64,000 nt of DNA from Prorocentrum cordatum (lineage: Eukaryota), in the NCBI GenBank assembly GCA_963575745.1, contig CAUYUJ010000068.1, positions 1-64,000 on the forward strand. Direction: 5' to 3'. The notes under the pieces were generated by a model that saw only the letters and a list, made by a program, of their open reading frames with translations, had not been told where the DNA came from and did no database searches. The first letter of the stretch is position 1. The number at the start of each line of letters is the position of its first letter. The position numbers and the translations under genes are program-made. This document shows, one piece after another, positions 1-64,000 of the stretch.

Positions 1-11
1 TGTAGTAGTAT

Positions 12-74
<63 letters not shown>

Positions 75-98
75 ATAGGAGGAGGAGGAGGAGGAGGG
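1..98. repeat. (TAG)n microsatellite running into (GGA)n
   Basis: Directly visible tandem trinucleotides. Confidence 0.95.
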
Positions 99-822
99 AT
101 ATTGTGATGCTGAGGGGGAGTATGGTGATGAGGCGGAGGAGGAGGAGGAGTGACACGCGGAGCAGCAGGAGACGTAGGATGAAGTGGAGGAGAAGGAGGA
201 GAAGAGGGAGGATGATGACGATACTGTGGCGGACAAATTATAGGAGGAGGAGAAGGAAGTAAGAGGATGGGGATTGTAAGAAAACAATGTACTGCTTTTG
301 AAGAGTATATCTTCATCCCCTCTCCTCATCGTCATCATCCTGAAACAATCACTCCCCTTTTATCTTCATAGCGACGATGTGCGGGTTCGAAATGAGGATG
401 CCCGATGCGAGATGTGAGGCCGTTATTGGGGAACCAGGCATTATCATGTTTTCGAGTTTGTCATTTTGCAGAGGGCCCCCTTTCACCCCCGAACTCACGG
501 GGCAAATCCCACCATGACATACATGTTGGTAGGGACCTACGAGGAAGCAACTTGGAGGAAGAGCTTTTTCAGCATCATTGATGCGTTTTTTTAGGGGTTT
601 ACACTGGTCCTCCTCCTCCTCCTCCTCTTCTTCCTCCTCCTCTTCCTCCCCTCGTCCTCCCTCCTCCTCCTCCTCCTCCTCCTCCTCCTCCTCCTCCTTC
701 TCCTTCTCCTCCTCCCCCTCCTCCTCCTACCTTGGTCGTGCATCATCTGTGACCTCCCCCCACCCCGCCGCCGAGGAGGCGCCCCCCCTCGGTAAGATGG
801 AGCCAGGACGGGGATACTATCG

Positions 823-995
823 GAGGCGTTCCAAAAACGCCTTGCCTTGGAAGATGTGTTCCAAAAACGAGGCGTTCCAAAAACGCCAAATGACGGTAAA
901 TGAGGCGGTAAATGAGGCGTTCCAAAAAAGGCCTTGCCTTGCTAAGGACGGTAAATGAGGCGTTCCAAAAACGCCTTGCCTTGGAAGATGTGTTG
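823..995. repeat. Short degenerate direct repeats of GAGGCGTTCCAAAAACGCC
   Basis: Motif recurs at about 823, 869, 914 and 957. Confidence 0.8.
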
Positions 996-2405
996 TCATC
1001 TCTTCCTCGGCGGAAGGCGGCAGAAGGTCAGCGGAAGGCGGCGGAAGCAAAACGGCGGCGGCTCCGCCGACGGAAGCCAGCGGAAGGTCGGCGGAAGCAA
1101 AAGTCGACCTCGCAAGAGATGAAAACGTTTTCGGGTTCAGGGTTTCCGAAATCCGCCACATCGAGAGTCTGTGAAACCCAGCGTCTCTGGAGGATGTATC
1201 GGGCGCCGCGGCCTTCTCAGAGCGTCCTGGAACGCTCCTTGAGCGATCAAGAAGCTTCTGGGACGGCTTCATCCTCGTCCCAGCCCCGTTCTATCGGGGA
1301 TCTTCTGACCCGGGTCAATCCAGACCCCCCGGGTCAGTCAGGCCTTGCAGAATCCTGCAAGATCCTGCACACAAGCCCTGGTCAATGCGAAAGATCCCGC
1401 AGGATCCTGCAAGATCCTGCGCCCAAGCCCAGGTCAGTGCGACTCTGGCCCTGCAGGATCCCACAAGATCCGGCGCTCGGATTGACACCCGTTTGCATTG
1501 ACCCCCGTCTCTTGAATCCCGATTCATTCTCGTCCCAGTCCCGCTTCTATCAAGGGCGCGCAAACATGGATTAGCGATCCATGGATGTGGCGCGCGCTCG
1601 CCAAATCCATGGATCGGGGGAGGTGCCCTCCCCAAATTGCGGCCGGTGCCGCCTCGCTCGGATGGAGGCGGGACGAATCCACGCCCCCCTGATCCATGTT
1701 TGCGATCGCCTGATTCCACCCCGGGCTGCCCGCTGGCCGCGTGACCTCGACTCGGAGACGTCGCCCCACGCTCTCCTCGCCGGCACCGCCGGCGCCCGCC
1801 GCGGCTGGGGCTCCTCTGGGGGGGGGGGGACACGCGCGCGCGCGCCAGAGCCGCGCTGGCGGGCGCCGCCCCTGCTCCTCAGGCCTCCTGCGGACAGCCC
1901 GAGGAGGCCCCCGAGACGGCCCAAGAGGCCCCCAAGACCATCCCCCTCAACAACCCCATCCCTCCTCCTGCTCCTCCTCCCTCCTCCTCCTCCTCCTCCT
2001 CCTTCTCCCCCTCCTCCTCCTCCTCCTCCTCCTCCTCTCCTCTCCTTCCTCTCCTCCTCCTAACCTCCCCCTTTCCTTCCCCTCCCGCTCCCCCTCCTCC
2101 TCCTCCTCCGCCTCCTCCGCCTCCTCCTCCTCCTCCTCCTCCTCCTCCTCCTCCGCCTCCTCCTCCTGGCGCGTGGCCGAGGCGGACGCTGGCCCATCCT
2201 GGAGTTTGAAGCTCAGCAGGTGCGAGCGGCAGGTGGGCCGCGCGGACCTGCGGCAGGAGCGCACGGGCCTCGTCGGGCCTGACGCACGGGCCTCCCCCTC
2301 CTCCTGTGGGAGGCGACGACCGAAGGCAACAAGGGAGGGTGAAGGATGCACGTGGAACTCGGATCAACTTGCTGCTCGGATGGAGAGGGCCAAGGCGAGA
2401 GAACG

Positions 2406-3570
2406 GACACACGCACACACACACGCACACACACGCACACACACGCACACACACAAACACACAAACACACAAACACACAAACACACAAACACACAAACAC
2501 ACAAACACACAAACACACAAACACACAAACACACAAGCACACAAGCACACAAACACACAAACACACAAACACACACACAAACACACAAACACACAAACAC
2601 ACAAACACACAAACACACACACACACACAAACACACAAACACACAAACACACAAACGCACAAACACACAAACACACAAGCACACAAGCACACAAGCACAC
2701 AAGCACACAACCACACAAACATACAAACACACACACAAACACACAAACACACAAACACACAAACACACAAGCACACAAGCACACAAGCACACGAGCACAC
2801 AACCACACAATCACACAAACACACAAACACACAAACACACAAACACAGAACCACACAAGCACACACACAAACACACACAAACACACAAACACACACAAAC
2901 ACACACACACAAACACACAACCACACAAGCACACAAGCACACAAGCACACAAGCACACAAACACACAATCACACAAAAACGCAAACACACAAACACACAA
3001 ACACACAAACACACAAACACACAAACACAGAACCACACAAGCACACAAGCACACAAGCACACAAACACACAAACACACATACACAAACACACACACACAC
3101 AAACACACACAAACACACACACAGTCACACAGTCACACAGTCACACAGTCACACGCACACACGCACACACGCACACACGCACACACGCACGCACGCACGC
3201 GCACGCACGCGCACGCGCACGCACGCGCACGCACGCGCACGCACGCGCACGCACGCGCACGCACGCGCACGCACGCGCACACACGCGCACACACGCGCAC
3301 ACACGCGCACACACGCGCACACACGCGCACACACGCGCACACACGCGCACACACGCGCACACGCACACACACACACACGCACACACACGCACACACACAC
3401 ACACGCACATACACGCATACACACACGCACACACGCGCACACACACGCACACACACGCACACACACACACGCACACACACACACGCACACACACGCACAC
3501 ACACGCACACACACACGCACACACGCGCACACACACGCACACTTATGCACACACACGCACACACACACAT
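2406..3570. repeat. CA-rich compound microsatellite (ACACAA, GCAC, GCACAC units)
   Basis: Directly visible; it explains the HT/VC-rich ORFs in the track. Confidence 0.95.
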
Positions 3571-4656
3571 GGAGAACACACCCGAACAACGAGGACACCA
3601 CGGCGAGGAAGTGGGCCTCCTCCTCCTCCTCCTCCTCCTCCTCCTCCTCCTGCGGACAGCCCAACTTTGTATTCTTCGGCCCCGCGAGGACCAGGCAGGG
3701 CGAAAGGCGCCCCCCCAAGACCTTGATCCTCGAAGCTCGATCCTCCAAGGCCCCCCGAGGGGACAGCCCAAAGAGGCCCCCCAAGACGGCCCGAGAGGCC
3801 GGCCCCGAGAGGACCCCCAGAGAGCCCCAAGGCGGCCGCGAGGGGCCCACGGGATGGCGTCCGCAGGGCCGCAACGGCGCAAGAGTGCCCCAAGGCGGCC
3901 CAGGACCCCCCCAAGAGAGGCCCCCAAGGAGGCCCCAAGGAAGCCCCCAAGAGGCCCCAAGAAGCCCCCCAGGGGGCTCCACGAGGCTCCAAGGAGGCTT
4001 CCACCAGGCCGCGCCTCGGGGGAGAATAGACTCTGGAGACTCTGCCTGATCGCGTAGCGATATGAATCCACCTTTGCCGCAACCTCACTGTGGGTTATCT
4101 TTCGTCCTCTGGGATTTCTCAGCTTGGCTGACAGCTCTGGGCCAGAGTCCCAAGCTGACTCGTCTTGTGTACTCCTTCCCCGTGGGGGTGTGGACACTGC
4201 AGTGATGACCTAACTGACCGAGTAAGTGTGGGGCAATCGCTCCGCAGTGAGAACAAAACTAGATTCTCAGCCCAGCGTGAAACCTTAAACGGTGGGTTAA
4301 ATGAACAACTCCCCCCGCCACATGTACTGGCGCCCCGAGGGGGCGTCTCATATAGGCGCAATCTGCATTAACAAGACAAGGTCATAAGGAGGAGGAGGAG
4401 GAGGAGGAAGGAGGAGGAGGAGGAGGAGGAGGAGGAGGAGGAGGAGGGAGGAGGATCCAGAAATCCTTGCGATGCATTTTTTCACACTGGGCATTTCGCC
4501 CAACTTGGCACCCCTGGACCCGCACCGACCGATCTGGCTTGAAACATGCAGCAGCAAGATGGAATCTAGAGGTCCGAAGTCCTGATTTTGCGCGATGTTG
4601 CATTTTGCAGCGTCGAAACTCAGAGGAGGGAGGAGACGGATCAAGAGCAGCAGCGG

Positions 4657-5130
4657 GAGGACCAGATTAAGCCTAAAGCGCATTAACGATGCTGCAATAA
4701 ACCCTACCTATAAAATCCCTCTTCATAGCCCCCACAAGAAATTATGCGAATTGCGGGGAATGCTCCGTTGGAAAATGCCCGTCTGATAACCCTCGACCGC
4801 GCCAGAACACCGCTCCTTGGACTTCAACACCGCAAATTAACGCGACTTTTGCGTCCTGATAACGCTAAATTGTGCCAGAACGCCGTTCCTGGGACTTCAA
4901 AGCCGCGAGTTCACGTGACAGTTGCGCCCTGACAGTGCTATATATATATATATAGATGTATGTGCATATATTTATATATACATATTACCAGAACGCCGTT
5001 CCTGGGACTTCAACTATACGTAGGAATCCTCGAAACACAGCCGCGCGCTTTTTAACACATGTGCGCGGTGCTGAGGCGAGAGCCACATTGTGAGAACGAC
5101 ACGCCAGCCATCCTTGACGCTGTCGCGAAC
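4657..5130 (+). repeat. Dispersed repeat family starting GAGGACCAG...CATYAACGATG...CCCTCTTCATAG; other copies at ~22230-22870 (+) and ~520-610 (-)
   Basis: Shared blocks CCCTCTTCATAG, CCTGGGACTTCAA, GTTGCGCCCT and GTGCGCGG.GCT.AGGCGAGA.CCACATT occur in the same order in the two long copies. Confidence 0.65.
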
Positions 5131-5430
5131 TTCAAGCTTCCAGATCATAAATGGTGGGAACCCCTCGTTCGGCGGCGGAAATCCGCGGTTTCCCATGGAA
5201 GCGCGGCCCCCTGGGTCCATGTCTGCGATCGCCCGACACGGAGCCCACTCTTCCTGGCCGAAGGAGCCCCATCCGCGGCTCCTCGTCCCTCCAGCTCTTG
5301 CCAAAGTCGCGGGGCTCGGAGGGCCTGCGCGCGCGGCGCGGGGCGACTGCCCCCCCGGCAGGGAGGAGGGAGGAGGTCCTCCTCCCCCCTCCTGAATTGT
5401 CTCCCTCCTCCCTCCTCCTCCTCCTCCTCC

Positions 5431-5838
5431 TCGTCACGTACGCTCGGAATGAGTTCGTAGTCGCTTAGCTCGCTCGATCGTCCAGTTGCTGCAGTAGCTG
5501 CGCTCTGGCAGCACGGGCATGCTGTGCAATCATCGTTGGATCAACATTGGCCTGACTCCGAGTCGAGTTATATAAGTAGAAACTCAAAATCAGGCGCTGC
5601 ACAGCGAGCAATCGTTGCTCTCCTGTCATATCTTTGGCGATCCCCAGCCTACGATCAAGTAAGACCTCGGACGGAGTCGACGGAACCCACACGGCTTGCA
5701 CAGCACCCCACAGCAACGGACAAGACAAATAATGTTTTTGTGTGTCGCACTCATTGGGGCAACCGAATTTACAAAGAATATTGATCTGTCGAACCCTCCG
5801 CTCCGTCGTCCAACCCCCCACCACCGTCTTAATAGTAC
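5431..5838 (-). mobile_element. 5'-truncated LINE tail (ORF2 C-terminal CCHC zinc-knuckle region) between two (CCT)n tracts
   Basis: Translation KTVVGGWTTERR...CKFGC...DTQKHYLSC parallels RTFCNSWCTSRR...CRFC...DCMLHIIVC in the long LINE at 38 kb; stop codon at 5465. Confidence 0.75.
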
Positions 5839-6053
5839 TCCTCCTCCTCCTCCTCCCTCCTCCTCCCTTTTCCCTCCACCTCCCTCCTCCTGCCCCCACC
5901 TCCCCTCTTTTTGGGCTGGGCGGGCCTCGAGATCTGGGCCTGCGGCATTCCTGCCCACCTCCGCCTCCTCGCCGCGAGCCCCTGTGCAGACGCAAGAGGA
6001 CTCAGGGTGCAGCACCGCTGAGAAACGGTAGCACGGTGATCGCAATTGATATG

Positions 6054-6465
6054 GGTCAAACTTGTTGACGAACGAACATCGGGCTGGGCGAAAGGGGGGG
6101 ATAGCAAAGGGGGGTTTGAGATTCAGCTCGCGTAGCTGATTTTCCCGGCGCCTCCTGGCGCCGGGAGGCGCCCATGTATTGAGGAATGGGCCCGGCGGCG
6201 GGGCCGAAACCAGGTGCGTGCAGCAGATTTCGTAACCCCCCCCTTTCCCAATCCCCCCTTTCGCCCGGCCCGAGAACAGCACACACCCATACCCATAGGC
6301 GGTTCGGAGGGAAGAGGACTGGCTATGGGTACGGGTACGGGTTGTCGGACAGTGTGGGGGGCTCCCATTCGAGCGGGGACCCCCATGCGACAACACGCAC
6401 CCATGGCCCCCTCCGTCCCACCTATGGGTATGGGTGCGTGTTGTTCGCTCGTCACTTGTTTGATC
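6054..6465. mobile_element. Outer MITE-like inverted-repeat element interrupted by an inner MITE
   Basis: Left arm GGTCAAAC..GTTGACGAACGAACA|GCACACACCCATACCCATAGG matches the reverse complement of CCTATGGGTATGGGTGCGTGTTGTTCGCTCGTCAC..GTTTGATC. Confidence 0.7.
6079..6273. mobile_element. Inner MITE (~195 bp) with TIRs and 5-bp target-site duplication GAACA
   Basis: TCGGGCTGGGCGAAAGGGGGG...CCCCCCTTTCGCCCGGCCCGA, with GAACA at 6074-6078 and 6274-6278. Confidence 0.8.
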
Positions 6466-8954
6466 TTGCCGTTCGCCCTGAGCTTCTCGTGCTGCCTCTG
6501 GCGTTGCATCCAGGGAAGCGCTGCCCAGACCGATGACTGCACCTTGTACGGCAAGGGCGCGTGGTGTTGATCCCAGCGTTGGTTTCTGACACCGCGGGGA
6601 TCTATCAACCTTGAACGATCGGCCGTTTCCGAAATGCCAGATCGTTCAACACCGACCCATTCTGGGTTGCCGGCGGGCGGGGTCGCCGCCGGTCGATACG
6701 ACGCGAACCTGGCGTAGCCGCGCAGGTCTCGTGCCTAGCCTGTGGCGAGGGGGCCAGAATACAGGCTGGGTCTCTGCCCCCGTCCTCCGTCATCCGGCGC
6801 CCGCGATGAGGGTCGTGCCAGACAGGACTTTAGCGTTAGGTCGGGCAGGTCCTCCTGCAGGCGGATGTTGGAGGAAAGAAACATATGCAACACATGCACA
6901 AAAGAGTCAATTGTAGTCAAATATCAGCCAGCGTTGACTCAAATTAGATCGGAGGACAAGAGGAGGACGAGAGAAGGATGGAAGGAGGACGAAAGGAGGA
7001 CGGGAGCAGGACGGGAGGAGCAACATCAAGGAAGTGCAAGCAAGCAAGCGGAAGCAAGCAAGCGCAAGCGAGCCATAACAAGCACGCAAGCAAGAGCCAA
7101 CGATCAAGTGCAAGCAAGCAAGGGCAAGCAAGAGCAAGCAAGCGATAGCAGCACGCAAGAGCAAGCAAGCAAGAACACACAAGAGCAAGCAAGGGCAAGA
7201 GACTCATGGGAATCCATAGGAATCCACAGGACTCGCCATTGGAAATCGCTGGGGGGCCATTGGAAATAAGGACGGGGGGTGCCATTGGCAAAAGGGGGTG
7301 GGGGAGGGGGGTGTCATAGGAATTTGGGTGGGAGGCATAGGAATTAGGGAAGGGGGGGGGCAACGGACCAATTGGGAGGGTTTGAGTTAGAACTCCTATA
7401 GGGCAAGCCTATTCAAAGAAACATCGCACCCAGACTGTTCTTGAAGATGCCTCCTGTAGAGGGACATGCCCGACTCTGACTTTAGCGTTTCGTGCTGCAC
7501 GTGACCTGGCGCCCCGCGAGAGTGCCAGAAGGTGTGCAAACCTCGAGCGCCACCCCAGTGCGCGCGCGCCTCAGGAGTCGGGTGGGGCCCTGCAATTGAG
7601 CGCGGTTTCCGCGGCTCCGCGGGACTGGCTGCCAGCTCTTTTTTTCGCCGCTCGCCGTCTCTGTCCTCGGTCCTGTTTTCTGGCGTGAGTCCCCCCGCGG
7701 CAGCTTGCGACGTCCACCGTCGCCCCGCTCTGGGTGGCGAGTGTGGCAGTGTCGCGAACCTCGTGCGCCGACCAGTGCTTTTCTCTGGCCAGTGCCTGTG
7801 CAATGGTGCTGGTCACCCCTCAGGGAGGAGGCGCTTTCCTCCCTGTGTTACATCTTGGCAGGTACTTTGATGTTACTCCTCCTCCCTCCTCCCTCCTCCT
7901 CCTCCCTCCTCCTCCTCCACCTCCTCCTCCTGCTCCCTCCTGCTCCCTCCTCCATCTCTTCCTGCTCCTCCTCCTCTCTCCCTCCCCGCTTCCTCCCTCC
8001 TCCTCAGGAGTGGAGAGGGAGGAGGAGAAGGATACTGACTGTACTAAGGATGGTCGGCATGATACTGCTAATGATAAGTACAAGCGTGCAAGCGGTAACG
8101 GCGCCAATGGCCATACACATACTAGCAATACACACTACACCAATGGCGCGGCATACCAACGCGGAACGAAAGCACAGCTGGGTGGGAGAACTCACGAAAG
8201 AAAACCTTAAAGACAACAATGCAGTGTCAAATCGCGGCAGACGGTCTTTGGATCTGGGTAAGAGAGGCTCACAACACAAACATCCTCCCCTGTGTTTTTG
8301 TCAATCTTTGGCCCCAGACATCCGACCCAATCGCAAAGGGAAATTCTGCGTCCTGGATATATTTTTGCGGGCCCCGGAGCACGAGAGCTGCCCCGGGAGG
8401 TCGAAATCGGGGAACACCCCAGGACTGTGACGATCACACCTATACAAGCGCGTCCCACGACTCGCAGTGAAACTACTCGCAAATGGCCTGGATCCACCGC
8501 GGTGGATTTGTGAACGTGTTCTTATTCGGCGTTTCGTTTTGACATTGGGCGGAAGGGGGAGAGGGGGGAGAGTCTGGATCCGGACCTCTGCTTATTGCGG
8601 CTGTTTGGAACAGTGCGTCCTATGGAGGAGACCCCACCTGCTCCAAACAGGCGCTCAAAACAGCCAAGATCTACTCCACGTGGGGGGGGGGGGGGGGCGA
8701 GGGCCCGCGCCGATCGGCAAAACGGTGCAAAAAAAGCAAAAACAAATCACTTCACGATACAGTCCATCGGGGCAAGCATGTATGTTGTCGGACGCTTGCG
8801 ACAGGGCTGGACCCAAACGTTGTTCTTCGTCTTGCTTTCGTGCTGTTTTTCGTTTTTCTCTGTCTGTTTTCCTATGCCTCCCTCCCAGAACGAAAAACAA
8901 AACACAGCCGCAGTCCACCAAATCAGCGTTTAGGTCTAGCCCTGGTTTGCGAGC

Positions 8955-9150
8955 ATTTAGCAGGGACCGACCGTCCCAGCACTCCTATAGGCCTACCACG
9001 AAATTTTCTTAGGTGTTCTAATAACGAAACCAATGCTCTTAGAACATAAGCTCGACGTGTTTAGTTAAATCAAGACAGTCCCAGCCAGACATGTTCTAAG
9101 AACAGTTCGTGCAAACCACACAAGGTTCTCAGACCATTCTTTGGTAGGCC
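8955..9150 (+). repeat. Dispersed repeat; second copy at ~33432-33600
   Basis: GCAGGGACCGACCGTCCC.GCA.TCC.ATAGGCCTACCACGAAAT.TTCTTAG and CCAGA.ATGTTCT.AGA are shared. Confidence 0.75.
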
Positions 9151-9201
9151 TGCAGGCGAGCCACGACGCTTCGCCACTGCCTGAGAATAGGCCCCTCGGC
9201 G

Positions 9202-9423
9202 TATGTTGCTCCCATCGTACTTAAGGACCACATCCCAGAAATAATTTCGAGCACCTGGAAAAGTGTCGAAAGAGTGTCGAATCAATGTCGAAGCGGTGTC
9301 GAAACAGTGTCTCCCAGGGCCCGGCACGTGAAAAACCTCGAGCTTGTGGGTACTTTTCTGGCGCTCGAAATTCTGTCCGGTGATCAATTCGCTAAGGCAG
9401 GTTAAGGTAGGTTGGAACATCAT
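9202..9423 (+). repeat. Dispersed repeat; second copy at ~45952-46148
   Basis: TATGTTGCTCCCATCGTACTTAA...AAATAATTTCGAGCACC.GGAAAAGTGTCGA...TAGGTTG.AACATCAT is shared. Confidence 0.85.
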
Positions 9424-9550
9424 GACCCTCGGCGAGCAGCGCGCGCTCGCTGAAGCGACCCTCCGAGATTCCCTTTGAGGGCCCCGCGCCGGCAGCGAGA
9501 GGCGGCGCTCGGGCGGCAGGCGGCGCGGCGCTCGGCGGCGGCGGCTGCGC

Positions 9551-9589
<39 letters not shown>

Positions 9590-10269
9590 TGCCGCGCCCC
9601 GCGCGCCCCACGCCTGGAGGCGGGCGAGCGCTGCGCCTGGGACGCCGGCGAGCGCTGCGGCCTGGAGGCCGGGCTCGCCTTGGGCGAGGATCTGGCCTGG
9701 GCGGGCGGGCGCGGCCAGACCCCAGACCTCCTCCTCCTCCTCCTCCTCCTCCTCCTCCTTCTCATCCTCCTCCTCCTCCCACTTCCCCTCCTCCTCCGCC
9801 TCCTCCTCCTTCTTCTCTTCCTCCTCCTCTCCCCTCTTCCTCCTCCTCCTTCTTCTCCTCCTCCTCCTGTTCCTCCTCCTCCTCCTGTTCCTCCTCCACC
9901 TCCTCCTCCTCTTTCTCCTTCTCCCCCTCTTCCTCCTCCTCCTCCTCCTCGCCGAGGGGCTCGGGAGGGAGGTGCAGTGCGCCTGGCGGAAGGCCCAACC
10001 GTGCACGTGCAGGCGTGAGTGCCGTCATGAGTTATGGGCGTCGTCGTGCGGTGGAGCTCCGCGTGGGGGCGCGACGCGTGGGAGGGGTACGCGTCGGTCG
10101 GAAGAAGCAGGTAGAAACATGAAGTAGGAAGGCGGATATAGTGGATTGGGTCGAGGTCCTCCCAGAGAATAACAAAACACAGCAAAAACATGCCGATTCT
10201 TGAAGTAGGAAGGCGCTTGAAATAGATTGGGATCTGGGCATCCAAAAAGACCTACTTTCAACGACCGGC

Positions 10270-10800
10270 TAGTACGTGCCCCAGTGGGCGAGGGGACCGC
10301 GCGCGAGCTGCGCCACGGAGGCCTTCGGTGGAGCTGCGCATGCGGCCACGAAGCGTGCGAGGGGCGTGCCAAGAGGAGGCGGGGGAGACGCGTGCGGTGC
10401 GTATGCGGCCGGGAAGCGCGGGAGGGGTGTGCAGTTCTGGGCGGGGGAGGGGCATGCAAGGACGGCCACTGGGGCCCTGGGCGGAGCACCCTGTTGGGCC
10501 CCGAAACGTTTGAGGGGCGTGCCGTAGTGGCTGGGGGAAGTGCGTGCAGACCCTGCCACTGGAGCCCTGGGTGGACTTCCCAATGGGCCACGAAACGTGC
10601 GAGGGGCGTGCCGTCATGGACGGGGGAGACGTGCAAACCCTGCCACTGGGGCCCTGGGTGGAGCTCCCTATGGGGCTACGAAGCGTGTCAGGGGCATGCC
10701 GTACTGGATGGGGGAGGCGTATGCGAACTCTGCCATCGGGGCCTTGGGTGGAGCTCCCTATGGGACCACGAAGCGTGTGAGGGGCGTGCCGACATGGCCA
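10270..10800. repeat. Degenerate minisatellite, period about 88-89 bp
   Basis: GCCCTGGGYGGA...CCACGAAGCGTG.GAGGGGCGTGCC recurs near 10472, 10561, 10649 and 10738. Confidence 0.8.
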
Positions 10801-11321
10801 TGCGGAGGGCAGAGGCAGTGATGGGAGGAGGGAGGCGGGGCAGCGGGAGGTGAGATGCAAGTCGTTGTCTCTTCAAGACGAGAACCCAACACCACAAGAT
10901 GGTTAGGACAAATATTGCCACCGTTTCCGGCCTCTGGAGGCCCTCGCTGGGCCCCAGCACATGCTCGCATCGTCAAACAAACACGACGGGCATTTTTTGC
11001 AACTTTTCGGCTTCCGTAGTTCTCGGGGGTCCCAAGGACCGCCAAAGAATTGCCCTAAGATGAAGAACCAGCCCTTAGGAAAGGGTCGAGACTTCTGAGG
11101 ACCCCGTAGCGAACAAAAACACATCGGATCTCTGGGTCTGGCCGCGCAGCGGCGACGATGACGTCGCTGGCGACGACGACGCGAATTCGTCATCTTAGCC
11201 AGCGTCAATGCCGTCTCCGTCTCTGTCGCCGTCGTCCTCGGTGTCGTCGTGGTCGTGGTCGCGATATTCGTCGTCGTTGTCGTCGCCGCCGTCGTCGTCG
11301 CCGTCGCTGTAGTCGTCGTCG

Positions 11322-11356
<35 letters not shown>

Positions 11357-11405
11357 CGGTCGATCGGGATGCGAGGCCCCTGGAAGTTTTTGGCCATCTC
11401 TTGGA

Positions 11406-11633
11406 GGCCTCCTAGATGAGGTCAGAGTAGATGGGATCGGGTCGGACGATCGCGCCGCATCGTCGATGCATCGGGGATGCATCGGCATCGCCGGTGATGT
11501 ATCGTCGACGACGGCAGTGCATCGGCGACGTCGACGTGAAGCAAATCGGGCTGCACATCGAGCCGCATCGGCGATGCATCGGCGATGCGGCGCGGTCCTC
11601 CGACCCCATCTGCTGCGGCCCCAGCTGGGAGGC
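11406..11633. mobile_element. MITE-like family with GCCTCC.A.ATG.GGTC TIRs and internal GCATCG/CGATGC palindromes; copies at ~32642-33025 and ~59053-59256
   Basis: The arms are imperfect reverse complements over ~60 bp, and the same termini appear in three places. Confidence 0.65.
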
Positions 11634-14218
11634 CCGGATCTCTGCGCCTCCGGGGGTGCGAGCCCGGCCTGGGCACCCTGCTGGAGGAAGCCATCGCGTG
11701 GACGGGGTGCCGAGGCCAGTGGGTCCACTGGAGGACCAGGCCGGCTGGCAGACCCGAGCCGGATCGAACCGTGGAATCGGAGCGGATCGCAAGCGAATCG
11801 TCCCGAATCGCATCCAAGCCGGACCGCCGCGCCCAACTCCGGCTGGCCCCAGCCGAGGCCGTTGACCGTTGAATCGAATCGAATCGGAATCGTGTCCCCA
11901 GTCAGCGGATCGAATCGCATCGAATCGGATCGAAAGCGGCTCTTGAGACTGGTCGACCCCTGCCCCCTCCTACCTCCTCCTCCTCCTCCTCCTCCTCCTC
12001 CTCCTCCTCCGCTTCCATCCCTCTTCCTCCCAACTACCTCCTGCTCGTCGCACCACCAGGCGTGTCGGCAGTAGGGCGGGATGGGCCCGTCGCCCCGCCC
12101 GAGACTGCCTCTCCACGTATGGAATCGAAGCCCGAAGTCTCGACAGCTGCACGGACAGGGGGTGGTCCAGTTGCAGGATGTTGCTCCCGCTCGAGTGCAA
12201 AGCACACACGCCAGAGAAGCTGCCTACACGGACTGAGGGCGGCCAACGCTCAAGACGTGGCTATCTCCTGAGCGTCGAGGGCAGTCGTCTCAACTTCACG
12301 GATGGAACGCAAGTGTTGTTCGAAATGTGGCTCCCGCATGAGTGCCGCGCGCACTCGTCTGAGACGCTCCCAACAGCTTCTTCACAGATAGAGGGCGACC
12401 CGACTCAACCATGTGATTATCGCCTGAGCGTCGCGCAAATTCCTTGTGGAAGCTGTGAACACTTAGACGAATCGAGGTCGGGCCGGTTCCCAAATGGAAT
12501 TCTCCCTTGAGACCTCCACGAAGCTATGGCCAGATGCTGGATATTGTCGTCATTCCAGCAACACAGCGCATTCTGTACACAGCTTTGACTCTGGGCCGTT
12601 GGCGCCGACGGTGTTGCAAACGAATCGCTCGAAGACAGCCGCTCAGAAGAGGAGGAATAAGGCGAACATAAAATGGAATGCTCGGGGTGATGCGCACCGG
12701 CTCCAAGTGAAACGACAACGCGCCAGGCAAACCAGGAACGCAACGTGCGCCGACCTCTGATAGGCGAACACCTCTAGGGCCAGATGCTGAATGACACGGT
12801 ACAAAGAAGCCATGCACCTCAACGCTAGCACGAGAACGCACATGCCGAGCCAGCATCACCGCGGGCGTGCTTGGCGTGGGCGCCCCGTGCCGCAAGAAGC
12901 CGAGCGTGGCGCGGCACGGCACCGGCGCGCGGGCACGGCACAGCACGGCACGCCTGCCGCGCCCGAAGACCTGGACACCGGACCCCACGACACGCGGGCC
13001 CGGCACGGCACACGCATCCCATGACGCCTGGGGGCGGCGCGGCACGACATGCGGGCACAGCACGGCATGCCGGCGGCACACGTTTCGCGCTCCGTGCTCC
13101 GGAAGCGGGCTCCTCTGTGGAGGCATCCTGCAGGTTCAGGGCATCTGCTGATTGTACATGCTGGAGCTCTTGACCCCATGCTCTGTGTGGTCATCTGGAG
13201 CTCTCGACCCACTGTAGAGCTGCAGTGTGGCAGGCAGCATGTGGGCAGGTAGGTAGCATCAGCTGTGCAGCGTAGAGACGGAGAGAGTGCGTCCGCAGCC
13301 CTCTTTGGCCCGTGCGCTGAAAAAGGCCCGTGCGCGTCCGCGCGCGCTCCGACATGGTAGCGGACCTGTGGTATACCTCCTGAGGCCCACCGCAGCTCCA
13401 GAGGACCTTTGCCAAGCAGCTCGGCAGCCGCACCCTCTTCCAGGTCTGGGGCCCCTCCTTCGTTCCTGACCGGCGCACCCTGGCGCCACCAGCCGCGGCT
13501 GCGGCGCCGCGCCCAGCCCACTGGCGAGGGCCACCAGTCTGCCCACGATGCGGGCCAGAGCGCCAGTGCGGCTCAGGAGCCCTCTCGGCGTCGCCGCCAG
13601 GAGCTTCGGGCAGTGGAGGCCCGGGACCCTCGCCACCGACGCCGGGCCGCCGAGTTGATCCCGAGGCGCGACCTGGACGCCTCGGAGGCTTTGGCGAGCA
13701 ACCTGGGGGCGCGGCGCTGCGCAGATCTGGGCGTCAGCGCCGAGGACCCGCCACTCCAGGCGGACAGGCAGCGAATCGCCACCGCCAGGTCCGAGCCGCT
13801 TCGGCGTGCCGTGGTGGAAGGCCGCCCGTACTTGGACCGGGAGGACGAGCCGGACCTGCTGTCGGGCGAGCTGTCGGGGACCGACGGTGACCAGTACGAG
13901 GTGGTCCGGGAATACTGTCTTGTAGAGCAGGCCAGCAACTCAACGTTGGTGAGGCTTGCGCGAGAAGAGGTCGAGCGGCTAGAGTCGATCCAAGAGTGGA
14001 CACACGAGCGCGACGAGACTCGCCCTGCAGACAGACGCGAAGAGGCAGCCAGCTTACTCCGCGACGTCGCCTGCGCCCTGGAGCGTAGGCGAGCTTCTAC
14101 CTCCGGGTGGGACCGGCGCCACGCGGACGCCGGACGGCACCTCGAGTTTTCTGGACGAGATGCAGGAGGAGCGCAGAGCGGCTCCAGAAGCCGCCCGTGA
14201 CCGTTCGCGTTCTAGGCA

Positions 14219-15172
14219 ATGGGCATGCCTACAGCAGAAGAATTGCGGGGCCGGGTAAGGCAACAGGCGAGCCAGATCACTGAGCTGGTGGCAGCAGTCA
14301 AAGGGTTGCGTGCATCGCCTGCTTCTGCTTCTGCCGCTCCCGCCCCGGCGCCGCCGCCGCAAGGGACTGGATCCGTACTCCAGCCATGCGTCGACACGCG
14401 CTTGATAGGTGAAGCAGACACCTATCTGATGTGGACAAAGGGCGACATGGCCAGAGTGGTCGTTCGTCTTTAGGGCGTGCTTAGCAGCATTCGACTCACG
14501 CTACCCAGCGCTTCTGGCGCGGGCGGAGGCTACTGCGAGCGTCGTGACGAACGCATCCCTTGAGCCATGGGAGGCCAGTCTGTCGGTGCAACTGTACTAC
14601 GTCATGGTGATGCTCTTCCATGGTGCTGCGCATGATAAGATGTCTAGCATCGGTGCCGGCGAGTGTCTGGAAGCGTGGCGGCAGACCATTCTGGACTGCG
14701 ACCCGAAGATCCGGACGCGGAAGGTGGGGCTCCTCATCAAAGTCCTCATTGCAAAGTTCTCTGAGGATATCCTGCAATCTCTCGACCAGTTCGAGCATCT
14801 GGTTCGTGAGCACGAAGGACAGGCGGGCAAGCAGTTTGACGAGAACCTCAATATTGGCATAGTGATTGTCAATATGGTAGACACGAGCCTCCAGCAGCAC
14901 TTAGTGAAGAACTCTGCTAGGCTGACGGCGTGGAAGCCGCTGAAGGAGGAGCTCTTGGACATGGCTGGGGCAGAGCAATACTTCAACTCCCAAACGAAGC
15001 CGATGGAACTCGGCGCAACATCAAAAGGAGGAAAAACAGCAGGAAAGGCAAGAAGGGCAAAGCAAAGGAGGAGGGAACAGGCAAACGAAGGGAGGAGGGA
15101 AAAGGCAAAGGCAACGGAGTAACGACTGAGAAGGTCTGTTGGTGCTGTGAGAAGAAAAGCACACTGCCGCAG
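14219..15172 (+). mobile_element. Ty1/copia-like LTR retrotransposon gag remnant, frameshifted and cut off by a CA microsatellite
   Basis: VDTRLIG, LYYVMVML, CLEAWR, PMELGA, a GKGK-rich tract and a degenerate zinc knuckle (CWCCEKK) occur in gag order. No pol or LTR was identified. Confidence 0.7.
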
Positions 15173-18100
15173 CGCACACGCACGCACACGCACACACACA
15201 CACACACGCACACGCACGCGCACACAAGCACAACCGCACACCCGCACACCCACGCACGCACACACACACACACGCTCTCACGCACAAGCACGCACAGACA
15301 CGCACGAACACAAACACGCACACACACACACACACGCGCACGCACGCACGCACGCACGCACGCACACACAGACACACAGAAACACACAGAGACACACAGA
15401 CACACACACAGACACACAGACACACAGACACACACACACACACCACACACACCGACACACAGACACATAGACACACAGACACACAGACACACTGACACAC
15501 AGACGCACAGACACACAGACACACGGACACACACACAGACACACAGACACACAGGCACACAACCACCCAGACACACACAGACACTCAGACACACAGACAC
15601 GCAGACACACAGACACACCGACGCACAGACACATAGACACACGGACACACGGACACACGGACGCACAGACACACAGACTTTTCTTTTTCGGTCGCGTCCG
15701 CCAGCGAAAGCGCAAGCGGAGTCAGAAGCGTTCCGGGACACGGAAGCGGCCTAATTAGCTACTAATCAGACACACAGACGCGCAGCCACACAGACTCACA
15801 GAGACACACACACACAGACACACAGACTCACAGGCACACAAACACACAGACTCACAGCCACACAGACATACAGACACACACACACAGGCACACAGGCACA
15901 CAGACACACAGACACACAGACACACACACACAAACCCACACACACACAACACACACACACGCGCGCCTACACGCGCCCACACGCACCCCCTCCCCCCACA
16001 CACACACACACATTCACACACACACGCACGCACGCACGTACGCACGCACGCGTGCGCGCACGCACGCACGCACACGCACAAACACACACACAAACACACA
16101 CAACCACACACAGACACAGACACAGACACAGACACAGACACAGACACAGACACAAGACACACACACGACACACACACACAAGACACACACAACACACACA
16201 ACACACAGCACACAACACGCATACACACGCACACGCACACGCACACGCACACGCACACGCACACGCACACGCACACGCACACGCACAACACAAGACAATT
16301 CAACACAACACAAGACAACACGCCACGCCACGCCACGCCATGCCACGCCGCAACGCAACGCAACGCACCGCACCGCACCGCAGCGCAGCACACCACACCA
16401 CACCACACCACACCACAACACAACACCGCGCAACACGCAACACGCAACACGCAACACGCAACACGCAACACACAACACGCACCCCGCACCCCGCACCCCG
16501 CACCCCGCACCCCGCACCCCGAAGCCCACAACCCACAACCCACAACCCACAACCCACAACCCACAACCCACAACCCACAACCCACAACGCACAACCCACA
16601 ACCCACAACCCACAACCCACAACCAACAACCCACAAGGCACAACCCACAACCCACAACCCACAGTACACAACCCACAGTACACAACCCACAACCCACAGC
16701 ACACAGCACACAACCCACAGCACACACCACAACACCAATCACACCACAACAACACGCGCCCACACGCACCCCCTCCCCCCCACACACACATTCACACACA
16801 CACACGCACGCACGCACGTACGCACGCACGCGTGCGCGCACGCACGCACGCACACGCACAAACACACACACACAAACACACACAACCACTCACAGACACA
16901 GACACAGACACAGACACAGACACAATACACACACACACGACACACACAAGACACACACACACACACCACACACAACACACAGCACACAACACGCATACAC
17001 ACGCACACGCACACGCACACGCACACGCACACGCACACGCACACGCACACGCACACGCACAACACAAGACAATTCAACACAACACAAGACAACACGCCAC
17101 GCCACGCCATGCCACGCCGCAACGCAACGCAACGCACCGCACCGCACCGCAGCGCAACACGCCACACCACACCACACCACACCACACCACAACACCGCGC
17201 AACACACAACACGCATACACACGCACACGCACACGCACACGCACACGCACACGCACACGCACACGCACACGCACACGCACAACACAAGACAATTCAACAC
17301 AACACAAGACAACACGCCACGCCACGCCATGCCACGCCGCAACGCAACGCAACGCACCGCACCGCACCGCAGCGCAACACACCACACCACACCACACCAC
17401 ACCACAACACAACACCGCGCAACACGCAACACGCAACACGCAACACGCAATACGCAACACACAACACGCACCCCGCACCCCGCACCCCGCACCCCGCACC
17501 CCGAAGCCCACAACCCACAACCCACAACCCACAACCCACAACCCACAACCCACAACCCACAACGCACAACCCACAACCCACAACCCACAACGCACAACCC
17601 ACAACCCACAGCCCACAACGCACAACCCACAACCCACAACCCACAGTACACAACCCACAGTACACAACCCACAACCCACAGCACACAGCACACAACCCAC
17701 AGCACACACCACAACACCAATCACACCACAACAACACAACAACACAACAACACAACGGCACAACAGCACAACAACACAGCAACACAACAACACAACAACA
17801 CAACAGCACAACAACACAACAGCACAACACCACAACAACACAACAATACAACGACACAGCACAACACAACACAACACAACCCAGACACAAAACATAATTG
17901 CACAGCACAGCACAGCACAGCAACACAGCACAACACAGCACAGACACAACACAACACAGCATTGCACAGCACAACACAGCACAACCCAGAGCAGGCACAC
18001 CACAGCACAGCACACCACAACACAACACAGCACAACACCACACACCACACCACCCCACGCCACGCCACGCCCCGCCCCGCCCCGCCACGCCCGCCCGCCC

Positions 18101-20053
18101 GCCCGTCCGCACGCACGCACCGACGCACCCACACACCCACACACCCACACACACACACGCGCGCGCACGCACACGCACCACCATACACACAGACACACAC
18201 ACAGACACACTACACACAGCACACACACAACACACAACACACACACACACACACACACACACGCGCACGCACGCACGCACGCACGCGCGCGCACGCACGC
18301 ACACACGCACGCACGCACGCGCGCACGCACGCGCGCCCGCGCGCACGCCCGCCCGCCCGCCCGCCCGCCCGCGCGCGCGCGCACGCACGCACGCACGCAC
18401 GCACCCACACATAAACGCACACACACACCACACATCACACACAACACATAACACACACAACACACACAATACACAACACACACACACACAACACACAACC
18501 CACACAACCCACACAACCCACACAACACACACAGCACACACAACACACACAGCACACACAACACACAACACACAACACGCAGCACACACAACACACACAC
18601 ATAACACACAGAACATACAGACCACACAACACACACAACACACACAACACACACACACCACACACGCACAACACACTGAACACACAACACGCGAACCACA
18701 CACCACACACAACACACACAACACACACGGCACACACAACACACAACGCACACAACACACAACCTACACAACACACAACACACAACACACACACACACAC
18801 CACACACAACACGCACAACACACAGCACACACAACATACAATACACAACACACACACAACACACACCACACAACACACACAACACACGCACACACACACA
18901 CGCACGTACGCACGCACGCACGCACGTACGTACGCACGCACGCACGCACAACACACAATACACACCACACAACACACACACACACACGCACATACACACA
19001 ATTTTTCTGTCGGCGGCGAGGTGGTGAACCCCGCTCCAGCGAGAAGCTAGAAAACGGACATTAACTAGCGAATTGGCTGGCGGGCAAAGAGAGGGGCGGA
19101 CGACCGAGAGGAAGAAGGGGCGCTCTGACGCCGAAGAATCGACGATGAGCAGCTGGGGGGGCAGCAACAGCCAGGCGCGCAGGGCCAGAGCGCGGCGGGC
19201 GGCCGTGGCGAACCATGGTGGCAAGGGTGGCGGGAAGGCGGCTGCCAGCAGCTGGAGCTGGCGGGCGGGCGCAGCACACACACACACACCCACGGACACA
19301 CACGCACACACACGCACGCACACGCACGCACACGCACGCACCCGCACGCACATACCCACACACGCACACACGCACACACACACACACACGCACACACGCA
19401 CACGCACAGACACACACACACACCATACACATGAACACACACACACACACCACACGAACACTCACAAACACACACACATACACGCACACACAGACACACA
19501 CAGACACACACACAGACACACAAACACAGGCAACGACACAGACACAGACACACACACAGACACACGCACCCACACACCCACACACACATCCACACACACA
19601 CACACACACACACACACCCCGAGACACACAGACACCAACACACACACCCACACACCCACACACCCACAGAACACCACATACACCACACACAACACACACC
19701 ACACACACACCATACACACCGCACACCACACACACCACATATACGGCACACACACACCACACACACCACACACACACACCACGCACACCAGACACCCACA
19801 CACACTCCACACACAACACGCACACACACGCGCGCCCACGCACGCACGCACGCACGCACGCACGCACACAACACAACACAACACAACACAACACAACACA
19901 ACACAACACAACACAACACAACACAACACAACACAACACAACACAACACAACACAACACAACACAACACAACACAGCACACCACAACACAACACAACACA
20001 AGACAACACAACACAACACAACACAGCACGCACGCACGCACGCACGCGCGCGC

Positions 20054-20090
<37 letters not shown>

Positions 20091-20506
20091 CACAACACAC
20101 ACAACACACACAACACGCACGCATGCAAGCACGCACGCACGCACGCACATACACACACATACACACTTTTTTCGTCGGCGGCGAGGCGGTGAACTCCGCT
20201 CCAGCGAGAAGCTAGAAAAAAGGGCACTAAGTAGCGAATTGGCTGGCGGGCAAAGAGAGGGTGGGGGGACGGCCGAGAGGAAGAAGGGACGCTCCAGCTG
20301 GGGGCAGCAGCAGCCAGGCGCGCAAGGCCAGAGCGCGGTGGGCGGCCGTGGCGAACCACGGTGGCAAGGGTGGCGGGAAGGCGGCTGCCAGCAGCTGGAG
20401 TTGGCGGGCGGGCGCAGCACACACACACACACGGACACACACGCACACACACGTACGCACACGCACGCACACGCACGCACCCGCACGCACACACCCACAC
20501 ACGTAC

Positions 20507-20547
<41 letters not shown>

Positions 20548-20790
20548 CGCACACACAGACACACACACCATACACAAACACACACACACACCACACACAA
20601 ACACTCACAAGCACACACACAAACACTCACAAGCACACACAAACATACACACACGCACACACAGACACACACACAGACACACACACACACACACACACCA
20701 CACACAAACACTCACAAGCACACACAAACATACACACACGCACACACAGACACACACAGACACACACACATGCACACACACACACACACG
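15173..20790. repeat. 5.6-kb compound CA-rich satellite with internal block duplications and short complex islands
   Basis: GACACA, GCACAC, CCACAA, ACAAC and CCCGCA runs; the block starting at ~15960 is re-iterated from ~16750. Confidence 0.95.
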
Positions 20791-21336
20791 CTTCTCAGGC
20801 AACTCGCAGCACGCGTGGCGGGAAGCGCAGACGACCCCGACGCGCCCGAAACGTGCACGGAACAGCACTGAGTACGATGCCCAACCGCAGCTGCTGACGG
20901 CGAACCTTCTGTCATAACATGGGCAGGAACTGCTGTTTGTCGTCGTTAAACGACGCGAAGATCGGGACAACATCGGATCGGGATAACTCGAAGTCTCTGA
21001 GAATCGGCGGGTTTGGAGGATGTACTGGGCGCCGCGGCAGCTCCAGAGCGTTCCGAAACGCTCTGAGAGCGCTCCGGAACGCTCTGGAGCGATTTATCCC
21101 GATCCTAGCCCTGTTTTAGTCGTCCCCACCCTTCCGTACCCATCTGGATCCTCCGGCTGCCTCCCAGCCCCAAGCGGTGCGCCTCCCACGCCCGCCCCCG
21201 CCCAGCCTGGGACGCCTGCTTCGCCGCCGGCTCGAAGGAGGAGGCGAGGAAGTCGTCGTCCTCGTCGTCGTCCTGGCTCTGCCGCGCTGTGGGGAGGAGG
21301 ATGTGGAGGTGATCAGGAGGAGGAGGATCGAGGCGG

Positions 21337-21371
21337 ACGATGATGATGATGATGATGATGATGACGATGAC

Positions 21372-21417
<46 letters not shown>

Positions 21418-22020
21418 GTGGTGATGATGATGCTGCTGCTGATGATGAAGAGGATCCTTAGTATCCTGATGATGGTGATGGTGATGGTGATGGTGATGAC
21501 GACGATGGCAGTGACGATGACGGTGATGATGGTGGTGGTGATAATGATGATGATGATGACGATGACGATGACGATGATGATGATGCTTATGACGACAACG
21601 ATGATGATTCATCATATGAATATGATGCTGATGCTGATGACGATGATGCTGATGATGATACTGATGACGACGATGATGATGCAACATATGAATCTGATGA
21701 TGCTGATGATGTTGCTGCTGTTGATGAGGATGCTGATGGTGAGGATGAGGATGGCGACGACGACGATAATGATAATAGTGATGATGATGACGATTATGAT
21801 GCTGATGCTGATGACTATGATGATGACGATGATGATGATGATGATGATGATGATGTTGATGATGTTGATGATGCTGATGATCATCGTGCTGACGATGCTG
21901 CTGACGAGTATGCTGATGGCGAGGATTATGATGGTGGTGGTGGTGGTGATGATGATGATGATGCTGAGGAGGATGATGCTTATGATGATGATAACGACGA
22001 TGATGATGACGACGATGAGG
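21337..22020. repeat. (GAT)n degenerate microsatellite
   Basis: Directly visible; source of the poly-M/D/H ORFs. Confidence 0.95.
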
Positions 22021-22554
22021 AGGATTATCCAGGACCATGCGACGAGAAGGGACCACGAGGAGGGGGGAAGGAGAGGGGAGAAGGAGGAAGAGGAGGACGA
22101 GGAGGAGGCGGTGTACGATCAAGGAGGATCGAGGGCCATGAGACGAGGTCCATGCGACAAGAAGGGTGCAAGAGGAAGAGGTGGAGGTGGAGGAGGAAAG
22201 TAGAGGAGACGGAGGAGGAGGCGGAGGAGGAGGACCAGTGCAAATCCAAGATTCATCAACGATGTTGAAGTGAACCCTTCCTCCGAGCTCCCTCTTCATA
22301 GACCCCTACAAGGGTTATTACCCCTTGACCCTGAAGCATGCCAAAACAACATTATCGGGACTCCAACGCCGCGGATCAACCTGACTGTTGCGTCTTGACG
22401 ATCCTGAATCGTGTCAAAACACCATCCCTGGGACTTCAACACAGCGAAGCAACGTAACTGTTGCGCCCTCAGAATCTTGAAGCCTTCCAAGAAACCGCTT
22501 GTGGTACGTTGACCATGGGAACCCGCTAAACTCCGGCAATTTCTTCAAACGGAT

Positions 22555-22870
22555 GTGCGCGGCGCTAAAACGACAACCACAACTTGAAAACGAACCGCCC
22601 TCAATCCGTGAAACTTTTGCAATGTTGTAAAGCTCGTGTGCGCGGCGCTAAGGCGAGAACCACATTTTGAAAATCAGCCGCCTCAATCCGTGAAGCTCTT
22701 GCAAATGTTTAAGACGAGTGTGCGCGGCGCCACGGCAAGAACCACACTTTGAACACCGCCCACCCTCAATCCTTGAAACCCGTGCACATCTTGAACAAGA
22801 ATGTGCGCGGCGCTACGGCGAGAACTGACATATTGAAAAACCACCCGCCTTCCATTTGTGAAGCTGTTGC
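22555..22870. repeat. Tandem repeat, period about 82 bp, about four units
   Basis: GTGCGCGGCGC at ~22556, 22638, 22720 and 22803. Confidence 0.85.
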
Positions 22871-23975
22871 GAACTTTTAGGCTTCAAGGTCATGATCGGT
22901 GAGGCAGTCTCAGGCGAAACGCCCAGCCCGCCCTTTCGACCGGCCTCGGGGTGCGACAGGGAGGCGTTAGTCATAAGGAAAAGGAGTAGAGGAGGAGGAG
23001 GAGGAGGAGGAGGAGGAGGAGGAGGAGGAGGAGGAGGAGGAGGAGGAGGGAGGAGGAGAGGGAGGGAGGGAGGGAGGGAGGGAGGGAGGGAGGGAGGGAG
23101 GGAGGGAGGGAGGGAGGAGGGAGGGAGGAGAAGGGATGGAGTGGAGGAGGAAGATCCAGGCCCGGGGCCCCCGGAGGCCCGCTCAGGCACGCGAGCACCC
23201 CGCAGGGGCGCCCAGAGCCGCACACAGAGAGCGCAGGGGCCCTCTCGGAGGCCCTGGGGGGGCACCCGGGCCTCCCGTGGGAGGGGGGGGGGGGGAGACT
23301 TGCGGAGGGGCAGTGGTTTTCGTCGAGCCCATGCGGGACGTGCGAGGGGGCAGGCCTTCTCAGGAGGCGGCGGCACCTGCCGTGGGGAATCAGGGACCTG
23401 CTGAGGGGCAGTGAATTCTTCGTCGAGCCCGTGCGGGAAGTGCGCTGGGGGCAGACCTCCTCGGGAGGCGGCGGGGCTTCTCAGAGGCCCTCGCGCTGTC
23501 TGAGAAGCGCTTCTCTGTGGCTCTTCGGAGAAGGCTCGCAGGGCTTCGCAGGAGGCGCGAGAGCCTCCGAGGAGCCCCCGCCGCCTCCTGAGGAGGCTCG
23601 CACCCCCTCGCTGCCGTCCCCCCCTGGGCTCGCCGCCGCAGCTGCCAATCCGCTGAGCAGTTTCGGTGGCCCCGCGGCCCAGACCTGGTCCAGAGAGGCC
23701 GAACGTGACGAACGACACTCCAGAGCCGATCTTTTCTCATTGCGAGTCCAGCGCGATGTTGTCGATCCTCCTCCTCCTGGGCAAAAAGGTGTCTCCTGGC
23801 ATCCGCTGGCAGCAGCGGGCAGCACAGATCGTGTAGCACCCCGCAGTTGTGGATAAGAGTGAGGGGGCGGCGGGGACATCGACAGTCTGCGAGGCTCTGA
23901 AAAAAAGCCCGCCACAGGCGCCTAATTTCTTAAAATTATGCAGCGAGCCCGCCGCAGTTTTCTCGTTCAAATAAT

Positions 23976-24150
23976 GTGGGTGGGTCGCAGGGTGGGTCGC
24001 AGGTGGGTCGCGGGTGGGTCACGGGTGGCGTCGCGGGCCGGGTCGCGGGTGGGTCGCGGGTGAGTCGCGTGGTGGGTCGCAGGTGGGTCGCGGGTCGCGG
24101 GTGGGTCGTGGGTCGGGTCGCGGGCGGGTCGCGGGCCAGGTCGCGGGTGG
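23976..24150. repeat. GGGTCGC/GGGT G-rich tandem repeat
   Basis: Directly visible. Confidence 0.9.
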
Positions 24151-25637
24151 GGGGGTGGACGACGACAACAAACAACAACAAACAACAACAATCCGCGCCG
24201 TAATTAGAACCTCACATCAGCCACGCGCCCATGGACAGGGAAGGACCATTCGGCCCCCTCGCTCTGATCTCTGGGCCGCAGGTCAAAGAGTGACTGGGGA
24301 GTCGCCGTGCAGGCAGACTGCAGCCGGCGGCCTTGCTTCCCCATGCCATGGTGTGCCCTGCAGCTGCTGACCCGATTCCCACCCCAGGGGTCGGAGCGAA
24401 CAGAAGACCGCGCGGACCTCCCTGAGCCTAAACGTCTATGCCCGTCTTGCTGTTTGATTCGTGGCGAGCCCGATCTTTTTTGAGTTCAGAAAGCAATCCT
24501 TTTTGAACTTTTGAATTCGAAGAACAATTTTTTTGAATTCAAGAACCGACCTTTTTTGAATTCAGAAAACAGCCCCCTGGGGGAGACATATGGCTCGAAT
24601 TCGGAGGACTCTAACTTGCCTGACGGGGCCGTGAATGGGGAATTCAAGAGGTACCGATACCGCTACTCCACGGACCTCTCCCGGGGTGCGTTCGGACCGG
24701 AATTTCGAGGCGAATCCAGCGGTGGCGACGAGGGCCGCCCAGGAGGCCCAAGAGGAGGAAAACGATGGAAAGAACGCGGTATGGGTACATTTTCATCCTC
24801 CGAGCCAGAAAATGGCGGGGACCCGTGTCAAATCTCTCGCGGGCTCTGGCTGCACACATCTCACGACACCTGGACCGTCAGAAATTCAGGCCGGGGCCGT
24901 CAAACAGCGGTAGCAGATCCGAGTTCTGGCAGACTCGAGTCCTGCATACAGTGGAGGCCAGTCCACAAGAAACCTTCCACAAGAAACCTAAACCTGAGAT
25001 CCCAGTGTGGGAACGTCACGCTTTCTATAGAAAGAACCATCGAAACCACGGGCACCCTGGAGGCAAGCAAGGTGTTTCTTGGCATGGGCCTCCACTGCAG
25101 GCTGGGCCACCCGGCTCCCCACATCGCGCCCCGCGATGCGCAGCGCGCGGTCATCCTGGCGTCCTCGCGAGGTCGCCTTTCGGAAAGGGCAGCGCTCCGG
25201 CCGAGGCCGCGACGCGCAGAGCGAGACCATGCTCGCGCCCTCAGGGGCTGGCCTAGCGAGGGGCAACGCCAAGGGGGGGGGGAGCGGCTCAGGGGGGGAA
25301 GCGTCGAGCTTGAGAGTCAAGCCTTGAATCGGCGATGCATCGCCGACAGATCGGCGAGAGGCCCGGGCTGTCGGCCCCCACCGGCGATCAGTGAGCGACT
25401 GTGGGTCGATGCCTTCCCCCCGGAGCCCGCCCGCTCCCCCCCGAGAGCGCTGCCCCCGCCCCGTCCTGCCTCTGCCCGAGGCCCTCCAGCCCCGGGGGGC
25501 GTAAGGACATCGGACTCCGAGGCAGGACGTCTGTAGCACTCTCTGCATCGCGACGCCTCCACCGTCGCGCACACCGCCGCGCCGCCGCGCCGCCCGCGGG
25601 CGGAGGAGGGGCAGGCGGAGGAGGAGCAGGAGGAAGA

Positions 25638-25780
25638 GTGATGGGCATGCAGGAGACAAGGCTGCGGAGGGGAACCACACCAATGCACGGACTCCACGCC
25701 ATTTCGAGCGGACACAACATCCTTCTCAACATCGACCTGCCGTACTCAACGCTCAACGGAGGACGGTGTGGAAAGGGCTT
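25638..25780 (+). pseudogene. N-terminal piece of a LINE APE endonuclease, left of the palindrome
   Basis: VMGMQETRLR matches the APE 'xxQET' motif, followed by ILLNIDLPYS. Confidence 0.55.
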
Positions 25781-28700
25781 CAGGCGCAAAGGGGGCCTGG
25801 TGGTTTTTGTGCGTGTTGTTTTTAATAAGAAAACCTATGCGAGTCTCTCTCTACGACTCCTTCTCTCTCTCTCTCTCTCATTATTTTCTCTATGTGTTTC
25901 CGTTTCTCTCTCTCTCTCTCTCTCCCTGTCTCTCTACATGTTTCCATTGTCCTGCGTCAAACCTGCGCCGATCCTTCTCCCACCTAGCCGAGAGCATTTG
26001 AAACCTTCACAACAGGAACCCTTTGGAAAGCACCACAAAGGGATTCCATGTGAAAGCCTCTCAACAGGAACCCTTTGAAAGGCACCACAAAGGAGTTCCA
26101 TTGGAAAGCCTCTCAACAGGTCTTCATTTGGGAAGCGCTACAAAAGGATTCCATTTGAAAGCATCTCAACAGGATTCCTTTGGAAAGCACCACAGAGGGA
26201 TTCTATTGGAACGCCTCACAATCGGAATCTGTTGGAAAGCGCCACAGAAGGATTCTATTGGAAAGCCTCTCAGCAGGATTCGTTTGGAAAGCCCCACAAT
26301 GGTACCATTGGAAAGCCTCTCAACAGGATTCCTTTGGCAAGCCCCACAGAGGTACTCTATGGGAAAGCCTCACAATCGGATTACATTGGAAAGCTTCACA
26401 ATCTGATTCCTTTGGGAAGCACCCCGAAGGGAGTCTGTTGGAAGGCCTCACAACAGGAACCCTTTGGAAAGCACCCCAAAGGGATTCTAGTGGAAAGCCT
26501 GACAGCAAGAACCCTTCGGAAAATGCTACAAAGGGTTTCAATTGGAAAGCGTCACAAAGGAAATCCTTTGGAAAACTACACAAAAGGGATTCCATGGGAA
26601 AGCCTCACAATTGGAATCTTTTGAAAAGCGCAACAAAGGGATTCCATTTGAAAGCCTCACATCAGGAACCCTTTGAAAAGCACCACAAAGGAGTTCCATT
26701 GGACAGCCTCTCAACAGGATTCCTTTGGAAAGCACAACAGAGGGATTCTATGGGAAAGCCTCACATTCGGAATCCTACAGAAATCGCAACACAGCGATTC
26801 TACTGGAACGCCTCACAATCGGAATCCTTTGGAAAGCACAACAAAGGAGTTCCATTGGAAAGCCTCCCAACATGGTTTCTTTGGAAAGCGCAACAGAGGG
26901 ATTCTATTGGAAAGCCGCAATCCAAACTGCTACCGTTGGGAGGATGGCGCTGGAACACAAATCCTCACAACAGGAACCCTTTGGAAACCATCACAACAGG
27001 AACCCTTTGGAAATCCTCACAACAGGAACCCTTTGGAAATCATCACAAAGGGATTCCATTGGAAAGCCTCCCAACAGGATTCCATTGGAAAGCACAACAG
27101 AGGGATCCAATTGGAAAGCCTCACAACAGGATTCCTTTGGAAAGCACCCCAAAGGGATTCTCATGGAAGGCCTCTCAACAGGATTCCGTGGGAATGCATC
27201 ACAGAGGGAGGGTTCAGCGCCGCAGGTACGAACCCCTCCCGCGACCTCCTCCCTGCGACTCCTCTCCATCCTCTTCCTCCTCCCCCTCCTCCCCCATCCC
27301 CCCCTTCTGAAGGAATGCAACAACTTTGGGAAAACCATTGGAAAACAAAAAAAAACAAAGAAACCTAAGTGCTGGAAACGAAAACTTTAGGAAACCCATT
27401 GGAAAAACCAAAAAAAAACAAAAAAACCAAAGATTCCACAGAGAGTGCGGGGATTCCCTTTGGACGTGTCCCTTCGGACGGGTGTTCCCCGCACTCTCTG
27501 TGGAATTTTTTTTTTTTTTGTTTTTTTTTTTTGGTTTTTCCAATGGGTTTCCTAAAGTTTTCGTTTCCAGCACTTAGGTTTCTTTGGTTTTTTTGGTTTT
27601 TCCAATGGTTTTCCCAAAGTTGTTGCATTCCTTCAGAAGGGGGGGATGGGGGAGGAGGGGGAGGAGGAAGAGGATGGAGAGGAGTCGCAGGGAGGAGGTC
27701 GCGGGAGGGGTTCGTACCTGCGGCGCTGAACCCTCCCTCTGTGATGCATTCCCACGGAATCCTGTTGAGAGGCCTTCCATGAGAATCCCTTTGGGGTGCT
27801 TTCCAAAGGAATCCTGTTGTGAGGCTTTCCAATTGGATCCCTCTGTTGTGCTTTCCAATGGAATCCTGTTGGGAGGCTTTCCAATGGAATCCCTTTGTGA
27901 TGATTTCCAAAGGGTTCCTGTTGTGAGGATTTCCAAAGGGTTCCTGTTGTGATGGTTTCCAAAGGGTTCCTGTTGTGAGGATTTGTGTTCCAGCGCCATC
28001 CTCCCAACGGTAGCAGTTTGGATTGCGGCTTTCCAATAGAATCCCTCTGTTGCGCTTTCCAAAGAAACCATGTTGGGAGGCTTTCCAATGGAACTCCTTT
28101 GTTGTGCTTTCCAAAGGATTCCGATTGTGAGGCGTTCCAGTAGAATCGCTGTGTTGCGATTTCTGTAGGATTCCGAATGTGAGGCTTTCCCATAGAATCC
28201 CTCTGTTGTGCTTTCCAAAGGAATCCTGTTGAGAGGCTGTCCAATGGAACTCCTTTGTGGTGCTTTTCAAAGGGTTCCTGATGTGAGGCTTTCAAATGGA
28301 ATCCCTTTGTTGCGCTTTTCAAAAGATTCCAATTGTGAGGCTTTCCCATGGAATCCCTTTTGTGTAGTTTTCCAAAGGATTTCCTTTGTGACGCTTTCCA
28401 ATTGAAACCCTTTGTAGCATTTTCCGAAGGGTTCTTGCTGTCAGGCTTTCCACTAGAATCCCTTTGGGGTGCTTTCCAAAGGGTTCCTGTTGTGAGGCCT
28501 TCCAACAGACTCCCTTCGGGGTGCTTCCCAAAGGAATCAGATTGTGAAGCTTTCCAATGTAATCCGATTGTGAGGCTTTCCCATAGAGTACCTCTGTGGG
28601 GCTTGCCAAAGGAATCCTGTTGAGAGGCTTTCCAATGGTACCATTGTGGGGCTTTCCAAACGAATCCTGCTGAGAGGCTTTCCAATAGAATCCTTCTGTG

Positions 28701-29162
28701 GCGCTTTCCAACAGATTCCGATTGTGAGGCGTTCCAATAGAATCCCTCTGTGGTGCTTTCCAAAGGAATCCTGTTGAGATGCTTTCAAATGGAATCCTTT
28801 TGTAGCGCTTCCCAAATGAAGACCTGTTGAGAGGCTTTCCAATGGAACTCCTTTGTGGTGCCTTTCAAAGGGTTCCTGTTGAGAGGCTTTCACATGGAAT
28901 CCCTTTGTGGTGCTTTCCAAAGGGTTCCTGTTGTGAAGGTTTCAAATGCTCTCGGCTAGGTGGGAGAAGGATCGGCGCAGGTTTGACGCAGGACAATGGA
29001 AACATGTAGAGAGACAGGGAGAGAGAGAGAGAGAGAGAGAAACGGAAACACATAGAGAAAAATAATGAGAGAGAGAGAGAGAGGAGTCGTAGAGAGAGAC
29101 TCGCATAGGTTTTCTTATTAAAAACAACACGCACAAAAACCACCAGGCCCCCTTTGCGCCTG
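25781..29162. mobile_element. Foldback-like giant palindrome: two ~1.67-kb inverted arms with a 32-bp spacer
   Basis: Arms are 25781-27453 and 27486-29162. Identical mirrored ORFs appear in the track (for example 26180..27310+ and 27633..28763-). Each arm holds ~1.2 kb of ~26-bp subrepeats. Confidence 0.9.
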
Positions 29163-32100
29163 GAGCCGAAGAAAGACGCCTACAGGCCATTCACGCCAAG
29201 GTGCTGTACCAACCCGAGGTTACTGATAGTGCGCATAACGGCGCCAGGACTTTGGAGGACAGTTGCGGTAGAACACGATACACACGTCCACTCGGGTGAA
29301 ACTAAGACCGACACCTTCTGGACCGAGCTGAGCAATGTGACGCACAAATTCTACATCGGCCTCCTATTGATGTGCAGTGGTATCAGACTCCATCGCCGAC
29401 TACGGACAGAGGCTACAGGAGAACGGCGAGGACAAACGATTCCACGAGTACCTGGAGACACACAGCCTCACAGCCGTCAACACTGCAATCGAATGCGGCG
29501 GCCCCACTTACACATACAAGAACGGGGCCTGGAGAGAGCGCGTCGACTACGTCGTCATACCCACGAGCAACATGGACACGGTCCAAGAGGCGGCCAACAT
29601 CGACGCGATCGACACGGTCCAGGACGACGAAGACCACCTCCCTGTGATATACCAGAGGTACGTATTAACTTCCCATGCAGAGAGGTCAGCACCGAGGCTT
29701 GACTCCCAATGAATTTGCAAACCCAGACGACCAAGCTACATTCCGACAGGATCTAGACAAGATCGAATTCCACGAGTGGGAGGTGGATATCAGTGAGTAC
29801 GCCTACCAGCTCAGCAAGAACATGATGCAGGCCGCGGAGATAACATACAAACAGAAGGCAATACGCATACGCAAGCCCTACATCGCTGACAACACGTTCG
29901 CACTACTTCGGGTGCGGCGCGCATGGCAACGATCCCATCGGAACACGAAGTGAAACACACGCTACGGAGACCATAATTGCCACAACGAAACTGACATACC
30001 AACTAACGTAGGCGGCGATGCCCATGACACCGGCAACGCAGGCCATGAACGACTCGAGCACGCTGCTGAACTGAGTCAACACTGGTTTACCAGTGGTACA
30101 CCACCACGCAACACATGATGACTGCACTTAGCCATCTCGGCATTCCTACGCGAGTCCAAGGGCCAAGTGGTGAACAGGTTCTCAACACCTACGCGGACAC
30201 AACTACGGGGGCCACCGAGGACCTCGACGCCGCAGTGCAATAGAAGGGGGCTAACCAACTACTACGGTTCGGAGGAAGTCCACCGAGGATGATCACCGAG
30301 CACAGGTATACCGACGCCGATGGAGAACCAATCACCAACAAAGAGGCCCAAGCAGAGGCAATGTTGGACCGCTGCGCCATCACGGACCATCCCATCGTAC
30401 GACAACCTGATGAACGACTACAACAAGAATGCGGAGGAGGCGATGCGAGACCAGCCGCAACGGGAAACCCACCATCGGCAACATGATTCGCAAGAGCGAG
30501 CTCCAGGATGACTCCCAGTCCGCCAAGTCGAACAGACAAGGCGGACCCGACCTCATCACCGACGACATGTGCCGCACAGCCTGCAACCGGATGGCCAGGC
30601 TCTACCACCCTGTGCTGGTAAAAACGTCACTGACACCGGTCGAACCATCATCACACAAAGGAGGTTGGCAGGATGCATTCGCAAAGACGGCCATGCCACC
30701 ACAGGCAAGCATCTCGGCGAGAGGTGCATGATCCTACTCAACGGCGTGATCGCAAAGCATCGCCACAGGTCCATCAGGACCAAACTCAAGGAAGTCGCAG
30801 CTACGCTACTTCGAGACTCACAATGCGGAGCACGACCACATCGGAGCACCGATTTCGTCACGCATGCCACGTTGACCTGCACCAACATGCTCAAGACACA
30901 GGGGAGCAACGGAGCCCTCCTGTTCCTGGACTTGAAGGGCGCCTTCTACACCGTCGTCCTCGAGCTCATCCCAAATGACGAACACGACTCCAAAGACCTC
31001 TTCGACACACTGGACATACCCGAGGCCATGCCACTCATGCTCGCTGACGCCGTGCAAGGAACACCGTACATAGACAACAGCATCGGCGACGAACACTTGG
31101 CAATCTTACTATGGGATGCGCATGTGGACCTTTGGGCCACTACGATGGGATCCAAGAGAATCGCACCACCAAGAACTGGAACAAGACCAGGAACACTGAT
31201 GTCCGACTTCTCCGTTACCATAGCCTTCGCAAGGATCACCAAGGCGATCGCGGATGACATGATCGAGAACGGGATGCACTACGATATACCCCAACACAAC
31301 GACCACCAACCAATTCTTGCACAAGGAAGACTGTACCTGAGTGGGCAAGACGGAGGAGCCGCACTTACCGATGCCTCCTTCATTGACAACATGACGGCGT
31401 ACGCTGCCACATCCTCAGATGACCTGATCGACACTGCAACGACCTCACTTCAGATAGTCGAGTCCGTGGTTCGCGCCCACAGCATGCTACGCTAAGAAGA
31501 CGAAGACCGTGCTCCTGCTATCCTGGCTTAAATCGAGGAAAACCAAGGAACACCAAGCGAATGAAGGCACCACCATCAAGAGCGCCTACTTGGAGCAGAC
31601 CGTGAAGCTAATCAACACTCAGACCGCGCTCGGAACGGTCATCATACATCCACTGGACTAGTTGGGCCCGACATCACAAGAAGAGAAACCACAAGGCCAT
31701 GGTCAGCAGGGGCCCCTTACGCAAACAGACTCTCAAGATGCCGAATTTACCGACCTACAGGAAGGTCCTGCGCGCCAGGGGCGGGTTCCCAGTGCGGATC
31801 CGAAAAGTCCGCGCGGAGCGCCAATAGTTTATGTTTATGCGCCTTTTTCTTCTTCGATCAGTGGTGCACTCGATCCTCTCGTTCAACGACTGCGCTTGGA
31901 CCAATGTAACCGACGGCGACGCAGACAAATCCGCAGTGGAATGCGTGAAAAGGATACAAACAGGCCACCAAGCACCAAGCCAACCACGACCAAAACGAAT
32001 CTTCGTCCGGCCTTCAAGTCCTCAGCGACGCCAGCCGACCGACTACCTCCTGACATCTCGAGGAGTCCTGCATGGGCCTACCATCATACTTGGACGTCTT

Positions 32101-32560
32101 GACGAGGGCGCAAGACACAACACGACTTGGACTAACTACGAAGAACATTCAGGACATGCAATGGCTGTGCGACCACCTCAGCAGGAGGGCAAACCGACGT
32201 CCAACATAGACCTAGGCGAAGTGGTACGAGCGATCCGTGGGGAACCTCACCACTTTCGCGCAACAGTCAAGAAGGCAATCAGCAGATGCTTCCGACGGCA
32301 GCAGGATCGAACACACCAAGAGCGTTGGTACCTCGATCTCGAACCATACCAGAACACGGAGGAGATGCTGGTCTTACCGACCATGCCACCACCACTGCTG
32401 AAACCCAAACTCGTGTAGCACCAGTGCAACCCCATGGTCCTCAATATGGACGCATACTACGCCCACCTAGGCAAATGCCACAACTATAGAACACACCCAA
32501 CGAGATGGGCACAGGGAACACGTTGCAGAACATGAATCTCGGAGTATCACGCATACCATT
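29163..32560 (+). mobile_element. Decayed LINE ORF2 (APE C-terminal half plus reverse transcriptase), with many stops and frameshifts
   Basis: APE motifs PRLLIVRI, RVDYV and DHLPV; RT motifs QCGARPHRSTD, LFLDLKGAFYTV, GTRPG..SD and SFIDN (degenerate YxDD). Confidence 0.85.
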
Positions 32561-35094
32561 GTCTCTTGAATCCCCACCCCCATCCGCATATTGAAACGAT
32601 GCCTCCCCCACTTCTCGGCTTCTCAGCCCCCTCTCACTGGATGCCTCCCAGATGGGGTACGAGTATACGGGGTCTGAGGATCGCGCCGCCTGGCCAATGC
32701 ACCGGAAATGCATCGGCGCAGTTGGCGTGGAGGCAATCCGAATCCGCATCGATAGAGGAAGAAACAACTTCGCAAACATAACCTTTCGGCTGTCCGCGCA
32801 CATTTCTTGGATCTGCGCTGGACCCCCTCCCTGGCGCGCGGAGCGCGCCGGGGGCGGGGCCGGAGGCGTCACCAGGGGGGACCAGCGCAGAGCCAAGAAA
32901 TCCGCGCGGACCGTCGAAAGGTCATGCTTGTGCTGCTTTTGCTTCTTCAAATCGAGCCGCATCGCCGTTGCATCGGCGATGCGGCGCGGTCCTCCGACCC
33001 CGCCTTCGGTGGCAAATCGTGGGAGCCTCCCATACCATCTCGTCGGCTCTTGCGAATCGACGCTAATCGACGCCGGTCGACGCTAATTGATGCTGAATCA
33101 GCGCTAATCGACGTTAAATCGACGCTATCTCATCTACTCCCAGACGCTGCTCGACGCTAGTCGACGCTGAAGACGAGGGTATACCAGGCTCCCTTGATTT
33201 GCGACCGAGTAGATCCAAGATGCGAAGAGGACCACTTTGACGAAACTTATGCTTCTAAGTGTGAATATCGCACTGCTGAGCAGCCTAATACACAATCTAG
33301 CCGGCACACAGTAAATGAAAACTAGTGTAAGACACCAGCATAGCGGCGCTGCGATGAAACCTGCGTAAGGGTTCTGCCGATGAGCGCGGCACGCTTCGAC
33401 TGCTCCCTCTTACAAACCCGCTTCGCTTCGATTTGAGCAGGGACCGACCGTCCCGGCATTCCGATAGGCCTACCACGAAATGTTCTTAGAACCCAGACAT
33501 GAAATCCCGGTGTGTGAAATCAACACGGCCTCGGCCAGAAATGTTCTGAGAGCACTTCGCGCAGACCACAAAAGGTGCTTGGAACATTCTTCGGTGGGCC
33601 TATCTCGGGAGCGGCCAAGAGGGGGGTGTCCAAGAGGGGGGGGTGCAAATCATGACCGGCGGCATGTGCGCGGCCCAGCGGGGGGGCAAGGGACGTAATG
33701 AAATAAGAAGAGGCGCCATGAGATCTGGGGAAATATCATGGCCCCCGCCATGATATCCCCCCCCCCCCTAGTCATCACCCCCCTCTTTTCCGCCCCCGAC
33801 TATCGGCGAGCCAGGACGCTTCGCCGCTACTTGACATCCGGCAGGCCCGGGCTCCCGGCAGGCCCGGCCCCCTCGGGCAAGCGCGCGGAGGTGGCCGCCG
33901 ATTACACGCCCTGCTCCCTCCCTCGGGCGCGGCGTGTGCGCTTGACGGGGAAACGGGAGCAGGAGGGGGCGGAAGAGGAGGAGGAGGAGGAGGAGGAGGA
34001 GGAGGAGGAGGAGGAGGATAATGAGGGGGAGGAGGATCATGAGGAGGAGAAGATAGGAGTCCCGGGGCTTGCTCCTCAGGGGACCACGCAGTGCGGGCTC
34101 GGGCACGTGGTGGCGGAAGAGGCGAGCGCGTCGTGGCGCCACCCGCCCTGGTCCGAAGCACCCTCGGGCTGGCTCCAAGAGGAGGCCGGCCCGGGATTGC
34201 AGCGAGGCCCAGGGACAGCCGGGCTGTGGAAGCCCTCATAGAGCCGCCTGGCCCGCCATGTCTGCGGGCGGCGTGGACCAGGAGGAGCAGAAGGAGGAAG
34301 ACGAGGAAGGGCAGGAGGAAGAGAATGAGGAGGAGGAGGAGAAGGAGGAGGAGGAAGAGGACGCGCCAGAGGAGGTGCAGAGGGAGAGTGCGCCAACGCG
34401 CACACCTCTCGGCGGCGCCATGCCGCTGGTGGTGGCGGGTGTGACTTTTCCCCAATCCTCGCATGCACGAGTAGCAGTGGTCACCGGCCCACTAGGAGAT
34501 AGCGCACATGCCGAGTTCAGCGGCTCGATCAGCAACCCCCGCTCCCCGGCACCCCCTAGCTTGGAGGCGGCCACGGGGTTGGAATTAGGCCTCGAAACAC
34601 TTGGTCAATACGTGGGGATCGGGCAAATCCGCTCAAAATCCGTCCCCGGATCCCTGCCAGGGTCCACCTGGTGTAATTTTTCAAATTCGTTTTTGACGGT
34701 CCTGGGGCCCAAAAACGACATCTGGGGACCGAAACAGGCAACAGACTTTCTCGAACCTCAAACCAGCCTGACGTGCCACCGTCAGGATACAGATTTTCCA
34801 GCCGCCAATAAGGGCAGGCGTCCCCGCCAGCGGAAAACATTGCCTTCCACAATTTGTCGTCCCCCAATTGCTGCTGGTCGGAACCAGAACTGGGCCACCT
34901 CAGACCCTCAGCCGGCTCCAACCCCCAGCCACATCCAAGCGGGGAAATGAAGGCGTCCAAGGACACACAAATAAACAAGCACAGAAATTCCAGGATCCCT
35001 CATGTTTCCCGTAAGTTTTGGAGCTTCGTCTTCCCCTCCGCCCCCCATTGTTCCCAGGCTTTCCTGGGGATCGTTTTTTTAAATTAAAAGCGAG

Positions 35095-35488
35095 CATACA
35101 ATACATACATATATCTATATAGAGGTATATGTATATGTCGATGCATGTATATGTGTATGTATATGTAAATGTATACATGTATATATGAAGGTATCGAGCT
35201 ACACATATATTTATATGTATATATATGTGTATATGTAGGTGTGTATGTCTATGTTTAGGTACATACAGCTATATGTGTGGGTATGCATGTCAGTATGTAT
35301 GTATGTATGATTGCATGCATGGATGTATGTATATATGTATGGATGCATGATTGCATGCATGCGTGCATGCATGTATGCATGTATGCATGTAGGTATGTAT
35401 GCATGTATGTATGTATGTACACATGTATGTACGTATGTACTACGTACGTACGCATGCATGACTGTATATATGCATGCATGCCTGTATC

Positions 35489-35522
<34 letters not shown>

Positions 35523-35720
35523 TGCATGCATGTATGTAGGTTTGTATATATGTATGTATGCACGCACGTAGATCTGTATACATGCATGTCTGTATGCACG
35601 TACATATGCATGTATGTGTGTACGTAATTATGTATGCTGTATGCTTGTGTGTATGCATGTATGTATGGACGATGCTTGTATGTGTGTGTATATATGTATA
35701 TATATATACACACGTATATA
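35095..35720. repeat. (TA)/(TATG)/(TGCA) microsatellite
   Basis: Directly visible. Confidence 0.95.
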
Positions 35721-36404
35721 AGGTGTTTCGTTCCCGCCGGAGACAAGCCGCGGCGGCGCGGGTCCGCCCAGTGCTTCCCCCGCAGCTGCACCGAGGAGTG
35801 CTGCTGCCCCAGCGCCTGCCCCAGCGCAGCGGGGCAAGGGTGCGCGCTCGGGCGGCGCGCCCGGCGCGCTGGGCCCCGCTCTCCAGCGCGTCGGAAGAGC
35901 TCGATGCTGAGGCTCCTCGTCGTTCGAGCTCGATCGAGCTCGCTCCTCCTCCTCCTCCTCCTCCTCCTCCTCCTCCTCCTCCTCCCTCCTCCCTCCTCCG
36001 TCCTCCCTCCTCCCTCCTCCCTCCTCCCTCCTCCACCCTCCTCCCTCCTCCTCCTCCTCCTCCTTCTCCTCCTCTCCTCCTCCTCCTCATTCTCCTCCTC
36101 CCCCTCCTCCCTCCTCCCTCCTCCTCCTCCTCCTCCTCCTCCTCCTCCTCCTCCTCTTCCTCCTCCCCCTCCTCCCCCTCCCCGTTCTTCTCCTCCTCCC
36201 CCTCCTCCTCCTCCTCCTCCTCCTCCTCCTCCTCCTCCTCCTCCTCCTCCTCCTCCTCCTCCTCCTAATCGGAGTCGCGGCCCCAGCTGGCGAAGCGAGT
36301 CGCATCGTGGAGGCGGCCCTGCGTGCGCCCCCTCCCCCTCCTCGCCGGGCCCAGAAGGGGCCGCCGGAAATTCAAGCAGCTCTCGGGACGCGGAGCCGGC
36401 CCCT

Positions 36405-36419
36405 GGTGGGGCCCAGAGC

Positions 36420-36463
<44 letters not shown>

Positions 36464-36735
36464 GAGATAACGCGGCGCTCGGGACGCGAGGCCGGCCCCT
36501 GCTGGGGCCCAGGGCCCGGGTCGGCACGTCCCCGAGGGGGCTGTACGGAACCAGAATTTGCAGATCGGATCTGTGGGGGAACAAGGGCTCCCAACTTCGC
36601 GCTTCGTGCTGCGCGAAGCGCGAATTGCGAATAACTTCGTGCTCTCGCGCCGCCTCCCAGGGGAGAAGAGGAGGATGAATGATCGGAGCCGAACCGCGAA
36701 GCGCGAATAATTTCGCGCCCTCGAGGGCGCCCTTG
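36405..36735 (+). repeat. Dispersed ~320-bp repeat with a close copy at ~57710-58030 and partial copies at ~47055-47200 and ~60122-60190
   Basis: (GTC)n-AGAGATAACGCGGCGCT...TTTGCAGATCGGATCTGTGGGGGAACAAGGGCTCCCAACTTCGCG...GGAGCCGAACCGCGAAGCGCGAA is shared. Confidence 0.9.
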
Positions 36736-36779
36736 GGGAAGGAGGGGGGCTCTCGCGCCGGCAGACGACGACGATGACA

Positions 36780-36816
<37 letters not shown>

Positions 36817-37994
36817 ACACCGTCGTCTTCGTCGCTTGTGCTTCCAAGCGCGAGGCAGTGAGGGGGGACGTTGCGGGGGAACCAGCTCAGGGGGGAAACA
36901 TCGGGCTTGAATCGGGGATCCATCGCCGACAGATCGTCGTCGACGGGCCCCCGACAGCGAGACCCGCACGGTCCTAGGCGGGTTGCACTGTCAGGCCCCT
37001 GTCGACAATCCGTGGGCGATTGGGGGTCGTTCTGTCCCTCCTGAGCCTATCCCCCCCGCCCCAGCCAATGTTACCCTCGAAGGGAGTTTTTTTTTTTTTT
37101 TTTTTTTTTTGTTTTTTTTTTTTTTTTTTTTTTTCTCCGGGGGGGCCGACCTCATTGTTCGCATGTCACCAAATCAGGGCTGCGCCGCAGCGTGAGACGG
37201 AGTAGCGAGAGGCGGCTGTCAACTCGCACGCGACCGTGGGCAGAGTATTCCTCCGAGCCTTGGAACAAAGAGGTACATGAAATAAGCGAAGCGGCAGGGG
37301 AAGAAGGCGATGGGGGTGGGGGAGAGGGGAGGTAGGGAGTTGTCGTCGCAAGCGCGATGCTGCCAGAGCCTGCCTGGGAAGCGGACGTGGCCCAGCCTAG
37401 ACTCGGTGGGGGCTTCCGGCCGCCCCGCAGTCTTCTTCGGGACCAGCTCTGCAGAGTGGAAGGGGAGGAAGGTGGGGAGGGAGCGGGGGGAAGGGAGGGA
37501 GGCATTCAGGGAGAGAGTAGGGGGGAGGGGGGACGCTGGTGGGGGCGCGCTTTTGCCCCGGACGGCGACACCACTCAAATCCAGCAGTGTGCACCAGCGG
37601 GGACTACAGACAGCAATATGCACGAGAGGCTCCTTGAGAAGGAACCGAGGGGGGAGGATGCGGGAGGGGCGAGGGAAAGAGACAGGAGGGAGGCGAGAAG
37701 CGGGGGGGCAGGACTAGGACTATAGGACGGTGGCCTGCCTGCGCAGAGGCAGGCCCCAGGGAGGGGACAGGAGGATGGAGGAAGAGGCGAGGAACGGAGG
37801 ACTGGTTGGGAGGAGGGACAGCGTGATGAGGAAAGGTGGAGGAGGAGCAGGAGGAGGAGGAGGAGGAGGAGGAGGAGCAGGAGGAGGAGAGGAGAAACAG
37901 GAGGAGGAGGAGGAGGAGGAGGAGGAGGAGAAGGAGGAGGAGGAGGGCACGGCCCCAGAGGACGACCGACGACGGCGGACGACTCGTCACCTCC

Positions 37995-40900
37995 TCAAGG
38001 CAGCAACAGTGGCAGGCGGGGCCCGCCTGCGGAGCTGGATGAGGCGGGCTTTGGCCAGCTTCTCCAAACGCTCTCGCGGTGCTCTGACACGCGGGGCCAC
38101 CACTTAGCTTCATGGTAGCACGTGTAGCACGAATCAATATACAAGGCGACACTGATGAGCTGGGAGAGACCAAGGGGGAGAAGCAGGAAGAGAGAGGCGC
38201 GAGCAGAGGCAGAAGCGGAGGCAAACGAGGACGGGAGCGAAGGGAGAAGACAGCACACGGGCGAGAAGCAGGGACAGACAATAATGTGAAGCATGCAGTC
38301 GGCAGAGGCCATGTCACAAAATCTACAATTGAGAGTAACACCTCGGAACCGACGCGAGGTGCACCAGGAATTACAAAACGTGCGTATTACATTCGCTACA
38401 ACACAGGCAGGAGCATGTTTGCAAAGACGCTGGAGAGCAATATACATAAGATCAAGTTGGGCAGGGGATGGAGGCGAGCCGAACTTCTTAAGCCTTACCT
38501 CAAGAATCGACCGCAACGAAATCGGGGACAGAGCGAGGAGGGCGGACTCAGTCACGGCTTGAATCTTGGGGGGGCCGAAGGGCGGGGCGGTCGGGATGGA
38601 CGTGAGCTTACGAAAGTTGGTAATCATGGCGCACACGACTGACGACTTCCACACCTTGGACCATTTCCATACTACGAGCATGTTGTCCGCATCACTCTCA
38701 TCTTCGAAGAGGGCCCTGGCGTCGTCGAAAGCGGGCGACATGATCGCCGCTCTGTACATGGCTGCTCGACTTGCCGCCTCGAGAGAACGAGCCTGAGTCG
38801 GGAAACCCCAATCACGGAGCTGCTGCAGGAGGTTCTGGGGGAGACCATTGCTCGGGGCGTTGGTCACGCACTGCTGAGCTTTACGTGCAGCCTGAAGAGC
38901 CTGCTTAGTGGGGGGGTAGAACTGAGCAACACGCATCAGTACCGAGAAAGCCAGGAGGCTCACCATGAGAAGGGATTTGCATAACCCAGCCCCGGCATGT
39001 TTGATTTCATGAGCCCGCGAGATACACTTCATAGCAGGAGGACCCCAACTGGCGTTTCGACCATCTTCCCCAATATATACTCCAAGATACTTGCCTGCGC
39101 GCTGGAAAGTAAGGCACTCGGCGGTCCTCACACCAGGGGCGACCATTCTCTCACAGCACTGTTCCCGTGTCAGGTCGCCAAGCGGAACAATGACCGACTT
39201 CTCAAGGTGAATGTGAAGACCTGCAGCTGCACCGGCAATCTTTCATGCAGGTAAGAGACCACGGAAGGCGGAGAAGACATCGGCAGCGGCAACGCCGATG
39301 TCGTCCGCGAAAGCTGCTAAGCATGAGAGACGCCTGGGAATGCGGGCGAGCATGAAACGGATAAGCGGGTCAAGGGCGAGGCAGAAGATGGTACCTGAGA
39401 GCGGGCGTCCTTGCTTGATCCCACGAGAGGCTACGAAGGAGGCCTTGCGGATCCCATTGAAGTTGATGTTGATTTTAACGTCGTTGTATAACGCGTGCAC
39501 GACATTGATGACGAAGGAAGGAATACCCATGGCCCGAAGGACCCAGAAGATAAAACTGTGCAATAAACTAGGAAAAGCAGCCCGAACATCGTAATAAATG
39601 GTCCCCGCGTTTTTGGTGGCCGTACTGGGCAAACCAAGACACTGCCCTACTCTCGAGGTTGATAATATTCTCGTTCATGTAACGGCCAGCGATAAAACCT
39701 CGCTGATTGCCAAGCACAGTTTGGGCAGCGACCCCAGAGAAGGACCTGTTGAGGGCGACGGAGACCAGCTTGTTATCAGAGTTACCAAGGGTAATGGGGC
39801 GAGTAACCTCGGGCTTACGAATGATGCGCTGGGGGGTGTCATCTGGGTCGCTGCCCTTGGCGAGAGAGACGGCCATGCCATGGTTAAAACCGACGGGGGC
39901 GCTTCCATTCGCGAACATCTCGGAATAAAGCCCATAAAGAGTGTCGACAACTGCGGGCCCTCCCTTGGGATAACAACTGCACGGAATGCTGTCGGGGCCA
40001 GGGGCAGAGTCCGAAACCTTGGAAAGGAGGCAGGCAAACTCCTGAGGATCAAGCTTCCAGAGGATTCCAGGAGGGCAAGGTAGAACGAAATCCCTAAGCA
40101 GTTGTCGGTCCTCTATGGAGCAGTCGACACACGAATGCACTTGGCCCCAGTAGGCTGCGAGCTCGGTGGCGACGCACTCAGGATCTGTGATGGCCTTGCC
40201 AGTCGGATCCGAGACGCCAGATAGAGAAATGCGCCGATGCTTCCTTCCCCACGCTGTTTGGTATTTGTAGAGCTTGATTTTGACGCCACGCTTGCGGGAG
40301 TCAGAAACGGCTTGCTGCCCGACTTCGTTGATTTGCTGAGAGATGAGCTCGTGCTTCATTTCGTTCAGGTGGGAATGGAAGCTCCGAACGTCTAACCACA
40401 TGGCAGACTCTGGGTCGAGGAAGCGGCCCAGCACGGGGTAGGCCAGGACAGCCTTGCGCACCAGCCAGAGCTGCCCTCGCAGCGTGCCTCGAAGCGCTGA
40501 AAGAGACCATGCAATTTTCTCAGCCAGCGACTTGTTGGTCTGCTCAGCGCTGAAGTTAATGACATCCTTGCACGCCTGCACAAGGATGTCCTTGGTCTGC
40601 GAGTGCTTTTCGAACGGATCGTCCGAGAGCGGTCCCACCAAGGAAAGTAAATTACTGACAGCGACAGGAAACTGCGAATGTTTGGTGACCCACCTTGGAA
40701 CACGAAAACCACAGCTGGGCCCAGGGCTGAGCGTAAGACAAACGGGGGCATGGTCCGATAGTTTGCCGACCTTCGAGGCGGGCTCCAGGGTGAGGGCCTT
40801 GGGGTGGTATTCAAGTATGGTAGCGCTGAACATGTTTGTGTAACTACGATCGATACGGCTGTAACTTTGCACGACTTGAACTCCTTCCTCCTCCTGAGTC

Positions 40901-41711
40901 ACCCTGTGCGCGAAGGCGGGTTGCTCGACCTCGCACAGATCAGCGAAGCGCTGCTCGAAGAAAGCGGCGGCGTCGGCACTGGAGTAATGCACCGCGCCCG
41001 GAACATGGAAGCTGCCCTCTCCCGCCGCAGGAAAGTTGAAATCGCCTGAGACGAAGCCCGTAGCCACGGAGGGGGGAGAAGTGCGCGTCTGACAAGCATA
41101 AGCTGATGTTTCTGGTCATGAAGAGCGCGACAGGGATCGAGATGGATGTTGAGAAGCTGCAGCGCCCCACGGCTGCCCCCCAGCGCGAGAGACTGAATTC
41201 GGCCCTGTACGAGGACGGAGTAGCGACAGCATTGGAAATGACTTCGAAGATCAGGGTGCAGAAAAATGAGAGCACCTCCCGCAGACCTGCCATCGAAGAT
41301 GGACCCAATACCCCAAACGTCATGGACTTCAGAACACAGCCTCTGGAGGTCGAACTTGGTGCCTCTAGCTTCCTGAATGCAAACCACCTGGTACTTCTGG
41401 ACATAGGATACTAGGCGAGACATTTTGCTTTTGACGATGCCCAGAATCGAGGTGATGCCTCCAAAAAGCGATCGAGCGTGCCACGAAACGATACTCAAGT
41501 GAGACTCCCAGATAAACGGCGAGTGAGTCCAATCCCCAGGAAACGGAGAGAAGCAAGACGGCCCAAAGGGCGACGGTAAACAGGACCCACTCGACGAGGT
41601 CGAACCAGTAGAAGACCCAGACGAGCCAGAAGAGGAGGACGAGGCGGTCGAAGAGCTCAGACATCTAGTAGAGGAAGGCGACTGAGGGTAGGGAACACGC
41701 ATCCCAGCCAC
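37995..41711 (-). pseudogene. LINE ORF2 (endonuclease-reverse transcriptase), broken into four ORF segments
   Basis: APE: SIVSWHARSL, VCIQEARG, SGDFNF, RIDRSY, SDHAPV. RT: APGPDSIP, RPITLGN, QRGFIAGR, YDVRAAFPS, GIKQGRPLSG, AFADD, KYLG. C-terminal CRFC..D...HIIVC. Confidence 0.92.
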
Positions 41712-41747
41712 GATGGCTGGATCAGACCTGGTCGGCGAGGCACTCTT

Positions 41748-42686
41748 TCAAGACGAGCGCGCGGCTGTGATCATTGAGCTGGCCTGGTCAGCCGAGATCT
41801 GAAAGGTGGCGATGCCGACGGGGTGAGGAGAGATCTCGAACTGGCCGACGTCCTGCTCAGAAACTGAGAAGAGCTCGTGAACAACGTCGCTGACAGCGCA
41901 GAAGAGGATGCCCTTGAAACCGTTGACCCCGAGTTTGTGCGTGGCGTCGTTCCACTGACCAGTCTGCCGAAGGTGAGCATTGACCAGCTGCCAGATCTTT
42001 CCGAGGAACTTATTCTTGTGGCGAACGGAGGTCGGGGCGTCGCGGCGGCAGCGAAGCTGGACCTGTGTGTTGGAGTGGGAGTCGTTCCACAAAATGCCCT
42101 GGGCACGAGCGTGGCCGATGAAGGAGGGCGCGTCAACGTTGCTGGCGAACTGGATTGACTAGCTCTTGGCGGGATTGTGGCCCTTGATGACGATGCCTGC
42201 CTGCCTGATGTGCGTAGGCAAGCTCTGCACGAGGAGGTCGCCGTGCTGCTCAAGAGAGGCCTTGAGCATGGGTCTGGTGAAGCCGCCGACCCAGACTTTG
42301 AGCGGGTCGAACTCATCATCGTGTGATCGGCTAGTGCTGCTGCCCGCAGTAGACGGCGGCGTACCAGTACGGCGTCGCGAGGTGGGAGGACCAGAGCTGT
42401 CAGAACTGCCACTGGAGCGCGACGACTGAGACGACTCGATGGCGGCCATGCGCTGCTCCATCTGGATACGCAGAGTGGCGACGGCGGCAGCGTCCGAGGA
42501 GGTGGCGATGCGGGGCTCAATCGTGTTGATCCTCTGCGTGAGCGTAGCCATGTTCCTGTCGTGCGACATGATGCTCTCTTTGAGGGAGTCGAGCGCGGAC
42601 ATAGAGGACTCGACGGTGGCTAAACGCTGGTTGGCACCCCCTAGCTGCTGCAGGATCTGCTTGATGCCTTCCTCGACCGACGACAT
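41748..42686 (-). pseudogene. LINE ORF1 (coiled-coil-like N-terminus, possible RRM-like region), one in-frame stop at 42159
   Basis: ATG at 42686 (MSSVEEGIKQILQQL...), heptad-like stretch, then KVWVGGF. The same frame continues in track ORF 41748..42092, directly upstream of ORF2. Confidence 0.7.
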
Positions 42687-42816
42687 GGCGAGAACTGGGA
42701 GAGTGTCTGGAGACTGGGAGAAACAAAGACGGGAACTGGGAGAGTGACCGCCCAGGCACGACACCTGGGATGGCTCCGAACGGAGCTGCCCACTCAAATC
42801 GCGGATTGCCCTGCAA

Positions 42817-42853
42817 CTTGAGCCAAAATGGCTTGAGCCAAAATGGCTACGGA
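42817..42853 (-). other. Dinoflagellate spliced leader (22 nt, 42853-42832) plus tandem 15-nt relict SL (42831-42817)
   Basis: Minus strand reads TCCGTAGCCATTTTGGCTCAAG CCATTTTGGCTCAAG, an exact match to the DinoSL consensus DCCGTAGCCATTTTGGCTCAAG. Confidence 0.97.
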
Positions 42854-43759
42854 AGGAGGAGGAGGAGGAGGAGGAGGAGGAGGAGGAGGAGGAGGAGGAG
42901 GAGGAGGAGGAGGAGTATGTAGACGATGCGAAATGACACGCGTGCACCATGGCATAGTATGTCCAGGCCGAGGGGGAGGACCCGCTGGAGCCTCCAAGGG
43001 CCCCCGAGGACACTGCAGAACACCCTGATGGTGTTTTGCCTCTTTGGGTCGCGGGAGATGCCTCTGGTGATCTTGCCCTCCTCCTCCTTCTCCTTCTTTT
43101 TCTCCTCTTCCTCTTCCTTTTTCTCCTCTTCCTCCTCTTCCTCCTCTTCCTCCTTCGTTCTCCATCATCACTCCTCCTCCCTCCTCCCCCTCCTCCTCCT
43201 CCTCTCCTCCTCCTTTTCCTTTTCCTTCTCCTCCTCCTCCTCCTCCTTTTCCTCCTCCTCTTTCCTCCTCCTCTTGCTCCTCCTCCTCCCATTATGCTCC
43301 CCCTTTACCCCCTACTCAGCCTCCCCCCTCCTCATCATGCTCATCCCTTTACTCCACCTCCACCTCCTCCTCCTCCTCCTCACTCCCATTCATCTTCGTT
43401 CGTCCTGATACAGGTGGTGCCGCAGAGAGGTGGGAAGGAGGAGGAGGCGGGATGAGGGATAGCTGAGGGAGGAACTAGGGAGGGAATAGAAAGGACAAAG
43501 AGGAGGGAGGAGAAGGAGAAAGAGAGGGAGGGTGGAGTGATGCGGTGCTTGAGGTGGAGGATGTTGGAGGAAGGAAGTAAGGAGGAGGGAGAAGAAGGGG
43601 AGGAAGGGAGGGCGGGATAATCCCACCAGCCCTTTGGGCGTAGGTGGTCTAGGGAGGCCCCTGTACCAACCCCCTTCTTCCCCTTCGGGGAGGGTTTTAC
43701 CCCTCCCCAAACCCCCTCCCCTGGACCTGGAGGCGGCGAGGCGTTGGAGCGTCTAGGAT

Positions 43760-44110
43760 GGACCAAGACGGCTCCAAGAGGGACTCAGAGAGCCCAAGAT
43801 GACCTCCCAAATGGATCAACATAGTCTTAGATGCGGCAAGATGGCTCCCAAGATGCTCCAAGAGACCCCACGACCGCCCCAAGATGGCTCCAAGCGGCCA
43901 ACGAGCTCCCCAAGGAGGCCCCGAACAAGCCCAAATCCTGCTAAAACCTAAAAATGTGGTTTGATTTCTCGCCTTTTCGCTTCCCGTGGCCATCCGAGGC
44001 CTCAAGAAGCCCCCAAGATGGCCCACGAGGGCCCCAAGAGAGGCTCAAGAGAGCCCCAAGACGGCCCCAAGAGCGCCCCAAGAGGCGATTTCGTGGGCTC
44101 CCGGAGACTC
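43760..44110. repeat. CCCCAAGA-rich degenerate repeat family; similar tracts at ~3700-4020 and ~63420-63720
   Basis: Recurrent GGCCCCAAGA / CCCAAGATGGC motifs. Confidence 0.7.
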
Positions 44111-45330
44111 CGAGAGGCATCTTTGAAGCTTCTGGCTATTCTGTTCGCCGTCGTCTTCCTCTTCCTCATCCACGTATTCCTCCTCCCCTCTCCTCCCTCC
44201 TCCTCCTCCCTCCTCCTCCTCCTCCTCCTCCTCCGCCTCCTCCTCCTCCTCCTCCCTGCTACTATACTCATCCCTCCTCCCTTCAGCTCGTCCTGCGCCG
44301 TCTTCTTTCCTTCCTCCTCCTCCTCCTCCTCCTTCTCCTCCTCCTCCTCCTCCTCCTCCTCCTCCTCCTCCTCCTCCTCCTCTCCTCCCTTTGTTCTTCG
44401 GCATGCTCTCCCGCTGGCCTGATCACCTCAACTCCCCTGGGCATCGTTGCTGCATGGGCTGGTGGGGATACGCGACGCGTCAAACATTGAACGAGGAATC
44501 ACATCATTGAACCGGGAATCACTGGAGGAGGAGAGAGGGCTGGCGGAGGGAGGAGGAAGGCGTCCCAGGCACGGCGCGCCACAACTCCGACGCGTCCCCC
44601 AGAGAGAGAGAGAGAGAGAGAGGAAGAGAGAGAGAGAGAGCGAGAAAGCAAGAGCGAGAGCAAGCGCAAGAGCGAGCAGGAGACACCGACGCGGCGACGC
44701 CGTGCAGAAGACCGACCAGCACGACCGGAGAACGAGCGGCCCCCACGCGCGGGGCCGCTCGGGGGCAGAAGAGGCCCGGGCGGCCCCGAGCCTCCGGGGG
44801 CCCCGCGGGCGGGAACTGCCTTGCTGCAGCAGGGCAGCGGTGCGCGCCCGCTGGCGCAGACTGCAGCCGTGGGTGGAGACATACAGCCGGCCCCCATGTC
44901 ACAGGGATGCGGCGACGAGAAGGACGCCCAGGGCCTCGGAGGGCCCTTGCGGAGCTTGTCGGGCGGGGCGGGGCCGGCGAAGAGGTGGCCAAGGGTGGCC
45001 AAGTGTGGGCCGAAGGTGCCCTTCTCGTTGCACCGGCCCTGCAGACGTGCTGCAGCAAATTTCTGCGTGGATGTCTGCCCGAAGCGGCGAGCGACAAACG
45101 GAATGAAATTCGCGTGGATGTTTTTTGGTCCTCACTCCTGGCCAAAGAAATCCGGAACGACATTCTCCAGGACACTCCGGGCCCATCCTATCGTCTTCCG
45201 AACGAAATCCGCTCTGCGATATTGGCGCCATGACACGTAGGAGAATCGCCCATCCTTACCAGGCGGGTTCACTGTGCTCTCCATGCTTCGTTTTCATCCA
45301 GGTTGGAGGGTCGAACTTCGGGTTCGGATT

Positions 45331-45484
45331 AGGTCGGGTGTCCCCCTACAGGCGGATTTTGCGCGAAAAATCACAAATACTGAAAGAATACCCCAACATA
45401 GTCAAAAAATGATCAAACAATAGTCCCCAGACGAGTTTTCGACTATTCTCGAATCTTCCTCCTGTAGAGGGACAGGCCCGACTT
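45331..45484. mobile_element. ~155-bp MITE family with GTCGGGC..GTCCC.CTACAGG TIRs; copies at 46316-46458, 57337-57493 and an expanded one at ~6839-7474
   Basis: In the 57337-57493 copy the terminal 24-mers match as reverse complements at 21/24; the interior is AT-rich. Confidence 0.75.
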
Positions 45485-47259
45485 AAGGTTAGGAGTGTCC
45501 TGTTGCAGGAGGGGCCCGGCGGTCGACCCGTGACCGCGGGCCGGTCGCGCACGCGCGGCACGTCGAGTGCACGAATAGCTGATTTCCGTCGCCCTCCCAT
45601 CTCCTCCCCCCTCCTTCGCAAGCACGCCAGTCAATACGACATCCTGTGTTCTTCTTTCGCGGCCAGCTTTTCTCGTCATGGCAGGCCTGTTGTACAGTAC
45701 TGTCATCCCCACGAGTGGGGCGTGACGCTTTCGGGCGTCCGGTCGGACCTTTGTTGTTGTTTGTCGGAGGGCCAGTGCTGGAGTGAGAGAAAACGAGGGC
45801 CATGACCTAACACTGAGCGCGGAGACGTCGGTATCGATCTCGGTCGTCGTCAGGCTTGGTCATCGTCAATTTTCGTGGATCGTCCTCGCGAATCGTCCTC
45901 ACGGTCGGCAGGGACGATGACCATGACCAGTGTCGAAGAGATTATGTGACTTATGTTGCTCCCATCGTACTTAAAGATCTCATCCCATAAATAATTTCGA
46001 GCACCCGGAAAAGTGTCGAGATAATGTCGAAACAGTGTCGGGCGAGTGTCTCCCATGGCCCGTCACGTGAGAACCCTCGAGTTCTGGTACTTTTTTGGTG
46101 CTCGAGATTCTTTCTCGTGATCAAGGCTGAAATAGGTTGCAACATCATAAACCGTGGAATCTCGACCGCGGTCGAGAGGCGCTGCTGCCCTCGAGGTCGG
46201 TTGGGTGCGCCTGCAGGTCCTCCTGCATGGCCTCCAGCAGGTCCTTGATCATCTCCACGGCCTGGCATGCGGGCGGCCCCGCCGCGCACGACCCGTGATG
46301 GGGGCTCGGGATTCGGTCGGGCGTGCCTTCCTACAGGCGGAGATTGGACGAAACATCAAACAAAATGTCAAGGAACGTGCAAAAGCAGTCCAAAACATTG
46401 TCTACTACTATTTCTCTGCGATTTCTGAAACTTCCTCCTGCAGAGGGACGTGCCCGACGTGAGCCTGGCATGCGGGCGGCCCCACCGCGGACGACCCGTG
46501 ATGGGGGGCTCGGGACAGCGAGCGCCCGTGTTGGCGGGGGAGGCCCCAGGCGCCCTTGGCCCAGGGCGCCCCCAGCTCCTCGTCTCCATCCTGGAGCCCC
46601 CGGGGGCCCGCTCTGGGCCCTCGTGGACGGGTGCTCATGGAGAGGCCGTGGCGGCCTCCGTGGACATCCTCCCTGACCTTCCAGAGAGCTATTTTTTAGC
46701 ACTGGATACCTAAAACCTAAAAAGCCGAGCGAAACAGCCTAAAACCAAGACGTATAATAGCTTTGGGATAGGTTTTTAAGTCGGGTGCTATTTTGCAGCC
46801 CTCCTGGAAGGTCAGGGCTGGGCACACCCCGGGCCAGGGGCACCTTCCCCGAAGGGGCGGGGGGGCCCCCGAGAGGTGAGGGTCGAAAGGGCCCGTCGGC
46901 CCTCGCAAGCCGAGGCTTTGGGGAGGGGATCGGACGCTTTCGGAAGGGCTTCGCGGAGCGCTTCTGGCCCACTGCGGGGCCTCCGGGGCCTTCCTGGGGT
47001 CCGGACCCACGGCTGCAGCGAGACTTGCTCAGGGTACCAGGGGGCCCCCACTGAGGGCTCCCAATTTCGCGTTTCGCGCTGCGCGAAACGCGAAGTGCGA
47101 ACAACTTCGCGCTCCCGCGCCGCCTCCCAGGGGAGAAGAGGAGGACGAGGAGGAATCGGAGCCGAACCGCGAAGCGCGAATTCGCGCCATCGAGGACGCC
47201 CCTGGTCCACGAGGGTCTAAGGGGACTCTGTGGACCACCTCAGGTCAGGTCATATCGGA

Positions 47260-47760
47260 GTCCAAGATTGGAGCCCAGAAGTGCGCGGACGTCTCGGGCG
47301 ACACAGGCCGCGCACGCTGCATCTCCGAGCCCAGACATGCGAGGGCGTCCCAAGCGAAAGTGGCCAGACCATCTTTCGCGCAGCATCTGACGACGTCTCA
47401 GAAGGAACGGTCCTGACCGGCTCACGTGAGGGCATCTTTGAGCCCAGAGTTGCTAGGTTGTCTCAGGCGAAACTGGCCAGAAAATGTTACACGGCATCTC
47501 TGAACCCAGAGTTGCGATAATTTTTCTGGCGAAACTGGATGGACAACCTCGCGCGCTGCAACTTCGAGCCCAGATGTTTCTTGCGGAACTGGCTGGGCCA
47601 CATGCGTGCTGCATCTCCGTGCCCAGAGATGCGGGGACGGCAGCATTTCCGAACCCAGAATTGCGAGAATGTGAAGCCAAATTGGCCAGACCACCACCTC
47701 AGTTCAGAGCATCTCCGAACCCAAAATTGCGAGGATGTCTCTGGCGAAGCTGGCAAGACC
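47260..47760. repeat. Degenerate minisatellite (GCATCTCCGAACCCAGA...GGCGAAACTGGCCAGA)
   Basis: The motif pair recurs repeatedly with variable spacing. Confidence 0.75.
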
Positions 47761-50700
47761 ACCCCCGATGTTCGCGGATGTCTCTTAGTGCTGGCCCCTT
47801 TACCAGGACAAGTTTCTACCGCAACAAGACCCCAGTCAACGCAACTGTTTGGGAAACGCGGTAACGGAAGGCGTGCGAACGGGAGCAGAGGGGGGACACG
47901 AGAGACAAGGCACCGACAGGAGGGGAAGAGGGAACGAGAGGCGACATGTCCAGCTGGGCTTCCCTGGTTGTGCCACGCTTCTGATGGTATGTATGATACT
48001 GGCATGTGTACGCGCTGGCAAGACAGCGCGGCCCAGACAACCCCTTGGACAACCCCGCAAAGATCCGGACAAACCCCCACGGACGAACCTCCCCAGGGTT
48101 TGTTCCATAATCTATAAGAACATATATCACATGTTGGTGGGATCAACCATACGACTTAGCTGTCAAGTTCAACTAAAAACTTGTCTTGGGACCCCGAGAA
48201 AGACGACGACTTCACCATCGAAATCGACAAAGGCACCCCTACAAATGGACAGCTTAACGAAGCGATTGGTGCAAAGTTATACGGGTAACAGTGCGATATG
48301 GATCCATACCAGCGCACGCACATTTAATATTTACTACGTGAGCTACATCTTCGCCGAGACAGATTTGGACAACAGTGCGAAACTCCACTGCCAGCCCACG
48401 ACCACAACCGGGAGCCAGTACTACGTTATGTGGACGCCCAGGGCTCCCAGGGCAACCCGATTACGCAGGATGTTGTCAACAACTACTGCCTACCATCCAC
48501 GCTAGGGAACCACAACTTTTTGGTCTGCGGGTCGGGAGCGGGCCCCTTCCGGTCAAGAGCTAAACGGGACGCGGGTAGCCCTAATCAGGGAGACAGGGCG
48601 CGGGCGGGCGGGGCCCCAGGCGGCCGGAGGGCTCAGGAAACAGGCGGCGCCGAAGAACTTGCACAGGACAGGGTGCGCCGTGGACTGGATCAGGGGGCGC
48701 GGTCCCGCAGGGAAAGTGGAATGGCGTTGCCGTCGTCGGCGCGCCAAGAACACCATCCTCGAGTGCTGCGCGAGGAGGGCCGTGAGCAAATCAACGTCCG
48801 CGAGGTAGAGGAAGACCAGGAAGGCGAAACGCACCAGGTGCCACCGACTGATAAGGAGGGGCCCAGGAGATGCGGACGACCACGAAGTCGGCGTGCAGCG
48901 TTGTGCAACCAGGTGATCAGAAGCGGCCTGGGGTGGTAGTCCAGCCCACGTTCAGGTAGCAGCCCCGAGGTTCGGCAAGAGGGCCGACTGTGTCCGCCTG
49001 CCGCGGGCCGGGCCAGAGCCGCGCTGCCCAGGGTGAGCGGGGCCGCCGAGGCGGCTAGGTGCAGAGCCAGCACCGGGCAGGAGCCACGCTGTGCCGGGCG
49101 CTGCCGCCATGGGAGGGGGGGAGAGCGAACGGGGGGGGGGAAGCGGGCAGGGAGGAGAGAGGCCAGCGTCCCACGCCGGCCGGAGTCCCGCCACCGTGCA
49201 CAAGGTGCACGCGTGGGGACACGTCCCAGTACGCACAGGTAAGGCCCGAGGCCCCAGCGCGGGCGCGCCACGCACGTCGCCGTCGTGCGGACGCCTCTCA
49301 GGCAAGAACAGGGGGGGCACAGAGTCCCAGATTCTTGAGTCCAGTCCAGCCGATGGGCACAGGCGGGACACAGAGTCCCAATTTCTTGGATACAAGAGAG
49401 GAGGAGAGGAGAAGGAGGAGAGGGCAGCCCCAGGTGAACAGGTGATTGCCGAAGCAGGGCACAGGGGGAACACAGAGTCCCAGGCCAGGGAGACCCGACC
49501 AGCCGATACATACAGGTGGGACACAGAGTCCCAATTTCTTGGCATTCTTGGCAACAGGAGAGGAGGAGAGGAGGAGGAGCAGAGGGCAGGCCCAGGTGAA
49601 CAGGTGACAGCCAACACTTGGCCAGCATACGCCACACGGGCGAAGGGTATCAGGTGGCGGCGGGGGAAGGGGAACACGCGGCCCCAAGCAGGTTGAAAGG
49701 TGTGGGGTGGTTGGGGGCGGGGGCGCAGGTAATGGGAATTGCGGGCAGGGTGGGCCGTGGTTCAGCGGGTCGGGTGTGGCAGGGCCGGCGACAGTCAGCG
49801 CCGTGGGCGCTTCCCAGTTCAGGTGTCGCGGTGCCCGGAACTGCGGGCCTGGTCCCCGTCGCGTCCGTCACCCTTAGCGACCTCCCTTTTCCTCTGCACC
49901 TCCTGATAAAGCTCCTGCTCCCGCTCCCAATCCACGTAGACACCTGCGCTGCTGGACCATCGGTCCACTTGGTAGTTGCTGGCCTTCATGTCATCCGGGA
50001 ATGTGGTCGATGATCCACGGCTGCCAACGGCGTGGGTCGAAGGGCGCCTGGTCTTTGGACTTGCCCTTGCTCTGCTCCTTGTAGTTGTGCCGGCACCGCG
50101 AATGCCAGGCTACGTTGAACTGGTATCCTCCTTCCGTCTGCACCCTCTTCAGGTGTGTCACTACTGTCTCGCTTTGGAGGCGCTGCCAACCAGCGCGGCA
50201 CGCGGCGTGCGACCAGCTGGCGTCGGCGTGGTTGCGGTCGTCCTTGCAGTGGGAGCTGCGCGATTCTGGCTGGCGCCAAGGCGCGCTAGCCGAGCCCCAG
50301 CCGGAGTCCTCGGCCCGGTCCCAGTGGCGCCCCTTAGTTGTGTCCCAGTCCTTGGCATCGTGTTTGCGCCACGGCGCCCCCGCCGCGCTCGGGTTGCGGT
50401 CGCGGTCGCGGTCTCGCTCTCCTGCGCGCGGCCGGCCGTCCTCTCTGGACTCGCGCCTCACCGCCGTGGCATGCGGCTCCCAGGCGACTGGTTCCCGCAC
50501 CCTGCCGCGCGGGCGCTCTGGGGGGTGCGCCGAGAGCGGGGTGGGCGCCGGGCGCAGGTCCTCAGGGCCCCTGGAGCGGTGCCGCCTGCGCAGGTTCCGA
50601 TCGTCAGTCACGGCCTCGGGACGCAGGGTTGGCTCGGCGGAAGCGTGGGCGGCCCTCTGGTCGGGGCTGCGGGGGTCACTCTCGGGGCTGACGTGCCGCT

Positions 50701-52073
50701 CACTCTGAGGACTCGTCCTAGCATGGTGCTCCTCAGCGGTGCCCGAGTCAGAGGACGAGGAGATGGGGTGGACCTCGCTCAGGGCCTCGGCGCAGCGCTG
50801 CCTCTCCTCTTTAGCCTGGTCTTCGTTGCCCCAGTCAGGGACCTCCTCCTTAGGCGGCATGAGGGATGTAGATTCGTAAGTGGGATCCTGTGTGTTGGAT
50901 TGTTGCTGGTAGGGCTCAGGTGGGGGCCTGTCCTGCATGTGTTCTGCGGACGCTGGTCTGTCTCCCGTGATCCTGACGCCGCTCGAGGGGTTGTTGGGGG
51001 TTGCTGCCGCTTGCTTTCCGTGCACCTTCCTTTGGGCGCTCTCCAGAAAGGGTAGCTGCGCGGTGCGCTGCGTCTCCACGGAGGACACATGCGCGAAGCG
51101 TCCTGTCGCCGACGCCTCGCGCTTCCAGCCGCTCTCCGCCGATCTGGGCGAGCAGCGCGCGCGCGTCCTGCCCTCGCGTGATGATGCGGGGGGCGGGTCC
51201 GAAGACGGCCCCTGCCAGGGGCTGTGTCGCGATGGGGCTCATCGCAATCCGTCGCGCTGAACCACCTGGCGCGGGGAAGGGCGCCGCCCCTGATGACCGC
51301 GTAGTCGCCGCACTGGATGCATTGATTGTCCGTGGCAGCTGGGCGCAGGGACCCCGAGACGGGCGCGTCCGAGCCTGCCCCTGCAGCGCATTGCGGTTGA
51401 CGTGCTCAGCACCCCTCCCAAGGGGTTCGGGAGCTGGGTCGAAGGGGGGCGGCGCCCCGCTGGACTTGGTGGCCGTGGGCCGAGTGGCCGGCGGGGCTGG
51501 GTTCGGCTCGCCGCAGCGCGGCGCGGGTGGATAGGGGGGGCGGGGGGGCGGGGGGAGAACCACCGCCTTTGATGGGCGACTTGGTTGGTGATGGGCAGGG
51601 GGGGGTAGCCTGGACTGGGCTGGGTGTCGCGCGCCTTTCCTTGGTGGGCCTTGATGACTGGACTGGGCTGGGTGTCTGATCGGGGCGCGCGCCCGCCCGT
51701 GGGTCGGTGTGCTGATGGGCCCCGCTGGCGGTTGCGCTCTCGGTGGGGGACTGAGCAGAGGCAGCGCCGTCTGGGTCCCGGGACGGGGGTGGCGGTGTAG
51801 AGGCGTGGCGGTCGTGGTAGCTGCGCTTAGCCTCGTCCCGGGCGGCTGCGCGTCGCCGCGTCTCCTCTGGGCTGGGGCGTGCTGCGCCTTCTGCCGTCGA
51901 CGCAGGGGTGCCTGGTAGCGTGGGGAGAGGTTCGTCCCCTGCTTTTGGGTATACGTCGGGGCCGTGTTGTCTGAGTGTCTCGCTCGCGTCTGATGGGCGC
52001 ATGTTTCATTGGTGGATAAGGCGTTCCTTGCAGTGCCAGCCTGCGCGCCAGCGCTTGGCCAGGAACATCTCCC

Positions 52074-53699
52074 TCATCGGCTGTGTGTGGGTGGGGTGGG
52101 GGGGGCGTGGGCCAGGCTGAAGCCGTCGCGGGGTCCTCCTGGATCCCCAGCGTGCCCGTGCATGCCTGGGTAGGCCTGTCCCGGCCCCCGCCGGTGTCCC
52201 TCCGTGCCCGAGGGGCGTCCGTCGCACTTCCAGATGCCGACATTCCCCTTGTAGAACTGGCTGATAAGGCTGTCGTCGTTCGCGGCGTTGACTGGGAGGG
52301 CGGTTCCCGCGTTGAGGGGGTTCAGGTCGCCTTCCAGCGGGGCCCGCAGCTGCTCCAGGGGCGTCAGGGCCGTGGGTAAGGGCGTCGGACACATCCCGGG
52401 AAGGGCACGCGTTGCGCGGACAGACATGTCGTCGGGGCGGTCGTTGATCCAGGTTTTGAAGTCCACGTCGTCAGGAATGGGCCGCCGCTCGGCCATTGCT
52501 TTCGTAGTCCAGCAACATATGCAAGGCCAGGTCAGGTCCTTCCCATGGTAGTACTCCGTCAGCCTGTTGCTGCTGATGGTTTGGCGGATCCGTTCGCTGA
52601 CGTATGCGCCTTTATCGTGCTTGAAGGCGCCGCGCTGGCATCCTTGACAGTAGAAGTCGGGCTTCTGCTGGTCCTTCTTCCACCTGGTGTCCCAGCTGTC
52701 AATCCATTGGGGCCTTAGTGTCACTCCAGGGCGTGGCCCGAGAGAGGCCGGTGCGTCCAGGTGTAGGCGCGTCTAGGAGTATCCTCCACCTATCCAGGTG
52801 ACGCTTCTTGCCTGCTTGGTCGGGTCGTGGGCGAGGCCGATGTCGGATCCGATCACGTCGACGTAGAGCGCGCATACAGCGCACTCGTGGGCTTCCAAGG
52901 CAGCCAGATCGGCTGTGGACACGATGCCCTCGATGACTGCGAGGGTTGCCTGGGGCGGGAACTCCTTGGCCACCGGGCCCTCCCAGGTCGCGGGGCAGTT
53001 CGCCTTCTTGGCCAGAGGGTGGTGGTGGGCGACCGTGACCAAGCCGGACACCGCTGTGATCAGGAGCTCCAGTGCGGAGTGCAGCTGGTTGAAGTGCTTC
53101 CTCTGGAGCCCGAACAACGCGCTCAGTTGGTCACGTGCAGTCTTGTCGCGTGGGCGGTGCGGCTCGCACAGGCCGAGGATGGCCTCCAGCACGTCCCCGA
53201 TGCCCTCGGCGTCCCCGTATGGGTACAGACAGGTACGTGGCTCGCTTTGTATAAGCAGGGACAGGGCGAGGAGGATCCTGGCCTGGATACCGTCCAAGGT
53301 CGCGCCGGTGCTGTCCCGGAAGCTGTTGACGACAGCAGCTAGGTTTTCTTTTGGACCCATGCTGCAGAAGGCGTGGAACACGGCCGTTGTGGGTGGTTCC
53401 TTGTTCTTCTGGCACTTGCAGGTCAATGGGTGCCAGCATCTGGGTCTGCGCCTGGGGACGTCGGCAGGGATACAGGTCTCCTGGATATGCCAAGCTGCCG
53501 GCATGTTGGGTCGGTTCCTTCGGGGTGGGATCAGGTTGGGGTCGAGTGCGTGCGCGGTGTCCTTGTCGGTGACCCCGAGTCCTATCGCCCGCGTGATGGT
53601 CGCGAAGGCCGTGGTATAGACCAGGTTGCCGGCGTCCAATCCTACCAGCGCTGAGCAGTAGAAGAGGAATCCGTTCATGCTCCATCCCTCGGGACGCAC
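52074..53699 (-). pseudogene. Unknown protein-like reading frame (308 aa plus in-frame continuation past one stop) with an RNase III-like GDVLEAILG motif and CxxC pairs
   Basis: Complex, non-repetitive sequence; track ORFs 52773..53699 and 52074..52724 are in the same frame. Confidence 0.45.
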
Positions 53700-54305
53700 A
53701 ACAAACGCACACTACATATCCATTACGGACACCATAGGCGTGCGCGTGGGGAAGCTGATGAGGACGATCGCTAAGGGATACATCTAACATATCAATGTAT
53801 CTTTCGATACGGATTCCAAGCAACCGATAGCAAAATAAGGGCACGACGTCTTCAGCGATACGGACAAGGTGCGCCCTGTACTACGCTACGCGCAAGTTGC
53901 GCGGTCCCTTGTACCTCCTACAAGATCACCTGAGTGGCTCGGCCTCCCACCTCACCTCCCTCCCCCTCCCCCTTTCCTCGGATGATGTTTGAAAAAATGA
54001 TGGCCTCCCCCCTCCCGCCTGATGGCACGGTCCCGCGGTGGCACCGGGGGAACCCCAGGCGCGCGCGGGCAGGGCGCCACAAGCGCGCGGGCGGGCATGC
54101 TCGGGGCGGGAACAGCCGAGGCGGCTGCGAGGGAGAGGGGGAGGAGGAGGAGGAGGAGGAGGAGGAGGAGGGGGAGGAGGAGGAGGAGGGAAACGGGAGG
54201 AGGAGGAGCAGGAGGAGGAGGAGGAGGAGGAGGAGGAGGAACGGGAGGAGGAGGAGCAGGAGGAGGATGAGGACGATGATGAGGAGAATGAGAAGGAGGA
54301 GTCTG

Positions 54306-54349
<44 letters not shown>

Positions 54350-54616
54350 GATGATGGTGATGTTGATGGTGATGATGATGAGGAGGAAGAGGAGGAGGCG
54401 GCGGAGGAGAAGGACGAATCTGTGGATGAGGGAGGAGGAGGTAGAGAAGGTGGGTGAAGGAGGAGGAACCCACGAGCATGAAAGATGAAGGAGGAGGAGG
54501 AGAAGGAGAAGGAGCAGGAGGAGGAGCAGGAGGAGGAGCAGGTAGGTGCGGGACGAGGAGGAGGATGATGAGAAGGTTGAAGAGGATTGGGTGGGTGAAA
54601 GAAGGAGGAGGACTAC

Positions 54617-57600
54617 CCTTCTTCGGATGCACCGAGCCTGAACCCGACCGCGCCGAACTCCCCGAGTCTCCCGGGCATGGGGCCGGGCCCGAGTCGGCCG
54701 TGAAGCCCCCGAAGCCCCTCGCCTCCCAGACCCCTCGTCCTGCCCCCCCACTTCCGGGCGCGTCAAGAGGCGGCGCGCGGCGGCCTTGCCGAGGTCGTCC
54801 TCGTCATCCGACTTGACGATGAACTCGGGCCTGCGCTGGGTGGTGGAGGGAGGTCGGGCAGAACGGAGGGCGAGGAGGAGGGAGGGGGGGACGAGGGCGA
54901 GGAACGGGAGGCGAGGCTCGAGGGCCGAGGTTTTGGGGGTTCTTGCTCGTTTCTGGCTTCTGGGTCCCAGGGTACGGTCAGGAGCTTTTGTTTAGCGAGT
55001 CGCGGCGGCGCCAGCTGCGACACGCTATGCCTTGCGAGTTGATCTCATTTCGCTCTTCTTCGCAGGACGGGATGCGGGGAAACGAAGGGGAACGTATATG
55101 CTTTGGGACTGAAGCCTGCGTGGTGAATCGTGCCGAAGCGTGCTGGGCCCAAGCTGGCGTCGCGACATCTTCAGCAAACGCTCCTGGCCGTAATTCCAGG
55201 TGAGGAAGAAGAACATGAGGAGTGCGAGGTCAACAGAAGAATTGCTGAACCAACATTTGTTTTGTGCTGCTGCTGTGAACAAGTGTTCGAAGTCCCGTGC
55301 TATCGAAACGGGCCGCGGCTACCTCGCAGCACGTCGTGTCGCGATCTACTTGATGAGCGGGCTGGCGAAGAGAAGCGCCAGCGCAATGGCGAGTCCGCAG
55401 ATCGTCAACGACTCCACGAAGGCCAAAGACGGGAGAACGACGCCGCGCAGGTCTTCGGCCACCTGAGAGCAGTTACGCCATGCAGCAGGATGTCTGAGAA
55501 ATCCTCGTTGCACCAGCGGGAGGGAAAGGAGGAGGGGGAGGAGGAGGCCTCGCGCGCTCGAGGAGGCCCAGCCCAAGGTGGGTGAGGAGGAGGAGGAGGA
55601 GGAGGAGGAGGAGGAGGCCCAACCGTTCAGCTGGAAGGCCGCCCTTCTCGTCGCAAGGCAAGTCAGCGCCGACGGCCTGGAGACCGAAGCCGAGGTCCGC
55701 GCGAGCCGGGTCTGGGCCCGGGCGCTCCCGCCTGGCGCGCGGCGTCGCGCCGGCCGCGCCGCAGGCGCTGCGGTGGTGGCCGACGAGGCCCGGGGGCGAC
55801 GCGGTCGAGGCGGTCCGCCGAAGACTCGCCCCCCACGCAGCGGAGCCGCCGTCGCTCCCTGCCCCGGGTCCTTGTGGCGATGTGGTGTCGCCCTCCTCCT
55901 CCTCCTCCTCCTTCCCCTCCCCCCCTCCCCCCCCCTCCCCCTCCCCCTCCCCCTCCCCCTCCTCCTCCTCCTCCTCCTCCTCCTCCTCCTCCTCCTCCTC
56001 CTCCTGCTCCTCCTATTTCCAGATTTCCACCCGAGTCATCTCGAACGTCCAGCTCGGGGGATGGTGTCGAGGACCTGCTCGCTGGGGGTCGCACTGCCAG
56101 TGGTCTCGGTGTAGCTTCTCCTGCCCCTGATGGAGGCAGTCCCTTCGAGATTTGAGCAGCGGGTATCCTGATGGGGATATGAGCAGCCCTGGGGCGCCAC
56201 TCCGTCCGAGCAGCGAGAGGCGAGGCTGAGCAGACGGGGGAGGATCAGTAGCAGAAAGAGGGAAGAGGGATGATGGGGTGAGGAGGCGGCCCTCAACGGC
56301 CCAAAGCATCATACATGCCCCAGGGACCTTGACGACGACGGCGACGACGACTGCGACACCCACGACGACCATCTTGCGAACATGCGATCTAAGGAGCTGG
56401 TGTGATATTCACTTGTACCTCCCGCTTCCTTGTACCAGTCTTCTCAGAACCTGCGACAATCCCCGATTGGCGTGTTTTCTGCCCAAACACTGTGCAATGC
56501 AAGTGGGCACTCTGTGGGCTCGTTCGGCGCCTCGGGCGCCATGCCTGAATGAGAGGACATACCCGTATCTGCCCATGAAATGTCCGAATTAAGCGCGAGG
56601 AAGTGTATGGGGCTGGAGCCGTTGTCGTTGCAGTTAACAGTTTGGCCTTCACCAACCCAAACGACTTGAGGGAATGTCTTGGGCGAGAGCGCCGTTCCTG
56701 TGTAAGAGTTCATTTGACCAGGGCGCGTGGTAGTAAATTGATGGGGAGCACCGAGCGGGAGTCGTTGTCGTCCTCGCTGGGCCTCTACAAACCCAAGCGG
56801 ATTGCGAGGAAGTCTCGTGCGAGAGCGCCATTCGTGAGAGCAAGGGCGTCTCTGGCCAAGGCGCCTCGGAGCAACTTGGAAAGACGTGTATACATGGATC
56901 TGTGTACACACATATTTGTTACTCTATGCATCGGAAATTCGCAAGTCTGGACTCCAATCAACGAATTATTGGACTGCGGAGGTGACAGCTATCGTGTGTA
57001 AGCTATGCACTGTGAGCTCAGTGGTGTATGATATGGAGTAGAAGCTATGCTGTGGAAGGTCGGTCTTGAGAGCTATGCTGTGTGAGCTATGTGATGTGAG
57101 CTATGATGTCTGAGGTCTGCGGTGAAAGCCATGTGTACGCCCCATGCTCTGTGAGTCGTGCGGCGTGAGCCACCTGTGGGTGGTGCGAGCTGTGCGGTGC
57201 GAGCTGTGCGTGGGGCTATGGCCGTGTGGCGTTGAGCCGTGGCGTGCGCTGCGTGGCCTGAGCTGGGTCGTGTGAGCCGTGCATTCTGTGTGCTGTGTGG
57301 TGGAGGCCACGAGGTCGTGATCCCCCCCCTAGCGTGAAGTCGGGCCTGTCCCCCTACAGGGGGACTTTCGACGAAAGATTAAAGATACCCCCAACATACT
57401 CCCCAAATGCTCAGAACCAGCTAAAACATGGTCCCCAGACGATGTTCTTGACTACTTTTGAGCATTCCCCCTGTAGAGGGACGGGCCCCACTTAACCCTA
57501 GCGGCAACGAGGCGGCCCCCGCGCGGCGGCGCGCGCGGGCCCCCGGGGGCGGCCACGGCCACGGGGCGGCGGCGCCGCGGCGAGGCCCCCGGCGGACCCC

Positions 57601-57720
57601 CCCCGCAAGGCGGGGCGGCAGCGAGGCGGCCACGAGCCGCCACGCGGCGCAGAGCCTTGGCCAAGGGCTCCCCACTTCGCGCTCTCGCGCTGCGCGGAGC
57701 GCGAACTTGGGGCCCAGGGC

Positions 57721-57764
<44 letters not shown>

Positions 57765-60700
57765 GAGATAACGCGGCGCTGGGGACGCCAGGCCGGCCCC
57801 TGCTGGGGCCCAGGGCCCGGGTCGGCACGTCCCCGAGGGGGCCGCACGGAACCAGAGTTTGCAGATCGGATCTGTGGGGGAACAAGGGCTCCCAACTTCG
57901 CGCTTCGCGCTGCGCGAAGTGCGAATCACTTCGCGCCCTTGCGCCGCCTCCCAGGGGAGAAGAGGAAGATGAGGAATCGGAGCCGAACCGCGAAGCGCGA
58001 ACAACTTCGCGCCCTCGAGGGCGCCCTTGCCTGGCGGGCACGCCCAACTCCTGAGTGATAGAAATAAGAACTCCTAAGTGCGACCACCGCTTGCTTTTGT
58101 TGATGCAGCATGGTCGCCACAGTGCCCCAAGACGCCCCCGAAACCACCTCCAGGGGGCATCCGACAGGCCTCCAAAGAGATCCCCGCGTGCTTCCAGGAA
58201 GCCTCTGATCTACAAACCAGGCACGGTGGCGGGATGGGCCAAAGCCCATCATACATGCATGCATACATACAAAAGTATATACGTATACCTACATTTATAT
58301 ATACATCAATATGTATAGTACACATATATATACGTATACTCCAGATTTCGTAATAAAGGGAGGGGGGTCTCATTTCGGGGGGGTCTTTTCCAGGCTATCT
58401 TGGAGGGCCTGGGGGGGTCTGGGGACGATGTTTTGGAGGGTTCTCCCATGGGGGAGGTCTGAAATGGCTTGTCTTGGAGGGTCCAGACCCCCTCCCTTTT
58501 ATTACGAAATCTGGGGTACACACATATATGTTTATATACATGTATATATCGACAGGGAGCGGACGTCGTCGCAGTTCGGCCTTCACCGAATTGACCGGGC
58601 TGCGAATGCATATCGAGCGAGAGCGGCGCTGCCGAGTTTCGGCGCCTCTCTGACCAGGGTGTGTCTCGGGGAACGGCATACACATCAACTTTCGAGGGCC
58701 CGCGCGGATCTCTTGGAGAAGCGCTGGCTCCTCATCCTTGACGCGCGGAGCGCGCCAGGGGCGGCGACGGAGGCGTCAGCAAAGGAGGTGCGGCGCAGGC
58801 GCAAGAAAGCTCGCGTGGACCTTCCACAATCACTCTTTCTGCAATGATTCCTCGCGACGCGAGGAAGATTATGTCGGCGGTGGAGAAACCTCCCTTTAGT
58901 AAACATCCCTTTAGTGAAAACAGCCTGGGACCGAAACCGACGGACCTGGACCCGCAAAAATGACGGCCGCGAAGCCCTCTCGCGAACCGAAAGTGGCCAA
59001 GTCACTAATCGACGTGTCAGGGTAGGAGGTCTGTCAACCTCCGATTATGGATGCCTTTTCAATGGGGTCCGACTAGGTGGGGTCGAAAGATTGCGCCGCA
59101 TCGCCAATGCATCGCCGATGCACCGGCGATGCGTCGGCGATGCTGCTGCGCCGTTGGCGTCAAGAAAAGTGGACCCCACATCGGGCTGCATCGCCGATGC
59201 ATCGGCGATGCGGCACGATCCTCCGATCCTATCTCCTCGGACCCCATTTGGGAGGCCTGGGAAAGCTTAGGCCCGACGACTCAGGGGCGTCCAAGCGGTT
59301 TAGCAAGTCATGCCCGAGGCATGTGCGCGGACGAGGGGGAGGTGGCACGGGACGTGTTGGCAGAAGAAGGGGAGGCCATGATGTCCAGGAGATTGCCTGG
59401 CCCCAGCTATGACATATCCACACAGCCCTAGTCATCGCCACCCTATTGGCCGCACCCGACCATATATTCGGACCCCATTTGGCGGGCACCGGAAACCCAG
59501 GACGCCCCCAAGCTGCCATCTCTAAGAAGATCGGGCCTCCTTTGACCCAGGTCAATGCAAACCCGGGTCAACCGGGCTTTGCAGGATGCTGCAAGATCCT
59601 GCAGACGTGCCTTCAAAACTCATAGTTAAGATGAACGTTACGGCTGCAAGCCCCTTGGACGCCCATGTCGTAGCTTTTCGAGCGGGGCTGGACGTCGAAA
59701 GTGGTCAAGGATGGAGCTAAAGGTGCCCTGGCCCAAGGAACCCCCGGGCTTGTCGCTCTGTTATGGAGCCCCATGTGCCCCCCTGGGCCTCGTGAAGGGC
59801 GCTCTGGAGGCCGTGGGCCAAGGGCACTTCCAGCAACACCCGGTTTGGGGCCGACGACGGCGACGGAGACGATGACTACCTACCAGACCACCCTAACCTG
59901 ACCTGCCGCCACCCTCGGATCCCTTCCTATCCTTGGGGCCCCATACCTCAGGACCCCCTCTCTGACCCTCCGGGAGAAAACATCTATGCCTGCCGTCGGC
60001 GAGCGGGGTGGGGAAGCGAAACGGAGAAGACTCTCTCTCGGAAGACGGCGGGGCTGCTCAGAAACCCTCCAGCCTTCTGAGAATCGTTCTGTTTTTTTGG
60101 GAAGGCTTAGAAAAGTTCCACGGGCTCCCAACTTCGCGCTTCGCGCTGCGCGAAGTGCGAATAACTTCGCGCCCTCGAGGGCGCCCTTAGGGACCCCTGA
60201 GCCTTCTGAGACTGCTCGCCCCCTCTCAGCTGCCCTCCCAAGCGCGCCGCCGAGCTCGGGGCCGACGACGGCGACGGCGACGGCGAACGGCGACGGCGAA
60301 CGGCGACGGCGACGGCGAGCGGCGAGCGGCGACGGCGACGGCGACGGCGATGGCGAACGTCGACGGCGACGGCGACGATGGCGACGGCGGCGAAGTCGAC
60401 GGCGAGGAGCAGCTGCGGCAGCGGGGCGGGGCAGCGAGAGGCGCGCGGCAGCGGGGCCTGCCGAGCACGTTCCTGTTGAGGAAGTCGACGTGCGTCCCCT
60501 CGGCGACCTCGCCCCCCCCGGAGGAGGAGGAGGAGGAGGAGGAGGAGGAGGAGGAGGAGGAGGAGGAGGAGGAGCAGAGGAAGGAGGAGGAGGAGAAGGA
60601 GGGGGACGAGGAGGAGGATGAGGAGGAGGAGGTGGAGGAAACGAGGAGCAGGAGGAGGAGGAGGAGGAGGAGTAGGAGGAGGAGGAGGAGGGAGGAGGAG

Positions 60701-63017
60701 GAGGGGAGGAGAAGGGAGGAGGAGGAGGGGGGGAGGAGGAGAGGGGAGGGGGAAGAGGAGAAGGGGGAGGAGATGAGGGAAGGGGAGGATGAGGAGGAGG
60801 AAGAGGAGGAGGGTGAGGGAGGAGGAGGAGGAGGCGGAGGGTAGGAGGAGGAGGAGGAGGAGGGGAGGAGGAGGAGGAGGGAGGAGGAGGGGAGGAGGAG
60901 GAGGAGGAAAAGGCCGAGGAGAGGAGGAGGAGGAGGAGGAGGATGAGGATGAGGATGAGGTTGAGGATGCGAAGGAGAGATGAGGTGAGGATGAGGAGGA
61001 GGAGGAGGAGGAGGAGGAGGAGAGGAGAGGAGGGGGGGGGGAAAAGGGAAAGGGAGAAGGGGAGGAGGAGAAGGGCGAGGAGGAGGAGGGCGAGGAGGAC
61101 GGGGAGGAGGAGGAAGGAGGAGGAGGAGGAGGAGGAGGAGGAGGAGGACGAGGAGGAGGAGGAGGAGGAGGAGGAGGAGGATTAGGTTAGGCACGCCACT
61201 AGACTCGCCACCCCGCGCTGACACCGAGGCCCCAGCGCGACATGGCGAGCCCGTGGGTTATCCATCAGTCTCTTCCACCGCCGCCCGCTGGCCCATTTCC
61301 CAGCGGGGGCCCACTCCCAGGTGCCAAGGTCGCGGGCACTCTGGGGTTCACGCTCGGCGAGCGGGCGGCGGAGGCGGCGACAGGCGCACAGGGCTGCGCC
61401 TGTGTCAAGCCGCTGGCGGGCGACGGGCCTGGAGCCTCGTCGTCCTCATCGTAGAGCTCCAGCTCGATGTAGTCGGCGGGCTGTACCAATGCCAACCTAC
61501 TCGAACTCGAAGCAAATCTCCTGCGGCCTAACCGCTCGCCGCGCTGGGGAATTTTGTGGCCTAGCCCCTCGCCACGCTGGGGCAGGAAGCGGTCTAACCC
61601 CTCACCGCGCTGGGGTCGGTGGCCTAACCCCTCGCCACGCAGGGGAATGCTGCTGCGGTCTAAACCCTCACCGCGCTGGGGGTCACCTTGCCCTGCACTG
61701 TCGCCGTGCTGGGGTCGGGTGCGGCCAGTCGGTGCCCGTGGCAACGTGCTCGAGCTCGCTGCCGTACCACTGCTGCGGCCTAACCCCTCGCCGCACTGGG
61801 GAGTAGGACTGGCCTAACCCCTCGCCGCGCTGGGGAACGGTGCGGCCTACTCCCTTGCCGCGCTGGGGCCTGTGGCCTAACCCCATGCCCTGCTGGGGTC
61901 TGCTGCTGCGGTCTAACCCCTCACCGCGCGGGGGAGAGCCGAGTCTCGCACTGTTGCCATACTTGATGCTGCTGCCTTCTAGCTCGGGCGGGGTCTCCGG
62001 ACAATGCCGCTCGCTGTGTTCGCGGTTCACGTGGTATCCTCGGGCCAAGCCCTCCCCCTCGCGTTCAGTCTGTCGGTTTCCCAGGGTATGGGTCCGCTCT
62101 GTTAGTTGCGAGGTCCTGTCTACCACCATGTTGGTCACGCAGTCCGCGTCATGCTTTCTGGGCTCGTCAGGGACCTGGCCTAACCCCTCGCCACGCTGGG
62201 GCAGAGAGCGGTCGAACCCCTCCCCGCGCTGGGGTCGGTGGCGTAACCCCTCGCTGCGCTGGGGGTTGCTGCGGTCTAACCCCTCACCGCGCTGGGGATC
62301 GCCTTGCCCCGCGCTGTCACTGTGCTGGGGTCAGGTACGGTCTAACCCCTCACCGTGCTGGGGGACATAGTTGTCATACTCGTCATACAGCTCTAGCTCG
62401 ATGTAGTCGCCAGTCGGTGCCCGTGGCAACCTGCTCGAGCTCGCTGCCAATCCATAGCTGCGGCCTAACCCCTCGCCGCGCTGGGGGAGAAAGTGGCCTA
62501 ACCCCTCGCCGCGCTGAGGATCGCTGCTGCTGCGGTCTAACCCCTCACCGCGCGGGGGAAGCCCGCGTCTCGCACTGTCCCCATCGTCGATGCTACTGCC
62601 CACTGGCTCGGGCGAGGTCCCCCGACTATGCCTCTCGCTGCGTTCGCGGTTCACGTGGTATCCGCGGGCCAAGCCCTCCCCCCAGGGGAGGAGGAGGAGG
62701 AGGAGGAGGGGGGGGAGGAGGAGGGGGAAGAGGAGGATGGGGCCCCCCTGCCGCCCCAGACCACCAGCGCCCTCCACCACTCGCAAGGTAGTTGCTCGCA
62801 AATGGCCTGGATCCGCCGCGGAGGATTTGCGCTCCGCTCGGCGGCGAACGAGGGGGGCAATGAGAGGGAGAAGGCCTCCTCAGAAGGCGACGGGACTTCT
62901 CAGCAGCCCTCGCGCCTTCCGAGAAGTCTCCTGTGTCTTCGGGGAAGGCTTCGACAACTTCCCCGAAAGCTGGGGGGCTTCTGAGCCTTCTGAGAAGGCA
63001 TTCCCTTACACCGAGGC

Positions 63018-63114
<97 letters not shown>

Positions 63115-63353
63115 GTTTTTTCCGGATGTTTGCGAGCAGGCACTTTGCGAGCAATGGGGCGCGCTCGGTTGCGCCCCGCTGCCCCTCCGACCTGGGGGGC
63201 GCGGCGGAAAATCGCGACGGCCAGCTTTTCTGGGATCTCGGCCTCTGGGCACTGCATCCCGGCCCCGAGCCGGTCCTGGGGAGGGGGTCTCGAGATCCCC
63301 AGAGACCCGTCACAACATGAGTCTCGACGTCGGGGGAGAGGGCCATCTCCTCC
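54617..63353 (-). CDS. Candidate multi-exon host gene, partial; exons 63353-63314, 60507-60462, 59396-59354, 56074-56047, 55676-55624, 54830-54790, 54637-~54617; thioesterase/alpha-beta-hydrolase-like
   Basis: Each exon has an AG|G acceptor and a GT or GC donor. Phases chain without stops to EEMALSPDVETHVVAEGTHVDFLNRNVLGNLLDIMASPSSANTSSTPSPELDAVGADLPCDEKGGLPAERPEFIVKSDDEDDLGSVHPK. Exons were picked by eye. Confidence 0.45.
58339..58516. mobile_element. Tc1/mariner-type MITE (178 bp) with TA target duplication
   Basis: TA|CTCCAGATTTCGTAATAAAGGGAGGGGGGTCT...AGACCCCCTCCCTTTTATTACGAAATCTGGGG|TA, inside a TA-rich tract. Confidence 0.85.
60520..61180. repeat. (GGA)n degenerate microsatellite, the dominant repeat class in this window
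   Basis: Directly visible. Confidence 0.95.
61525..62680 (-). repeat. Interspersed 25-bp repeat GGYCTAACCCCTCRCCGCGCTGGGG (~18 copies), reading PQRGEGL(G/D) on the minus strand
   Basis: Copies are separated by short variable spacers and sit within larger duplicated blocks (DYIELELYDE twice, GEGLARGYHVNRE twice). Confidence 0.85.
63023..63112. repeat. 90-nt poly(T) tract
   Basis: Directly visible. Confidence 0.95.
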
Positions 63354-64000
63354 CTGACGGGTGCGCGCGCGTGCATGTGCATGCGTGGGGGCGCCGCAAG
63401 GCTTGAGCGCGACGGCCTCGAGATGACCCCACGATGGCCCAAGAGTGCCCCAAGAGGAGCCCAAGCGGGCCGCAAGGCGGCCCCCAGAGCGCCCGGCAGC
63501 GCCTCAAGAGCGTCCCAAGAGGGATGGCCCGAAAAAAAGCCCCCTAAATATATTTGCCCGCCTCCGACCGCTTCCTTGTATTGTCGATGGTCCCCAACAT
63601 GGCCCCAAGAGGCCCCTGAAGGCCCCCAAGAGAAGCCGAGGAGAACCTGAAGAGGGTCCCAAACGAGTCCAGAAGGCTTCCGAGATGACCCCAAGAGCGC
63701 CCCAATAGGCCCCCCGAGGTCGTTAATTTTACCATTGTTGGCCTCACTGTCTCACCATATGCTCGCCTACGCCCCCCTCCAAGCAACTCCCATTGGCATC
63801 GTTTTCTGGATGGGCTGGTGGGGGCATTTTTTTGGTCACCGGCCATCAGACAAGGGTCAGGCGGCAAGGGCAACGTCCGGGCCACGAACGAGGCGCATTG
63901 GCTAGAACAGCGCCGGCCGGCCCACTCAGACGGTAGCTGCAAGCTGGGTGGGCTGCGCTGACTGGCGCACTGCAAACACGGGCACGTGAACTGGGCAAAA

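What the first reader, a model, noticed from the sequence alone, without database searches (positions are those of the whole stretch)
37850..42915. Insertion in (TCC)n gives the SL-LINE a ready-made polypyrimidine tract
Seen: both ends of the element join (TCC)n on its sense strand. The 3' end runs straight into CCTCCTCC with no poly(A), and the 5' flank is ~60 nt of pure pyrimidine directly before the SL's internal AG. Established: some Tx1-clade APE retrotransposons are microsatellite-specific. Inference: oriented targeting of TCC repeats would rebuild a trans-splice acceptor (polypyrimidine plus AG) at each new site, coupling target choice to expression.
Basis: partly seen in the sequence, partly recalled or inferred. 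Interest (0 to 1): 0.8.

Follow-up and report, generated by a model that had tools for sequence, protein, structure and literature searches.

The report
Spliced-leader-capped LINE beside a TCC repeat
A decayed jumping gene (LINE) in a dinoflagellate-type genome carries the host's spliced leader at its front end and sits just behind a 65-base pyrimidine run, but a poly(A) tail 0.8 kb past its supposed end suggests that only the upstream TCC repeat is flank, and a family-wide preference for TCC repeats could not be tested.

Summary
The sequence features are real. On the minus strand a 65-nt pure-pyrimidine run, C(TCC)20-T-TCC, leads into GTAG of a complete 22-nt dinoflagellate spliced leader (SL). 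One truncated SL relict follows, then a two-ORF endonuclease/reverse-transcriptase LINE with two frameshifts and two in-frame stops. An imperfect (TCC)38 array starts 48 nt after the ORF2 stop, with no A-run at that junction.

It is followed by CTCC, the last four bases of the upstream array. My best reading (about 0.5) is one processed copy of an SL-capped, polyadenylated LINE mRNA (42853..37087). It inserted at the edge of (TCC)20, and the downstream TCC array lies inside its 3' region.

GGA/TCC-like arrays cover 4.7% of the window and 16.5% locally, so a single copy proves no targeting. No genome is held and no other copy with flanks could be fetched. Contigs of one sequencing run give only weak hints. 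The polypyrimidine-plus-AG arrangement exists at this copy. Oriented targeting that couples insertion to expression stays unproven (about 0.15-0.3). The Tx1 placement was not tested.

The parts
42855..42915 (-). 5' flank: C + perfect (TCC)20. With T42854 and TCC of the SL it forms a 65-nt pure-pyrimidine run (42915..42851). Its last 4 nt, CTCC (42858..42855), are the candidate upstream copy of a target-site duplication.
   Evidence: (TRF 42854-42915, 20.7 copies, 100% matches)
42854..42854 (-). One extra T between the array and SL nucleotide 1. It breaks the repeat phase.
   Evidence: read from the sequence
42832..42853 (-). Complete 22-nt dinoflagellate spliced leader TCCGTAGCCATTTTGGCTCAAG encoded in DNA. 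The internal acceptor AG is at 42848..42847.
   Evidence: exact 21-mer; 0 expected by chance. The SL sequence is as printed in PMC8045281 and PMC5585692 (passages read).
42817..42831 (-). Truncated SL relict CCATTTTGGCTCAAG. It is the mark of an earlier round of transcription, trans-splicing at the SL's AG and reverse transcription.
   Evidence: (15-nt unit, 2.1 copies). The relict logic is as described in PMC12014239 and PMC6050394 (passages read).
42687..42816 (-). 5' UTR of 130 nt.
41748..42686 (-). ORF1 of 312 codons, with an in-frame TAG at 42161..42159 and a terminal TGA at 41750..41748. It has an N-terminal long helix (residues 2-86, block pLDDT 53-89), then a Ser-rich linker, then a C-terminal part that was not modelled.
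   Evidence: Pfam gave only weak coiled-coil-like hits. P0167 is 84% identical.
37995..41486 (-). ORF2, made of an apurinic-type endonuclease (N-terminal half from about 41486), a reverse transcriptase (Pfam RVT_1 on 39674..39246) and a C-terminal Cys/His motif. It is broken by frameshifts near 41070 and near 39610 and by an in-frame TGA at 39245..39243. The stop is TGA at 37997..37995.
   Evidence: RVT_1, E = 1e-10; invariant GDxN, E, DR and SDH columns; relatives carry Exo_endo_phos + RVT_1; hhalign probability 97%
37947..37994 (-). 48 nt between the ORF2 stop and the TCC array.
37834..37946 (-). Imperfect (TCC)38 array.
   Evidence: (86% matches)
37135..37833 (-). 699 nt, mostly pyrimidine-rich (52-82% C+T per 100 nt) and unique within the window. 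It is a candidate distal 3' UTR or 3'-transduced flank.
37087..37134 (-). A23-C-A24 tract on the element's sense strand, the candidate poly(A) tail of the retrocopy.
37083..37086 (-). CTCC directly after the A-tract. It is the candidate downstream copy of a 4-nt target-site duplication (equal to 42858..42855).
   Evidence: CTCC frequency on this strand is 1.35% per position

Best explanation
This is a processed DNA copy of a full-length LINE messenger RNA from an organism that uses the dinoflagellate spliced leader. The RNA was trans-spliced (SL at its 5' end), polyadenylated, and copied into DNA by the LINE's own endonuclease/reverse-transcriptase machinery.

The single relict behind the full SL shows at least two such rounds. 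In the round before this one, the acceptor was the AG inside a DNA-encoded SL.

Most likely the copy runs from 42853 (SL nucleotide 1) to 37087 (end of A23-C-A24), about 5.77 kb. It would have entered at the 3' edge of a (TCC)20 array with the first nick in the (GGA)n strand, leaving a 4-nt duplication (CTCC). The imperfect TCC array just after ORF2 is then part of the transcript, either the family's 3' UTR or carried-along flank of the parent copy.

The copy itself is dead: two frameshifts and two in-frame stops.

Inferred, not shown: being promoter-less, such copies depend on read-through transcription from upstream plus trans-splicing at the SL's AG. Here the 65-nt pyrimidine run with no AG in it would make that AG the first one available. 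Whether the family prefers TCC arrays is open.
For: - SL and relict: exact matches, none expected by chance.
- LINE identity: RVT_1 at E = 1e-10. The endonuclease halves align to full-length relatives that carry Exo_endo_phos + RVT_1. HMMER found 1450 relatives at E <= 1e-3, with the best full-length ones 1016-1261 aa at about 30% identity. There is no second match of the element in the window, so no terminal repeats.
- Multicopy family: 216 contigs of run X1 lie on it, split 64/51/68/33 at >=99 / 95-99 / 90-95 / <90% identity. One 380-nt contig with 18 differences carries the same 5' UTR, relict and start of the SL. Other copies read 1 nt less at 39610 (3 contigs), one G more behind 41070 (1 contig) and C for T at 39243 (3 contigs). 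These are exactly the places where this copy's frame is broken (frames).
- Poly(A) end: only three loci with A/T runs of 12 nt or more exist in 64 kb, and one lies 0.86 kb after the ORF2 stop in the right orientation. It is followed by CTCC, the array's end. Another retrocopy-like A90 tail in the window shows that A-tailed insertions occur in this genome. A relative (L008) ends A-rich about 200 nt after its stop.
Against: - No other copy was seen across 37946..37087, so it is not shown that the family shares this stretch. My one read-laying run stopped at 37925.
- A 4-nt duplication is short. CTCC occurs at 1.35% of positions.
- The pyrimidine-rich zone continues from the array for several hundred nt. 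That also fits a native low-complexity locus into which the LINE jumped, with the A-tract belonging to a separate event.
- The extra T at 42854 is unexplained.
- If the array is carried-along parental flank, then the parent itself abutted a TCC array without a tail.
- The nearest protein fragments are filed in EukProt under a green-alga label. This conflicts with the SL-based host call and was left unresolved.
Confidence: 0.5

Rival explanations
1. The element ends at 37947 without a tail, and the family inserts specifically, in one orientation, into (TCC)n arrays. This would work by endonuclease preference for the (GGA)n strand and/or by pairing of a read-through UCC-repeat RNA end with the nicked target. 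Each new copy would then get a polypyrimidine tract in front of the SL's AG.
For: - Arrays of the same orientation touch both junctions, with no A-run at 37947.
- The orientation-specific background is only about 2% of the window.
- None of the other roughly 36 array-like intervals in the window is linked to LINE ends, so the arrays are not simply LINE tails.
- Weak hints come from run X1. One contig joins position 38177 through 24 other letters to a GGA run. One contig has a GGA run, 9 letters, then a 5'-shortened SL.
- Target-specific APE-type LINEs, some aimed at microsatellites, are known in the Tx1 and R1 clades (PMC4640811, introduction read).
Against: - It rests on one copy. Local array density is 16.5%.
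- The A-tract plus CTCC downstream has a simpler reading.
- The X1 junction contigs rest on 21-letter sides. It is not shown that they belong to the LINE, and the tool skipped the 5' junction repeat.
- One X1 contig joins SL-relict sequence directly to CCC(TCC)n, which fits the array being part of the mobile unit.
- Relatives fetched from metagenomes show no TCC/GGA tract at their ends: 0 of 65 loci within about 30 nt of an ORF2-proximal end, and only L042 holds any GGA tract. These share only about 30% protein identity.
Confidence: 0.25
2. Chance. An ordinary, non-specific LINE copy landed in one of the very abundant GGA/TCC arrays. The pyrimidine tract before the SL's AG is incidental and has no bearing on expression.
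For: - There are 72 perfect tracts in 64 kb, with both orientations equally common (37 and 35).
- Array-like sequence makes up 16.5% of the surrounding 4 kb.
- The copy is dead.
- Three other DNA-encoded SLs (L001, L113, L115) have no pyrimidine tract upstream.
Against: Under the short-element reading, both junctions fall in same-orientation arrays, which has about a 2% chance. Under the long-element reading the 5' junction still sits exactly at an array edge, with the first nick inside (GGA)n.
Confidence: 0.2
3. Two events. The 699 nt plus A-tract (37833..37087) is a separate, 5'-truncated retrocopy of another RNA that entered the same array. The LINE entered the array independently and has no tail.
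For: - The stretch has no similarity to anything else in the window.
- CTCC after the A-tract would also be expected for any insertion near the array's end.
Against: It needs two insertions in one array in the same orientation. It also leaves the LINE without the A-tail that the other retrocopy-like tails in this window have.
Confidence: 0.05

Closest known systems
DinoSL-tagged retrogenes / recycled processed cDNAs of dinoflagellates (Slamovits and Keeling 2008, as cited in PMC6050394; Song et al. 2017, PMC5585692; PMC12014239)
   Same: There is a DNA-encoded full SL followed by a relict that starts at CCATTTTGG. That is trans-splicing at the AG inside an SL that had itself been copied into DNA, and it implies repeated retroposition.
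   Different: Here the tagged unit is the autonomous LINE itself (ORF1 plus an endonuclease/RT ORF2), not a host gene. The papers I read call the retroposition machinery unknown, or favour LTR elements (PMC6050394 and PMC5585692, passages). They note only that 'RNA-dependent DNA replication' genes are enriched among SL-tagged genes.
Microsatellite-specific APE-type non-LTR retrotransposons (Tx1 and R1 clades; Kojima and Fujiwara 2004, as cited in PMC4640811)
   Same: It is an endonuclease-bearing LINE found in a simple-repeat array, with no A-run at the proximal 3' junction.
   Different: Specificity is defined by many independent copies in the same target, and only one copy was seen here. Clade placement was not done. 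A poly(A) tract downstream suggests an ordinary A-tailed element.
SL-gene-targeting LINEs (the CRE/SLACS/CZAR group and NeSL-1; 'spliced leader exons' are listed as targets in PMC4640811; the element names are recalled)
   Same: They too associate a non-LTR element with spliced-leader sequence.
   Different: Those elements have a restriction-like endonuclease and insert into SL RNA genes. Here the SL sits at the element's own 5' end because its mRNA was trans-spliced, and the flank is a microsatellite, not an SL gene.
Human-type L1 (ORF2p structures 8C8J, 8UW3, 8SXT)
   Same: The layout is ORF1 followed by APE-RT-Cys-rich ORF2. An A-tail and a short target-site duplication are likely. 3' transduction is a possible source of the distal 3' region.
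   Different: Sequence similarity is only marginal (E = 0.03-0.09). There is no internal promoter evidence, and the 5' end is a spliced leader.
Trypanosomatid L1Tc/ingi with the Pr77 internal promoter (PMC1874656, abstract in a search listing)
   Same: It is a LINE living in a host whose mRNAs are all trans-spliced.
   Different: L1Tc makes unspliced transcripts from its own promoter. This element's copies show that its RNA did receive the SL.

Membership tests
APE-type non-LTR retrotransposon (LINE) | Reverse transcriptase domain | tested here: met
   Pfam RVT_1 at E = 1e-10 on 39674..39246. The RT motif blocks align with 16 relatives.
APE-type non-LTR retrotransposon (LINE) | N-terminal apurinic-type (EEP) endonuclease in the same ORF | tested here: met
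   Pfam found nothing on the two broken halves. The N-terminal half aligns to the relatives' profile at probability 97%. The C-terminal half keeps the invariant G-D-x-N, E, D-R and S-D-H columns. Of the 4 relatives scanned, P0011, P0016 and P0022 score Exo_endo_phos above cut-off and P0015 scores RVT_1 only.
APE-type non-LTR retrotransposon (LINE) | No long terminal repeats | tested here: met
   blastn of 37700..43000 against the window gives only the self match.
DinoSL-tagged retrocopy | DNA-encoded SL at the 5' end, with relicts truncated at the SL's internal AG | tested here: met
   An exact 22-mer plus an exact 15-nt relict.
DinoSL-tagged retrocopy | Poly(A) at the 3' end and a target-site duplication | tested here: inconclusive
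   A23-C-A24 lies at 37134..37087 and CTCC stands on both sides. It is not shown that the tract belongs to this copy.
Target-specific (microsatellite) LINE | Many independent copies in the same repeat, same orientation, above background | not testable with these tools
   No genome is held. There is no second copy in the window. No close copy with flanks was found in any collection. Only ambiguous junction contigs are available.
Target-specific (microsatellite) LINE | 3' end joins the target repeat directly, without an A-tail | tested here: inconclusive
   This holds at 37947, but an A-tract 0.8 kb downstream offers another 3' end.
Tx1 clade | RT/APE phylogeny with reference elements of the Tx1, L1, R1 and other clades | not tested
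   No labelled reference sequences were available in the tools. The only named structural relatives are human L1 ORF2p, at E = 0.03-0.09.
L1-like ORF1p (coiled coil + RRM + C-terminal domain) | Fold of ORF1 | tested here: inconclusive
   The single-sequence model has mean pLDDT 44.6. Only the N-terminal helix (2-86) is confident. The RRM was guessed from a VWVGGF-like motif and is not shown.

The most novel reading that the evidence does not exclude
A promoter-less LINE family of a dinoflagellate lives entirely on the host's trans-splicing. Its DNA copies carry the spliced leader as a portable acceptor. Its endonuclease nicks the (GGA)n strand of TCC arrays in one orientation. Each new copy is therefore born with a long, AG-free polypyrimidine tract in front of the SL's internal AG, so target choice directly sets up the next round of expression. 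The same machinery would then be the long-sought source of the mass retroposition of SL-tagged genes in dinoflagellates.
Probability: 0.15. Interest if true: 0.85.

Novelty: new variant of a known kind. Interest (0 to 1): 0.45.

Why it matters
Dinoflagellate genomes are full of SL-tagged retrogenes. Yet the papers I read say it is unknown which reverse-transcribing element makes them (PMC6050394 and PMC5585692, passages).

An autonomous LINE whose own copies carry a full SL plus a relict shows three things:
- LINE mRNA is trans-spliced.
- A LINE-type machinery copies SL-capped RNA to its very 5' end.
- SL-bearing DNA copies are re-expressed through the SL's internal AG.

That makes this family a concrete candidate for the retroposition engine.

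The narrower claim is that TCC-array targeting rebuilds a splice acceptor. If true, it would be a new way for a mobile element to tie insertion-site choice to its own expression. It is directly testable on the assembly this window came from.

Tried and rejected
**Whole-genome search.** None is held.

**Other copies in the window.**
- None by blastn or tblastn.
- No other array is linked to the LINE's ends.

**Earlier notes of this scan.** Nothing found.

**Metagenome scans.**
- The window protein gave 80 pattern matches and 0 relatives.
- The 5-sequence alignment gave 65 loci, all distant (22-46% identity to P0011). None had a TCC/GGA tract at an element end. Only L001 had an SL, with a non-pyrimidine flank.
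- L001's SL-tagged ORF is unrelated to ORF1.

**Viral contigs.** Two protein scans found nothing.

**Prokaryote genomes.** The 20-mer hit one AT-rich bacterial contig, read as a chance match.

**Protein look-ups meant to see flanks through read-through ORFs.** They returned only internal fragments.

**Sequencing runs.**
- No RNA holder was listed.
- The read-laying tool skipped the repeat at 42845-42880, so the 5' junction could not be judged.

**Protein characterisation.**
- The ORF1 fold without an alignment gave a poor model.
- PDB by sequence gave only marginal L1 ORF2p hits.
- The Atlas confirmed only an APE + RT type.

**Literature.**
- Five searches for an SL-tagged LINE or TCC targeting found no such description.
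- The searches cover only the held open-access library.
- I did not open any supplements.

Full report
**What is in the sequence**

The element lies on the minus strand, and all strand statements below use its sense strand. From I read:
- a pure-pyrimidine run of 65 nt (42915..42851), made of C, a perfect (TCC)20, one T, and the TCC that begins the spliced leader;
- then G-T-A-G, with the AG at 42848..42847.

Bases 42853..42832 are the complete 22-nt dinoflagellate spliced leader. The truncated relict CCATTTTGGCTCAAG follows at 42831..42817. Both are exact, and the 21-mer had no chance match in 100 shuffles. Tandem Repeats Finder reports the upstream array as 20.7 perfect units and the SL/relict pair as a 15-nt unit of 2.1 copies.

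A full SL followed by a relict that starts at CCATTTTGG is the published signature of a processed cDNA whose parent already had an SL in its DNA. That parent was trans-spliced at the AG inside the SL (PMC12014239 and PMC6050394, passages read).

**The element**

The order along the sense strand is as follows.
- A 130-nt 5' UTR.
- ORF1 (42686..41751), 312 codons with one in-frame TAG.
- A Ser-rich spacer.
- ORF2 (about 41486..37998).

ORF2 is an apurinic-type endonuclease plus reverse transcriptase.
- Pfam RVT_1 scores E = 1e-10 on the middle piece.
- The N-terminal endonuclease half aligns to a profile of full-length relatives at probability 97%.
- The C-terminal half keeps the invariant catalytic columns.
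- Of four relatives scanned, three (P0011, P0016, P0022) score Exo_endo_phos and RVT_1 above Pfam cut-offs. The fourth (P0015) scores RVT_1 only.

An exhaustive HMMER search found 1450 relatives at E <= 1e-3. The best full-length ones are 1016-1261 aa at about 30% identity, on 4-5-kb metagenome contigs. There are no terminal repeats.

This copy is broken. It has frameshifts near 41070 and 39610 and in-frame stops at 42161..42159 and 39245..39243.

**The family**

Contigs of one public run (X1) show a multicopy, diverged family. In all, 216 contigs lie on the element, split 64/51/68/33 at >=99, 95-99, 90-95 and <90% identity.

Other copies differ at three of the four places where this copy is broken:
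- one base fewer at 39610 (3 contigs);
- an added G behind 41070 (1 contig);
- C for T at 39243 (3 contigs).

By the frame arithmetic, each difference keeps the frame open. The family therefore has, or recently had, intact members.

A 380-nt contig with 18 differences carries the same 5' UTR, relict and beginning of the SL. The SL tag is thus not private to this copy.

The closest protein fragments (57-89% identity) are filed in EukProt under a green-alga label. That label conflicts with the SL, and I left it unresolved.

The ORF2 stop is at 37997..37995. After 48 nt an imperfect (TCC)38 array starts (37946..37834; 86% matches), and there is indeed no A-run at that junction.

- After 699 mostly pyrimidine-rich bases comes an A23-C-A24 tract (37134..37087).
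- A/T runs of 12 nt or more occur at only three loci in the whole window, all as A on this strand. One of them, A90 at 63112..63023, looks like the tail of another retrocopy.
- The four bases after the A-tract are CTCC, the same as the last four bases of the upstream (TCC)20. CTCC occurs at 1.35% of positions on this strand.

An SL at one end, poly(A) at the other and a short duplication of the target is what a processed copy of a dinoflagellate mRNA should look like. [quoted passage not shown]

My best reading, at about 0.5, is therefore one retrocopy from 42853 to 37087. It inserted at the edge of the (TCC)20 array, with the first nick inside the (GGA)n strand. In that reading the downstream TCC array is internal, either the family's 3' UTR or carried-along flank of the parent. 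I could not test this. My single read-laying run ended at 37925.

**Is the TCC flank more than chance?**

Perfect GGA/TCC tracts of 4 or more units number 72 in 64 kb (37 GGA, 35 TCC). Array-like sequence covers 4.7% of the window outside the element, about 2% per orientation. It covers 16.5% of the 4 kb around the element.

A single copy in such an array is therefore a 2-8% event. That is suggestive but no proof, and it was picked out after the fact. None of the other array-like intervals in the window is joined to the LINE's head or tail. The arrays are therefore not simply LINE tails.

Three junction contigs of X1 touch GGA runs:
- one variant 3' end joined through 24 letters;
- one 5'-shortened SL, 9 letters from a GGA run;
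- one SL relict joined directly to CCC(TCC)n.

Each rests on about 21 letters, and it is not shown that they belong to the LINE. The tool also skipped the 5' repeat. The third contig fits the array being part of the mobile unit better than it fits targeting.

**The wider test I could not make**

No genome is held. Two metagenome scans, three viral-contig scans and one prokaryote-genome scan gave no close copy with flanks. The one 20-mer hit is a chance match in a bacterial contig.

The 65 distant relatives show no TCC/GGA tract at their ends. The three other DNA-encoded SLs I could read in non-viral, GC-rich DNA (L001, L113, L115) have no pyrimidine tract upstream. A polypyrimidine flank is therefore not a general feature of SL-tagged retrocopies.

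**How it most likely works**

Shown: the LINE's RNA received the SL, was copied to its very 5' end, and in the previous round was re-expressed through the SL's internal AG.

Inferred:
- Copies have no promoter of their own. They depend on transcription reading in from upstream, followed by trans-splicing.
- At this copy, the first AG after 65 nt of A- and G-free sequence is the SL's AG.
- The nearest upstream adenines (42916-42920) could serve as branch points about 70 nt away.

Not shown:
- that a pyrimidine tract is needed in dinoflagellates (one search found no paper on this);
- that this copy is transcribed (no RNA holder was listed);
- that the family chooses TCC arrays.

**Comparison and novelty**

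The SL/relict logic is known for host retrogenes. In five full-text searches and the passages I read, I found no description of an autonomous LINE carrying it, and none of TCC-array targeting. The authors state that the retroposition machinery is unknown.

Target-specific APE-type LINEs in the Tx1 and R1 clades, with microsatellites among their targets, are established (PMC4640811, introduction). Membership of this element in either clade was not tested, and target specificity was not testable.

I rate it a new variant of a known kind. My figures are:
- about 0.15 that targeting also couples to expression;
- overall interest 0.45.

Noticed in passing
L067-L146 (IMG/VR viral contigs): The exact 21-nt DinoSL occurs in 119 stretches of viral contigs. 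Among 84 distinct sites in the 80 loci fetched, 80 lie in AT-rich loci (GC < 0.40), mostly giant-virus MAG bins. An AAAATTGA-like motif lies upstream in 77 sites, and in 73 of these it sits 48-50 nt before the SL (69 match AAAATTGA strictly). The base before the 21-mer is A in 78 of 83. This reads as giant viruses that encode the host's spliced leader behind an early-promoter-like motif (the motif's meaning is recalled) at the start of many genes. One search listing showed no title on this.
   Followed up: partly
window 63023-63112 (minus strand): A pure A90 tract follows a body rich in CTCTTGGGGCC-like repeats. It looks like the tail of a very young retrocopy whose 5' end lies beyond the window.
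   Followed up: partly
window about 29300-32400 (plus strand): An old, lower-GC, heavily broken reverse-transcriptase remnant. It gives a weak RVT_1 hit (E = 1.5e-4) on 30512-31492 and is unrelated at sequence level to the studied LINE.
   Followed up: partly
window 36000-45000: GGA/TCC arrays switch strand in blocks around the element. On the plus strand: TCC at 36001-36266, purine-rich at 37135-37946 and 42854-42915, then TCC again at 43077-43386 and 44178-44388. Array-like sequence makes up 16.5% of this neighbourhood.
   Followed up: partly
L022:207-3004: Five direct copies of an SL-like 15-mer with two mismatches (CCATTTGTGCTCAAG) sit at uneven spacings of about 570-1035 nt in a 39-kb, GC 0.45 metagenome contig. 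This may be an SL RNA gene array of another protist.
   Followed up: no
L001:2790-3526: In a metagenome contig, an SL relict with one mismatch, directly followed by an ATG-led ORF, sits about 150 nt after the stop of a related LINE ORF2. There is no repeat or A-run between them. That ORF is unrelated to this element's ORF1.
   Followed up: partly
proteins P0001, P0010, P0031, P0075, P0167: The closest relatives of this LINE's proteins (57-89% identity) are filed in EukProt under a prasinophyte green-alga label. Yet the element carries the dinoflagellate SL, and run X1 holds SL words at very high depth. The label and the biology disagree. I did not pursue this.
   Followed up: no

What the first reader, a model, noticed from the sequence alone, without database searches (positions are those of the whole stretch)
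42817..42915. LINE whose 5' end is a full spliced leader plus relict SL: a retrotransposon that may be capped by host trans-splicing
Seen: the minus strand reads (TCC)n-TTCCGTAGCCATTTTGGCTCAAG-CCATTTTGGCTCAAG, then a 130-nt UTR and the ORF1 ATG. Established: DinoSL is trans-spliced onto dinoflagellate mRNAs, and relict SLs lacking the first 7 nt arise when a retrocopied SL is spliced again at its internal AG. Inference: this LINE lineage went through at least two cycles of SL addition and full-length reverse transcription. The element may need no internal promoter, because host trans-splicing could cut a capped unit-length RNA out of read-through transcription, and each insertion carries its own acceptor AG.
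Basis: partly seen in the sequence, partly recalled or inferred. Interest (0 to 1): 0.92.

Follow-up and report, generated by a model that had tools for sequence, protein, structure and literature searches.

The report
Dinoflagellate LINE starting with spliced leader
A jumping gene (LINE) in a dinoflagellate genome begins exactly with the host's 22-base mRNA leader plus a worn second copy, so its RNA was tagged by the host and copied back into DNA at least twice; five unrelated LINEs from environmental DNA show the same start.

Summary
On the minus strand, 42853-42817 reads a perfect 22-nt DinoSL followed by a perfect 15-nt relict. A (CCT)20 repeat lies directly upstream. A 130-nt UTR and the ORF1 ATG (42686) follow.

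Downstream is a real non-LTR retrotransposon: ORF1, then an APE endonuclease, a reverse transcriptase and a Cys/His motif. This copy is decayed, with two premature stops and two homopolymer frameshifts. Diverged copies in a public DNA run carry a different base or run length at three of these four sites. One 95%-identical contig runs from ORF1 through the UTR and relict into the SL.

It is not an SL-RNA gene, because no GT donor follows the SL.

I scanned metagenome contigs for 'SL end + relict'. Of 23 assessable genomic-type loci, 5 are LINEs with unalignable UTRs that start the same way. One is a complete, intact element with an A16 tail.

The [quoted passage not shown] reading is therefore well supported and appears general. 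Promoter independence and read-through transcription remain untested. I found no paper stating that LINEs carry DinoSL. I rate it a new variant of a known kind, of moderate to high interest.

The parts
42854..42915 (-). (CCT)n microsatellite directly abutting the 5' end of the SL. It is either the target-site remnant or the 5' flank. On a read-through transcript it would form a long pyrimidine tract just before the CCGTAG acceptor.
   Evidence: TRF reports 20.7 copies at 100% match; sequence.
42832..42853 (-). Complete 22-nt dinoflagellate spliced leader (D = T), encoded in the DNA. It marks the exact 5' end of the retrocopied LINE RNA.
   Evidence: It matches the DinoSL consensus DCCGTAGCCATTTTGGCTCAAG quoted in passages of PMC5585692 and PMC7245778.
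42817..42831 (-). Relict SL. It is the SL without its first 7 nt, as left when a new SL is spliced at the internal AG of an older DNA-encoded SL.
42687..42816 (-). 130-nt 5' UTR. It cannot be aligned with the UTRs of the five other SL-LINEs.
   Evidence: No Rfam family reached its gathering score here, ribozymes included.
41748..42686 (-). ORF1, 312 codons. It has an N-terminal long helix (coiled-coil-like) and then a domain of uncertain fold. A premature TAG lies at 42159-42161. The natural stop is TGA at 41748-41750.
   Evidence: AlphaFold2 gives helix 2-88 at pLDDT about 70 and the rest below 50. It is 88% identical to a protein in a eukaryote protein set and 94% identical, over a short part, to a Prorocentrum cordatum protein. 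It is distantly similar to the ORF1 of L021 (E 2.7e-7).
37995..41747 (-). ORF2. The APE-type endonuclease spans about 41504-40645, the reverse transcriptase about 40245-39285, and a C-terminal Cys/His motif lies near 38300. There are frameshifts in homopolymer runs near 41070 and 39610 and a premature TGA at 39243-39245. The final stop is TGA at 37995-37997.
   Evidence: RVT_1 E 1e-10. Own EEP profile E 3.6e-20 and 1.6e-17. 22 distant full-length homologues all carry PF00078, and 12 of them also PF03372. Weak match to human L1 ORF2p, E 0.03-0.09. C-terminus aligned to P0003. Codons.
37834..37946 (-). Imperfect (CCT)n-type microsatellite about 45 nt behind the ORF2 stop, in the same orientation as the 5' flank repeat. 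It is the candidate 3' tail or the other half of the target microsatellite.
   Evidence: TRF reports 38 copies at 86% match; sequence.
37087..37134 (-). A48 run on the minus strand, 860 nt behind the ORF2 stop. It is either an alternative 3' end of the retrocopy or, more likely, the tail of a separate short retrocopy at about 37136-37250.
   Evidence: One contig of run X2 joins an SL to the position matching 37250, and four X2 contigs match 37161-37250 (table 5, records 11-14).

Best explanation
This is a decayed copy of an autonomous APE-type LINE in a Prorocentrum-like dinoflagellate. Its 5' terminus is the host spliced leader.

Proposed mechanism:
1. The LINE transcript, like other dinoflagellate mRNAs, received the capped 22-nt DinoSL by trans-splicing.
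2. Its own reverse transcriptase copied the RNA to the very 5' end, so the new DNA copy began with a full SL.
3. That SL-bearing copy was transcribed from wherever it had landed. It was trans-spliced again at the AG inside the old SL (CCGTAG|CC), which left the 15-nt relict behind a new SL.
4. It was then copied full-length a second time, giving the present 'SL + relict' start.

The SL therefore acts as a portable 5' module. It supplies the cap and defines the 5' end of unit-length RNA. Every daughter copy carries ready-made AG acceptors: the internal AG, and the AG that ends each SL unit.

What is shown: the anatomy, the LINE identity, the multi-copy family, and the same start in five other LINE lineages.

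What is inferred: the order of events, which follows from the established relict-SL model; where transcription starts; and any functional dependence on the SL.
For: - **SL and relict.** Both are perfect, at 0 expected by chance. The UTR is 130 nt and the ATG is at 42686.
- **LINE identity.** RVT_1 E 1e-10. The APE domain was found with a profile I built from 10 sequences, at E 3.6e-20 and 1.6e-17, and is split exactly at one frameshift. 22 of 22 distant homologues carry PF00078, and 12 of 22 also PF03372.
- **Family.** Contigs of DNA run X1 at about 83-95% identity lie on parts of 39005-42842 (7 listed pieces, with gaps between some). A 380-nt contig (18 differences) covers 42463-42842, that is ORF1, the UTR, the relict and 11 nt of the full SL. 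Where X1 contigs cover them, the premature TGA (39243) ends in G, giving TGG, in 3 of 3 contigs. A 1-nt deletion at 39610 appears in 3 contigs, and an extra base at 41070 in 1 contig. These lie at the two frameshift sites (tables 3, 4 and 8).
- **Not an SL gene.** The SL is followed by CC and the relict by TT, not by the GT donor (PMC12584245 passage).
- **Generality.** The metagenome scan returned 119 loci with 'SL end + relict'. Of these, 23 have more than 40 nt of non-SL upstream flank and at least 1000 nt downstream. Five of the 23 are LINEs:
  - L065: RVT_1 5e-16 and Exo_endo_phos_2 2.5e-6, both ORFs intact, A16 tail.
  - L071: tblastn to 10 ORF2 proteins, best E 1.3e-52.
  - L040: profile E 9e-11.
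  - L061: profile E 1.8e-5, and ORF1 like that of L071 at E 3.7e-7.
  - L021: profile E 0.0026, and ORF1 like the window's at E 2.7e-7.
  
  Their UTRs (124-225 nt for four of them; L040's was not measured) do not align with one another. Only the SL units do.
Against: - This copy cannot be active. It has two premature stops and two frameshifts, although the frameshifts sit in homopolymer runs and could be assembly errors.
- There is no transcript evidence.
- The one other family member seen with the SL is a contig that ends inside the SL. Its flank is unknown, so it could be the same locus in a diverged strain rather than a paralogue.
- The environmental loci were fetched with a pattern that requires SL plus relict. 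They cannot show what share of LINE copies carry an SL, or whether promoter-bearing master copies exist.
- Only 1-2 relicts are present in six elements. If every generation used the internal AG, longer relict arrays would be expected. So either SL-bearing copies rarely propagate, or splicing mostly uses a downstream AG and replaces the old SL.
- L021 and L061 are called LINEs on weak scores.
Confidence: 0.76

Rival explanations
1. Master-copy model. A few promoter-bearing master elements make the RNA. It is trans-spliced at an acceptor in their 5' region, and SL-bearing copies are dead-on-arrival by-products. The relict records a rare accidental re-expression and has no role in the life cycle.
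For: Only 1-2 relicts are seen in six elements. The window copy is decayed. My sample of other LINEs was selected for the presence of a relict.
Against: A relict requires that an SL-bearing copy was transcribed, spliced and retrotransposed full-length. This happened independently in at least six lineages with unrelated UTRs. L065 is an SL-bearing copy with both ORFs intact.
Confidence: 0.17
2. Single cycle only. The mature SL-capped LINE mRNA was trans-spliced a second time at the RNA level, so 'SL + relict' arose without a DNA stage and was reverse-transcribed once.
For: Nothing in the DNA distinguishes one DNA passage from two.
Against: Only 7 nt lie upstream of the internal AG on a mature mRNA. 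From general knowledge of splicing, that leaves no room for a branch point and pyrimidine tract. The literature read here treats relicts as DNA-encoded (passages of PMC6050394 and PMC7245778).
Confidence: 0.04
3. The SL belongs to something else. It could be an adjacent host retrogene (with ORF1 a host gene), a chimeric template-switch product, an SL-RNA gene, or a LINE that targets SL-RNA genes as SLACS, CZAR or NeSL-1 do.
For: ORF1 has no Pfam family, and its fold could not be modelled beyond a long helix.
Against: X1 contigs lie on most of the stretch from the ORF2 start to the SL (records 5-8, with one 39-nt gap between listed pieces). ORF1 is followed in frame by the APE-RT ORF2 here and in L065. 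Related ORF1s in L021, L061 and L071 are also followed by an endonuclease start. No GT donor follows the SL. The flanks are microsatellite or unique DNA, not SL-gene arrays. The endonuclease is APE-type.
Confidence: 0.03

Closest known systems
DinoSL-relict retrogenes of dinoflagellates (Slamovits and Keeling 2008, recalled; Song et al. 2017, PMC5585692, passages read; PMC12014239, passages read)
   Same: Both have a DNA-encoded full SL followed by relict units lacking the first 7 nt, directly upstream of a short UTR and an ORF. Both are read in the same way, as repeated mRNA recycling.
   Different: Here the recycled mRNA is that of an autonomous LINE, the likely source of the reverse transcriptase, and not a host gene. 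Song et al. only note that the GO term 'RNA-dependent DNA replication' is enriched among retrogenes. The papers read favour LTR elements or leave the agent open, except PMC10235124, which argues for LINE-mediated retroposition of viral genes.
L1Tc/ingi LINEs of trypanosomatids with the Pr77 internal promoter and HDV-like ribozyme (PMC1874656, PMC3185411, PMC3383444; abstracts seen in the listing)
   Same: Both are LINEs in an organism whose mRNAs are all SL trans-spliced, and both must obtain a defined 5' end from co-transcripts.
   Different: According to those abstracts, L1Tc uses its own 77-nt promoter and ribozyme and makes unspliced transcripts. The elements here carry the host SL itself, and no ribozyme family was detected.
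SL-gene-specific LINEs: SLACS, CZAR and CRE in trypanosomatids, NeSL-1 in nematodes
   Same: A LINE is physically linked to spliced-leader sequence.
   Different: Those elements insert site-specifically into SL-RNA genes and use a restriction-like endonuclease. Here the SL is a copied mRNA 5' end, the flanks differ at every locus, and the endonuclease is APE-type.
L1-type LINEs with ORF1 (coiled coil plus RNA-binding domain) and ORF2 (APE-RT-Cys motif)
   Same: The gene order is the same, and both have APE and RT domains and a C-terminal Cys/His motif. There is a weak sequence match to human L1 ORF2p.
   Different: The clade was not determined. There is no long promoter-bearing 5' UTR. The window copy shows no clear poly(A) tail directly behind ORF2, but a (CCT)n repeat instead.

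Membership tests
DNA-encoded DinoSL + relict (retrocopy signature) | 22-nt DCCGTAGCCATTTTGGCTCAAG present in genomic DNA with a non-SL upstream flank | tested here: met
   There is a perfect match at 42853-42832, and the upstream flank is (CCT)n followed by unique DNA.
DNA-encoded DinoSL + relict (retrocopy signature) | Relict unit lacking the first 7 nt directly behind the full SL | tested here: met
   CCATTTTGGCTCAAG lies at 42831-42817.
DNA-encoded DinoSL + relict (retrocopy signature) | Transcripts from the locus carry a new SL joined at the internal AG | not testable with these tools
   No run listed as RNA holds the stretch, and only assembled contigs could be laid.
Non-LTR retrotransposon (APE-type LINE) | Reverse transcriptase domain | tested here: met
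   RVT_1 E 1e-10, 42.1 bits against a cut-off of 29.6. All 22 homologues carry PF00078.
Non-LTR retrotransposon (APE-type LINE) | Apurinic-endonuclease-like (EEP) domain N-terminal to the RT | tested here: met
   Pfam itself gave no hit. A profile built from L071 plus 9 database ORF2 N-termini hit both halves, at E 3.6e-20 and 1.6e-17.
Non-LTR retrotransposon (APE-type LINE) | ORF1 with coiled coil and nucleic-acid-binding domain | tested here: inconclusive
   The AlphaFold2 model has mean pLDDT 39.6, and only helix 2-88 is near 70. Only weak coiled-coil Pfam hits were found. The Atlas search of the L065 ORF1 gave leads below 0.9 only.
Non-LTR retrotransposon (APE-type LINE) | 3' tail (poly(A) or simple repeat) and target-site duplication | tested here: inconclusive
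   A (CCT)n repeat lies about 45 nt behind the ORF2 stop and an A48 run lies 860 nt behind it. No unambiguous duplication was found. L065 has an A16 tail.
Non-LTR retrotransposon (APE-type LINE) | Dispersed multi-copy family | tested here: met
   293 contigs of DNA run X1 were laid: 64 at 99% identity or more, 46 at 95-99%, 70 at 90-95% and 113 below 90%. There is no second copy in the window.
SL-RNA gene | SL exon followed by a GT splice donor and intron | tested here: not met
   The SL is followed by CCATT and the relict by TTGCAG. The gene form SL-GTACAC... is quoted in PMC12584245.
SL-gene-targeting LINEs (SLACS/CZAR/NeSL) | Insertion inside an SL-RNA gene, with a restriction-like endonuclease (features recalled) | tested here: not met
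   The flanks are microsatellite or unique DNA and differ between the six elements. The endonuclease is APE-type.
Ribozyme-processed LINE 5' ends (L1Tc, R2 type) | HDV-like ribozyme at the 5' end | tested here: not met
   An Rfam E-value scan of 35000-45000 listed only low-complexity miRNA-type matches and a few other chance matches, all below gathering score. A divergent ribozyme is not excluded.

The most novel reading that the evidence does not exclude
Dinoflagellate LINEs as a class have given up internal promoters. The DNA-encoded spliced leader at their 5' end is their expression module. It is an acceptor that lets host trans-splicing cut a capped, unit-length mRNA out of any passing transcript. 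These SL-LINEs would then be the long-sought engine that integrates SL-tagged host mRNAs, so that retrogenes and LINEs share one integration signature, including 5' junctions at microsatellites.
Probability: 0.3. Interest if true: 0.85.

Novelty: new variant of a known kind. Interest (0 to 1): 0.64.

Why it matters
Dinoflagellate genomes carry thousands of SL-tagged retrogenes. The papers I read say the reverse-transcribing agent is unknown or point to LTR elements (passages in PMC5585692, PMC6050394, PMC12014239 and PMC3942190), although PMC10235124 proposes LINE-mediated retroposition for endogenous viral genes. If LINEs themselves bear the same SL-plus-relict signature, then LINE RNAs are trans-spliced, are copied to their very 5' end, and are re-expressed after insertion. 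That makes LINEs the obvious candidates for the retroposition machinery.

It also offers a third solution to the LINE '5'-end problem', alongside internal promoters and 5' ribozymes: borrowing the host's leader. The idea is directly testable with SL-primed long-read cDNA and a genome-wide census of 5' junctions.

Tried and rejected
- **Whole genome.** None is held for this window, so the proposed census of all copies could not be run.
- **Copies in the window.** A self-BLAST of 37000-42870 against the 64-kb window found no second copy.
- **Earlier scan notes.** There was nothing on this genome or sequence. The word searches gave only unrelated items.
- **Sequencing runs.** No RNA holder was listed. 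One run guessed to be RNA (X2) has only a few contigs, of low identity where listed, on the LINE body, so nothing can be said about expression.
- **Depth.** It is a per-contig value, so I do not use it as a copy number. Summed contig depth is higher over 38142-41867 than over 37107-38141. That fits a family 3' end near the ORF2 stop, but it is only a hint.
- **ORF1 in metagenome contigs.** 326 pattern matches were found, but none was confirmed.
- **ORF1 protein searches.** They gave 2 hits and 1 hit.
- **Pfam on the endonuclease pieces.** No hit even at E 10.
- **PDB sequence search.** Only weak L1 ORF2p matches, E 0.03-0.09.
- **ORF1 structure.** The model was too poor (pLDDT 39.6) to justify a fold search.
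- **Atlas.** Leads only, below 0.9.
- **L029.** It looks like a sixth environmental SL-LINE by eye (endonuclease-like motifs), but no search supported it, so it is not counted.
- **L005.** It has an RNase H/RVT_3 plus DnaJ ORF behind an SL and relict. It was not pursued.
- **Literature.** Five searches, plus passages of 12 papers, found no statement that LINEs carry DinoSL. Supplements were not opened, so the retrogene tables of Song et al. 2017 may list such genes.

Full report
**Observation.** On the minus strand the window reads (CCT)n, then TCCGTAGCCATTTTGGCTCAAG (42853-42832), then CCATTTTGGCTCAAG (42831-42817), then a 130-nt stretch, then an ATG at 42686. The first unit is a complete 22-nt dinoflagellate spliced leader. 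The second is the SL without its first 7 nt. The consensus DCCGTAGCCATTTTGGCTCAAG is quoted in passages of PMC5585692 and PMC7245778. The 15-nt core occurs only at these two places in 64 kb, and 0 of 100 shuffles gave 2 matches. The upstream repeat is 20.7 perfect copies of a 3-nt unit at 42854-42915.

**What lies downstream.** Stop-to-stop frames on the minus strand give three parts.
- ORF1 runs from 42686 to 41748. It has a premature TAG at 42159-42161, and its natural stop is TGA at 41748-41750.
- A second reading frame continues in the same phase directly after that stop.
- That second frame is broken by two frameshifts and one TGA (39243-39245), and it ends at TGA 37995-37997.

One piece carries RVT_1 (E 1e-10, 42.1 bits against a cut-off of 29.6; 1 of 6 pieces scanned). 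Pfam did not recognise an endonuclease, even at E 10. I therefore built a profile from the N-terminal domains of L071 and nine database ORF2 proteins. It matched 40899-41747 (E 3.6e-20, profile positions 10-128) and 39568-41115 (E 1.6e-17, positions 149-302). This is one APE-type domain split at the first frameshift.

A word-indexed search for longer relatives returned 22 proteins at 22-32% identity. All 22 carry PF00078, and 12 also carry PF03372. The middle piece weakly matches human L1 ORF2p (E 0.03-0.09). The C-terminus aligns with homologue P0003 through a Cys/His motif and ends at about the same place.

ORF1 has no Pfam family. A five-sequence AlphaFold2 model was poor (mean pLDDT 39.6) apart from a long N-terminal helix, residues 2-88. 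I did not pursue its fold further.

The element is therefore an ORF1 + APE-RT non-LTR retrotransposon of about 4.9 kb, running from 42853 to about 37995. This copy is decayed. Both frameshifts lie in homopolymer runs (C6 near 41070, A5/G5 near 39610), so they could also be assembly errors.

**Organism and family.** ORF1 is 88% identical over 71% of its length to a protein in a eukaryote protein set, filed under a green alga. It is 94% identical over 18% of its length to an unnamed Prorocentrum cordatum protein. The window is probably from that species or a close relative, but this is a lead only.

No whole genome is held, and the window has no second copy. I laid contigs of four public runs on 36900-43100 at 80% likeness or more. 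From DNA run X1, 293 contigs were laid: 64 at 99% or more, 46 at 95-99%, 70 at 90-95% and 113 below 90%.

Eight pieces are listed for X1. One is identical to the window but lies behind ORF2, at 37589-37780. The other seven, at about 83-95% identity, lie on parts of 39005-42842. Among them, a 380-nt contig with 18 differences covers 42463-42842. That span includes ORF1, the whole UTR, the relict and 11 nt of the full SL, where the contig ends.

Where X1 contigs cover the defects of the window copy, they differ from it at three sites:
- The base at 39243 gives TGG instead of TGA in 3 of 3 contigs.
- One base is missing at 39610 in 3 contigs.
- One extra base is present at 41070 in 1 contig.

So the window copy belongs to a multi-copy family, and other members lack these three defects. 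At least one other sequence has the same SL-UTR-ORF1 junction. The caveat is that this contig's upstream flank is not seen, so a diverged allele is not excluded.

**Not an SL gene or a neighbour's SL.** SL-RNA genes continue with a GT donor after the 22 nt (sequence quoted in PMC12584245). Here the units are followed by CC and TT. No Rfam family reached its gathering score between 35000 and 45000, ribozymes included. The listed X1 contigs cover most of the stretch from the ORF2 start through ORF1 to the SL, with one 39-nt gap between pieces (records 5-8).

**Is it general?** A protein-based scan of metagenome contigs with ORF1 found nothing. The permitted second scan used the 25-nt 'SL end + relict' string.
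- In 67 of 122 matches, the match lies within 40 nt of a contig end, like a transcript 5' end.
- 23 loci have more than 40 nt of non-SL upstream flank and at least 1000 nt downstream.

Five of those 23 are LINEs:

| Locus | Evidence for LINE identity | 5' start and other features |
|---|---|---|
| L065 | RVT_1 5e-16 and Exo_endo_phos_2 2.5e-6 | Whole element in a 4889-nt contig: 53-nt flank, a degenerate SL plus 2 relicts, 225-nt UTR, intact ORF1 and 1049-aa ORF2, about 70-nt 3' UTR, A16 tail, 3' flank |
| L071 | tblastn to 10 ORF2 proteins, best E 1.3e-52 | Full SL (D = A) plus 1 relict |
| L040 | Profile E 9e-11 | (TA)n, then a full SL plus 2 relicts |
| L061 | Profile E 1.8e-5; ORF1 like that of L071, E 3.7e-7 | (ACAT)n, then a full SL plus 1 relict |
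| L021 | Profile E 0.0026, weak; ORF1 like the window's, E 2.7e-7 | (CCT)n, then an SL with a 2-nt deletion plus 1 relict |

The other ORFs scanned were ordinary genes (phosphate transporter, MCM, TCP-1, PGK, 14-3-3 and others) or had no family; one (L005) carries RNase H and DnaJ domains. The UTRs of the window and four of these LINEs (L040 was not in that alignment) do not align with one another. Only the SL units do. The sample was selected for having a relict, so it shows recurrence, not frequency.

**Mechanism.** The accepted reading of relicts is that an SL-tagged mRNA is reverse-transcribed and integrated, then transcribed again and trans-spliced at the AG inside the old SL (passages of PMC6050394 and PMC7245778). 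Applied here, the LINE lineage passed at least twice through 'trans-splicing, then full-length reverse transcription'. The intermediate, an SL-bearing copy, must have been expressed from its new site.

The stronger claim is that the element needs no promoter, with host trans-splicing carving a capped unit-length RNA out of read-through transcripts. That claim is plausible but untested.

One point argues against an obligatory use of the internal AG. Only 1-2 relicts are seen in all six elements. Either SL-bearing copies seldom propagate (the master-copy rival, 0.17), or splicing mostly uses the AG that ends each SL unit, which would replace the old leader rather than add to it. In the window copy, the (CCT)20 tract placed directly before CCGTAG would give a read-through RNA a long pyrimidine tract ahead of the acceptor. 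This is an observation on the sequence, and its effect is inferred.

**3' end.** ORF2 stops at 37995. An imperfect (CCT)n-type repeat (37834-37946) follows about 45 nt later, in the same orientation as the 5' flank repeat. An A48 run lies 860 nt further on (37087-37134). I think the element is embedded in, or tailed by, the (CCT)n repeat, and that the A-run belongs to a separate short retrocopy. One X2 contig joins an SL to the position matching 37250, just behind an AG. This remains unresolved.

**Comparison with what is known.**
- SL-relict retrogenes are well known in dinoflagellates. Song et al. 2017 noted that 'RNA-dependent DNA replication' is enriched among them and took this as a sign of active retrotransposons.
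- Several papers state that the agent of retroposition is unknown or favour Ty1/copia elements.
- One paper argues for LINE-mediated integration of viral genes (PMC10235124).
- In five full-text searches and the passages read, I found no statement that LINE elements themselves begin with DinoSL. Supplements were not opened.
- In trypanosomatids, the other classic all-trans-spliced system, L1Tc instead uses an internal promoter plus an HDV-like ribozyme and makes unspliced RNA (abstracts listed).
- SL-gene-targeting LINEs (SLACS, CZAR, NeSL; recalled from memory) are a different thing.

**Verdict.** The finding generalises to at least six LINE lineages. I rate it a new variant of a known kind, with interest 0.64.

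Noticed in passing
window 42854-42915; L001, L021, L040, L061, L079 (directly upstream of the SL): The 5' junction of SL-retrocopies often abuts a microsatellite: (CCT)n, (TA)n, (ACAT)n, (CAA)n or (ACACC)n. This holds for 5 of the 23 assessable metagenome loci (3 LINEs and 2 other retrocopies). Perfect microsatellites of 15 nt or more make up only 0.8% of the bases in those loci (binomial p about 1e-6). The window copy shows the same thing. This suggests either a target preference for simple repeats or repeat formation at the 5' junction, shared by LINEs and retrogenes.
   Followed up: partly
window 37834-37946 and 42854-42915: The LINE is flanked on both sides by (CCT)n-type repeats in the same orientation. 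It may have been inserted into one microsatellite, or the family may have a simple-repeat tail. (TCC/AGG)n arrays are common in this region, with five arrays between 36001 and 44388, and 6.4% of the window is perfect microsatellite.
   Followed up: partly
window about 37136-37250 (minus) plus the A-run at 37087-37134: This is a short unit followed by a 48-nt A-run. Four contigs of run X2 match 37161-37250 at about 80-86% identity. One of them joins an SL exactly at the position matching 37250, which in the window is preceded by AG (table 5, records 11-14). It may be a short poly(A)-tailed retrocopy or a SINE-like family.
   Followed up: no
window 36994-37029: A motif of about 35 nt piles up contigs from all four runs laid, with loose ends on both sides (tables 2 and 7). 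It appears to be a highly repeated short element of unknown nature. No Rfam family matched it.
   Followed up: no
window 41748-41750; L065 3370-3372: In both the window LINE and the unrelated L065 LINE, ORF2 follows ORF1 in the same reading frame, separated by a single stop codon. This arrangement would suit stop-codon read-through or re-initiation.
   Followed up: no
L005 3918-9323: An SL plus relict is followed about 900 nt later by a 655-aa ORF with DnaJ and RNase H/RVT_3 domains, and then by an 833-aa ORF without any family. It may be another kind of retroelement or a host gene retrocopy.
   Followed up: no
protein P0001: A protein 88% identical to this LINE's ORF1 is filed in a eukaryote protein set under a green alga (Pyramimonas sp.). 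This is probably cross-contamination from a Prorocentrum-like organism. If that set derives from a transcriptome, it would hint that the family is transcribed.
   Followed up: no
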